Shown one piece after another: positions 1-64,000 of a DNA stretch of 64,000 bases (positions are counted from its first letter, which is position 1; each line of letters starts with the position of its first letter). This DNA is from Catajapyx aquilonaris. Taxonomy: Eukaryota. A program made the translations under genes and the position numbers. The DNA is taken from assembly GCA_000934665.2 (NCBI GenBank), contig KZ538059.1, positions 62,001 to 126,000 on the forward strand, written 5' to 3'. The notes under the pieces were generated by a model. It was not told the DNA's origin, searched no databases, and saw only the letters and a program-made list of their open reading frames with translations.

Positions 1-1092
1 GAAATTATGCAAGCTAGGCTGTGGATCTTATTGATCAGAATCTGGGGATTTGGGATCTGGCTTGCTTCCTCGGCCTTTTTTCTATCCCTGGCAACGTTGG
101 CCACTATCACATCTCGTCTTTTTTTGAGAGTCCCGGGTATCCCATCTTGGGTGAGACTTCCGACAAGCGGGTGGAGACCCTTTTTCCTCTTCTCGAAATC
201 AAATCCGCGAGTCCGGCCATCCTCTTACAGCCTCGTTTCCGTGTCTTCTTTTGGCCGGACAGGAAAGGGGCTCAGGGGAAGGAGATTTGGACCACTTCCA
301 CGGACTGGGGCTGGGAAAAAGGAGAAGGACAGGTGTGAAAGAGGACACGTCTTTCCGCCGGGGAGAACGCCAAAATTGAAAATTCGCCAAGACTAGGAAC
401 ATTCCAACTTCCTGATACCAACTTTGGGATGGGCCAGCCAGTTCTGGCTGGAGCGGCGTCACATCACTTTTTGGACATCATAACCGGGCCAAATTAATTA
501 TTATCGGGAATTATTTTGAGCAGCATTATGCCTTTACTGCATTTCAACTGGAAACAATCCTAATTGGATTGTTGGTGCATGCATGTAATTAAAATGAATT
601 CCAACGGGATTGTGAAAACGGCTGCCATTATGCGTACAATCTACAGCATACTTTGTACGGTAATTTGTTGACAGTTACCTTTTGGGCCAGCAACTATGTC
701 ATTTCCAGACTCAGGTCTATTGCCCATCGAGCAATTTCCCTATTGACATTAGTCGCATGACTGAACCCGTCCATGCACAGATTGTTATTGGCATGTTGCA
801 CCTGTATTTCACGGTTAGCTGCTTCAAAGCAAAGCAGTCAGTGTAGGCGTAATTAAATTACAAAGTTCTTGTCAAGGGCCTTTCACACTATGCAATATTG
901 TTGTGTCGTTGACTCTACGTGTACTCGACTCATTATGGAACAAATGAAATCAAATCCCTCTTGATATTATATGAGTAGTAATATATTATAATAATAAAAT
1001 GCTGTACATAGTATAATCCCAAGATGTTCTGGTACACGTGTATCCATCGGGCTAATAAATAATATAACTAATAAAATAATTTTTATTTTCAG

Positions 1093-1298
1093 AAGCGTCA
1101 GCACTGCGATTGGTTGACGTCCGGATCCCACCACACGTGGTCAGAGGTCAAACTGCCAAGCTGGAATGCCACTACGAACTGGAGGGCGAGGTCCTTTACT
1201 CAGTCAAGTGGTACCGGAACGGCAACGAGTTCTTCCGATACCTTCCGGGAGAGGTGCCACCAGCTAAAGTCTTCCCTCTCAAGGGAGTCAATGTCGAC
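1093..1298 (+). CDS. beat-III: Beat-family Ig protein, internal coding exon A (N-terminal part of Ig domain 1)
   Basis: Acceptor ttttattttcAG at 1091-1092 and donor GTaagc at 1299. Phase 1 in, phase 0 out. Translates (x)ASALRLVDVRIPPHVVRGQTAKLECHYELEGEVLYSVKWYRNGNEFFRYLPGEVPPAKVFPLKGVNVD. The C.Y.L.G..LYSVKWY....EF.RY.P...P....F...G..VD pattern is the Beat Ig1 signature. Confidence 0.95.
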
Positions 1299-1626
1299 GT
1301 AAGCGCACATTTTCTTCCCTCTTCCGCTCTTAAAAAAGTCGGCTATTGTAAATAAGTAGGAGTGCAAAGTTGTCAACGGCCGCCACTAACGTGCCAAGTT
1401 TTCCCCCTGTAGTCAAACGAGGTCGGAATGACGAGGTTGTTAGTGTAGAGGGGTGAGAAATTAGCGCGTTAAAAAACATCGAGGTTTACTTCTGCAAAGC
1501 ACTTGCGGCATGAGTTTTTGCTTAATTTATGGCTTTATATTGCAGTGGCATTGTAGCAAGGTTAATGAGGGTTGTTAAAAATTGACGCCGTGCTCCCGTA
1601 GCTGTGAGAAAGAGACTAAAAGAATA

Positions 1627-1938
1627 CAGGGTGTTTGTAATGCGAGCAAACTTGATGAGTTTCTGGACACTGTTGGATTATTTCATGCAGGTATTTAAAA
1701 TCTTAATGTAAAATTAAACATTAAATTTTAAATTACAAAATTATCATGTGACAGCATGTCGTCGAGCCAGTGTCTCAGCCCGTCTCTGAGACATAGGATG
1801 GGGTTTATTGCACTCTTTAATTAATTCTAATTATCGCTCTAATGAGACTGCAGAGACCAAATGATATCTTTAACTAAAGTAATCGTCTAGTGCCCAGAAT
1901 TTCGCTCGAGAAGTTTTAAATCATCAGTAAACACCCTG
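1627..1938. mobile_element. Tc1/mariner-type MITE
   Basis: Termini TA|CAGGGTGTTT ... AAACACCCTG|TA with a TA target duplication (1625-1626 and 1939-1940). No coding capacity. Confidence 0.7.
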
Positions 1939-3189
1939 TATTCTGAAAACATCAGAATATTTTAATTAAACATATCGCGCGGCTGAGCGTGTCACCGGAC
2001 GGGTCAACTCATGCAGGGATAATTATTAGGTACATAAAACATAATTTTAGCTGTTAAACCTGACACCACCGGTCCTAAAATAGTTAATTGCACCCGGATT
2101 AAATAATATGAAACGCTGGAACAGCTCCTGTGCGTAAATCCTTGCAATGTCGCAATAAATAGTGTACCGGCTGTCGGTGAGTAACACACATCTGCAGAAC
2201 TTTTGACAGTTTGGACAGTTTTAAAGCTCCGTGTAAACTGTGCAAACACATGCAGACACTACTCCCTCGGGCCCAATTTGCATCGCTCAACCCTGTCTTT
2301 TCTCGTTCGATTCTTGTCCCGTTTGAGCGGAGAAAGTTTGAGGAAGGAAAGGCAGGCAGGCAGGCAGGCAAGACTAGATGGCTGCAAGAGAGCGACGGGT
2401 AAGTTGAGTCCGTCTTTCCGTGTTCTGGCCAAGAGTACTACTTGGCCGGTTGTGACCGTGGATCAATAAGATCCTCCTGTCGTTTCTTCATCCTTCCAAT
2501 TCCTCACGACGCTTCGCAGACGCGGCTTTTCAATTTGCTCCCCTAAGCACTGGGGAGCCCCTTTCTTCGCGCCGTTTCAAGTGTTTCAGCCTTCCCTACT
2601 GGGAATGTATGACAGTGAAACCTTGGTTATCACCCTCAGGCTTCCCTTGGGCCAAGCCTTCCCCACTTGGCTTTTCTTTAATTTTTTGTGTCCCTGTCTC
2701 AAGGCTGCGAGATATTCCTCACGCTAAAAAGAGCTGGAGGCATTGCCACTGATGGTTCGGTGCTAGTTTGGCTCACTTCGAGAGAAAACAGCCCCAATGC
2801 TCTATCCTGGCAGTTAGACCTCCCCCATACAAAAAGAGGCTTGAGGGTAGCCCTGAATAGTCAGGATAACATCATTCGACGCATCATCACCGACTCGACG
2901 CGACGCGACGCGACGCTAGTAGGGGGTTGGTATCAGTGTGACAGTCCGTGATGTGATAGTAAGGGGGAGTCATGGCATGTTTAAAAAACAAGCAGACATT
3001 CGAATTTTTTATTTTATTTTAAGTTTATTTTATTTAACGATTCCTGTTGTGGGTTATTTCCGGTTCGGGGATGCTCAAATATTTTAGGCGAGTATAGTAA
3101 ACTTTTTTAAATAATAACAGATGTACCTAAAATGCTGCTAGGATATGAATATGAGAGGAGAGAAGAAAGCTCGAAACAAGCATGACGTA

Positions 3190-3387
3190 CACCGGCGAGC
3201 ATAAAGTTGGAGACAGCAGGCCCTCACCTTCGGCAGGGTGCTCTTCCAATCTCAACTATTACGGTATCAAATACACAAACCCACGCCTGAAGCAGCTAAC
3301 TCGGTCCAAAAAGAGTCCATTAATTTGAGTCGGATAAAGAAAGGTCAGAGAAGGCCCGCAGCGTCTCCAACTTTATGCTCGCGGGTG
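3190..3387. mobile_element. Tc1/mariner-type MITE (198 bp)
   Basis: 25-bp TIRs caccggcgagcataaagttggagac / gtctccaactttatgctcgcgggtg with one mismatch, flanked by TA on both sides. Confidence 0.85.
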
Positions 3388-6300
3388 TACTTTATGGACT
3401 AAAAATAAAAATAATATCAGTCACCGGTGTTCGATCAAGTGTTCGATACATCTAAGCATCCTGGTACCCACCAAGGTTTATTTAGAAAATAAACCGGGTT
3501 CTACCTGGGGACAACAACAACAACGAGGATCGGAAGCAGCAATTTCGAGTCCACCATAATACCTCCCGTGAGTCGAACAAGGGATCTTCGTTCTAATGGT
3601 TGATTAGTGTTGGCTGCCATTTCTTTTCATCGCAGAGAGAAAAGGCGTAATACGTGAAGCTGGCGTGTAGTTGGAATCAACTGGTATTTTTTTAAGGACA
3701 CAAAGGTTGGCGAAATTACGAGACGGAGAGACGAGGATCAGCCTGCCCCTTGGAGAATTGGGCCAGGCTTTCTTCTTCCGATTCCCCGTCTAAACCGCAC
3801 AAATAATAAAGGAGAAGCTGACAATAGGAATGAGACTTGGAAAAAAAGTATTTGCCCACGCAAGTGTGGATAAATGGTAACTAATCACAATCCCCCCTTA
3901 CCCCTTACCCTTTCCACTACTTATGCGGAATCAATATGGGCCAACGAGTCTGCTCGTTTCCAGCCACGGGAAAACCTATGCATCCCAAAATAGGTGGAAT
4001 GTGGAACAAAGAGAATTCCTTGCAAAATGTGTCTTGGAAACCAAGCCAGAGGGGATTAATTCGACGCTTTGATCCGACGAATAGTTTCACAGCTAATGTA
4101 CAGTACAGTAAAAGGAGCGAAATTCAGCTACGGTGTGAAAAGAGATGGGATGGGGGGTTGGTCCGAGGGATAAAACGTTTTAAATTGGAGGGAGAATAAG
4201 GCAGGACATGTTAGATATGCCACTTGTCAGGCTGATGCTGTAGAGATGAATTTCAATTTTGGTGGTCATCTCGGGTCCAACATGTGTCAGGAAGGGATTA
4301 CGTTTTGTCAGAGCCGGAGTGCCACTCGTACGTCAGCTCCTATTTCGTTCCATTCTGATACTGCACTACTGTAATGTAATGGTGAAATATTGGTCTTTAT
4401 AATTCATGTTTTGAAAATTCAGCTTCTCAAAATGTTTGAGCTAATATAAACTAAATATACTTAGGTTATTGTTACTGATATTATCTGTAATCCTATCTGT
4501 AAAGATAGTAATTTTGCCTTTAATCATCCCAATGGCACTATACCTGCATTGTAGTCAACCTTGCATCATAGTTGGTGGGAATATTATTGCTGTTAGTCCT
4601 ATTTAAATGTGCTAAAACTATAGTCTCATTCATATTGTTGTGTAATGAAGGGGTTTTAAATAAAGGTTGAATGTTAAATGTTCATGTAATGTCTAAAGGT
4701 TGTTACGTTAAATATGAAATTAATGTTTCATTAAGTAGGATGGTTACGTCCCCATCAATTTGTTTTAAAATTTGGAACTCTGTTGTCTATATCGAGGTTA
4801 CACTACTTTGTCCACTCCAGAACATGTGAATTCTGACATGAGCGGTTATTCATAATTATACAAAATTTTGTTTTTTCTGGTATCTGCCATATGTTCTCCA
4901 GATAGGACGATTCTTTGGCCTACTGTATACTAAGGCGAAATAATATGCATCATTCTTGGAGACTTAAAACGCTGGGCCACAGTATTTTGCTCAGTGTGGC
5001 CTGTGTGGGGAGAAGGAAAGTCAGCATAAAAAAACTGATGGTGTCTTATCATGGTCATGTAATAATCAAAATCGCGTTCATTGTCCCGAATTATAGGTCT
5101 GATCTACACGGCCGTGGCAGTGTTAGTGGCAGTGGACAAGCGAGATTCACGTAAACCACATTGCTTTTCATCTGAAAATAATCCATAATAAATCATTTAC
5201 CCTTTTTACAGCATATGTGTCAGCAGTCCAACTAGTGTTAATTATGGCAAGTTTTGATTACGTTATCACAGGTGGTATATGTCACTTCACCCGCTTATTA
5301 GCGGGAACCGTGTTGGCAGCCTAGCGTACGCTCTGCAGGATATTTTCTATTCTTCCAATAGTAAAATTATAAAAAGTGAATACCCATCGCACAGCATAAT
5401 GAAACGTTCCAATCAAAAATGATATCGGGGATTTTGGTCTGAGAATAGGCTAGGAAATCGCTTTACCTTCAGCAGATACGGAAGTTACCACCCTCTATGT
5501 GTAAATATAATTTAAGGGTAAAAGCAAGGATAATGATTTGCAGCAATATCAAGAGAAAATAATTATCTGGCTCAAAATGTGCCAATTTTGTGCCTCTGAA
5601 AAAATGTCCCTTTTTAAATAGTCGAGAAGGCCTCGTTCCCAAAATTGCCATTGAGTACAAAAGGAGTTGTTTTTAGAAAGTCTTTTCCTGAGTGGTATTC
5701 CAGTAGACCAGCATGATTCCAGCTGTAAAGGTCTGGGCGCAACTCCCATTTAAGGACAGTTGTAAGTTTCGAAATTGCAAATACGCAAGCCTCAGAATGT
5801 CCTATTTTGTCAGAGGCAAAAGCCAGGGACGAGTTGGATGGGACGGGTCATGTCTACTTGTGTCGCCACGGAAATGAAAGCGAGTGACATGCAAGCTTCC
5901 TTTCCGCTCCCCTGCCGGCTTTTAACGGCCTCGCAGATTACAACCCTTTCTTCAGTGATCCCCATTTTTTGCCTGAAAGGCTTCGGATCCGCTCTCTCTA
6001 GGTATCAAGTGCGGACCCTGCAGATCCAGGGGAAATGCGACACTGTCTGCTGAATTTCTTCAACGTCGACTATTTTCCATGTGGGTACTCAAATTGATCT
6101 TTATAAATGTACCGAATTTTTCAAAATGGAAAATAGGTTTTTTTTTTAATTGACCATCGGCCACACTATTATACTGTACGACCGAAAAAACGTCGCGTAA
6201 AGACCTAGTTTGTAATGGGCTCAGTTTTTAAAATATTATTTAAAAAATATGTGGCCACGTAACCCAGACTGATATTAAAACCAGTGACCTACAGGAAGCT

Positions 6301-9300
6301 GCCTTGTGTTACTGAGCTAACTTTCGTATACGAGTGTAAATTCTTCCCTTGACAAGAAGAGCAAACGCCTGGGTACCGTCAGTTCTTCAAACAAATATTA
6401 ATTGCGGTATGTCATCTGATTTTTTGTTAATTAAACCCGAGAGTCAGATCCACGTATATCAACATCACATATAGTCCTGGGCAGCAAAGATGAGGGCATG
6501 AGCCGTAGGCAAATTTAAATTAGTTCATCGCACACAGGCCTTGTATTTCCCGTGTTTAATTCCCTGGACTCATGGTCGACCAGCCCGCGATCCTAATTCT
6601 TTTGAATCACTGCCATCGCCGTCGCCTTATAAAAAGCAGCCTTTGATCTTATTTCCGCCAGCCTCACATGGAAATGTCCCCGAAGCGGTGGCCTGGACCA
6701 CACGTTCGATGTGAAAAATTCTGAGCAGCAGCCAAATGAGATGGGGACATATTCGTGCTTATTTATACTGCGTTAAAAAAAAATAGATATGTGGACATGT
6801 GTTGAGCTTGTGCTGCACTCTGCTAAAGTCTGTTGTAATAATGAAATATGTTCCCGTTTTGTGGCGCTATTTACGTCCGGAATTGCTTGAACACGCCAGC
6901 CGTCGCGTATACTCTTAATAACCGTATTGCAGCTTTCAGTCGTGTTAGCGTACCTTCATGCTTCCTGATCAATACTACGGTAGCAAATTATTACCACTGA
7001 GTTAGTTCCATTATTTCGCCTTTAAGTACACTTGGTTTGCTGGTTATTGCGAATAAATCCTGCATGAATATTAATTCGAGTCACATCTTGAAATCAGAAG
7101 CAGTTTCACCCCTGACTCGGCACTCTGTGTGTCCCATAGCTGCTGCAATGGTTTGTGATATATTGACCCACTGTAAAATGAAACCCTGACAGCAGTTATT
7201 TGCGTCTTGTTGGATAAAGAATTGCACCTGACATTATTGCCACATACTATACCGGATAATTATCGGCTAACAAGCAATCATAGTGTGATTTATCTAGCAG
7301 CGCATGTTAATCATCCCTGTCCACACTGATTGACCTATGCAAATATGGGGCCTAATTTTGCGATTTATGCTTTACTTCAATAAGTCAACGATTGTAGTCA
7401 TGAAACAAATCGAGTTGTTTCGATCCCAATAACAAACAAAAGACTCTTCTATTGAAATAGTGTGCAAATAATCATGGTCCGATTGTGACAACTCGTTAAC
7501 TAGCCTACGCAGCCTGCACAAAAAAATAGTCGCAAACAAGCTGGAACAGGTTGTCAGAAATGTTTTCGGGATTCAATTAAATCTGACACAGAACAGACAG
7601 CACGCATTAAATTATTTCTCTCCCACGTTAAGGAATGATATTACGAGTAATAACAGGCCATTTTCTGCCTGCCCATCAGTGGCGGGCAACGCATCGCGGG
7701 ATGGACATTATCAGCTTCCGAGAAGCCTCTGGAATTCCCTCCCACGATATGGACGGGGAGATTCCCCACAAAACACTTTACTTCGGAAATGGCAACTGGC
7801 GTGCGGAAAATGAAGTGCCACTCCTCCCCCATGTCCTAATCTTTTTCCTTCGCTCCTGACAGGGGAAGGAATCAACTTGCAATGGCTCATCTCCACTTCA
7901 TCAGATTCAATATGGGCATGGGCATGGTCATGTATTGCATCCTATTTCTGCCCCATTATGCCGTTCAAGGAACATAGCCAGTAATAAGGCATGCGCTAAG
8001 AAAACTACAACATGAATGATGCAGGACCGTGATTTTCACATTACGGTTTGATTCTGATATCTGAAAGTGAAATGGGACCGTTACTTTCCTTTCATTATAG
8101 ACTGGTGAGGTCAGGTCAGGTACTAAAAAATAGTAGCTACAGAAGCTATATTTTTGTGGAGATGGTGCCAGTAAATTATTAGTTCTGACCTCCCTAGGTC
8201 ATCTCTTTTGACCCTGCAGAGTCACTTAATGATACACAATTGGCAAAACCTATTTATTGTTCTAGCCTCTGCCAAGACCGTCACACGACTACTCTACAGA
8301 GCACGAAGCGTCTCTCAGACACTCCAACCATCTCTTGGCAAAACAGCCAACTCGTAACTATCTCCATCTTGTGGATGTCACAAAATCCAGAAAAGCCCCG
8401 GAATAGTAGCCGTTTCAGTTATTTGATAGAAGTAATCCAAAGTTATAAAAAATTATATCATCTAGCAATTTATTGTTGAAAAAGCTCAAATTGGACTGGA
8501 ATAAATGTTTACATTTACAAATTATTTATTAGGATATTTATGCAGGCCATTAATCTCGTGCCTGGTCCGCATCCATGTTTCTAGAAAAATGAGGCCGAGA
8601 GGTTTTTCAGTCTTGTGACGTGGAGGTTAAGTAGAGGCGGCGTTTTGGTGTTTCTTCGCACGTAGAGCGTGTCGTGCTGAGGAAATTTGTTGGGGACGAC
8701 GTAATGTCATCTTTCTTGGCTTGAGAAAGGTGGAACGCCGGCGTTATTACAGTATTTCGGCCTTGTGGAACGCGTAAATGAAGCTGCGGGAGAGGCACTT
8801 TGCTGCTAGTGACAAGCCCCGAAAAAAAGGACAGATTGTGTACCTGATGTCGGCAATCACTAAGCACCAATCAAAAACAAGATGCATCTAAATACTGCAG
8901 CTGTAAAAAAAAGTATTGTACAACATATTGCTGAACGTGCTGAGCGTATGGCGCCACTTGGTTTCGGAACATTGCTTGGCAATGTGGTATGGCCGAAAAT
9001 ATAAATGAGGTGCAAAAGCGTATGTCCCCGTGAGCCGTTGTCACTTGCACGCTCTGTCAGTTCGTGTTCGCCTGTGTAGACAGCACCGGACATGGCGTGG
9101 AATAATTAGGTTTATTTTGGTGCTGGCCATCATGAAACTGTCGACCATCTTGCCGCCTCTCCAAAAAAAAAAGTACCGGAGCTATACAATGGTATAGGTA
9201 TCAACGGTTGAGCAAGCGACGTTGGGTTTAAAGTTCCCAAATTTTTTTGTGCTGCTAAGGTGCAGTGAAGAGAAGGGAGATAAGCTGAACACTTTCCTGA

Positions 9301-12300
9301 AAGCCATAATAAGGAAGTGTCACAATGTGTTCTTGTGTGATATAATATCGCATTAAAAGTGACCCAGTGTACGACGGGAATGCAAAGTTTGAGTTGTTTT
9401 ATCTATAAATTAAATCTAAGTTATCTGCTTCAAACATGAGTTGAAGGAGTACGTCCTCCTTTACAGTTTAGAAAACGAGGGGCTAATGTGTTTTCGCTCT
9501 TCAAAGTATTTATTTATTTACTTTTACTACCCCTTTAGGGGATCTAAGCCGTTTGGAGGGAGGGCTCTTCAGAATGTTATAGCTACGTGTTGGTAAATAA
9601 GTCACAGATTTATAAACGCCATTTGCTATTGCATGAGTAGCCACTCTACAGTTGTTCTCATGATCAATATTCTGCAAGTGTTCAGTTATTCCGGAGAAAG
9701 ACACATGAATGAATTATATATGAAGAGAAAGTTTACTATGAATTTACAAGATAGTGTGAATGTCCTGCATGTAGAAGTGTCAGATTGTATGATAGGAAAT
9801 TCGGTACATAATTCAGGTTTTATCCTTGCTCCCACGCAGTTATTAGCCTATTTTGATAATTCCGCATAATTTAGCACCAACCGCAAAGGGACTACTAGCA
9901 GAAAGCTAAAAAAATAATTCCACTTAAACCTTCCCGCCTTGCCATTCAGTACTCTGCCCCCCTTAAACGTTGAGCTCATAGACAACTTGCCTAGAAGTAA
10001 ATCCGCCGCTGTGTATCATCTCCCCATCTTTATCCTGAAGTAGGCCTACCAACATTCCAAGACGAGCTCAACTTTGTCCGACTAAATTACCTTATTCCCA
10101 GCACCCCTAACCCCCGACACCCAGCCCTCTCTTCCACTTTACCCCTTCTTTAATTACATTCTGGAAAACCTCTCCCAAAATGAAATAATGGATGGAGCCC
10201 CTGTTGAACTTGGTTTGTGGGCGTTTCTCATCTACAAGAGACTATTTATAGTAAGAAGTAATCCAGGTTCTGGCTTTGATTTATTGCCTTGTCGCAGTGG
10301 GGGAAGGAGGGAGAGGGAAGGAGGGATAGAAAAATGCGGGAGGAAAGCAGTTTCACCACGAAGAAGAGATTGACGACGAGAGGCAAATAAGGGGGCAAAA
10401 GTGTTAAGGGAACGCGTCAGGGCTTGATTGGCAGAACGCTCTGCAAACCTTGATTGGCCAATTTCAGCTGCCGGACACTCTGGGGAAATCCTGCCATAAT
10501 ACGCCGTTTTATTGCCTGCGGATAATGAGGTTGGTAAGTCAGCAAATGGGATACTCGGTTCGATAGTTTCCGTCATGTCGTACTGTATATAGTGTTGTAT
10601 TCATGCATTCTAAGGCAACATGGCGCAATTTTATTCCCAACAATTTGAATTGTTGATGTCACAACCAATCGAATGCTTGTGGATGCATAATGTCAAATGC
10701 CTCTAAACCTTTTTTACACACTCACCAACAGGAGTCGTAACCAACACTGAACTATTCGCGATCTATCATCGACGCCTGCAAATCACAGCACCTACATCAT
10801 CACTCGAGAAAAAAGCGACGACTCCACAAAACGACTCTTCTCTGGGTTCTTCCAGAGAGAAATCAGTCTGGACCGAAACGACCCTATAATTCATCGGCGG
10901 TAATGCCTCCGCTCGTTTCTAGCGCCTATATATCATCTACTCTATGTGCCACAAATCACCGCCACCTCTCGTTTGTAAACCTACGACTAAAAAGTCAAGT
11001 GTGCATGGGGTGGGGTAGCTGTGGGTGGGGGAAAAAATGGCGTCCGTGTGGATGATTGCCGTTGCTCTCCAGGCCTGAGTCCGCCATTCTGCTGCTGGGA
11101 TGGCCCATTGACAGCTGGGGTTAGTTCACGACACTAATCTGACTGGTGAAGTTGGGAAAACGGCCTCAGAGCTGATGTAGCCCGAAATCTACAAAGCTAG
11201 GACACAGCCAGCCAGATCTAGAATTGTCTTTCCTAATTAACATTAAGGCTTAAATGTGTCCGTTTCTGACGGGACTTTGCGAAAGGAGTGACGGCATATG
11301 CTTTGAGTTTGCGGTGGGGACCGGTACCTATTACATGAGTCGTTCGCACAAAATTCATATCCTGGCTGGGAACTAAGAGACAGTGTGACCGTTGTTCAAA
11401 AAACCAAGGATAAGACGATGTATTCTCGAGGCACCAGGCGACCTGAAGTTGTAAACAAGTAGCCTATGTAAAAGTATATAACATTAAAGAATGTGATATT
11501 GAAATAAGTATTTTAGGTTAAGAGCCTCAACACAAGAGGTACCAGTGGGCTATACTTAGAATTTGGCAGTTTTCGCAGACACTGCTGTTCGTAGATGACG
11601 TGTTCTTTACGGTGTCGATCTTTTTAATTTCCTGTATTGCGTCTGACCCATGCAATTAAAATCAGAGAAAACTCCACCGTTATTGATAATGACGTTCACT
11701 CGAACTTCATGTCAATTCCAATATCCCCATTTTAGGCAGAAATGGGAGTGGGCGATGTTTTTGGTCGTAACACTCCATCAATGACACCTAATGGTTTAAA
11801 AACCCATTTAAAATGCCCTGCAATCATCAACTGATAGAGGGAATGCCCTCTAGTAATCGGGTTGCATAACCATAGGCCACATGTAAATAGCTGAACTGGC
11901 CACGAAATGAGTGCATTCAAAGCAATACTTCGTATACAGTAGGCTACTCTGGATTTTGACTCTTCTCTTTTGCCTACAGGCTATAGTAGGCTAATATATT
12001 GCAGTGGGTTACTTGAACTGTTCACGCTCAGACACTGTTGTATGCATAATTTAGGCAACATGGTAACATACTCTACTGAAGCAAAAATGTGAAAATAATC
12101 CATCTTTCAATCAGTAAAATTAAATGTCCGAGTAGAGTATTATATTTTATACTAAAAAGGTAAGGTTTCGCGGAGGGATGCAAATACCTGCTATAATATT
12201 GTACAACTTGGTACGTATATTTTAAGCACATTATCTCGGTGTCCCAAACGTTTCGCCAAGAAAAGCAGACCTGCACTATGCCTTCATGTGCACTACATCC

Positions 12301-12706
12301 TAGATGAACCCTATACAGTATTCTTAGGCTCCGTCAGCCAGATAAAAACATTAGTTTCTTGTATTCGTAGTTCCTTTTTGTGACTCGTGCAGCATGCATG
12401 TTACAGTAATTTCAAATTGGTTGACTGAATTATGTACATTGTTGCAATGGCATTACTACAGTACAGTACATATGTATATATCCCAGCATCCATGCCGTTT
12501 GCAACTCTACGTATTTATTTACAGTATGGTGCGGTAAACTAACCGTGAGTTTACGCATTTAAATTGTAAACAAAATTATGTAAATGAAACATCATGTAAT
12601 TTAAAGAAATATTAATTTTTGCAAACTTCATTTTATACAGTATAGCCTGTCCATATGGCGTTCAGTACCGCCAAGTGTGCGGCCGTTTCTATACAGTACA
12701 GTATAA

Positions 12707-13069
12707 CAGAGTGAATTAGAACTCCCAAGTCATTCTCCCGCTAAGGTAGGCTACTGGATGACCTCATACAACTTTAAATTTGTGGGTGAAAAATGTCGAA
12801 ACCCCGAACGTTAACGACCAAGAGAAGTGCAATTCGCGTGGTCGAGTTTGTCTATGGACAAGCAAACTGTGCGTTATGATCCAGAATAAGGTGACCTTAT
12901 TATGGATCATAACGCACAGTTTAGCCCCCTCATTGGCCGTGCCATGCGCTTTCTTGATCGTCATTTTACTTCGTTAACTCCTGGGTTTTCGACATTTTTC
13001 ACCCCTATATTTTTTAGACTTTTGGGCCAACGAGTGGTGGGAGACTGACCTGAGTTCTGACTCACCATG
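12707..13069. mobile_element. Concentric fold-back element (MITE-like, three nested inverted-repeat layers)
   Basis: Outer degenerate IR: cagagtgaattagaactc..gtcattctccc / gggagactgac..gagttctgactcaccatg. Middle IR: gggtgaaaaatgtcgaaac...gttaacga (12784-12817) / tcgttaac...gttttcgacatttttcaccc (12971-13004). Central 59-bp palindrome at 12864-12922 with one mismatch. Confidence 0.8.
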
Positions 13070-13363
13070 TACTATACATGCATCAAAATTTCAAACACAA
13101 ATTCCGTATCGATTGAGAAGGCGAATATCCTGTATTATATATTCTGAAAGAACTATACGCATCGCTACGCTTTCAAGCCAATAATGCCTTTGTATGCGTT
13201 GGTACGACGATGTCAATTCAATTGCATAAAATATACAGTACGGAGTGTTCTGCAATAATATCAGCAGCATTCTATGGCGAACTGCTAGTTCCAGAGAATC
13301 ACTATTCAAGGGTGTTATTAGGTCTCCCTTTCCTAGTTATCAAGCTCTCTATAGTATTTATCA

Positions 13364-13447
13364 AAGAGTCAACTATAATCAAACTATAATAAGCTGTATA
13401 AGCTATATAATCGGACTATAATAAGAGTCAACTATAATCAAACTATA
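13364..13447 (+). repeat. Short direct repeat with a low-complexity ctata array
   Basis: aagagtcaactataatcaaactata at 13364-13388 and 13423-13447, with ctata variants between. Confidence 0.8.
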
Positions 13448-15285
13448 TATCAGGAACATCCTCTATAGACAGTGTCTCCTGCTGCTTTCTTAATTTCTAT
13501 TATACAGTAGTTTCTTTGAATATAGGTCATTTGTAAAGATTGGTTTCGAAAAAAACTGCCACCCCACTAAATGAATCAAAAGGAGTTAAGTCAGGCTACC
13601 ATAATATGGTCGCCACAGATTCTTTGAGATATCTCAATCCTAAAAGAATCTCTGGATTAACTTGGCTTTAGAGGAGACATCGCGTGCAGTCAATTTTGTC
13701 TGGAACTCCGTCTGATTCACACGGTATGACCCGGTAACCCAATAAGTTCGCGCTAGGAACGCATTCTCTTCCCAAGTTATATCGCATGCGCATGGTTCAA
13801 CACTTATAGGGACGCCCAAGGTAATTATGAAGGCAGCCATTGCACTTAAGTATGGCATGGTGAGGTATTTGTATATTTGCATTATTTTGAATTTAAATTG
13901 CCTCACTTAGTTCATATCTGACTACAGTACCCCTTTTATATAATTATAGGAAAATGTCTTGATGTAGCTATTGTTAGTTTGTACGATTGAATCTCTATGC
14001 ATTTTCATTATACTTTTAAGTATAGGCCTATCAATATGTAAATACAGTTTTTCAGTTTTTAAATCTATTTTTTGTCGTGTTTATCCTAATCATATTGTCA
14101 TTTCACAGAATGCCCAACGTTTGAAAGAGGTAAGTACAAATTATGAGGTGAATTCATAACAAAGTTTCATATGTGCCTTCTAATTAATGCAAGCCCAAAT
14201 AATTATGGAGCCCCTCCTGCCAAAAGCATGAAAGAAGACCAAAGAAGACCAGCGAGAATATTTTATAGTATAATTATCATAATATGTGGTATGTACTGTA
14301 CCACACGTCAACACACTTTGTGTCAAAGTTGGTACATGTCTGCCCTTATTTATGGTAATTTTCTGGGTACATACATGCTTGACCTGATATGACTTGTTTG
14401 TGTTGTGTAACCCCAATATTCTTTGGTAGACTTTAGTATGTTTTGGAAAGTCTATTCTCCTAAAGCAACGTGGGTCCATTTAGCAATGATCCCACTGGCA
14501 TGACTCTAACAAGGAAGCTCTTATGCTTTTAACCGTATTACTGTTACCGAATTAATGAGTCCTTGCCCTGCCCTGAAAGACAAAGTTTTGGAACAACACA
14601 AACACAAGTCATTAGATATTGTGCAAAGTAGGGTTTTGTTCTCATAATAATCCGAGGCCCTTCCAGCTCTCCTAGTTTGTATTGCCGTATTCCTCCAGGC
14701 CGTTTTATTATTCCGAATGGAATTTGACCAACAAGAGGAACGTTTTGGAAATCAAAGCGGAGAGCCTCAAAAGTGATGTTCCCTCCATTTTCATCTTCCC
14801 TTGCAGGGCATCAAATCCGAACTTTATAATTGGAATCCTGGTGGGGGTGCACATGCCGTGATTGACAACCTACACAGTCCCGATTCATTAAGGAATTATC
14901 GATCAGACCCCCGTTGCAGACGGTTGAAACCGTTTCTCCGGCTCAGATTCGGCAAATGGTATTCTTTGCTCCAACTGACATGAAAGATTTTCCAAGTTTC
15001 TCTTCTTCTCCGGGGCCAAGTTCTACTCCAGTTATTAAATGCCATAAAGTAAAAGTTTCATACAGAAGCCACAGAGTTTTCCGGCAAGTGTTTCGCAGAA
15101 TCTCATGAATCTTCCCTAGGGGGAATGAAATTCAATAAAACCTCGATGTGAAGCCACTCTTGGCAATGCACTCTTTATCGTCCCTTGCTGCCAATGTCTT
15201 TCTCACTGCACAGTTACTATCCCTCCCAATCAATCAGAGCACGCATCATCTGACCCCACTTTCTTCCCCCATCTTTGCCTTGCAG

Positions 15286-15421
15286 ACTGTGAATTCGAGT
15301 GATCGGCAAGTGGTACTCAAGTCCGTGGATTTGGACAGTTCGGGGGATTATCGCTGTGAAGTGTCGGGAGAAGCACCGTCGTTTCAGACTGTCTCTGAAA
15401 CTGGAGAGATGATCGTTGTCG
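15286..15421 (+). CDS. beat-III: Beat-family Ig protein, coding exon B (C-terminal part of Ig domain 1)
   Basis: Acceptor atctttgccttgcAG at 15284-15285 and donor GTaagt at 15422. Phase 0 in, phase 1 out, in frame with exon A. Translates TVNSSDRQVVLKSVDLDSSGDYRCEVSGEAPSFQTVSETGEMIVV, with the Beat motif SSG.YRCEVS.EAP.F.T and the second Ig1 cysteine. Confidence 0.95.
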
Positions 15422-17789
15422 GTAAGTACCTCTACTCTTCAATCCCTCATTAGGCTACTATTCATTCATCCGGACACAATATGGACGACTGGATGACACA
15501 GAAATTTGTGACACTTTTGAGAAATCAAAGTGATTGCTTTAAAATAAGGCAATTCATCTGCATATACAGTATATGAAGCTTTTATAATATCGTGGGCATA
15601 CAGAAGAAATTCGCTAAGTTTGATCTTTCACTTTCTTACATGATGCTAGAAAACCCTGACCTCATATTGCTTTTTACGCCTATTAGACCAGTCTATAGTG
15701 GTGTAAATGACTCAAAATTGCCACAATTTTCCGGTTCCTCTACATGCCCAAGACATAGAAAACCATGTTTAAATGTTTTGGCTATAAATTTGCTGTCCAC
15801 ATTCCAGTTGTCCATGTCAAAAAAGGATGTGGGCAGATTTCTTTTTTAAGTAGTGCAACCTGGTTTGCGCAGTGCAGTCGAATAAGCCTTGTAAGACGGA
15901 AGTGTGGCACCCCATGGAACAAAGCACCAGCCTGAAGGATTTGGGCCGTGTCGACACTATACACTCCTCAGCTTGAAGCTACGAGGGGAAAGCTCCCTGT
16001 CGAAAGGACCAATTACAGGCTTCTCTCGCCGAGCGATCGGTTCCATTTTTGCCAGCGAAGCATTACCCTCGTCTCCTAGCCATCGGCAACTGCTAATTGC
16101 CTCGACTCATATAACACACTTGCTCGACAACTCGATCCGAACCCGTTCCGAATGGTACTTGAAACCCATTACGGTACAGCCTGGGTGATATCCGGGGCCC
16201 TGTCATTAATAAATGCGGTTCAAATCTGCCTGCACTACCGAATGAAGTCATTAGAGCTGAGTGAATAGAATCTAGCGATTCTAGACCCGGTTCTAAGGCA
16301 ATCCACCCCCACCCCCCTCCTCACCCCTGTTCTTCTCAGCCCAAGATTGCTAGTCACGCAAAGTGCCGAAGTAAAAGACAGCATACAGCCGTAAAGAGTT
16401 CCAAAAGGGGACATGTAATGGAATTCTTGGCCCATCCCTCTATAAGGAAGCATTTACGAGGGAACTTTTCTTCTACAATAATGGAGTTTGACGTTCTCTC
16501 CTGCACGTTTCCCTCTTCCCAGCTTACAGCCGCAGACTGCAGTACTAAAAACGGGCCTCCTCAAGACTCCCATTTCCCTTACCTGCCTGAGAAAAAAGGC
16601 TCTTCTCTTCCCGCATTAAGAACCACGGCCCCGACGCTTCTTGGGGGGGGGGGGGGNAGACGTTTTTTTTTTTCTTTTCTTGCACTCCGGTGCACTGGAT
16701 GAGGGAAAAAGACAGCCTGCTGCGTTTTTCGCATCGTGGAAAGTGAGCCGCGGATCTATGATTGCAGATGAGAGATAGCTTCATTAACGGTCCATTGTTG
16801 TGAGTAACGCCTGTTTCGCACGGAACCAAAAAGCCGATATAGTTCGCTTCAAATTCAACACACAGGAGAGACTGATAAATAAGCTTGTTCTTTCAAAAAT
16901 TATGATATCAGTGCAGCCTATTTACATATTAGGGGCCTTTCTATAGTTGATTTTACAATATTATTTTTTAGATGTGCTACTCGTTGGCTTTAATAGTTCT
17001 GTAACTGTTAAATTGTTCGTACCGTAATCAGAAAAAAATTGTCTATCTATTACTATCATTATGTGAATCGTTTAAAAAAATACACTGCTCTCTAAATTGG
17101 AACTGTTGATAAAACGGCTTCATTCATTTACTGAACACTCACAGAGCACGTATAAAATGATGAAAAAACTTGTTAGTACTCCAGTTATCAAGCATTCAGT
17201 GTTGACAAGAGTGATGAGAGCATTTATGTTTCAAATGAAAATCATCGAGAACCAAGCCAGGAATGCACTTGACAGCATTTAGCGTCAAGTCCTATTATGT
17301 AGCATTAATCAGTAAGCGATATCTCCTACAAACTCTGCAGGATGTTTCAACTACATTTGCCGCATTAGTCTGGCACTAATCTGCTTATTAACAGTTCACA
17401 TTTCAAGGGTCAGCAAATATGCAACTGGTAAAGTTGGCTTGAATGGAAGCGATCTTCTTAACCACTGCGGTGTACTGAAAAAAACGGGTTTCAATCCATC
17501 AATTCTGTTGAAATTGTTCCAGTGGACTATTACCAATGCATCAAATGCTATTTTAGTTATAAGTATGTTAGTTTATTTTGGGTGTGTTAGTGTATATGGT
17601 ACTGAAAAAATGCTAACATTTCATTTAGATTTGCAGTGAATGTTTTTTTAGTAACCTTAAGCCATAAAGCATATTAGGCCTAATATTCTGGCAAAAATAA
17701 TTTAAAATATATAGTTTCATTCATACATTTATCACTAAACTTAAATGGTCCCGATTAGAGCGAATGTCCAACCAATGAGCTATGCATAC

Positions 17790-17938
17790 CAAGGGGGGTA
17801 ATCACTCGACTGAAAAGTGTACACTGGAGTACCAAATTCAAGGAGCACCAAGGAGTAATAAAGAGTGAGGTACCTGAGGAGTACCAGGGAGTACCACTCG
17901 CAGGTTTACACAAGAGGACCGAAGTGATTACCCCCTTG
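17790..17938. mobile_element. hAT-type MITE, copy 1 (149 bp)
   Basis: TIRs caaggggggtaatcact / agtgattacccccttg, a perfect 8-bp TSD ATGCATAC (17782-17789 and 17939-17946), and internal GGAGTACC-like repeats. Confidence 0.88.
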
Positions 17939-20900
17939 ATGCATACTCTCCAGAAATTCCGCCATGAAGTAATAGCATCTGAGTTGCCCATTTCATCATC
18001 TGAGCACCATCGCGTCGCCGCCTGTTTTTCTTGAGCTTAAAAACCGCGTGTCACACACGCTTCTCCCATTTTAATTTCAACTTTTCAAACTCCCGGTCTC
18101 ATGTCCAAAAAAAAAGTGCATCGCTGTACATGGCTGTACCACAGGTCACAAAACACCACTGTCGACTCATTAAATCAAAGGTTTCTCAGTTGGCCTTCCA
18201 CTCTGCCTCATCCTTTCAACACCAGTGCAGCACTAGAGGCAGAACTCGGCGTGACTCCTTTAATTAAGGGAGGGCTGGGTGCAGGCCTAAAAACAGGGCA
18301 GTGAAAAACGAGGAGGGTAAGGGTGCACCTTGGTCTCTTATTGCTCTGGCCGTCGTCGAATCCGCAGCAAAGCAAAGCTATACGAGCATACAATTCCAAG
18401 CCTTCCCCCCCCCCCTCTCTCTCTCTACCTCCCCCCTACCCTACCAACGTGCAAATCTCGACTTCTGGGGATTGGCCGTGGAGGCGGGGGATTTTAGGTC
18501 TGAAACACAGCGCCGGCAGTTACAGCTCAGGCAGATGACGCCACTGGACGCCTCTAATGCTAGGGATAGACTCATCTCGAGCCTTGCCTCTCAGATCCTG
18601 CTTCTGCAAACACACACCTCCGCCTGCGTTTATATCCCAATTCTCACTCCCCGGTTCAAGGCGTCCTTTCATTTCACACCTATTTACATATTCGGGCTTT
18701 ACATTGCTTTTGCTGCACTGATGCTCTTAATGTGCTGGAGCCTATCTTATCGAAATTGGTTCGTCAATGTTTGCACGGCTATGTGGGGGATTAGAAGTTT
18801 ATCATAATATCCTGATGGCATAATGGTGTTAACACTTGGGCATTAGAATAATGGTTGAAAGTGACGGGGAACAATCTTATTAGAAGGCGGGCCTATAGTG
18901 CGTTGTGTGGAGGGTGTTTCAGGTGTGTTGGTTGCTCGGGAGAGATCCACAAAGTCCCAAAAACTAGTTTTGAGATACTCCAAAACAAAGATTTAATATT
19001 GCACTTGCTTACATGCTAGTAAAGGCAGAAAATTATGACTGTCTGGCTCATTATAAATATTTAGTTCACCCAGGCTATAGAGAAGAAAAACTAAATACAC
19101 TTATAATTGAACTTATTATATTTTTCCTGCTTACCGACGAAATACAGAAATTATTTGCAGTCGGAAATGCATGAAATTGCTGTTGAAAGCGTTTTCATTT
19201 TTAAAATAATTATGTTTATTCTTGAACCGTAGCCCAGCACTCCTTTAAAACGTGCCGATTTTCCCGTGCTCTTCCGGACTAAAGGTAGTGGCAGTGGAAA
19301 TTAAGTTACATACCTGTTCACGCCAAACTAAACACTTTTGCCTCCTGAACCTGTTATAACTGGCATAGTACAGTGCTTTGTACTGTAGGCATATTTCAAT
19401 AATATGTTTTAGGGGAGGGTAGGCCACTATTTTTTCTGGTTGTATGAACGCGCATTAAGTGAAACTCTCATGTATACAAATATTCAGAAAACTAATTTAA
19501 TAATAATAATTTTGATGTTGTCACATACAGAAATGAGGCACAATAATGCTCAAAGCCCTTATCAAGCTGGCACATGTAGGCCTCTCGCAGACAAGCTCGA
19601 TAGCCACTGAGCCATAATATTTCACAATATCCTCATTTCACGTCAAATAAAACGTGGCCTAATTTTGTATAATTAAACATCTGCATGTGAGAGAGGCTTA
19701 CAGTATATAACCCGAGAGCTTCCCAAAATATGTGAAAAGTTTAGAGCGTCCATAAAAGTACGTTGCGTCGTTAGTCAACGTAAAGAAAATTACGAACCGA
19801 AAGGCAGTCAAGTGCTATGCAGAGGCATTCCGGTCTACGCATTTTTGCAAATTGAATTCCTTAACATGACAATAACATGGTGTTTACTGCAGTATTTAAA
19901 TGAAAAAAAATCTTGAAATAAATGTGTGTGGGGGGGGGGGGGGGGTGCTANTTTTATCACATACGAGTCCGGAGAGAATCAGCTTGCAAAAGTTTGGTGT
20001 TGATTTATGCCACTTGAATGCATACGTACAGTAAGAATCTGGCACAGTTATTTTTATGAAAAGTTGTTACCATAGCGTTAGTTTCCTCGAGAACAAGCAT
20101 TTCTCCAGGCCTTCTTGAAATTCCTCCTAAATTAATATAATTAGGCGCTGCATTCATGCCGAGTTGGTGCGGTGATTTCAATGTGATTAAAATATTGCAC
20201 ACTCCGGTGCGTTGAACATTTCCAGTATTCATGAGGACTTTTAATTTGTTTCTCTTACACACTACGTCATGCCAATGACTTCTAACCATCGATCGAGCAT
20301 AATGCATTTTTGTTTTTACCCCCCTCGTTTCATTTGACATTCCTTTAGCGAGTCAACTGTAGTCAAAGCAAAATCCAAAGCCCAGGCACATGCGGATAAA
20401 CATGAACTTCCCGACCTGTACAGCACTCGAAATGGTCCATTTGATATTTTGGGTGTTCCCTCCCAAATAAAAATCGCGGGAATAAGTCCATCGCGAGGTA
20501 GGAACCGTAAAAGCGGCGGAAACGAATTGTCATATTGCGGATTTAGCATTGCAAATTTGTTCACTATCAACAGTGAATGGATTGGCGCCAGTACCACAGG
20601 CATCCATTAGTTGGCGGGACCGCTGCTGTCAAGGATCAAATATTTACATGATAAGAGACACGGAATAAAATTAAACGTGACCGGCACACACACACACACA
20701 AAATAGATGTCTGCATCAGAATATTATCTCTAAGTAAAAATGGCTTCATTATTTAGGGCCAATCCGCAATTTTATCTTTGCCGAACACAATTCTTAATCT
20801 CTCAATCCTGTTCCCGTTCGTGTTCTTTTTCCAGGCACCATCTCGTTTCAGTTCTGGTCTTAATTTCCGGCTTCTCTTCCCCAATTTCCTGTCCTTTTTT

Positions 20901-23900
20901 TTTAGGACATTCATTTTTTTCCACCCACCCCCATCCACCCTATCCGAACTGGGCTGCATTCCTCACATTCGCAAGGTATCGATTACAGGATATGTTTTGT
21001 GTTAACACAAAAGAATTTTTACAGCCCCCTTGTACAAACTAGACAGGTTGAAAAAAGATGAGTGGGAAGCAAAATGACAAGATTCCCATCGGGGACCTGG
21101 GCTTTTGAAATATAAAGTCCTAGAACGTATCACATTAATAATTTGTCGTTATCACAAGTATCGTCGCTATGTCGTTTAATAGCTGCTGCTTCTAGCTGAA
21201 GCACCTCGGGCTAATCGTTAAAAGCGATTGTTCCGGGTACCATTTTTGTAACCGTCTCCTTGTCGACCGTCAAGAGACTGTAATAAAATTCAAGAGGCAT
21301 GTCGCATAGGCTCGTAAAAAATAAGTTCAGAATGCGTCACTAAGGACAAGCAAGGTACAGGTTCATACAGGATGCTTTTTGCTAAAAATTAAACCTTATT
21401 GAAATGTCGGCATTTCATCCGGATCTAAAGCTCCGCAAGTGCTCCTTCAGGGCACGTATTTTGAAAGCGGGCCGGCAGTTCCATCAGTCATCTTAGGTCC
21501 CGGAACCGCGATTCCGGAGATGAAACAACACGACGCAAATAACCCCAACGGTGACTGGCCAGCAATTCTGAGGCCCAAAGCCACTTCAATCCAAAAGCAG
21601 CACGGCCTCATAACAGTAACTTGGGTTCCCAGAATGGTAGGCCTGATCCTGGTATTAAGGCCCCGAAAAAATAAGGGAAGCGGAGAACCCTTGCCCCTAA
21701 GGCGCTGATAGTCTAACCCGTAGGTAGCGTCTGCGCGGAATAAAAGTTGGAGCTAAACGATGGCAAGGAGGCGGTTAATTGGTCAGCAGAGCGGTCACTT
21801 CCTGATTGGGGTGCCCTGGGATGAGACCCCGAGGAGACGATTCTCCTCTCTCTGCCAGGAGAGATGGGTTCGCCCCGAGGCCGTTACAGGAAGGCCCTTT
21901 GCCTATAGACTGCCCCTAACTGCATTCTCTAGCATGGTAGCTCCACCGAACACTAAGATGGCGCCACTGCAGCTTCTTCAATGAGTTGCCATCATTCGTG
22001 TTCCTACATTAAATCCGCGCCTCTGGAAGCATTAGCACAATAGATCGATAATCATCTCTGAGCTTTCCTGGGGATGATGTGAAAGCACTGTTTGTGCTTA
22101 CCTAATTAATTATTATGGAAGAGAACCTAACTATAGCGCCATGCTTCCATACATCCATTGGAAGGCATTTCTCGTCGTAATTAGCGGACTAACTTGCCAA
22201 CCTGACGCAGTTTCACAATCATTTCAATGAGAAGCTGTGAGCTAACCCTGGACGATTCATGACTCACTTATAAGCACAGATGAGCACCGGTTGCTGTGTG
22301 TAAATCCATCTCCCTTCAAAACGCGCTTGAATCTAGGACCTCACCTGCAACACGCAGCCTTGACGTAAATCGCCCCGGACAATGTAGGTCAATTCTGGCC
22401 ATTTATGCAAAACCGACAAATGCATTTCCCCATCACGTTAATTCAGCACATTTTTCAGCCGGAAAAAAAGCCTCCCCCAATCATATTAAAATGTTTAACC
22501 TAGTTCCAAATATGGATAAAAGAACCCGCCCGCTCTCATCTCCCTTAGTCAAAAATTAATCCCATCCAGCTATCAGCTGACATAAAATTTATCGATGCGC
22601 AACGGTTACAAGTATGGCACTTTTCGAAACAAGCGGCGTGCCTCGCCATTCCTTTGAAGCCAGGCTTTTATCCCGCGTGTTAATTACACAAGTCACTACA
22701 ACATGCGATCCCACATCCTGGGATTCATTATGATGGTGACGCAGATGTCACGGGTCCAGCATCCAGGCCAGCAAACACAATGTGTGTGGGCCATGCCACC
22801 AGCACTCGACAGCAACCACCCTCCCTTTTTGTGCCTGTGTTTTTTTTATATCCACCCCAGCCTACTTTCCCCACTGACGTTTATTAAGCATGTACTAATT
22901 ATACGGGGCTCCCTGCAAAATGTTATGTTAGTGAATAGCCCACCTCTCAAAAGTTATTCCAGCCACCGAGAATCACCATTCGTTACGTTAGGGCTGCCCT
23001 CCTAGGGAAATTAATGGGGGAGAGTGTATTTGAATAAATCAACAGAAATGAACAACTAGTTTCTCTTTTGACTCATTTTGTACTTGCCTTGTCGATGTTA
23101 CATGTCGGTAGATTTTAATGCTAGTTTACTATGGGTGGCCAAAAATATATCTGATCATATAATAATTATGCCGTCAATATTTATGTATACGGTGTACAGT
23201 ATCTGCACGTTACAATCCTGAAATACGTACATTGGCTATATTTGGCCTTGCAGTTTCTCATAAATTGCATCCTACAGTATATGTTTACACTCATAATATT
23301 ATAACGCTTTGTTGATTTCGGAGACGCAAATATGTGTTGCTGGCTACGCAAAGAGTTTCTATTTTTTCCCCTCCCGAAACAAATCAACTCAGCCTTCTTT
23401 CAAAAGTTGCGTGCATTTCAATAATAGTCTACTATTAGCAGTGTAACAAGAAAATTATTATCATCGCAACAATTCATGCTGTACAGTGAAACAGTTTCCG
23501 TAGCAGGAATTCCAATGTGTAAAGTAATTTGCAATTATATCCAATAACTGTATTGGGCACTTTTTAATTCGTGCTATTATTAGCAATCCGGCTTTACGAT
23601 GAATATTGTACATCAGCATGTCTGAAGCATGTCAGTGAATGAAAGGGATACTGTAGAACTTCTCCGTGCTAAATTATGCTCTAGCTTGATCCATTGCAAA
23701 ATTTATTAAATAGAACTGCGGCAGCATCTAGAAATAGCAGCTGGCCCTTCTTGGGGATTAGATCTTTGCCACATTGCGGCGCACGCTGCCATTGTAAAGC
23801 TCCATTACAGTGTTCATTAGCTCTTAAAATTATATCACGCAATTTGCGGTTTAATACTGTATAACTTATTCGAGTAGACCTATAATTTCAGCGTGTGTCA

Positions 23901-26900
23901 AGAAGTAGAGTCGTTAATGCTGAACTGCGATATCGTTCGCGTCTCGTAATATTCCACTTATATTTGACTACACCGGTACTTTGGTTTGGAACCCCTAGGT
24001 GACAATCTGAAAATCACACGCCGAGAAAGGCAAGTTTTTACCACCGGTCAATCCTCTCCAGACCGGCAACCCAATGCATTTTTCAACCTGCTACAACCGA
24101 CCCATCTCCCGATCTCCTGAATCTCAAATAACGAGGCTCGCAGGCAGCACCGCCGCCTTCCCACTCCCTCCCCCACATTCCCTTCCCCACTCCCTGAAGC
24201 TCTTGAAGGCAACATCATCAACGGCCCATCCCATCCCTTCCTGGCCTCTCCTCATCTTCCCATCAAGCTGCCTTATCCATCTCAAGCATCTCTTCTCCAG
24301 CACTCCAAGCCCCATTGGACCCAACATCAAGGCCCTCTACGCCATTGCGTCATGCCATCCGGTACTGTAGGGTACGGGTACCCAACTGCAAAAAGTGTTG
24401 GCCAACTGTACTGCTCATTGAACAATTTGATCATCCATATTTATAGAGCGGCATACGCTGGTGTTCAGCGTTCGGCGCCATCTTGGACGCTAGCTCGTGG
24501 CCACCCCTCGTACCGGTCCAAAAAAAAACCGTTGGGCGCCCGGCCTTCCAAAAAAACTGATCCCACCCCCCCCCGTCGACGACATGTTGAGGTGTTTGGC
24601 ACCCGATGCAACACAAGCGGACCGAAATGCCATTGGGCTGTCAACACATTGACGCCGCCGGATGAGGTGGAAAAAAAAATCTGCACGATGTGAAGCGGAA
24701 ATGGCCATCCGTGCATTTCCATGCAAATACACTCTGATGGAGATATAGGCCGTCGGACTGCATGTGAAAGCGGTTCTGAAAAATCGCTGTTAATGCCCTG
24801 CTATTCTAGTTTATAGCCCAGCAGGACGTAAAGGTTGAGGGCTGGGGTGGTGAGGGTGGGAACCCTCCCTGTTAGTTTTACCCCTTTTTCAAGCTTGGAT
24901 TGAAACACATCCCGCATGACCTGCATGTGACCCGGCCTGGTATGAAAAACTACCGGGCCAAAATATAATTAGCAGAGGAATTGCTTTCCCATCTTATGCC
25001 TGTCATATCGCGAAATTGAATCGTCCACTGAACGTCGATCGGCGGTGGGCTAATTGTAATTTACAAACCGGAAAACGCGCCTCTATGATAAGCAAAGCGT
25101 AGGTCAAATTTATGAGGACAGTCAAAGCTTCGCCACGCCTGTCCCGAGTGGCTTGCTTTAATTTATTGCTCAATTATTGGAGGCACAGGGTTTGCTTAGC
25201 CTAATCCATTTGTTAGCGCAAAGCACCTTGGTACTTACCCTTTTTTTCACACCACCCTGGTTTTCGAGGGGATTTGTATGATTTACGCGTAATGTATAGT
25301 CATGTTTGCAAAAAGGTGGCCCATTCTAGACATATTAATAACGCACCCATGCTTGCAAATGGTGTCACCGGGTCATGCCTGATTGTTGTCTAGACTATCT
25401 AGAGAAGAGCAAAGCGTATGTCAACAAGGTTTAGCCCATTTTCCATGTCAAAAAAATTCTTAGTGTACACTCAGTACAAATCCGGTTCGGATTATTTGTC
25501 TCCAAACGTCATTTTTCGACCTGACACTTCCTCCTCCTGAAAAGCTGTCCTTTTGGTCTGCCATTAGCCATGCCAAGTTGGCAACATTTCCAGCCGGCAG
25601 ATGGCTGAAAGACGCTGCCAAAGTGCTAAGCTTCCCACCATAACTCTGGTCTGCATTTTCCATATATTGAATAGCTTCTCGACCTGGGAGTGGATAGAAG
25701 ACGAAGAGGGTAGGAAGGGCGGGGGGGCTTAAAAAAAGAAAGAAAAAACAGAGTGCACCCCCATCACTTCCTTCTAGGGGAAAAAAATGCCTCCCCAAGT
25801 TCTTCAGGTTTCCTCAAACCATCTCTGTGGCATATTTCCCTTTACGCTTTCACCTTCGACTCTCCCAGGCGATGCACGAACTCCCTTCAAAACCTCCTCC
25901 CCACCACCCTTAAAAGGCTTCCCGTCCGACCCCCGCCTTGGTCTCCCCCCTAGTTCCCCCGCCATCCCCTACTCCCCCCCAATATTCTGAGTGCGGGCGG
26001 CAAATGGAAAGTCGCTCTGCAGTGTTTTAATGCGAATCACTTTTGCCTGCGGAATGAATTTCGGACTGATTGCCAGCATGCGTTTCAGGAAACCGCTGGA
26101 AGTAGATGTAGGGCTGGGGGTATTGCTTCTTGTTCAAAAGCGTGTTTTATGTCCACCATAAAAACCCATTGCTCTGCCTTTTCTTCAATCTGATTTTACG
26201 CCGATTTTAACCGGGTATATGCAACATTCAGATGCCACGCTGCAGTGTGCGTTACATTTTCTACTGTGAGGGTGCACCATGCTGATGTAATAGAAGTTAC
26301 AAAAACAGTGCCATCCCTTGCCATATCGTTTTATGATATGAAGGAAATTTAAATTTTAGCATAATCAGCTAATAATTTCTTTCTTTTACAACATCGTATT
26401 ACTCTGGGACGTTCTCTGAAAAAGGATCATCAAGTGTCTTCTGTACAGGCGAGTGGCGACAATACATCAGAGAGAAAGCGGCTTCATTTTCAAGGTGGAC
26501 TGTGTTGCGCCTGATTGTTATACTTCCAATTATTGGGCAGGGGTGTTGTTCCGTACTGTTCAGGATGAATCAGTGAGTGTTGACTGATGAATTACATTAT
26601 CCGGCTGTAAGTCACGTGATCCCCCATCGCATAAATGGCATAACCCGGAAATGAAGTATTTGATGAAAAAATTATTTTTGTTCTACATGAATGGGAATTG
26701 TTTCGTGAGAAAGAATAGAAAATAGCTTGGTGCTTTTTTTATTCCCGCGTGCAAAGGCAAATGTTTATACTGCTTTTTTAGTGTGCTCTATAAATGTTTT
26801 GGCTGTGCGCTTTTATTGCTCTCCGCCCCTAATTACCGTAATTTTTATGGCGCAATCAGAACATCGAAAGTAATTGTTATGGCGAGGAAATTGATGTATC

Positions 26901-29867
26901 GATCATGGTATGTGATATATGCCTAACCTCTTCAATAACAGTACATTTTAAAACTGTGCGTATGTGATCAGTAATAATTGTAACATATTGTCCATCTCAT
27001 CGTACCAAGTCAGTATGTCCTCAAATACACAAGATTGCAAATGAAGTTAACCAGTTTAAAGTGAATTTGTTTTCAAGCGTCCCTTTGGACTACAAACGAG
27101 CAGTTTTGCATGCACCAACGCAGCACATGAAAACAAAATTGCCATTTAGACTCGAGCCCGGCAGTGACAAATGACACCACCTCACACATTGAGCGAAATA
27201 ACCAGTACATAAGTAACGTCGCTTACAGCTTCCGAAAAAAAAAACTCTGCCTAATCCATCCTTACAATCGGCTCGTCCAAATGACCTGTCAACTCCAGGG
27301 GTCAAGCTGCTCCTCTCTCCATTGGGAACCCCTCCCAATCTGCCTTTCTTATGTGTCCTCATGCTCCCTAAGATCCGAGGGACTAGTCCTAAGCCTGTCT
27401 TGCTCCGGAGATACAGCTCCTCCTCACGCTTCCTTCCCACGACGATTGGTTAAGAAAAGTCAGGCTTAATTAGCGTGAAAGCTGGCGCTCGCCGACGCAA
27501 GCAAATTAAGTCCGTGTCTAATTAAAGAGTATCGGAAGAACTGGGGGAAGGAGGGGGACAAGGGGAAAAAGTGGGTGGGTGGAGTTACAGAAGTAGAGCA
27601 GGGGATGAACTAGGATGAATCGCTAATTATTTTTTTGTGCAGTTCTAATCTGAACAGACATTTTCGGAGCGGTTTAAAGCGAATCGGTTCAAGGTGGATG
27701 GTCTGGTAGGGTCAGGATTCGTATCCAGAGAGCAAATTTTTAAAACTAAAAAATGGAAATGTTCCAACGTGTGGAACACACTGAGAAAAAATGTGCATTA
27801 TTAGGCTACTCAAGAATGTTGTCACCTTGGCTTATGGACAAAACATTGGTAATTAAAGTGATGTAGCTTCATTAATATCACATTGTGGGAATACCAGAAA
27901 AATACATTGAGTTCAATTTTGTCGACTTTGAGTATTTTGCACAATTAATAATTGCTGCTATGTCGCTTGGTGAAGTCCATTTAGTCCTAAGGATTCATAA
28001 TGATCTAGAAATCCCAGATTTTCGGCCTTCAATAGCGTGTAAACAAGTGCAAAGTCGAATCTTTTCTTTGGGTCTATCTCGAGACTGGTTTATTGGACTT
28101 AGAGGATTTCTCCTGTATGCCCACAAAAGTTGTAACTAACTAATAAAAATATTTTCCTAGAAAATGCACTACAACTTGTTTAGAAAACGCTGTTGCGAAG
28201 TTTTCTAGAAATATTTGTCAACTGATTCAAAAGATAACCTGCCTGAACACATCCAGTGCAAAGCGACTGTTCACTTGAAACAAAACGTGATTCTTATAAC
28301 GAACCTGATTATTGGATTTATCACGTGAGTTCAGATTTTGTTTACGGGCGTAGTTGAGGAGAAGTATAGGTAATAGCATGTTGCCCTATCGTCAGTCCCT
28401 CAAATCAATATCTTTCCTTGTGCAGTGTTCAAAGTTTTATTGTGTTTCGCCTTATTTTGAAAGGCTGTACAAGGCAAACTATTGATCTGAGCGACTGAAG
28501 GCAGACGACGTGACATGTTCCATTTTCCCTGATCTTTCTATTCCTGTAAAGGATAGACTCTTCTGACTGAATGCCTCGGATTCGAGCAAAGGATTTGTTG
28601 AAAAATAATTTTCGCCATTGTGACAACGCCCAATTTAAGAGCCTTGCAATAGCGCGATATGTCTTCTTGTTGACTGGGCTCGAGAGGGGCCATATCTCAT
28701 TTGAGGATGATGCTCTTATTTTCTCAGGGACGACTATTACGTGACCCGACATAATTTGCCCAAAACTTTCATTATTTCATGTCATCATTTGCTACCTTTT
28801 TCCTGAATAGTGTATTAATAGGAAATGCTAAGGTCATGCTTCACGGCTTGGACCGGAAATGATTTATTTCGATCTAGATATTTCCAAGATATATCCCGAC
28901 ATCGTATCTACCGTTATTTGCCAAGACGTAGGACACGCAGGTGGAGCACCGTACTTCTAATAGTGTTGTGAACGATCGCAACGTTAAATAATTATGCCAC
29001 TGTGTTGTTTGCTTTTCAAGAGCCATGTCAAAGCCAATAACATGGCTAATTCTGTGTGTATTGAGGTATAATGGTCGTTGTTTTGATTGACCTACTGCAT
29101 AGTGGAATGCGCTTGTGTTTGGCAATGTCATTGGATGTTTTAGATTTGCTATACCCATAAGACGCTTAATGTCGGCTGCATTATAATTCTGACAGCCCTT
29201 CCTTGCTTCCCCAGTACAATCACATTCTTAGGGAGAGAAAAATCCCGCAGATGTATTCCGTGCGCAAACCCGCGACTAATGACTTTTGTTCCACACAGCT
29301 GAGAAATCCAGAGAACAAAAGGAGATGAAGATGATTGTGGGTGCAGGTCGCTTCCAGGAGCAGTGGAGCCAATCCCAACCTACGATATTAGCATTCAAAC
29401 TGGGCTCGGCAACCCTGGGAAAACCAGCGTAGGGGTAGGGGTGGGGCTGGAAGGAGGCAGGGGTGGAGTGAGGAGGAATAGAGAGGGAGGGGTTGTGGAA
29501 ATTCCACCTATCTTCCCCTGAACGCCTCATCTACATTGTTAACGAAGACACTCAAGTCGCAGTTGGCAGAACAACCAAGTTTCCTGTTGACATCTGTGGC
29601 TTCCTATGGCTTGTAGGCTCCGGCCCAAGAGCCAGGGAATCAATCAACTCGTGCATGAATAATGGCTACGGTCCCACCCCAATCCTATCCCACCCTTTCC
29701 TTCAAGTATAGTCGCTACATCGCAAATCTTCCTCTCAATTCTCCCCCCGACCTGAAAACACCCCCCATTCTATTTCTACCCCCGGAGAGAATAATCTCAT
29801 TAGGCTCCCAAGTCGAACTAACCTCACTGTACCGCTACAAACTGAATCACGGTTAGATGGAGGAGGA

Positions 29868-29900
29868 GGTGGGTGGGTGGGTGGGTAGGTGGGTGGGTGT
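29868..29900 (+). repeat. (GGGT)n microsatellite, potential G-quadruplex
   Basis: ggtgggtgggtgggtgggtaggtgggtgggtgt. Confidence 0.85.
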
Positions 29901-32900
29901 ATGGGTGTACGGGGGGAAGAGGGGCGAGTCCGCGAAACAAACTTTGCCCAACCGGGAATTGTTGTTACTCATCCGGCTAGGGCCCTGACATTGTTTTAGC
30001 CCAGTTGCAGTCTGTGAGCTTGGGATCCGAGGGCCTCACCGGATCCCGGATTCCCCTGGTTCTAAAATTGCTCAAGACTTGGTTTCCTCCAACTTGGGTC
30101 CGTTCCGACCACACATTTGGAAAATGTGCGGGTGCAGCTGGTCAACTTTTAATTCCCGTTCTATCCCCTGGTCTGTCACTTACAAGAGCATGCTAAACAC
30201 CGCACAAGTCCATCAATTAGTCCTGAATAACGATCCAGTCGTTAGTGGTCGCAGTGCACTGCATTATTATCACCCTGCACAATCCACTTGCCCAGACCAC
30301 CGGCAGAGAACGTAATTAGACAGCCTGGAAGGGGGAGACATTTTCTAATCTAACTAATACCACCCCTGTTCTCCCCAAAAAAATTGCCCCCTTCTACTAA
30401 AAATCCCATGCAGTCAGGTCTCGTCACGTTTCCTTTTGGGGGGAAAAGAAGTATGGGGCATAACAAGGTTTAAGCCAACCAGCCAGCTCACATTACGGCC
30501 ATGGAACCTATTTTCTCGCCAGGTTGGTCCCGCCCGCAATTATGATGATTACCTCGGGCCCTCTTCTCTATTGAACTAATAGTTTTCAACTGCCAAAGAT
30601 AAGGACTGGGACAGGAATCTAACTTGGCGTGACAAAAGTCGACACCCGGGCCAAATTGATTTCCAATTGACACGACATGCAGAGTGTAATAAAACTTTCT
30701 TTAGATTCCTATCCAACATGTTGGAGGAAAGAATGTTAGGGATTGAAGACACTAGGAGTTCATAGCATGTCCGGATCTTTTATGTCACATTCTCTGACAT
30801 CCTAGGTTTATCAGTATGGTGACAACATTATAGCCGGTTACGCTTACAAATAAAGGAGTCTTGAGTTAAATTCGTTCCTATTGCATGCACAGATTGTCAG
30901 CATCAGACACGTGCCTAGAGGTGCACCAAAATTTTGCACCTCGAGGCGCAAGCCAACTCTGTTCGCTCATCTCCGACGAGATGCAGCCCCTCTCTAATAA
31001 AGCTCTCTGTATTCAGCTGCTTTTCCGCAAGAATCACTTTGTATTCTAACAAGTCCGTCGTTTCCGGGACCACATTTCTATCCGCGCCATGCCCGTGACT
31101 ACTGTTTCACCGTGCTGTAGCGTCAGCTCTCATTGCTCAATATCTTTAAACTTTTTAAAGTCCGCCTGCTCTTTTACCTATTACGCTATTTATCTTTCGT
31201 CCCAGATTTCTCTTCGGCCCCGTTAGGCCCTTTCTCATCGACATCAACAAATACTCCTTGAGATAGCAAGTTGTAAGAAGTTGAAAGGAAGGATTCAGTT
31301 TGCACTTTTGTCAGTTTCTGAATGGAGTCGCCACTTGTACATGCTGCATCCAAATACTCCACGTCATATCTCCTGGTTAGTTTTTGTTGGTTTTTGTCAT
31401 CAAACGTGCATTACAAATGGTGGTAAATGTAAGAATGCCGAGTTCCGGGGGTTGACGCCCACAAAAGTGATGCTTGTCAGTAACGATTAGGCTCGTGCCA
31501 GGGGGGTGTTTCTCGAAGTTGAAAGGTCGAAGTGGGGTGTCTCTGACTACGCCCCTGATTGATAGGTAGCCTAATCGTGAAGATGAGAGTCGATTCCTAA
31601 GCTTTAGGAAGCTATTGAGTCCAGTCGATGTAAAAGAGAATAAAAGCGTGTTCACCAACCGGTATCAGTGTTTGTTTCCAAAAGAGTCTGGCGCCTTTCT
31701 CTTGAGACCCAGCTAGCCTTGGAATCTCCCAGCAGAGCAGCAGCCGAAGCCGCCCATACTAACGACATGGAAGGCAGGAAACTACTTCTCATGCGCCATT
31801 GCTTTCATTTCAATAAATAGCCAATTGGCTTGCGTTGTATTCCGGCGGCGAGCGTTTCTCTGGATCGATGCCCCCTAAGGAAGCTGCAGACTTTCTCTTT
31901 TACTACATGTACTACCAGCTCGCAATCCTGTAGTGCCTGCAGTAGTCTTCCCCTATCAAAGTCTCAATTACGTGCATTCACTTCTCCGTCCTTCTAATCA
32001 TGTCAATTGTCAACAAGATGATATTAAAGGGAGGAACTAATTGCACACTGGGACTCGCCAGCTGTAATTGATGCGTTTGTTTGGCGCTTTGATACACTGT
32101 CAGCCTTTCCTTCCAAGGAGCAAGCTCTAAATCGAGCAAAGTTTGTTTCATTTTTTTTTCTCCTTTCCACCTGAATATCAGGCAGACTCCTTATTTCCCA
32201 TATATACCCAAGCTTCGCTCGCATGACCTGATTGATCCATTGTTGCAGACTTGGCCCAAGTTTACAGCCAAGTGGACTTACCTCTCGTCCTTGGAGCCAA
32301 GTTGAAAGTCTCCCTCTAAATGCGTAGCAGGCCAACTTGTAAACTTTTTTTCTTTTTTCGGTGGAAAGGTTTTTCGAGGAAAATCTTTGCAGGCTAGGTG
32401 TTAGGAGCATTCTAGCAATGCTGCGTGGGTGAGAGGGAAGGGGTGGAGTGGAGGGCAAAAAGAAAAGAGGAGAGGGGGATCTAAAGTTTTGTTGTTCTTC
32501 AGTGGCGGAAAGTTAACTTCCTCGTTCTGCTCTACAATTTATGGTTATGGGAGGCACTTTCAGAGTAGTCTAACCTCATTGTATGGCGTTGCAAGCTCTT
32601 CTATAGTGCATTGGAACACACAAGCGCTGAGGCTGAATAAATAACGTGACTCATTGGGGATGTAAAAACCTGTTTCTAAATCACGTAACTACGTACAGTT
32701 TTTCCCTCCGGCTCCCCAAAGCCCCTTTCATTACTGAAACTTTTTTTTTTCCTCTCTCTCTCAAAGGCTCCTATAGACATTTTAAGAAAGTGGCTTGTTT
32801 TCCATGCATGCGTAATGACACTAACTCTTACCATTTACCGTCACTGCATTTCCTCATTTGCATCCAAGCCTAAAATGTCACGCATAATCACTGGATGTAA

Positions 32901-35900
32901 TCGAAATACTGCCAGAAGACCTAAGTTCAATCTAACGGGCGGCCCACCATCATCAGAATAAACCCCTTAAAAAATTTCTGTCAGTGCGTGACATTTATGG
33001 CTATGGGCATGCCATATTCATAAAATTGCACGCAAAAAGAGCTCCACTTCATATCCTTAGTTCCTTCCGGTATAAAGTGGAAACTTATTCCCAGTCAATT
33101 TCACCTCCGTCCTGCGTCAATGCTCTGAAAATATCTTACAAATCGTCCAATTCCGTCCAAATTTATGCCACCGTGGCGTTAATTTTAACTTTACTGCTTC
33201 CAATTCTCCTGCCTTTGGAAAGGAAAGTGGAAGAAGGGAGGAAGGGGGAAAAAAAAGTCTCCAAACTCATATCCCTCACATGACGCACCTCGTTCAAGTC
33301 GACGACATTTCAATTTTGACTCTCCCTCTGAGCTTACGGATGATTCTTATGTCCAGCCGATTCGGGAGTGGACATTCTCAGAAGTCGTTCAAGGTACAGT
33401 AGTGGACAAAATCAGATGTCACCGTTTCCCTTTTTTTGTGTAATGGCGTCAGGGAGAATACACGAGCTGCCATCATTGGGACGTCATTATGCGGTTCTAA
33501 TAATTGAAATTTAGTGGTTACAGAATTTTTTATACTCTATTCATTTAAACGAACCAATGAGTACAGAAGCGACCAAAGACGTTCTGGCAGCGTTCCAAAA
33601 GAAATCTACTCCCTCATTTCCGAGGTGACAAGCCAACAGCAATCATGACACGGTGTTTCCGCCTCAAAACGCCATACACACGTGTAGTATATCTGTCTGA
33701 TAGAGTTCACTCATACGTCAGAAACTCGGTATATGCAGTGTGCTGCATCAGGTGATCCTAGATAATTCCATACCGTTTCATGAAGCAGATATTAATAATT
33801 CATAGTGACGAATACTGGGAATGGAAAACTCAGTGATTTGTACTACTCTCATCTACATGAAAGTGATTACGAATTTATTCCTTGCAATTGGATTAAATGG
33901 ACAATTAAAAATTAGCCTGGGGAGTTCACTATAGACATGACAGTTTAGGGTACTGTACGTTACCTATATCCATTTCAAAAACGTATAGTTACATCAATTT
34001 ATTGGCAATATGCACGAATATTGTTGCATTTAAATATTCGTGTTATAAATCATCTGAAAACCTGATTCAAGAAGGAAGTCATAATAAATATGGAGATTAA
34101 TGAGGAATCAAACAAAACTACGGCTAAATTAATTGTTGCTTCCAATAATGATATCTCATAAACCACGCAACAGAAATTCATCTTGCCAAAGTAGCGTTGC
34201 TGCATGCTCCTGGGCAAGCCATGAGCCAAGCCCCTAGTTCCTACACCAATCGGTTTTGAAGATAGCAGATATCTCATCAACACAATCGCAGCTCGAGGCT
34301 GCTGTCACTAAATGGGTCGAGTCAGTACCTCTGATTCCTTTATCCTGCACCACCATCACCATCACAAGTCTTTCGTCCAGTCCTTCCAATCCACTCCAAA
34401 GAATCTGGCGGGGATCCAATCACATTGCTGACCCAAAACATTCTTCTCCCCTTCCCCCCCCCCCCTACCCTGGTGTCCTACGTGGCAGAATGTCACAAAG
34501 AGAGCTGTTTTTTTTTAAACTAGCCTAGTCCTCATAGCAACATAACGCGTGTACAAAATCAATCCACCATTTAGTATTACTTCTATAAGCTCCTAAAACA
34601 TACAGTAACCACTGTAATTTATCTCGCATATATCCATTTATGCTGTACACACATTCCGATCCACCTTGCTTGACTCAGAACCTTATTGAGAAAAGTAAAG
34701 TCGGAAGAGCTCGTACCCGCCGTGATTTATAGGATATTAGCCAACCTCCTATATCCCCTATCCCCTATTCTCTATCGCTTGATTTATGCCATATTACCTA
34801 CTTAGGCCAAGCACTCCCCCTTCCCCCTCCTGCTTTTTTTTGCGGGAGAGATGGTGTAGCAAGCTGGGCTGAGGTGTGGGTGAGGGGTGGATATATTTTT
34901 TTCACAGTGACAAGATGCTTTCGTTGCATATCTGCACCTAATGCCAGAGAATGGAAGAATAGTGTCGTGGAATCGAGCTCATTCCCTAGCCTGGAGGGAA
35001 TTGCCTCCTTATTAAGGAGCTTCTAGACCCTCCCCTCCTCCTGATACATGGCTCTTTTTTTGGAGGAAGGAATAGGGCTGCTTTCTTCTCTCCCAACCAC
35101 CCCACCCTCTTCTCCTGATAGATTTCTCCTCGTTTCCTTGGCCACGCAGACCATTTCGCTACAGCTGGAGCGATCTGCACAATGAGATCTTACATGTGCA
35201 AACGTTTGCAATCTGTCAGTAGCTTGCGCGGGGTGAAATTCGTGTAAGCGTTTCCCGAGAAATATATGGAGGATTTGGAAAGTGTGTCAAAGCGACGCGA
35301 AAGTATGGGTGTCTAATCTATACGTTTGTAGAAAATTTTTTTGTGTATGAGTGGGAAATCCGGTCCGGATTTGAACTTCCGTGTCACCTGAATAAGGCGG
35401 AGGTTTTGCTGTCAGAAAAGTGCAGATTAGTCCGAGTAAAGTAATTATTAATATCGATGTGACTGGATAAAGTAATTTTCTGCGTGATGTAATGTTGTTA
35501 TAAGCATGAAAACAGGCGGAGGAGGAAAAGTGAACTCTCTTACAAATAGCTGAGATGTCGTGAGCACACAGGAGAAATCCTAAACCCAGTTTAGAGATGA
35601 TCCAAAGCAAATATTTGACGTTGTACTTGCTACATGCTAGTGATGACAGAAAATCCGGACTTGCTGGCTTATTATGAATCTCAGTTACTAAATGGGCTTC
35701 ACCAGGCGATTGAACAGAAATTAACTCAAACCCGCCAAAATTGGACATTGATATGGAATTTAAAATGTCACTGATTGTGACAAACTCAATCCAGATGAAG
35801 CTGGGTGTCATAAGACATTAGAGTGAAAATGTGTCGCAGGTCTTGATTGTAACTGGGAATAATCAAATTTGCAAACCGTATATGTAAATGTAATGAAATT

Positions 35901-36240
35901 TAATTTTGTACAGCAGTTCATAAAAATGTGGATGTTTCCTCAGGCATCTCACGTGTCAGTGAACCCCTCCCTAATCTACAAGGCAGCTATGAAAACCTAA
36001 TTTGATACTTTCTCTAGATCATTAGCATATTCATGAAGTAATGGATTCCGAGTCTTAGAGAACACCACAAGAGGAAAATAGTCTCAGTGTTATGCTTCAC
36101 CTGACATTCTTCCCCGCATGTTCACGGGACTATATTTGTGTAGAAATCTCTAATGTTGCGTGTCTATAATAATAGGCTACTGCATGATGGGCCTGTGGCC
36201 TCTTAGTGGATTCTCGTAATTACGAACTTGATTCATGCTC

Positions 36241-36392
36241 AATGAATCAGTGAATGAATCAAATTTTATTTAGCAGAGATGAAACTAGACACCCCAAGTG
36301 GATTCGTAGAGAACCTATTGAAGTTCTTTCCTCATGCCCGACCCAGGGATCGAACTCGGGACCTCAAATGTGGAAAGATGTGCCAATAGCCA
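36241..36392 (-). mobile_element. Degenerate tRNA-derived SINE
   Basis: The minus strand reads an A-box-like tggctattggc and a B box within a T-arm-like segment (gaggtcccgaGTTCGATCCctgggtcgggca), and ends in aataaaattt plus an (attc)n-like tail. There is no complete cloverleaf. Confidence 0.6.
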
Positions 36393-36813
36393 TATTTTAA
36401 TATTACCTTATTAAACATGCCAATTGAAAACTATACGGGAATGTTGTCATAGCCACATTGAATTTGCATATGTTTCAACAAGGACCACCTTTTTCACAAT
36501 AAATTTCTTCTTGGTTGTAATTCAGTTTCACTTTCAGGCCATAACGTTCCCCCCGGTTCCCCCACCCTGTAATACTATTTCAATGTCTGTTTTCTCCTAG
36601 ACAAATGCTGTGTTTGTGGTTCACACTCGATCAGAATGTCGGGAGCTGGCAGCCCTATCGAGTGGAATGGTTAACTGAGTGTCGCGTATTTCAAACCATC
36701 CATCAATATTCCAACGGGCACCTATTTCAAAAGCAGTTGAACTTGTTTGCCTAGTTACGAAAGGCAGCTGGGAAAGGGGCGACGGGTCAAATGATTTGTA
36801 CCCTTATTTGCAG

Positions 36814-36947
36814 ACCTACCCGACGAAGGACCCAAGATCACCGGAGGACGTCCCCGGTACCAAGTCAACGATATCGTTCGTGTCAACTGCACTTCCGCCA
36901 AATCCGTTCCAGCCGCCAGACTTATGTGGTTCATCAACGGAGAAGCG
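36814..36947 (+). CDS. beat-III: Beat-family Ig protein, coding exon C (start of Ig domain 2)
   Basis: Acceptor cccttatttgcAG at 36812-36813 and donor GTaagg at 36948. Phase 1 in, phase 0 out. Translates (D)LPDEGPKITGGRPRYQVNDIVRVNCTSAKSVPAARLMWFINGEA, matching the Beat Ig2 motif LP..GP.ITG.RPRY..GD.VRVNCT...S.PA..L.W.INGE. The ORF track shows only the last residues of this frame. Confidence 0.95.
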
Positions 36948-37516
36948 GTAAGGACATTGCCTTCAAAGGATACCGTCACGCGAGAAATGTGCGCGTCAAC
37001 AAAGCGGCTTTTAATCATCGCCGCCGCCTCCATTAATGTTTCAAGTGCAATGTGGACACTCCGAACTGGTCGTTTAATCATTTGCAACGTGCCACTCGCG
37101 CCGCACGTAAAGTATGCGCGGAATTTTTGCTTGCACATCCCAGCTGGTCTGGCTTGATTGAGGAATTGTCATTGCCGCATTTTATTCCATGCTATGGAAT
37201 GCATCTGCTTGGATTTTGCATCACTGACAAGCGGACCTAATTCCGGCCTTACTCTCTAAATGTCACGTTCATCAGTAATGCACAGTCTCGTCTATGGCAG
37301 TCATTCCTATACGCTGTTAGTACCAACAAATTGCAGACAAAATTGTGTTGGATACTGAATTGAAAAAAAAAATGCTTGAGGTTTAGAGGCCTACTGTTGT
37401 TGTAGGAAGCGGATGTGACACGTCGTGCTGGGTATGCTGTATATTAAATATTGTGGGTATGAAATATTGCTAGAAAGATGAACATAATTATCACAAATTG
37501 TTCAAGGAATTGGCGT

Positions 37517-37850
37517 TTTAGACTGAGACTTTTTCGAAGAAAAAAGTCATATAGAACGTCTCTGTCTGTCTGTCTGTGGACAGGTATCAGACAGACAGAC
37601 AGACAGAGCCGTGTAATAAAACTTTTTTCGAGCCCCCATGGCTGCCCCCTCCCCCTCCACCCCCTACCCTAGACCGCCCATTCCCCCAGACCAGACAGAC
37701 AGAGACGTGCTATAAGACTTTTTTTTCGATTTTCGGGTTCCGGGTTCACTCAATCCACCCCCTTCCCCCTGGCTACATCCTCCTCCCACTGCCCCCTTCC
37801 CAGATCACTCACCCTTTCCCCCCTCCCAGTCCCGTGACTGACATTGGGGA
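37517..37850 (+). mobile_element. DINE-1/HINE-like (Helentron-associated) non-autonomous element, rearranged
   Basis: A 5' T-run and short hairpin (gacttttt-cgaag-aaaaaagtc) are followed by (TCTG)n. The arm at 37535-37576 has two inverted counterparts (37588-37630 and 37687-37729), each followed by a C-rich tract. The right boundary is approximate. Confidence 0.55.
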
Positions 37851-38819
37851 CAATGGCAGTAAACATGAAAAAGTCTACTCTAATCACGCTCACATGATTT
37901 GCCAATCTTGTTTCTTTGTAGGCAGGTGGAAGCTCACACTTTCTGATGATATCACGTCATAGATTAGATTGATAACTGCTCCGATTTTATTGTTAGGCTC
38001 CCTTAGAGACCACTAAAATGATGTACTGTAAGAACAACCACCATTTAAAATATTTTCAATAAAAATTATCCAAAATATCGTATCAGTACGCCGAGCAAGC
38101 ATACCGTACAATTAGAAAGAAAAATGTCACAATATATTGTACTGGTTTCCGAATGAATCAAGTGCTAAAAATTCACTAGTTTCATATTATCCGGAGGACG
38201 TGAAAATGGAGCGTCATTACGCCATAAAAATCCAGCTGTTATATAGTAAATTGTTTTATGCCAAACTTCCCTTCCGTGTTTCGGGAGCACGTAATTTTTC
38301 ATTACGTAATACCTTAGATTATCTTTCCTAGCTCGGTCAGCAAAGTAGCCTGTTCTAAATTAAGCATTGTAAATAGTATTCTAATTCGGCAAATTTTTGA
38401 AGGCCCATTGCTAAGCACTCCACTGACGACGACTGTTAAACGGTGTCTTTCCGTAATGTAGTCAACTGATCACCTTTAGTATTTCGAAATTAACCTTATT
38501 GTACACTCGCCCTAAAGATATTTCAGCATCGCGACGCCACCCAGCACGATGCACTCGAATGCATTATTAGCCTGTGGCTTAGGAGCCGCACATAAATTAT
38601 CTTTCCTGTTATAGAGGAAGTGCGGCTGGGTAAGGCATGCTCTGTGGTGGGTTAGGATGTTTCGGACGTACGTTACGCAACGCTAGTTCAACTTCGAGCC
38701 AAGCTTATGAATATTTGGCAATGGTAATGAGTGTCCACTATTGCCAAAACAACATAAGAAGTAGCTGAATTTTAGTACAGTAGTGTAATTATATTTTTGG
38801 CTTTATTATTTTTGCACAG

Positions 38820-39057
38820 GCGGACGAAGACTTTCTTCGGCGGTACCCATTGGCACTGGACCCCTCCGGTCTGGAAACGGCCACCTTGGGCCTTGAGTTC
38901 AAAGTGCGCCCCAAGCATTTCAGGGGCGGTGATCTGAAGCTCAAGTGCCTAGCCACCATAGCCACCATCTACTGGAAGAGCAACGAGGAAAGTGTTGAAG
39001 GCGGAGATCGGCACCAGAAAGTTCCAGTGCTGGAGAGCCGAGAGACGGTTCCAGCTG
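38820..39057 (+). CDS. beat-III: Beat-family Ig protein, coding exon D (end of Ig domain 2 plus linker)
   Basis: Acceptor tttattatttttgcacAG at 38818-38819 and donor GTaagc at 39058. Phase 0 in, phase 1 out. Translates ADEDFLRRYPLALDPSGLETATLGLEFKVRPKHFRGGDLKLKCLATIATIYWKSNEESVEGGDRHQKVPVLESRETVPA(G). The SNEESVEG...PVLESRETV tail is what I recall from Beat-III proteins, so the subgroup call is less certain than the family call. A further 3' exon is required but was not identified. Confidence 0.93.
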
Positions 39058-42000
39058 GTAAGCATGCAGGTGGGCATTTCTTGGGCCATTTGCACCTTTT
39101 TTCAATGCACCTTTTGCACCTATGAACTGGATGGCATCAAGTTTACGCAAAATGATGGAAACCAATCTGCACGTTTGACAAGTTAGTTGGATCTGTGTAT
39201 GTTCGGTGCTGTTGATAACAAGCTCCAAGACAGCCTAGGGCACCTTGTAGACTGCGTGAGACAAATAAGGAAGCTCAACTTTCACTTGTTCTATTTGCAA
39301 ACGCTTCAGGCACGCAACCGCTCCCGTGCAAAGTTTCCACAACATTAGCCAAAATTGCAAAGGGCAAAGTATATTAACCTTTGTTTAGCGGATAATTACT
39401 CAAAGGAGTCTAAATAAGCCGGGAGTTGGGCTTTTTCTTCGACTGGCGTCTAAAACGAACTTTCTAGCTGGGGTAGACGTTTGGATCTGGACGTTTCAAC
39501 AAGTTCTTACATCTCCTAAGGAGTCCTAACCCACCCTCTTCTCCAGTGGCTCCCTATCATTGCCGCCATATGGTGTGTTCCCATGGGAAACTTGCGCTCT
39601 TTTTGCTGCGAAAGACACTTCCACACCAACAAGGGCGGGCTATCATTTTTATTTATATGCTTGTGTCCTGTAAGAGGACAAGCCCACGCTATAAAAATGC
39701 GGGGTGATGTTTGTGCCAAAAGAGCTTTGGAAACATTTTCTGGAGCCTTTATCTTTCACATTGCTATATTCCTCTGATGGTTTGAGCACCGCTTGTGCCT
39801 TCTCCCTCCCGGACTCATTCATAATGCAGAATCAGCGCAGGCTTAGCCAAGTATGAAGGAGAAGTAAACTGGAACGTAAAGGTTAAGCTATTAGACCGCC
39901 AACGTTGCCAGAAGCATGGATTTCATCCCTTCTATTTATAATATTTGGCTGAAATTTTCTTCCCGTACATTACACTGGGTGTCGCGGTTTAGGTCTGCAC
40001 AACCCCAGACTGCTTATGCATTCGTATGAAAATGTCATTTGGATCATTGGCAAAGTCTCCTTGGCGAAACTGTGAAACATCTCCTCCATAAGGCAAAATA
40101 ATTAATTCCCTTCATCTAGCCGGCAACACGGGATGCCGCCCAAGTTGGCTGTTGGAAGTTGCACGAAAGGGAGGAGAAACCGAGGAGGGTAGTTTTCTGT
40201 TTGTATGCATTATGAATGCCTTTCCTGACACGGCAATTTAATGCAATCAAGGCTTCGTGATTGATGAAATGGGTAATCAGAGTCGGAAGTTGTACGAGCC
40301 AGACTAGTTTCTCTCGTGATTTCCAGTGTCTCGCTGAGGCCCCTTTTTGTTGCTAAAAATGGGGGGGGGGGGACTGAAACTAGTAATGATACAAGTCTGG
40401 GTTTTCTTCACTTCTGCGTGCAAAGAGGACAAACAAAATGTAGTAATCATTCCTCCACCGTGTTGACTTACAGGTTCCCTTCTCTGGAGATATTACCTGC
40501 TCCCGGATCTGACCCCCCAAGAGAACGCTCGCTAGCTTCCAATTCCTCTCACAATTACTCCGCTTGTCTTCCTGCCCTTTTGCATCTGGCAGGGATCAGA
40601 GTTCAACCTCGTCTCCTCAGCGATAAATAACCCAGTTGCAAAATTAAACCCACATCGATCTCGGATACGCAAGATGTCCCAATTAACATTTTCTTTGAAG
40701 GAGCTCCCCCCTCCGGACAAACTCTCAAAAGACTAGCTTTCCGGTGTTCCTTTATTTTCATTATTGAGCAAAATCTTGTCAACTCCACTACGCCTGTAGG
40801 ACTGGCAGATGTATACGTCTTGCGAAAAATAGAAGAAGGAAGGGAGGGACAGACATAATAAATGGCTTCTGGAGCTGAAAGGAGGCAGTGCAGGGCCCGC
40901 CATCTTATTTAGGAAAAGCAAGGGCCCACCGAACGAGTATGTCTGACAGGGAGTGACTAGCCATCGAACACCTTGAGGTAATGTGGTGAAAATTTCATAA
41001 GGCCAGAGCCGATTGTTCAGTGGAGGTAGCAGGAGCAAATTACTTTCCGCAACAGGTGAGTTAGAGAGGACTCCTGCGGGGGCTGCCATGTTGAACCAAC
41101 GCTCCGGCAAAATTATCCGGTTGAGTGTGCTGGCCCAACACGCCTATGCACTTGCAGCTCAAGCAGGACAATTGATTTCAAGCTGCATGAACGGCCACAC
41201 GCTTGACCACAAGCTTCCCTGTGTTGTCCACTGGGGTATTTTTTCGGGGGGTAGGGAGGGGGGGGGGGCTCCGGGGGTGCAACATTCAAACATGTCTGCT
41301 AGAGTTGTTATGCCACACTGGGGGCATTCACTCGTGCTGTTTGAACCAGAGGTGGAGTCTTGTTGCGGCTTAATCCACCTTATGGGATCAAAAGAGGCCA
41401 TTGGGTCTGCTTCCTGATCAATGAGCAGTTTAAGACGGTCTCTGCCTTTAAGACGGCGATAATTGTGCGCTCGTGAGGATTACGGCTTCCTTTTGGCATT
41501 AGCCTTTGAGTATGATTAGTTCCTATAGCAGGCTGTTAGTAGGTCATGCCTGAGAGCAGAGAACCGCTCCACCGTGTATCGAGTAGTGTGGCTGTTCAAA
41601 TGCTCTCCAGATTTTATTGCGTACGAGAGGCCTCACACTCCGTTGGTACCTAACTCTTTATCGCCGAAACCCATTTTTTTGGCCTTTATTCCTCCCACCG
41701 TGAACAAAATTGCGAGTGGGACGCTCGAGATTGAATAAATGCATCCGTTTGATATAAATCCATGGAAATCTAATTATGCTGCAATCAACAGCACTTTGCA
41801 CGCTGTTGATAATCACGAGCATCGATGAAATGATGGTAAACTATTTTGGGCCTCGGAGGAAAACCATTTTGTGGTCGCAGGGACAACATTAACCTGCGTT
41901 CGCTTCCCCGCCCAGCCCGTCTGGCAGGCCACAATGACGTACTCTATTTTCATGGAACTACGTAAGTCATAGACCACCATCTACTGTAGGTCTATATTCC

Positions 42001-44528
42001 AAATCCCGGGTGATACACAAAAACATGTTAGATATATGGCATTTCTTGCGCAAGTGAGTGAACCACTAGTAACAGTTGGCACAGGGTTACATGATGGACT
42101 TAAAGCGTTTCTCTCAGGGGAGACGATGGTCAGTGTTCCGAGAGAGAAGGGTTTTAAAACATCCAAGTCCAGCCCTAAAGCTGGCGTACTTATTAGTCCA
42201 GACTGACATAGTACTTGGAAACGTAGAGCAGCGATTCAATCTGGAACAATTCCTGATTATCTGGCTTAGATTCTTCTTCCTTGACAGCTTCAGCCAGCAT
42301 TCGAGGAGGAGGATTCGAGCCTCCTTTCCTTGTCTTCTTCCTGCTCCTCTGGACCTGGCGACTGGCCGACTGGGCGCCATCTTTGACCAGATAACACTGG
42401 AGGCCTTCTTCAGCAACTGCCTCCAATCTGACAACAAGGCAACAGTAATCTGGCCGAAATCCGCGCCATCTCTCGCCGCCACGAGCAGACATTGCTGTGA
42501 GGAGACATTGCGGTCGCGTGCAAAGTGATTATGTGCTGTGCTAAGTTTTTAAGTGTGTACGTGTATGGGAATCGCTATGTCACCGTTCCAAAATAAGTGA
42601 CGCGTCAAAAAAATATAAAAAAAAGTGTCGAGCTGCTTGCGGTATCCGAGGTGTTACTAGCTTTAAGTCGAGGCCAAAGAATGGAGAGAGCCCAAAACTG
42701 GGTCATAGTGTGGAGTGTCCTGAAGCGGAGGACGGCGGCAACGGACTGCAAACATCTGTGCACCGTCAAGATTGAAAGGTTCATGCGGATGTTATTGGCG
42801 ACCTGTCAAAACCCTAAGAAAATAACAGATATGGGGATATGGCGGGCGCTATATTTTCGTATTTGTCTTCTTGCCGCCGGAAATGTGTAGAACTGGGCTC
42901 GAATTTCTGAACTACCAAAGGCCAAGGCTGTGCATCCTCGTCAGTGGCCTGGCTTTTAAAAAAAAGGTCAATGGAAAAACTACTAGTCATTACTGTAGTC
43001 ACTGTGGCTCTATCGAGTGAAATCTCTTTCCAGGACGACGAACATTGCCCACAGTCTGAACTCTCGACGTGGTGTTCTGGTAACAAATTAGTTTGTGCCC
43101 ACAATAGTAAACACAGTCTGCATTGGTCATGTATCCCTTTCACGTCTACCTGTTTTGTATACTAAAACCCACATGTTAAAATTGTATGACAAAGTTTACC
43201 ATGTATGCGACGCTAAAATGCTCACGTATGTAGTTACAACCTTAACGGACGCATATGTGATATCCGTCAGATAGGAAGAGCCCTTACTCAGACACAAACA
43301 CCACAACTGCCCTGTTGCCAACAAATAAAACGATCCTTTTGAACCTTCCTTCTATGATGCCCTAATCCCACAAACCACATGTGAGCATCAAGAGCAGATC
43401 CTGAGGTTCACTGTTCACCACATCACCCACCCCCATCACCGCTCTTCCCACGAACGGATATCAAACATGTATCCTTCCATGTAGGGTAAACTCGGATTAT
43501 GTTCCCTTCTCCTAGACATAAACCGCATTCCTTTGCTCTATATTCATAAACATGTTTCCATAATATCGTACTATTAATGGCAGGCATACTGAACCAAGAA
43601 GTTGATAATTATGCGCTCGCAATCCGGGGGCAAATGTAGCCACATATGACAATGCTACGCATACCTGGAGTTTCTAGATTCAACATTCCTGCCATGTAGT
43701 ATGCGCTGTACAATGCAGTCCTTCAAATAAAACCCAAGTCGGGGCCCTCTACCTTGGACATTGTGTACTTTCATAATATCTGACCCCGCTGCTTGATGAT
43801 GGAAGCCAGAACCTGGCTCTGCCGTTTCTCGTGTCCAAATCACATAATGCGCCCAGTGAGGATAATGCGAAGGTAGAAGCCATGGTCAAGTTGGTCAGTG
43901 ACCGGCTGATGCTACCGCAGGTACAAGAGGGTCTCTTTGGCTAGCCGGCAGAGCATGAAGCTCGCATCTCCCGCTCCCGTCCGCTCCGATTCGTTAACGG
44001 TACACTGCATGGGTACCTCTCGCTTGTCTACAACCTTCGGACCCTTTCTCAGGAGTGCCACGTAAATTACACGAGCGCAGACGGATTTTTTGTTTTTATT
44101 TTGCTGGTATTTGTGAAGTACTATGTGTAGCTTGAATTACCGGCGGGATCAAGACGATGAAACGCTCACAGCCAGGTTGCGCCGTAAACGCGCCGTATCT
44201 AATTGGCGTGAGCAATCCATCATCTTGATCCACCCAGCAATTCAAATCTTACGGCTAGGCATAAAAATAAATATTTTCTTGTTTAATTTGAGGTTTATGC
44301 ACACGATGTTCGTTCCTCTCATTCCACAATGGAACGTGTAAAATGCTCCTGTAATATACTTTTAGCGGTTTGCTTGCCAATGCATATACTGCACATTCTT
44401 TCATTTCCATTCATTATACCAACAAATGCATGAATTACACCAACACCTCATGCTACAGCAAACGCTTTCTGGTACAGTATAGTATGCATTAACGCCGACG
44501 GCAACATGCTGAGCCCGTATATAGTATA

Positions 44529-44637
44529 TAGTAAAACCTGTCTATAGAGCCAGTTCTTCAAAAAATTTCACTACTGAATATTCTACCAAACAAAAGTTTC
44601 CCTTACATCCATGGTCCGTTATAAACAGGTTTTACTG
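44529..44637. mobile_element. pogo/Tigger-like MITE (109 bp)
   Basis: TA|tagtaaaacctgtctata ... tataaacaggttttactg|TA, i.e. an inferred CAGTAAAACC TIR with TA flanks and two mismatches. Confidence 0.72.
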
Positions 44638-47600
44638 TAATACCGAGTTATAACACTTCTACTCTAGCTCACGTATCTCGGAATCGTCTCAAGACTCGTG
44701 TAAATGCATGCGAAGATTTCCTCCACACTCCTGTTCCAATCAGAATCAAACGGAGAAAATGGGATATGCGAGCCAGAGGTCAGAAAAGAGGCCGCACTAG
44801 TCTAAAATGACTAATTTAACAGCACTGGATATACTTGTGCTTGTGGGCCTGAGGCTCAGCAGCGAGGCGCGGGGAATTCCCGATGGGATTTTAGGCGCGG
44901 CCAAGGCGTGACTTTGACTGCAAACGAAGGGCTTTGGGTGCATCTTTCATGGCGTAGCGCCCCAGAAACTGGTGGATAGTTTCGATTGGATTTGACCAAA
45001 AAAAGGGATGAGGAGTGGGGGAGGGGGTGGGATAGAAAAAATAGGGCAAAAACTGGTTTGGACTAAAACAGAAATCGTCAACTTGCACACACTTGGTCAG
45101 TGCGCATTAGGGGAAATTGGTGTGAGTCATGTTTTTTGGCTATTGGAGGGCCAGAAATGTGGATGTTACTGTTAAGGAGATGTTTCATTCAGCTCATCTT
45201 ATGTAAGTAACCAGTAATAGTTTTATTGATGATGTTGACCCCCCCCCCCCAATCAGTGTATTTTAATAGGCAATGTTATGCTGACTTCTGTAGTGAGTAC
45301 CCTTTCAAATAACTTGATTTGTCCTGAAATATGATGACGTAATCGCTAGGTTGACAAATGGCGTACTTGATTGGAGAAGTTTGGGCTGTTGAATAAGTGA
45401 AAGAAAGTGAATAACACAGGTGAGAGGAGTGTTCCGGACCCCCCTCTTTTTTTTGGAGGTGGCAACGTTGCCTTCTTCCATTCCAATTCGCCTGGAAAAA
45501 TGGGTCCATTGCATTTTCATTCATGAACGGCGAAGAATGCGGTGGTGATTCACCCCTCGCAGCCCCGACTCCCGGATCCGGTCCGGAAAAACCATTTGTC
45601 TTCCTTAACTACTGACGCTGGGATAATGAACCGAGACTCCCCTCACCATTTCACCCCTCTAACTTATACAGTCCCACTCGCCTTAATGCCTTCTTTTATC
45701 TAAAACGTTCGCATCACAATCTGTAATGATAACTCCTATTGGCTGCACTAGTTCAAGCGAGGTTGCTTCAAAAAGATACTAGCTCCCGTATCATTTCATA
45801 TTCGGATCTGCACGTGGCTTTCATATAATTAATCATGGTCAAGTGAACCTATTAGTATCTACGCAGTGTAGGTCTATTAGTATGCTGTCATACCAATGAC
45901 ATGAAGATACTGCACAAAAAGCGGCTGATAACAACAGCTTTTCCAGTCTGCTATATTTGACGTGTCATGGAAATATACAGAGCACTTCAGGGGGGATCTC
46001 TCCAAACAGTTATGGCGAATAAAAATGCAGAAATGCTACTTGTTTCCTGCTGTTTGCACTGTTGTAGATATTAATATTTTATAAGCTACAGATGCATTAA
46101 AACGTCAAAATTATATGCAAGCAACATGAATTGAAGTCTGGCCGATTATAAAATAAAAAATATATTCGCTTGAAAGGTGCATCAAAATTTAACGCGCCAT
46201 AATGGCGTGGTATCGCTCTAACATTTTCATCATAAAGCGGGGTGTCAAGCGGCCAATCTTTTTTTAAAACGTCTAAGCATTTTTTTCTCCAGCCCAATGG
46301 CTTCGTTATGGATGTAATCAGTATGGCTACTTTCCAATCATGGAGAAATTATTACCGCGGTCATTTGACTGATTTTATGTGCAACCTGGCTTTACTCCCT
46401 GTCAGCTGCTAATAAAGTTGTCGGCCAGTTGCTGGAAAATTAAATTCCAAGCGAAGATATAGAGGTAACGATGTTACTCCCACCTTATTTTCGAGAGAAA
46501 ACCAGCGCCACCTCTCTCTTTTTTCTAGCAATTAATCAGACGAAGTCACGTGAATGATCCCTGACACAACCTACTAGATCAGTTGACCTACAAATGGCTC
46601 ATCCACCACGCACATAGAAAATCAATGAAACCTGAAATTTTTACTGTTTAAATTGGCCAAAACTAGCTCGGTACATGCTGGAGACATCAGGTTATGGTAC
46701 CCTAGTTACAATTCTAGTGCAGAACATACGAATATTGCAGTCGTAATAAAATTTCTACTCCACCTACCCTTTGGGACAAGACGTTCGAGCCCCGTTCCTG
46801 ACCTGGGCTTGAAGTTAACATTTCATATGGCTCCGTGTGTTCCCCTCCGAATTTTCTGGAAACAAATAGCATATCTGTGGAATTATTTACGCCGCAGGAC
46901 GACTGTGGCGAGGTTGTAACGTGAACTTTAGTCATTAAATTTGGAAATCATCCTTTCTACTGCTGGATTAACGTTTTTAAAATACTTCAAGGAATATGGT
47001 GTATATCAATGCCTGAAAAGTGTGGTGCAAATTAGTGAGCTTTTTCAGGTTAACTAGTTGCAGTTTTTATTTTTTGATCCGTTGCCGCAAATTGAGGAAA
47101 TTGCCAAATGGCAAGCGGGATGCACTTTTATACGCAGCACACAGGTACTCTTTCGCGGTGAATTAATTAGCGGTTCCATTAAAACTGCACCTGTTCTTGC
47201 ACTATTTACGTTCGAGAAGAGGGCATTTGTGTTACCACCTTATTTACAGTGGATTTATTTATTGCGCGCTGGTGGCAGGCTTTTCATTAAACCTGTATTA
47301 GAGATATATGTCACGGAAAGAGGAGCTATTAGCCTATCAAAAAGGAAGTTTGGTGGATATTGAGTAAAAAGTAGCCATTAGCATCATATTTGGTTTCAAG
47401 TTGTTGTATTATAGATATCCTATAGCATGCACCTATACCATATACTCAGCATATCTGAAAAATACCGCGAAAATATAGATTTTACCTAAATTAATTCTGA
47501 ATTGAAAATCCGACAGATTTCCATTCCCTTGAAAGAAGTCAGCATCCTGCCATCTCTTTTACTAAATGCATTTCTTCTATTCCTAAGGCCAAAAATACAG

Positions 47601-50600
47601 AATGCATTTTCCACCCCTCTCGACAAAATTGCACCAAGTCGGTCCTGTAAATTCACCTGTTATGAGAAAACAAAGCGGAGAAGTTTGGTCCCGAGTCGAC
47701 TTGATCGCAATGCCACACGCCGCCTATCCCACCTTATTTAAATATTTATTATTATTTGGGGAATTCTGGCCCATCTTGCCAACGCTTCCCGCGCTATTTA
47801 TAACCGGCCCGCTAGGAAAACAATAATTCCCAGCTAGAAGTCAAAAGCAGCTTCTCCATGAAAAATTCAAGGCGCTAATTTGCCAGTCCGGAGCTTCCTC
47901 TATGATAATCAGCTACAAGTCTAAAAGGGATTTCTTGTCGGCAGAGCGGAAAGGGAAAGACTCTTTTCCACAAGCAAGGCCCCCGCTGCAGTTTTCCCTC
48001 CCACCCTATCCTAGAAAAAAAAAGAAAAGTTAAAAAAAAATTGTTTGAAAACCCTGTGCCAGCAGAACCGATTATGAATACGCAGTCCAAAGTTGGGAGA
48101 AAACTTTCCGCTCCCAAAATTTTTGCCTAATTGACGGGACAATCGGAGGGGAAGAAGTAGTTACGTACGTACATGCTTTGTAAACTTTGGTGTTTCCAAG
48201 TTGGGTATCAACATGTATCCCCCCCCCATCGAACTTTTTTCTAGAACATGGGGCATCTATAAAGAAAGGGTGATTGGGTTTGAAAATCGCTCGATTTATT
48301 TTTCCGGGCATGTGTGCTTCTGACTTGGTTTTTCCAGGGTCTAGAACATGGGAGCGTTATGTGAAAAGCATGGATTCGATATGGTGTGTGCCTGACGTAA
48401 GCATAAAATGTAGGTAATTTCTGACACCTTGATCTGGACCAAACATGGCGGCTTGCCATATGATATGACTGATCCTGAAAAATCATGTTGCCTGAGTACA
48501 TAACTCCACCAAGTGCAGATCCGAAGAAGCAAGTCAAAATCCGGCATAATCAAGCGATAGTAAACATCCAAACCTTGTTGCGTTTCTTTATATGCGAACT
48601 GTATATTCAGTGCCGCCATCATTAATTAATCGACAAATTTCGAACATCGCTCTGTGAATTATGCCGAAAGGGTAACTAACTAATCATCTGCTTTATTACA
48701 GTAACCATTAAACATGGTGCAGTATTAATATTGAAATAATTTTAAACTGCTTTGTGAGGGGTCATTTGCAGGCTGTGTTTAAAACTGACAAGTGACTTTA
48801 AATGAAGAGGCGCATACTGTGACATACTATAGCGATTCATAACATGTGATGTGATGTATCCAATGAGGCGTAAATTATACGCAAATGTGAATAAGTGAAT
48901 GGAACACACCTCGGAAGACTTACGCGTATCATACCGTAATTCTGGTCTAGTCAAGCACGCGAGAGACGACTGGACTCTTCTAACCTCCCAAACGTTTGAA
49001 ACATATATCGTTGATATCGAAAGCAACTATCGTGAGTGAGTTTTTTGATTTTTGCCCCGGAGAGCCAAAAAGATCAAGTCAAGCGTACATTAGATGTCAG
49101 TTTGCTTCTGCCGCAGCTTTCCTATTTGTCATAGAGTTAAGATTCTTGTACCACTCGACGCAGCTCGATTGAGCCTAGTTACGTGGTGGATTTAACTCAA
49201 CTTTTAACAGAAATTTCACTTACGATAGTTGTTTGAGATGGCGACGATGTACTTATATACTGTATAAAAAAATATGAGCTGGTACTGTTGGAAGTGTTTT
49301 CGAGTACTGTTTGTTGTACCCTTCATGCAAGGTGTGCAGAGACTTGAACCCTGCACATCCTCTTAGTCCATCTGCCTAGAAATAGAAGTTCTGATTTATT
49401 TCATTTCCCCCGGTGTTCTAAGATACTTGTCTGTATTATGAGCTTCATAATATGTTAAACCAAAAAAAGACAACTTTTGTAAATATATATAAATAAAATA
49501 AGGTCACTGGAACAATTAGAGCTGTTTGACTGCCTAGAAAAAGAAACGTATTGTTATTATAAGAGGTGAATGACCGATCAATATTTTGAGCATCGCAGCT
49601 GTACTTGACGAGGTTGAATCCAGCATTTCAAAGTCAGAATTTTCTGGCTTATGGAACGCCTCCTGGCGAGAGAGGCACATATACTGTACAGGAACTTGAA
49701 AAATTCAGCTGTGAATTTAATACTGCAGGAAAATTCTGATTAAAAGCTGGGGCCGCCTTTTATGGCATTTCATCCCAACAGATGCGGCAACAGCATGCAT
49801 GGCACAGCTGGTAATACTTGCAACAAGAGCGCATATGTGCAATGTTAAACTGGTGTTATAAGTTTGTTGTACTATAAGAGGATAGCTTTAAAAAAAATCT
49901 ATTGTTTTGAGCAAAGTAAAATTTAGTTTCGCAGTTTGCAAGCCTTTCTGTCCGCCATTGTTAGTTGTGAAAGTCAGGAGCTATTGCGAGTTGAAAAGTT
50001 GGATAAGAATGGTTATGGCCGCATCGCATAGAGATGCTTTTAAAAAGGCTTGCCAGAGCTCTCTCCTTAACAAGGTAAGTGAATAGCGTGTTTTCTTCAT
50101 GCAAAATAGGCACACTGGCATCAAGACATTGTACGCATTTCGTCTTATTAGCAAGAAAACTTTGAGAGTAGAGGTGAGAGTCACTAAAAAGAGCTCCATG
50201 ACTTGAAGTGTGACCATGAAGCTAAAAGCTAAGTCGAATTCACAGCCGCTCTTAAGACGCCAATGACGACATGATGTTTCAAAAAAAAGGGCCTCATATT
50301 TTACTAACCACTCTACACCTTGCATAACTGATTGACCTATCAAAAAAGTTGACTCGGAATGTCCTCAGCAATACACGACAATAAAATTTTATGGAAGTGG
50401 GGACTCCTTTATGATCCTTGTCTCTCACGCATTTATCAACCTAGCATTTTTGCTTGTAACCCCTGCCGATGATGATAATGCTGCTAACTTTTACTGTCGT
50501 TGGCCTGCTTCTGAATGCTAGCCTAGTGTCGAGGTGGCAAAAACTTCTCGTCCCGAATATTAAGCACTCTTGTGGGGTGAGAGCAGCAGCCATTTCTAAC

Positions 50601-51401
50601 CTCCTTTTTTGTACTCTTCTTTTTCCCAGGTCTCATGTTGGGCTCTTTGAACTCGTAGGTGTGTCCCACCAGGGCCCTTCATCATGTCGACATTACTAAG
50701 TCATCGCCAGGGCTGCCTCTGTGTGACAAAGAATTAATGCACGTCGCTTCCAAATATATTTCACAGACTATTTTCTTTGCTACTCTAGAGGCGGTACTGG
50801 AATGTTAAAGAGGTAAACCTATCCCTGGTGACAGTTTGAAGGACGGCATTTAATAGTTCATCGGATCTATAACTATCTAGTGGCCTCGAAATCCGTAATG
50901 GGGGTGTGGAGACCACAAAAAGAGGGCCAGAAAAAAGGCCTGCCTCATCTATACGGGCTTTTTCCCCCTCCCAGTAATTAAATGAAAGAATAGAAGCAGG
51001 GGCCAGGCTAATGCGGGCCTGCTAATGAAGAGTTACAAGGGTTGACAGGACGAGGGAACAGTGCCCGGGTTTTTTGGGGAAAAAGAGGCAGACAAGCCCT
51101 TCTTGCCTTCTGGCGCCTTCTCTACTTTCACTGTCAAGGAGCCTAATCGGCCCGTGGATGGGATTAGTGTTCCGCCAACCTACTATGATCGCCCATTTGT
51201 TCTTTGCTTTTTGCTTCTTCCTATACTTTTTCTTCTCCTCAAAGTGCTGGCCAGACGAAATCGACTGCGGTTTTCAAAGTCAGATGTTAGGTATGCGACC
51301 TGACTGACTGAGTAACTTTCAACATTTTTATGTGAATCAATATTGAGAACTACCAGAATCTGCTGATCACTGTTATATTAATACTGTATAATCGGTATAG
51401 G

Positions 51402-51645
51402 CCATCCAAGCTCATAAGGCAGTGCTGATTTGCCATATCTCAACCCATGCGCAATAGCTTAGGACGATAAGGCTCTCGCGAAGACATGGAGTTGTCATGC
51501 ACATGATTTCCGAGGTATCTTGTGCCAAATCAAGGCATGACAACTCTGAGCCTTGACGAGGGGCTTATCGTCCAAGTTATCGTGTTTAGGGTTGAGGTTG
51601 TGGATGGCATTAAGATAAGGCAGTGGGCCTTTTAAGCTTGATTGG
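51402..51645. mobile_element. Degenerate fold-back element (MITE-like long hairpin)
   Basis: Arms at about 51440-51509 and 51527-51595 are imperfect reverse complements (tcaaccc..ggacgataag..gagttgtcatgc..tgattt / aaatca..gcatgacaactc..cttatcgtcc..gggttga). Outer IR ccatccaagc..aaggc / gcctt..agcttgattgg. Confidence 0.7.
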
Positions 51646-52386
51646 ACGACATATGTTTGTTATTCAGGACACGGTATTTAATTTACAGAGAGCCTATAAA
51701 AAGGATTTTGGATGCAAAATATATTTTTCAGAATGTGTCTGAGTAGTAGGTATAGTACTTTGTATAGTACTGGTATTTTGAAAATTATTTTGAATTATGA
51801 CACTTGGATTGTATAGACAAAATTGGCACGATCACATGCTACATTCTACGTCAGTGTGTCGGCACACTAGCACTTCCTGTTAGTTGAAATCTGGCCTATA
51901 TAGTTCGCAAGTAATTAAAGGATGAGGAAGCTGTGCATTTAGTCTAACAAAAGTTACTTTTCAAAATGGGTATCGAAGCGCATATTTTCACTGTCCTCAA
52001 GCCACGTCAGTGTTTAAATTTCTTACAGTAACTTTTCTAAAATGTAAACAGTTTATGTCAGCTGTTCCAGTACCGTATCCTCTGTAAATAATCAAAAAGT
52101 GAAAGTACGCGTAGGTTTATTAAGAAAGCTAACAGCCGGATATTTTTGTTTTCAGTTAGTTAACATGCTACCAGCGAGCCCGTCTACAAAAAAATATATC
52201 ACAACCTTTCATTACGTTCTGCCTGAATAATGCATTTTTGCATGACTCGAACCACGATGAAATGTAATCTAGGCAGTATAGTATTTGTATTGTAGCCCTG
52301 ACTTGTTTTATTTTTTTAATTTTAATTAACACGAAAGCATCGTGTTAAAAGTCACACATAAAATGACATTATGTCTAATGACCAAC

Positions 52387-52501
52387 CAAGGGGTTAACCA
52401 CTCGACTGTAAAGTGTACACTGGAGTACCAAATTCAAGGAGTACCTGGGAGTACCAATCCCGGCAGGTGTACGCCGGAGTACCGAAGTAGTTACCCCCTT
52501 G
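52387..52501. mobile_element. hAT-type MITE, copy 2 of the same family (internally shorter, TSD decayed)
   Basis: Shares cactcgactg.aaagtgtacactggagtaccaaattcaaggag with 17790-17938 and has the same caagggg..ttacccccttg termini. Confidence 0.85.
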
Positions 52502-55500
52502 ACACCACCTAATGGAAATATTTTGCATGTCAGCCACATTTTGATTTTCATAGCTTGATGTGAATAATCAATTACAATATTTCCAGCTGTATTTGAAATG
52601 GACTTGGGTGTGTGTGAATATGTTTTCCCAGCCATTGGGTGTTGTCACAGGACTAAAATAATATGAGTCATAGAACAAAGCTAATTATAAGCCGTCAATT
52701 TTTCTGCATTATTAGTTCCTGCAAACGACAGCGAAGGTTTTAATGGGTATAAATCAATAATCAATGCACTAGGCTATTAAAAATAACGAGATCTTGAGTC
52801 ACCTATCCTAATACCTCATTACGAAGCATAATATGGGAACATTTTTCGAACTTGTGTTCTTTACAAAGGGAGCTGTGGCAAGATCTTCTTTCCTTTTCAG
52901 CAGTAGAACTAAAGAAAAATAGTCGAGTGAAAAGCTGGCAGTATAGAAGTTGGGGAGGTTTGAATTGAGGTGAAGCAGAGAAGAACGAGGAACTGACAAT
53001 TAAAAGCGGAAAGCCCTTTACATTGACTCCGATCCGAAGAAGCCAATTTGTGGAGGGTGGGCCGACCAAGAATTTGTTGCGTCATCAATTCTGGGACACC
53101 CCCCTCCCTTGCAAAGCACCGCATCCCTGGAATTGAACACTTGGATTCCCCCAATCCCAACACGGATCCTTTTCCTTACCCCCTCTCTCCCTTACCGATC
53201 TCCCTCCGCAAGATCCTTGTTAGGAATGAGATCCTTCGGAAAGAGGAGGTTTCATCCAAGTGGAAATTGCTGCCGCCTTGAACTATTACACTGCTCCTTA
53301 GCTTTCGTCCCAATTAACACCTGTCATGTCAATCGCCTGATTGCACCACAGACCAAGCCAAGTCTTGCCAGGGTTTTTTTTTTGTTGTGCGTCACGATTG
53401 CATGAATTTTTCACTTTGACAACTGTGCTGCCTACTTTGCCCTTTTGACACCCAACATTTATAGCCACATCGTATACCAGCACCCATAGGACATACAGAT
53501 AAGTTTGCTATCAGAGGTAAATTTTGCAAAGATATTGACTGAGTTCAAGATTTTTATTAATGAAATTAATGAATGCCAAATAGTAGTGAGATATCCATGT
53601 TCATATATGTTTTTAGCATTTATAACAGATTTCTACATATTGACTTCAACTTCAGAGAGTAGGCTACCAACAATTTAGCGTAAAAAATTTAAACTTTGCT
53701 GAAAACATGGTCTAACAAATAATTATCGAATCGTCAGAAAGACGTAGATACATTTTATCTGAGTATATGTTTTAGACCTTTCTAGCCCGGGCATTAATAT
53801 TGCCTGTAAAAATGCTCTGGCGTAAAATCCTAAGCAATTAGAGTTTGCACTTGAGATGTCGAGTGATGCTTACGCAAATTAATGATATCAAGTACGGTAC
53901 TGGAATCTTTATTATGCGTGTTTTAGTATAATATTACGTTGAAAGCTTTTACGTTTAGTGCATAGCTAGCTCGAGTTCATCATCGAATACACTCATTTTA
54001 AAAGCAGCTTTTAATAATCAGCATAGTGCATCAAGCTGGCAATTAAGGCGGTCCTTTTACGGAAATGAAGTGCCGGTCTGCTATAATGCAACTTTCGAGG
54101 AAGTTCTCCAAAAATCCAATATTTTTAAAAAATGGACGCGGACGGCCCAAAATTTTTGCCCATTGTCAGTACAAGTCATGCATATCTGCTCCCGTCTGTT
54201 TATAATGCGTTGTGATGTGTAATATCGTAGCTTACACTCTGATTCACAGGCTCCTAAATTAATTCTCACGGGCCTAATCGAATTTTGGGAGCTGCCAGGA
54301 AAGGAAAGCCTTGCAGGCTCACGTCAGGCAGAACAGCACCAAATCCGCACAAAGTCCCAATAAGTGATGCTTCTCTGTCAGAAAATTTAACAGTATGCCT
54401 TCGTCTCACGTTACTCAAGGAACTTTTATGAAAAATATTTTTCAGCGTAGACTTGCTTCTGAAAATAATAATTGCATCACAATTTTATATTAGTTACTAG
54501 CATTACAATACGTAAATTCTGAGCAACCTCTATCTATTCGAACGGAATGATACATTTTTTCCTGTTTTTCCAACTATTCTGTGTCCTTCAATTTGTTGTC
54601 TTTTTATTGACACAATAAGGATTCATATTTATTGGGATGGCAGTAGGCATAAAGTAGCCTAGGGCTGTAATCAGAAAAAGTAAGCTCCTGCCATGTTTGT
54701 TGCTTATTATTTAATTTAACCATTAATTTAGCCATGGAAGTCAACTCAAAGCGTAAAAATATTTGGTGTTTATGTGCAAGATTTCATCGGGAATCTCATA
54801 TGTGCCAATGGCAATAGTGATTATTAAGTTATCAAGTTTTATTAGTTGAGCCACATGAACACATCACCAGAGCAACTTCCATATGTGCCGCTAATATACC
54901 TTTATTATGTTTACAGGACAATGGTTACATTTGCACAAATACCGTATCACTTCTATAGTACGAGCCAGGCGAAGTTAAACTTTGCCCAATTTTACTTTGA
55001 GTTGCACCGTACACATAGGATATGTGGATATTGTACTGTTCTGTACAGTATACCTTGTAACATCTACCGTGGTCACAAAGCTGATAATCATGTACGTTTG
55101 CACTATTCAAGCCTACATTATTTTTCAGACCTTGGACTATTCTATTGTTTGGAGAAAAAACTTAGTTTTATTTTCGCTTCTGGTATTAAAAATAACCTCC
55201 ACTAAAAATTAGCGAGGAAAATGACAAAAACTATCCTCGCAAAGATCGTTTGCTTGTGACTTGAAGTGGCGAGGTTGAGGTGACTTCCAAAGTGAAAGTG
55301 TTCTGCTGCTATCATGCCAGTCGACCTTGCTGGGTATGAGCACCGATGTGTTCATTCAGTGATGTGCCGATAAGCTTGGCAGGTTGTAGTGTGCGTTCGG
55401 ACGTCGAAGGAGGCAGAGATCGCTTGGTGATTCCCAGGAGCCTAAAGGACAAAATTGGCAGGGGCTGTGACAGCACGGTAGAACAAATATTGCAACATGG

Positions 55501-55929
55501 AGCTTGTTTCAGTAGTAAGTGACAATCCGAGTGTTTTTGTTCTGAAAGACTCCGTAAACATGTAATGCACAGGATGGTCTCAGGGATGCTGGGGACCTGT
55601 TGGTTGATCCTACTGTATATAGATCAGTCTGCGTGACCTTCAGTACTATGGTTCCTTATACCTAATCAAATGCCATTGTGGGAGCCTTTAAAAATCTGGC
55701 ACTCATTCCGAACTCAATGTACATTTTATCAGGGGGAAATGGTGAACGTGTCACTTTTTAACACCCAGTATAATACACATTATAGAAATTGGCAGTAAGA
55801 CGTCTCCACAAAACCGGTATAAACTAATATTATTACATGCCCCCCAATGGCAATCATGCCCAACGGGGTAAAGAAAGAAAGAAAGAAATGAAAATATTAT
55901 TATATATCAAAGAGACATCGCGATCTGCG

Positions 55930-55935
55930 TTTATT
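55930..55935 (-). promoter_or_regulatory. Candidate polyadenylation signal of the zinc-finger gene
   Basis: AATAAA on the minus strand, about 100 nt past the stop codon once the MITE is removed, followed by a U-rich tract (tttcatttctttctttcttt on minus). Confidence 0.5.
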
Positions 55936-55981
55936 ATACAAAGTACCGTACCACGGATGCCTCTAAACACACACAGACAAA

Positions 55982-56355
55982 CAGGGGCGGATCCAAGGGG
56001 GGGGGGGGNGGGGGGGGGGTCACGGGGGTCATGACCCCCCCCCCAAACCATGGAAAGTGAAATATTTTCTAAATTTTTATCTGCAAATTAAGAGGATTTT
56101 TGGGAAAAAGTGCTACCAATTTCATCAAATACTGTACACACCCATTCAAATCTCCTACATTCACCTAAGCTCGTGTGACCTTGAACCCCCCAAAAAATTT
56201 CGCCTGCGGCGCTCTTGCTCCCCGCCCTTTTCGACTTATGCCCCCGCCCCGCCTCGCAAACGCCACCAAGTCTGGTATGGTACAGAACGGTCCGAAAGGA
56301 CAAAGGACCATGACGGCATGACCCCCCCCAAATCGAAAGTCTGGATCCGCCCCTG
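55982..56355. mobile_element. hAT-superfamily MITE (non-autonomous, 374 bp)
   Basis: Perfect 14-bp TIRs CAGGGGCGGATCCA / TGGATCCGCCCCTG and a perfect 8-bp TSD CAGACAAA (55974-55981 and 56356-56363). Subterminal catgacccccccc motifs occur near both ends. An 8-bp TSD with CA..TG termini is typical of hAT elements. Confidence 0.92.
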
Positions 56356-56414
56356 CAGACAAACACATTGATTCATGGTACTAAAATCACAATGTGCCAT
56401 CTTCACAGAGTCTT

Positions 56415-57524
56415 TTAGCGGCGCTTCTTGCAGTATCGGAGAAGGTGCTGCTTGTAGGACTGGGCTGAGGAGAATCCTCTCTTGCAGGGCTTGCAGATGA
56501 ACTGCTTGCGCTTCTTGCAGTATCGGAGCAGGTGCTGCTTGTAGGACTGAAATGAGGAGAATCCTCTCTTGCAGGGCTTGCAGTTGAACGGTTTACGCTT
56601 CAGGTGTGTGTTCTTATGGTCCCTGAAGGCAGAGGCCCTGTTGAACGCCTTGGGGCACCCACGGAACTTGCATTTGTACAGTCCCTGGTGATCCCGTTCG
56701 TGGCGGTTCCTGCTTCCGCTCTGGGTGAACTTGCGGGGCTTGCGCTTCTTGCAGTATCGGAGCAGGTGCTGCTTGTAGGACTGGGCTGAGGAGAATCTTC
56801 TCTTGCAGGGCTTGCAGTTGAACGGCTTGCGTTTCAGGTGGGTGTACCTGTGGCAAGACCTGTGGGCTCTGAAGGCATACCCCCTGTTGAACGCCTTGGT
56901 GCACCCACGGAACCTGCACTTGTAGCGGCTTTTTCCTTGGTGATCTTGCTTGTGGCGATTCCTACTTCCGCTTTGGGTGAACTTCTCGGGGCAGATATGG
57001 CACGTATAAGGTTTATCCTTAGTGTGAACCACCCGGTGCTGCAGCATGTGGCTCCTGTAGAGAAACGCCTTCCTGCATATGTCACACGTTTTTCCTGGAG
57101 GAGGAGGAGAACAAGGGTCTGGCTGATCCTCATCATTGTTCACAGGATCGACCTGCATGATCTCATCCTGTTCGGGTATGGGAGGGTCCACGTCATTCTG
57201 GTCGGGTAGGGGAGGGTCCACGTCCTCCTGGTCGGGTTGGGGAGGGTCCACGTCCTCCTGGTCGGGTAGGGGAGGGACCACGTCCTCCTGGTCTGGTACG
57301 GGAGGCTCCACGACCTCCTGGTCTGGTACGGGAGGCTCCACGTCATCCTGATTGACAGGGACTGGGCCTGGAAGATTATCGCCATGATGAACAACATTCT
57401 CGCCATCTTTCAGACCTTGCAGAATCTCGGAAGTCCCCAAGGCATACACTATGGAACAATACATACCTGCATACACTAAGTTGAATCCATCCTCTTGGTT
57501 TATCGAGATGACCAGAGAGAACAT
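56415..57524 (-). CDS. Zinc-finger protein with a Pro/acidic tandem repeat, four C2H2 fingers, three C2HC fingers and one Cys-less half finger
   Basis: Uninterrupted ORF from the first ATG at 57524 (the track starts at an upstream TTG, 57548) to the stop at 56415-56417, 369 aa. C2H2 fingers: CDIC..HRVVH, CHIC..HKQDH, CRFRGC..HRSCH, CKFRGC..HKNTH. CKPCKR(R/G)FSS(A/F)QSYKQHLLRYC occurs three times. Linkers TKDKPYT and LKRKPFN resemble TGEKPY. A minus-strand acceptor (cttttacctcAG) lies near 57577, and a possible in-frame 51-nt intron lies near 57416-57466, so the N-terminus is uncertain. Confidence 0.85.
   Translation of the reverse strand: MFSLVISINQEDGFNLVYAGMYCSIVYALGTSEILQGLKDGENVVHHGDNLPGPVPVNQDDVEPPVPDQEVVEPPVPDQEDVVPPLPDQEDVDPPQPDQEDVDPPLPDQNDVDPPIPEQDEIMQVDPVNNDEDQPDPCSPPPPGKTCDICRKAFLYRSHMLQHRVVHTKDKPYTCHICPEKFTQSGSRNRHKQDHQGKSRYKCRFRGCTKAFNRGYAFRAHRSCHRYTHLKRKPFNCKPCKRRFSSAQSYKQHLLRYCKKRKPRKFTQSGSRNRHERDHQGLYKCKFRGCPKAFNRASAFRDHKNTHLKRKPFNCKPCKRGFSSFQSYKQHLLRYCKKRKQFICKPCKRGFSSAQSYKQHLLRYCKKRR
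56421..56985 (-). repeat. Recent intragenic duplications within the zinc-finger array
   Basis: A ~75-bp unit (gcgcttcttgcagtatcggagcaggtgctgcttgtaggactg...cttgcagggcttgcag) occurs at about 56421, 56508 and 56743. The larger block at about 56505-56735 duplicates about 56740-56985. Confidence 0.9.
57151..57360 (-). repeat. Coding 30-bp minisatellite of about 6-7 units encoding PP(V/L)PDQEDV(E/D)
   Basis: The + strand unit ggagggtccacgtcctcctggtcgggtagg and variants occur at 57181, 57211, 57241, 57271, 57301 and 57331, with a degenerate unit at 57151. Confidence 0.95.
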
Positions 57525-57942
57525 GATTGTTATTCTTATTCCAAACAATCAATTCTGGTGATCAACAGTCTCGGCCTGAGGTAAAAGATGTGTGGATTTA
57601 ATGGACATATTTCCTCAACTGTCCGTGCCTCACAACGATTTCCACTGGCGCATGGCGGTGGGCACGCCTCATTGTTCAATATTTATTTAAGCTTAGTGTA
57701 TAAAATATAAGTACGTGCGCAATAAAGTTGGACAAGAATTATGTCCAATATACTCTACATTCATGCTTTCCAATGCAAATTTATACGTGTGGATCTCCAG
57801 TAGTAGTTTCATTAATTAATGATAATGATTATTGTGCCATAAAAATTTGAAAGCTGTCCTTTGGGATGCCGCTCGAGATAAGGGGGAGTTGTGGATTCGT
57901 ATGATACTCGTAACGATATGTTCGTCCATAAGTGAAGTGTGA

Positions 57943-58050
57943 GTCAGACATAATTTGTTTCATCATGACGACGCGTCGCCATGATGAAACAAATCATGTC
58001 TGACGCGCAAATTATGTCTGAGGCGGGAGGCGTCGCGACGCCTCCCGCCT
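57943..58050. repeat. Palindrome pair 1: 62-bp loop-less palindrome (2 mismatches) plus 30-bp perfect palindrome
   Basis: gtcagacataatttgtttcatcatgacgacg|cgtcgccatgatgaaacaaatcatgtctgac (57943-58004) and aggcgggaggcgtcg|cgacgcctcccgcct (58021-58050). The spacer caaattatgtctga is a further exact complement of 57944-57957. Confidence 0.97.
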
Positions 58051-58657
58051 ATTCAAACATTTAACAAGAAAGACAAAATAGCAGTCATTGTTTTGTTCAC
58101 AGAAGGAACCAAAGTCATCTTAATATACAGTATTAGCGAATGCAGGTAAAATATAATATGTATGCCGTTAACCTCTCAGTCACTTGCCTACTATTGGTGT
58201 CATGCAAATGTAATTGATCCATTCTATTGGCCTGGAAGAGGCGCGTCTATCAGACTACTTTCATCCTGAAATATTTTACACAATAGAAAGGTGACTACAT
58301 GATTTATGGCAGATCCGTATAGTGCCTGCATTCTTCGATACATTTCGATTGGCTTTGTCTTTTCTATGCCCAAAACCTAAGACATCTCTCTTCTACTTGG
58401 TGCACATCTAAAGGCGCGCCACCGTCTTTGTCCACCTACTGTGTGAGTGACACTCCAGATATCCCAAAATTGCCTGAAGTTATGAGTCCGATATGAATGC
58501 TCAAACCTCTCAAACCTCTCAAACAGTATCATTACAAACTACCTGTAAATAAATAACTTATATAATTATTATATCACTCTTATCTCTTTCATTTGATCCA
58601 TCCTGTATTATAGGCTACACTGGATTAACAACATACTTTAAGGTCAAGGGAATCTAC

Positions 58658-58955
58658 CCTGAAACTTGCATGCAAAGGGGGAGGGTTCACCTGCTAGAAA
58701 GAGAAAAGGCTGGCACTCACTAAGCGCAAAAGGTGAATTGAGACACAGCCAAGCTGACTTTCCCTAGTGAGTGGGATTCTGGGTGATCGTGGCCTACCTG
58801 AAAGAGGGTTGGTTTTTGATCCTTTCACTGGTAAACCGGAGGACCTTATGGAGCTTGTAGACACGCTCCCTTCGAGCTCGAACAGCGGCCCAAGACTGTT
58901 TACAACTTGCATTGCTTAGTTACTTAAATCGATCGTGATAATGATGCATTTTAAT
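58658..58955. repeat. ~290-bp direct repeat, copy 1
   Basis: Aligns with 59537-59828. The 142-bp core (58767-58908) has only 3 substitutions and the flanks are more diverged. Confidence 0.95.
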
Positions 58956-59418
58956 ATTGTTCAGATGTCTACCACTCATTCCTAGCTTGAAAGGATCATG
59001 CTGGGATCATGGTTACAGTCACCATAGCATTGGGAGGATGAGAGTATGGATGTTACATGTTGTGAGCCATCATCTCTGTGAAAGTACAGTACATAGCCAA
59101 TAGGGAGCGGATATAGGTGGACGTCTGGCTCATTGTGGCTCCTCTGACTGCCACAGTTAGGAAGTCGAGGGAGTCGTGGGGTGGGTGTTGGACACAGGAG
59201 GAGCTTAACGCGCAAAGACCTCTAAGACATTCGTTGGAGGATCCGACGCCAAGGTAGCGAGGGTGCATCCTACCGCTATTTCCTCGCCATGATTCCCACT
59301 GGTGGTGGACAGGCTCCACATTGTTCAAAATTTATTGATAGAAAATTTAACCACAGCGGGCAATCAAGTTAGACGAGAATATGGCATAATTAGATGCATT
59401 CTTCCCCATGTAAATCTA

Positions 59419-59489
59419 CATGTGGATCCTCAGCACCCATGGGTGCTGAGGATCCACATGCAGATAACTGTTACTGCAGTAACAGTTAT
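59419..59489. repeat. Palindrome pair 2: 42-bp and 26-bp perfect loop-less palindromes
   Basis: catgtggatcctcagcaccca|tgggtgctgaggatccacatg (59419-59460) and ataactgttactg|cagtaacagttat (59464-59489). Confidence 0.97.
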
Positions 59490-59536
59490 TATACGTACAT
59501 TGGGGGTGACAAGCCAAAGGCCTACTAAAAACATAA

Positions 59537-59828
59537 CCTGAAACATGAATGCAAAGGGTTCTCCTGCTGGCAAGAGAGAAGGCTGGCACCCACTTAAACG
59601 CAAAATGTGACTTGAGACACGGCCACTGACTTTCCCTAGGTGAGTGGGATTCTGGGTGATCGTGGCCTACCTGAAAGAGGGTTGGTTTTTGATCCTTTCA
59701 CTGGTAAACCAGAGGACCTTATGGAGCTTGTAGACACACTCCCTTCTAGCTCGAACAGCGGCCCAAGACTGTTTACAACTTCCATTGCCTAGTTACTCAG
59801 GTGGATCGTAACAATGGTACATTTTAAT
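59537..59828. repeat. ~290-bp direct repeat, copy 2
   Basis: Aligns with 58658-58955 from cctgaaac..atgcaaaggg through cattttaat. Confidence 0.95.
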
Positions 59829-62800
59829 TGGCTCCACTGTACAAGGAGTTTTGGTGTTTCAGGAGTTCGCCGGAGTTTCTCGATGTTTGGTGGGAGTTCG
59901 TGAGTTGATCGCAAGCAACTGTAACACGGCAGTGGAAGCAAAGAGTAAGCAATGCCAAAAATGGCACAGGAGTGCACAAGTTCTCTCATTATATATTTAT
60001 TTACATTATGTACAATCCAGAATAGGAGAATGAGCTCATACCAAAAAATAAGGTTACAACTTCATCAAAAATAATACGATGATTTGACAGCCACTAAAAT
60101 ATTAATAATGAACAGAATAGTGGCAGATGATCAGGCCATGCTGTTGTAAAAGAGCTGAGTCAAGGTGAACTTGCGTGTAGGTCAGTACCAGGTGGTAACG
60201 GTAGTTATCAGCAAGGTCAAGGCACCAAGACTACAGTCCAACATTAACTCAAATCACATCAATTTACTTCCATCTGCAATCACTGGTAGAATAAAAATTA
60301 TTGCGGGCCACTAAAATCCATCCTGCTGGAAGGCATCATTTGCATAAGTGACACCACAGCGTGATTATAGAAAACTTCTCTGACGAATTACCCACTAATA
60401 CGTAATCTAGAGTTTAACCACGCCACCAAGGACCGTCGATGAAAGGCTGAATTATGTGCGGCGTTTCATCCATGCTGACTTCCAGTAAATTGCAGATCAG
60501 CTTGGCTGTTACATTTTGCCTGCTATAGTTTCTCCACAATTAAGCCTATTGCTGATTAGCCAACAGGCAAAAATTGTTCAACAGGGAGGAAAATATGTTT
60601 CATCTGTACGTCTACTTTCACGAATGTGGGAAATGTGTAGCGCAAGTTTTACGTATACACTCGGTACACTGAAGGTTGGTTCTGCTGGTAGATTCTGCGG
60701 ATACCTCTAGATTTTAAAGAGCGGGTCAAATGTGTTGCGTGGGCATGTCTACAATCTAATTTTTTATACTTGTAGTTCCAGATCCCGGATCTGTTATACT
60801 GTATCTCTATTTTTATCTGTATTATTTTTATTGAAGCTTTTGTGAAAACGAGCGTTCTAGTTAAACATGAAGGCCCAAAGGTCAGTTAATGTTTTGATGT
60901 AGTTATTTTCGGTTACGTACGTGTAATAAGTTTTGTGACAGATGATAACAATTGTTTTATTTGAAAATATTTTATTTTTGTGGCATTATTAATGAAGCAG
61001 ATTGACTTTTTGAAATGAAATATTGTAGAAAAAGGAAAATTGGAGTCATCTGAATAATAACAAAAAATTAAAATGCCTCAATGAGAAAGAGTAGTCTATT
61101 GAATTGTGGATATTACACGTGGTATTATTTGACGTCGGCAAATTGCTACATCAGCTTGAAATAGGGCCAGTTGGACCTCACCAAACAGCGCCTGTACACC
61201 ATGTCCTACTTGGAGAGGGTTAGTAAATACGCAATCCGGATTGTCCTTTCTATCACCCACCAGCAAATTCCCTCTTGCCATGATTTCGTAATGTTCCCTG
61301 CGTTATTCAAAGACCTATTCAAAGTGGTGCCTTTTTTTCCCGAGTTTACCGGAATTTGGCCAGAGTTACAAGAGTTAGGTCGGAATTCGGCTGGAGTTAT
61401 GGCTACTCGGAGTTGATAGGACTTTGTGAGATAATTGTATATCTGTTGACTTTGATAAGATGTGTGGAATCCGTTAGTCGTGATGTTTATTTGTGTGAAT
61501 TACGTATATCAACTTCATCCGATCATGTAATAATAGTGTAAAAAATGTTGTTTACAGTAGGTTTCAGAATATATTGAGCTCCCATCGGTATCGGTTGGAA
61601 AGTCGCGAACAAGAGAAGTTGGACCCCCATAATCACTTGACGCTAGAGAGTCCGTAACATTTACACCAATACGGATGGGAGTTCACACTTATGCAGGATA
61701 TCGTCTAGGTCACAGAACGTGACAATAACTCAACAGACTGTCATGTCGACTATATATCCTAGCTTATTGACGACGAAGTGTACGGAATCAGTCTGAAAAC
61801 TGCTAATTCAAACGTCCAGTTCCCATGATAATGTCCGAAAGAGCAATCGACTTTTACTCGTCTTTCCGAATGTTTAGCAGTTTTATGTTGGGCGTAAAAA
61901 GCCTTTTCAAGTTTATGAAATGGTGAGAGCCAGCTCTACGTTATTTTCAAAGATACGCATATGTACTTTACGATGATATTCTGCTGAGAATAATGAATAT
62001 TAAGCTGCATGAGGGAGGTTATGAGCGGATGGGAGAAAGGAATGAAGTGGAGAGGGGAGATGAGATGGTATGAATTGATTGGTGAAGCTTCAGTCTACCT
62101 TTATAGATACTGTATTCCTTTGTGGTTTTACGTTCCGACGGGCTGTAATATAAATAAACTTATACTGTCCTTAAATTAAAATATGCTCCAAAAACGCACA
62201 TACAAATGTTTTAGCTTTAAAAATGAACCAGCCTGATTTCTCTCTTAATTTACCAGTTTTATGGTATGTATATGTGTGGAGGGAGGGGGAGTGGACGAGG
62301 ATAAACACCGTATTTTTCCGGTACGTAGTACATGAAAGACTCGTTAGGATTGCACAGAGTTGATACATTCCGTCCTACCAAAAAGGCACATCTGAACATT
62401 GCTATCAGGTCATGTTTTTATCGAGTAGTCTGGCCCAAACGACCTTGTCACAATGTGCCCAATATAGCCTTTTTTCGGTAAAGTGCAGAATAATAGTACA
62501 AATAACAATTCCTATTGATGCTAATGTTTAATGTTGAATGCCACGATTTCATGGAACCCTGGTTGAAAAAACAGTGTTTGGGAATCCCTGAGGAGGAGGA
62601 ATATGCAGCATAGAGGTAGAAATATCAGGTCTCTTGTGGTAGAAAATGGGATGATTGTCATTCCTTCGGAGCATTTGGAAGTCAATATTGCTCCCCGAAA
62701 CGTGGGAAAACGTACCGGAATATGCGCGACCATATTTTAAAAACTTGGATGATGCTCCGCTTATAGAGACGTCTGACGGGGTGAAGTGAAATACTCCAGA

Positions 62801-64000
62801 TGGAGCGTCAACATATAGAATTACATGCGTCTTAAAGTCAAGTCCTACTTATGGCAGAGAATGATTTCCTGGAATTTTTGCTTGGTTTATTCAGGTCCCC
62901 GTCAAATTTCAGTAGTACTTGTATATGCCTATGAAGCATAGAGAGGTGCTCGGTGAAGAAAACAGCCTCCCCATTTCTACATGGGAATTGGGGGGAAATT
63001 TTGAGAAAAAGCGCCAAACTTGAACTGTTAGCACAGCATAGAATATGCGGTGGTTTACCTCTGCCTAACTTGTAAATAATTACAGATTTAGTATTATCAA
63101 ATTTTATAGTTACTATTAACAAACAATTGTCCAACGCTACAAATTAATAGCGCAGAATTTGTGTACAAACACTGCTGTACTTGCGTAAATATTTATTTCA
63201 GTTCATAATGTGGTGAACGGGGGGGGGGGGGGGGGNGTTATAGTAATATTTTGTTAACCTTTATGAATACTGTTGTGTCGGGCTTTGGTTGAATATGGAT
63301 TCTGTGTCTCACAACAGTTGCATTCCACATCAAAGGCTAATTTAAATTATGCAACATATGGAAATCTTCGCAATGTTATGTCAAATTAATAATTATTTTG
63401 ATCAGTTTCATTAACATTTTCCTTGAATCAATAAGTACTTGCACATTTTGTCACCATAATTTGAGCATTAACCGTTCACAAATCACGCGTGACATGGGCT
63501 AACCAACAAATCTGATACAATAAATTCAATCGAATAAACAGTGTCAACACATCCAACCTACTCCAGAGGCCTAAATCTTAGCAGGTGACGAGTAGGTGGT
63601 GCATGTACTGAACATAAACCCATTCGGGCTGAATGAACGTAAGTTATGAATACGAATATGGTTGACTCAGGTCAGGGATCGGCTCAAGCGAAACGTGACA
63701 GGTAAGCGTTGTCATGCAGAGAGGCCATGATACCATTAGGATAAGGATGGAAAGAAAAATGATATTGAGGGAGGGGAATTGAAATCAGCAGTTGAGCTCC
63801 CTGCATGCAAGCCATGATAAAAGCCGAGCAAAACAAGAGAAAAAAGGGGAGGCCATCCCCGGCTAATGATGAGATTAGTCAAATGAAGCTGACAATGACC
63901 GAAGGTTTGTAGTTGGTGTCTCATTAGAATTAATGGAGACACTCAAATTAGTCAGATGGGATTGCACCGACAGGAAATGAAATGAAGGCAATTTAGGAGA

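Follow-up and report, generated by a model that had tools for sequence, protein, structure and literature searches.

The window, by which we mean the whole 64,000-nt stretch of a 286-Mb source assembly, carries on its minus strand a C2H2 zinc-finger open reading frame (ORF) and, upstream of it, two copies of a module in which a repeat called R is followed by a block called M, each copy being associated with a short and a long loop-less palindrome (Table 1). The ORF lacks the N-terminus common to six other copies of its paralogue family, the frames of which range from about 280 to 1035 aa, and it includes a 30-bp tandem repeat encoding an acidic, proline-rich stretch. Directly downstream lies a very high-copy MITE, and the locus is therefore one that receives repeated insertions. 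Other parts of the window contain short coding pieces that resemble what we take to be an arthropod Beat-type immunoglobulin gene.

Table 1. Features of the zinc-finger locus, in positions of the window.
Feature	Positions	Strand	Remarks
Very high-copy MITE	55982..56355	.	8-base flanking duplication; directly downstream of the zinc-finger ORF
C2H2 zinc-finger ORF	56415..57548	-	stop-to-stop length 377 aa; one of a paralogue family whose finger regions are 77-89% identical
M, unit 1, extended homology block	57608..57795	-	counterpart of the unit-2 scar site lies at its start, empty
Old dispersed TIR element, ~800 bp	57815..58605	-	separates R from M in unit 1; clear TIR on the left, decayed and approximate end on the right
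Long palindrome, unit 1	57943..58004	.	arms of 31, 2 mismatches; 31-nt inverted copy plus native right flank
Putative scar, unit 1	57969..58040	-	62 new bases (57974-58035) between two CGTCG copies
Templated patch, unit 1	58008..58020	-	13 nt; repeats part of the right flank once more in inverted form
Short palindrome, unit 1	58021..58050	.	30 bp, perfect, loop-less; native left flank plus its own 15-nt inverted copy
R, unit 1	58655..58955	-	88% identical to unit-2 R
M, unit 2, extended homology block	59277..59428	-	from alignment
Long palindrome, unit 2	59414..59465	.	26-nt inverted copy plus native right flank
Putative scar, unit 2	59438..59478	-	37 new bases (59440-59476) between two TG copies
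Short palindrome, unit 2	59464..59489	.	26 bp, perfect, loop-less; native left flank plus its own 13-nt inverted copy
R, unit 2	59534..59828	-	duplicated 5' region of the C2H2 zinc-finger gene family

The original prediction had placed R, M and the palindromes at this locus, and alignment reproduced both their coordinates and their homology, the two R copies being identical at 88% over 303 columns. The M homology was also present in both units as predicted, but it proved longer than claimed, 59300-59428 of unit 2 aligning with 57653-57795 of unit 1 (69% over 146 columns), and it begins within the right arm of the long palindrome of unit 2. Elsewhere in the genome R occupies at least about 25 places (30 matches including itself and matches of the palindromes), frequently as tandem copies located upstream of closely related zinc-finger paralogues, in R-M surroundings that hold many nested inverted-repeat elements. 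Among the loci compared, several of them on short contigs, no common R-M boundary appeared within 2.5 kb of either R or the stop codon; since homology instead fades at scattered distances, R-M reads, as far as its sequence goes, as ordinary duplicated 5' DNA of the zinc-finger gene family. R has conserved GT/AG-like motifs and possibly holds putative 5'-UTR exons; a short ORF could also be read in it by eye.

Both palindrome pairs read A, rc(A), rc(B), B, where rc denotes the reverse complement and A and B are native flanks that are joined in other copies of the same DNA, and all four palindromes are even-centred. The unit-2 long palindrome has a perfect core of 42 bp (59419-59460), extends over 59414-59465 with arms of 26 and 1 mismatch, and shares 2 nt with the short one, as a microhomology joint. 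The unit-2 insert thus consists of rc(left 13) and then rc(right 26) with this 2-base overlap, plus a duplicated TG, the copies of which lie at 59477-59478 and 59438-59439. In unit 1 the 62 inserted bases comprise, in order, rc(left 15), 13 bases that copy the right flank once more, and rc(right 31); they are bounded by one CGTCG at the end of the left flank (58036-58040) and another at the start of the right flank (57969-57973), a Transib-type target. A Markov-shuffled genome sample of 399,673 bases gave zero loop-0 or loop-1 palindromes with a score ≥10, so the palindromes are far beyond chance, as had been argued. Two further doubts voiced in advance, that the palindromes are high-copy MITEs or that the reads contradict them, were not borne out. 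No other locus in the genome matched the arms and the read depth is single-copy; contigs assembled from sequencing runs X1-X3 contain both pairs, with no differing letter and at single-copy depth, these runs being one sample that is possibly the assembly's own source and hence not independent, and run X5 and the stretch above 59800 being outside the comparison. A contig break within the 42-bp palindrome is overlapped from both sides.

The original prediction had the two pairs in the same slot, and here the comparison with homologous DNA went against it. The unit-2 pair breaks up the R-M module of the zinc-finger gene family: seven of the eight other aligned R-M modules run through this site without the insert, and the eighth is without that stretch. 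Closing the site with a 2-base overlap gave the best score against 10 comparison sequences, 791 versus 504 for the sequence as is and 713-762 for other overlaps. In unit 1 the homologous site (~57795-57815) is empty, with no palindrome, and the unit-1 pair lies ~130-250 bases further upstream, in a segment absent from unit 2. There it sits within an old TIR element, the ends of which are presumably Tc1/mariner-like and which has >20 matches in the genome. Across 10 other copies of this element, the site is crossed without the insert in six, falls in a larger deletion in one, and is unaligned in three. Alignment alone does not fix the overlap at the unit-1 site (scores of 395, 397, 394 and 376 for overlaps of 5, 7, 4 and 2, respectively). 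Only overlaps of 0, 2 and 5 make exact duplications; of these 5 scores best, and 2 is still allowed by the alignment. The site also has 7 extra bases relative to the other copies of the element, which we infer to be probably an older local duplication. In the one sample that covers the region, no site still occupied by an element was seen in either unit, whether in alleles or in paralogues.

Because in both units both flanks are copied in inverted orientation, with the copies centred exactly on the flank ends around a duplicated target, we consider with good confidence that each double palindrome is the footprint left at the donor site by a cut-and-paste transposon that sealed the flanking DNA as hairpins. 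Repair of hairpins had been the last of three options in the original prediction, and the comparison both supports and sharpens it, to transposon excision through flank hairpins. In the proposed sequence of events an element would first insert and duplicate its target, in keeping with the exact duplication observed at both palindrome centres. Its excision would then leave a covalent hairpin on each flank, as the loop-less symmetry exactly at the flank ends suggests. Host nucleases are proposed to open these hairpins far from the tip, which would yield the inverted copies of 13-31 nt that are present here. The ends would finally be joined, perhaps by polymerase-theta-type joining, at the short microhomology observed in the window and, in unit 1, with the extra templated patch. 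The scars are probably neutral.

For unit 1 the class of the element can be narrowed. Transib elements are reported to insert at CGNCG (PMC4735498) and to have 5-bp duplications and a CACAATG-like end (bioRxiv 10.64898/2026.08.26.747230), and hAT, Transib, MULE and RAG are described as making flank hairpins (PMC5499845). Unit 1 shows a 5-bp duplication of the CGNCG type at the joint and inverted flank copies centred at the flank ends, and its scar probably derives from a Transib-type element. Elements that end in CACAGTG, that is Transib-type MITEs, are present in the genome. CGNCG adjoins CACWRTG 448 times genome-wide, against 167 times in the reversed control; three inward-facing pairs that were fetched are TIR elements with 5-bp CGNCG flanks, exact in two and at 4/5 in one, and none of these three MITEs has a long ORF, so that they are non-coding. 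Further MITE copies found by similarity had a readable end in four of six cases, each with a flank within one change of CGNCG. Among eight single CGNCG-CACWRTG matches that were fetched blind, most were not shown to be element ends. Searches for the Transib transposase (PF12940) and for the RAG1 family were blank, and the control of each was likewise silent.

The Transib assignment predicts scars with CGNCG centres of the right polarity, and we cast this prediction as two exact patterns, with reversed controls of the same architecture that carry GCNGC. Genome-wide the patterns matched 16 + 3 = 19 places and the controls 0 + 1 = 1. All 19 were inspected, and 10, the window included, are true double palindromes on 10 contigs and are mutually unrelated; the other nine, on contigs C2455 and C17611, belong to a short-armed tandem cluster, are not scars and were dropped. 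The one-sided p is 0.006 for 10 versus 1 and 0.011 for 9 versus 1 with the window left out, the control match being taken uninspected in both. The single 10-mer is not enriched (211 versus 189), and the excess of scars is therefore not due to composition; because exact patterns were used, the 10 scars are a lower bound. Their arms measure 10-54 nt with a median of 24.5 (the left arm of the C3184 scar being 9 plus 19 across a slip), and their joints comprise six with 0-3 bases of overlap, one ambiguous joint and three with templated extra pieces. A loose double pattern gave 90 versus 29 matches per strand, largely CG-rich tandem repeats, and one of 11 such places that were fetched (C7, L213) resembles a decayed scar, which was left uncounted. 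Perfect arms of ≥8 were present in three of the 49 single 10-mer places fetched out of 211, one of these being a full scar (C40).

Several other inverted repeats were recorded along the way. In the dropped cluster (L220, G000:C2455:1200-8200, and L226, C17611), short modules stand in tandem, jointed by CGACG/CGTCG runs; it might be a site repeatedly targeted by Transib-type elements. A double palindrome at L045:658-814 (G000:C2607) has 37-nt arms and one-base centres, and its flanks share AATT by the hAT rule, on that reading a 4-base duplication from some other element that forms hairpins. The window itself holds, at 12864-12922, one palindrome on its own, with 29-nt arms on either side of a single base, possibly a one-sided scar or the centre of a MITE, and an imperfect hairpin with 39-nt arms, 79% complementary, and a 34-nt spacer (51462-51573). 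The random sample contained single loop-less palindromes with 23-nt arms at L134:9559-9604 and L141:3768-3813, and a TIR element at L131:3428-3635 begins with CCC and has an apparent 6-base flanking duplication.

The unit-2 duplication is 2 bases long rather than the 5 bp of Transib, and falls within the 2-4 bp reported for target duplications of the CACTA/Mirage/Chapaev (CMC) group (bioRxiv 10.64898/2026.08.26.747230). The unit-2 element would thus be distinct from that of unit 1 and may perhaps belong to the CMC group, a suggestion that we make only weakly; it may also be kin to Transib, because 2-3 bp exceptions are reported in the Transib lineage by the same source. Transposase_21, the CACTA-type domain, has six matches in the genome. 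An open 1002-aa frame with such a match was seen at L146:343-3348 (G000:C9201). In the fetched DNA, 2-base flank matches occurred in seven of 150 inverted-repeat pairs, about what chance gives, and none made a convincing 2-bp-duplicating family.

The main rival, chiefly for unit 2, for which there is no known donor element, is transposon-independent error in repair or replication, in which either the template was switched twice in succession or both ends of a staggered break folded back and primed synthesis. Signatures of repair are indeed present, namely the templated patches in three of the 10 CGNCG scars and the short microhomologies; single template switches are reported to create inverted repeats (PMC5453318), and single long loop-less palindromes occur in the genome sample, two with 23-nt arms in 400 kb. 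As set out in the model of PMC5453318, however, one switch-and-return copies one contiguous reverse fragment, whereas the inserts here run rc(left) and then rc(right) and would need two events that met at a single site. At the centres, the empty sites contain no earlier palindrome from which fold-back could be primed, and template switching does not predict an excess of CGNCG over GCNGC. We regard this explanation as unlikely.

That the pairs are conserved or repeatedly selected as a cruciform or hairpin element, or mark the origin of a mobile or viral unit made up of R-M and the zinc-finger gene, was the reading that the original prediction put first, its options including a cruciform regulator and an origin of replication or packaging. 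It draws on two architecturally alike pairs lying within 1.5 kb upstream of one gene and on R standing in tandem at several loci, and the paralogous sites, being empty, have already largely disposed of it: the palindromes are absent from all other R-M copies examined, so that the expected series of R-M loci with variable palindrome pairs did not appear among the modules fetched, the two pairs sit at non-homologous places, and every arm copies local DNA. Between zinc-finger loci, moreover, homology gives out at varying distances and no boundary common to them was seen, and Rfam gave no match at E≤0.1 in 55500-61000. We give this reading very little credence; the two double palindromes are real but are no conserved signal, and there is no evidence of function. 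Tiny fold-back MITEs or their remnants, inserted independently, or an artefact of assembly, are more improbable still. Fold-back MITEs are numerous in the genome, some with loop-less centres and some also near R copies, but the arms here copy local flanks and matched no other locus, and the depth is single-copy, with short-read contigs that carry the palindromes unchanged. MITE identity was accordingly rejected, dispersed copies of the palindromic unit not being found.

Besides the points given above, namely that no occupied site was seen, that neither a Transib transposase nor a 2-bp-duplicating family was found and that alignment alone leaves the unit-1 overlap unfixed, two observations speak against excision through flank hairpins, which we nevertheless prefer. 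The arms exceed the 20-nt maximum given for Ds palindromes in yeast (PMC5873905) despite the presence of an Artemis homologue, which spans several exons (L230:189-2219, G000:C604) and, as the sole DRMBL match, is closest to Artemis (E of 2e-48 versus 2e-17 for SNM1A). Large junctional palindromes are described for vertebrate Artemis-deficient cells (PMC2193822); loss of Artemis as the cause of the long arms is ruled out here by this homologue. The other observation is that two scars lie within 1.5 kb, yet the 400-kb sample has no comparable doubles, its one case being a low-complexity tandem. Either an insertion-prone region, as suggested by the nested elements near R, or the selection of an unusual window is needed to account for this.

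The mechanism of excision through hairpins is itself already known. What the genome may add, and to this we assign an even chance, is a natural and countable archive of RAG-type processing of flanks in the germline of an invertebrate, in which Transib hairpins would be opened 10-54 nt from the tip despite an Artemis homologue and joined by microhomology with templated patches. If true, this would point to hairpins being opened by a route other than the one used at V(D)J coding ends, a route that makes long heritable palindromes, and the length of the duplication in each scar would name the class of transposon (5 bp for Transib, 2 bp for another hairpin-forming element). If right, it would also show which footprints Transib, of all transposons the one most closely related to RAG, leaves in the germline in vivo. 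Such scars would account for one source of long perfect palindromes in the genome and offer a simple rule for sorting them. The open-access literature searched yielded no account of Transib footprints arising in nature, nor of two-sided arms this long in the genome of an arthropod.

Among known systems, CACTA footprints are of the even-centred hairpin type. The CMC group is also alike in its 2-4 bp duplications (bioRxiv 10.64898/2026.08.26.747230) and, in this genome, in the Transposase_21 matches; it differs in that the fetched DNA yielded no family with a 2-bp target duplication. A hAT footprint was considered and set aside, the four palindromes all being even-centred and not centred on one base. 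The target duplication of hAT elements is 8 bp, whereas those in the window are 5 or 2 bases. Ac/Ds footprints resemble the scars in their palindromic P-nucleotide insertions on either side of a joint with microhomology (PMC5873905), but the Ds palindromes described there have as their centre the complement of a single bordering base and in yeast are at most 20 nt long, whereas those in the window are even-centred and longer. Short template-switch mutations of the four-point model likewise copy local DNA in reverse complement and thereby give rise to new inverted repeats (PMC5453318); in the model as presented there, however, one event gives one contiguous reverse fragment, with no target-site preference. 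The large junctional palindromes of vertebrates belong to Artemis-deficient cells (PMC2193822), whereas an Artemis homologue is present here. The coding-end hairpins of Transib and RAG, with their P nucleotides, share with the scars the loop-less palindromes centred exactly on each flank end, and Transib in addition the 5-bp CGNCG duplication of unit 1, with CACAGTG-ended elements in the same genome; the scars described here differ from both in being fixed in the germline, with arms of 10-54 nt on both sides.
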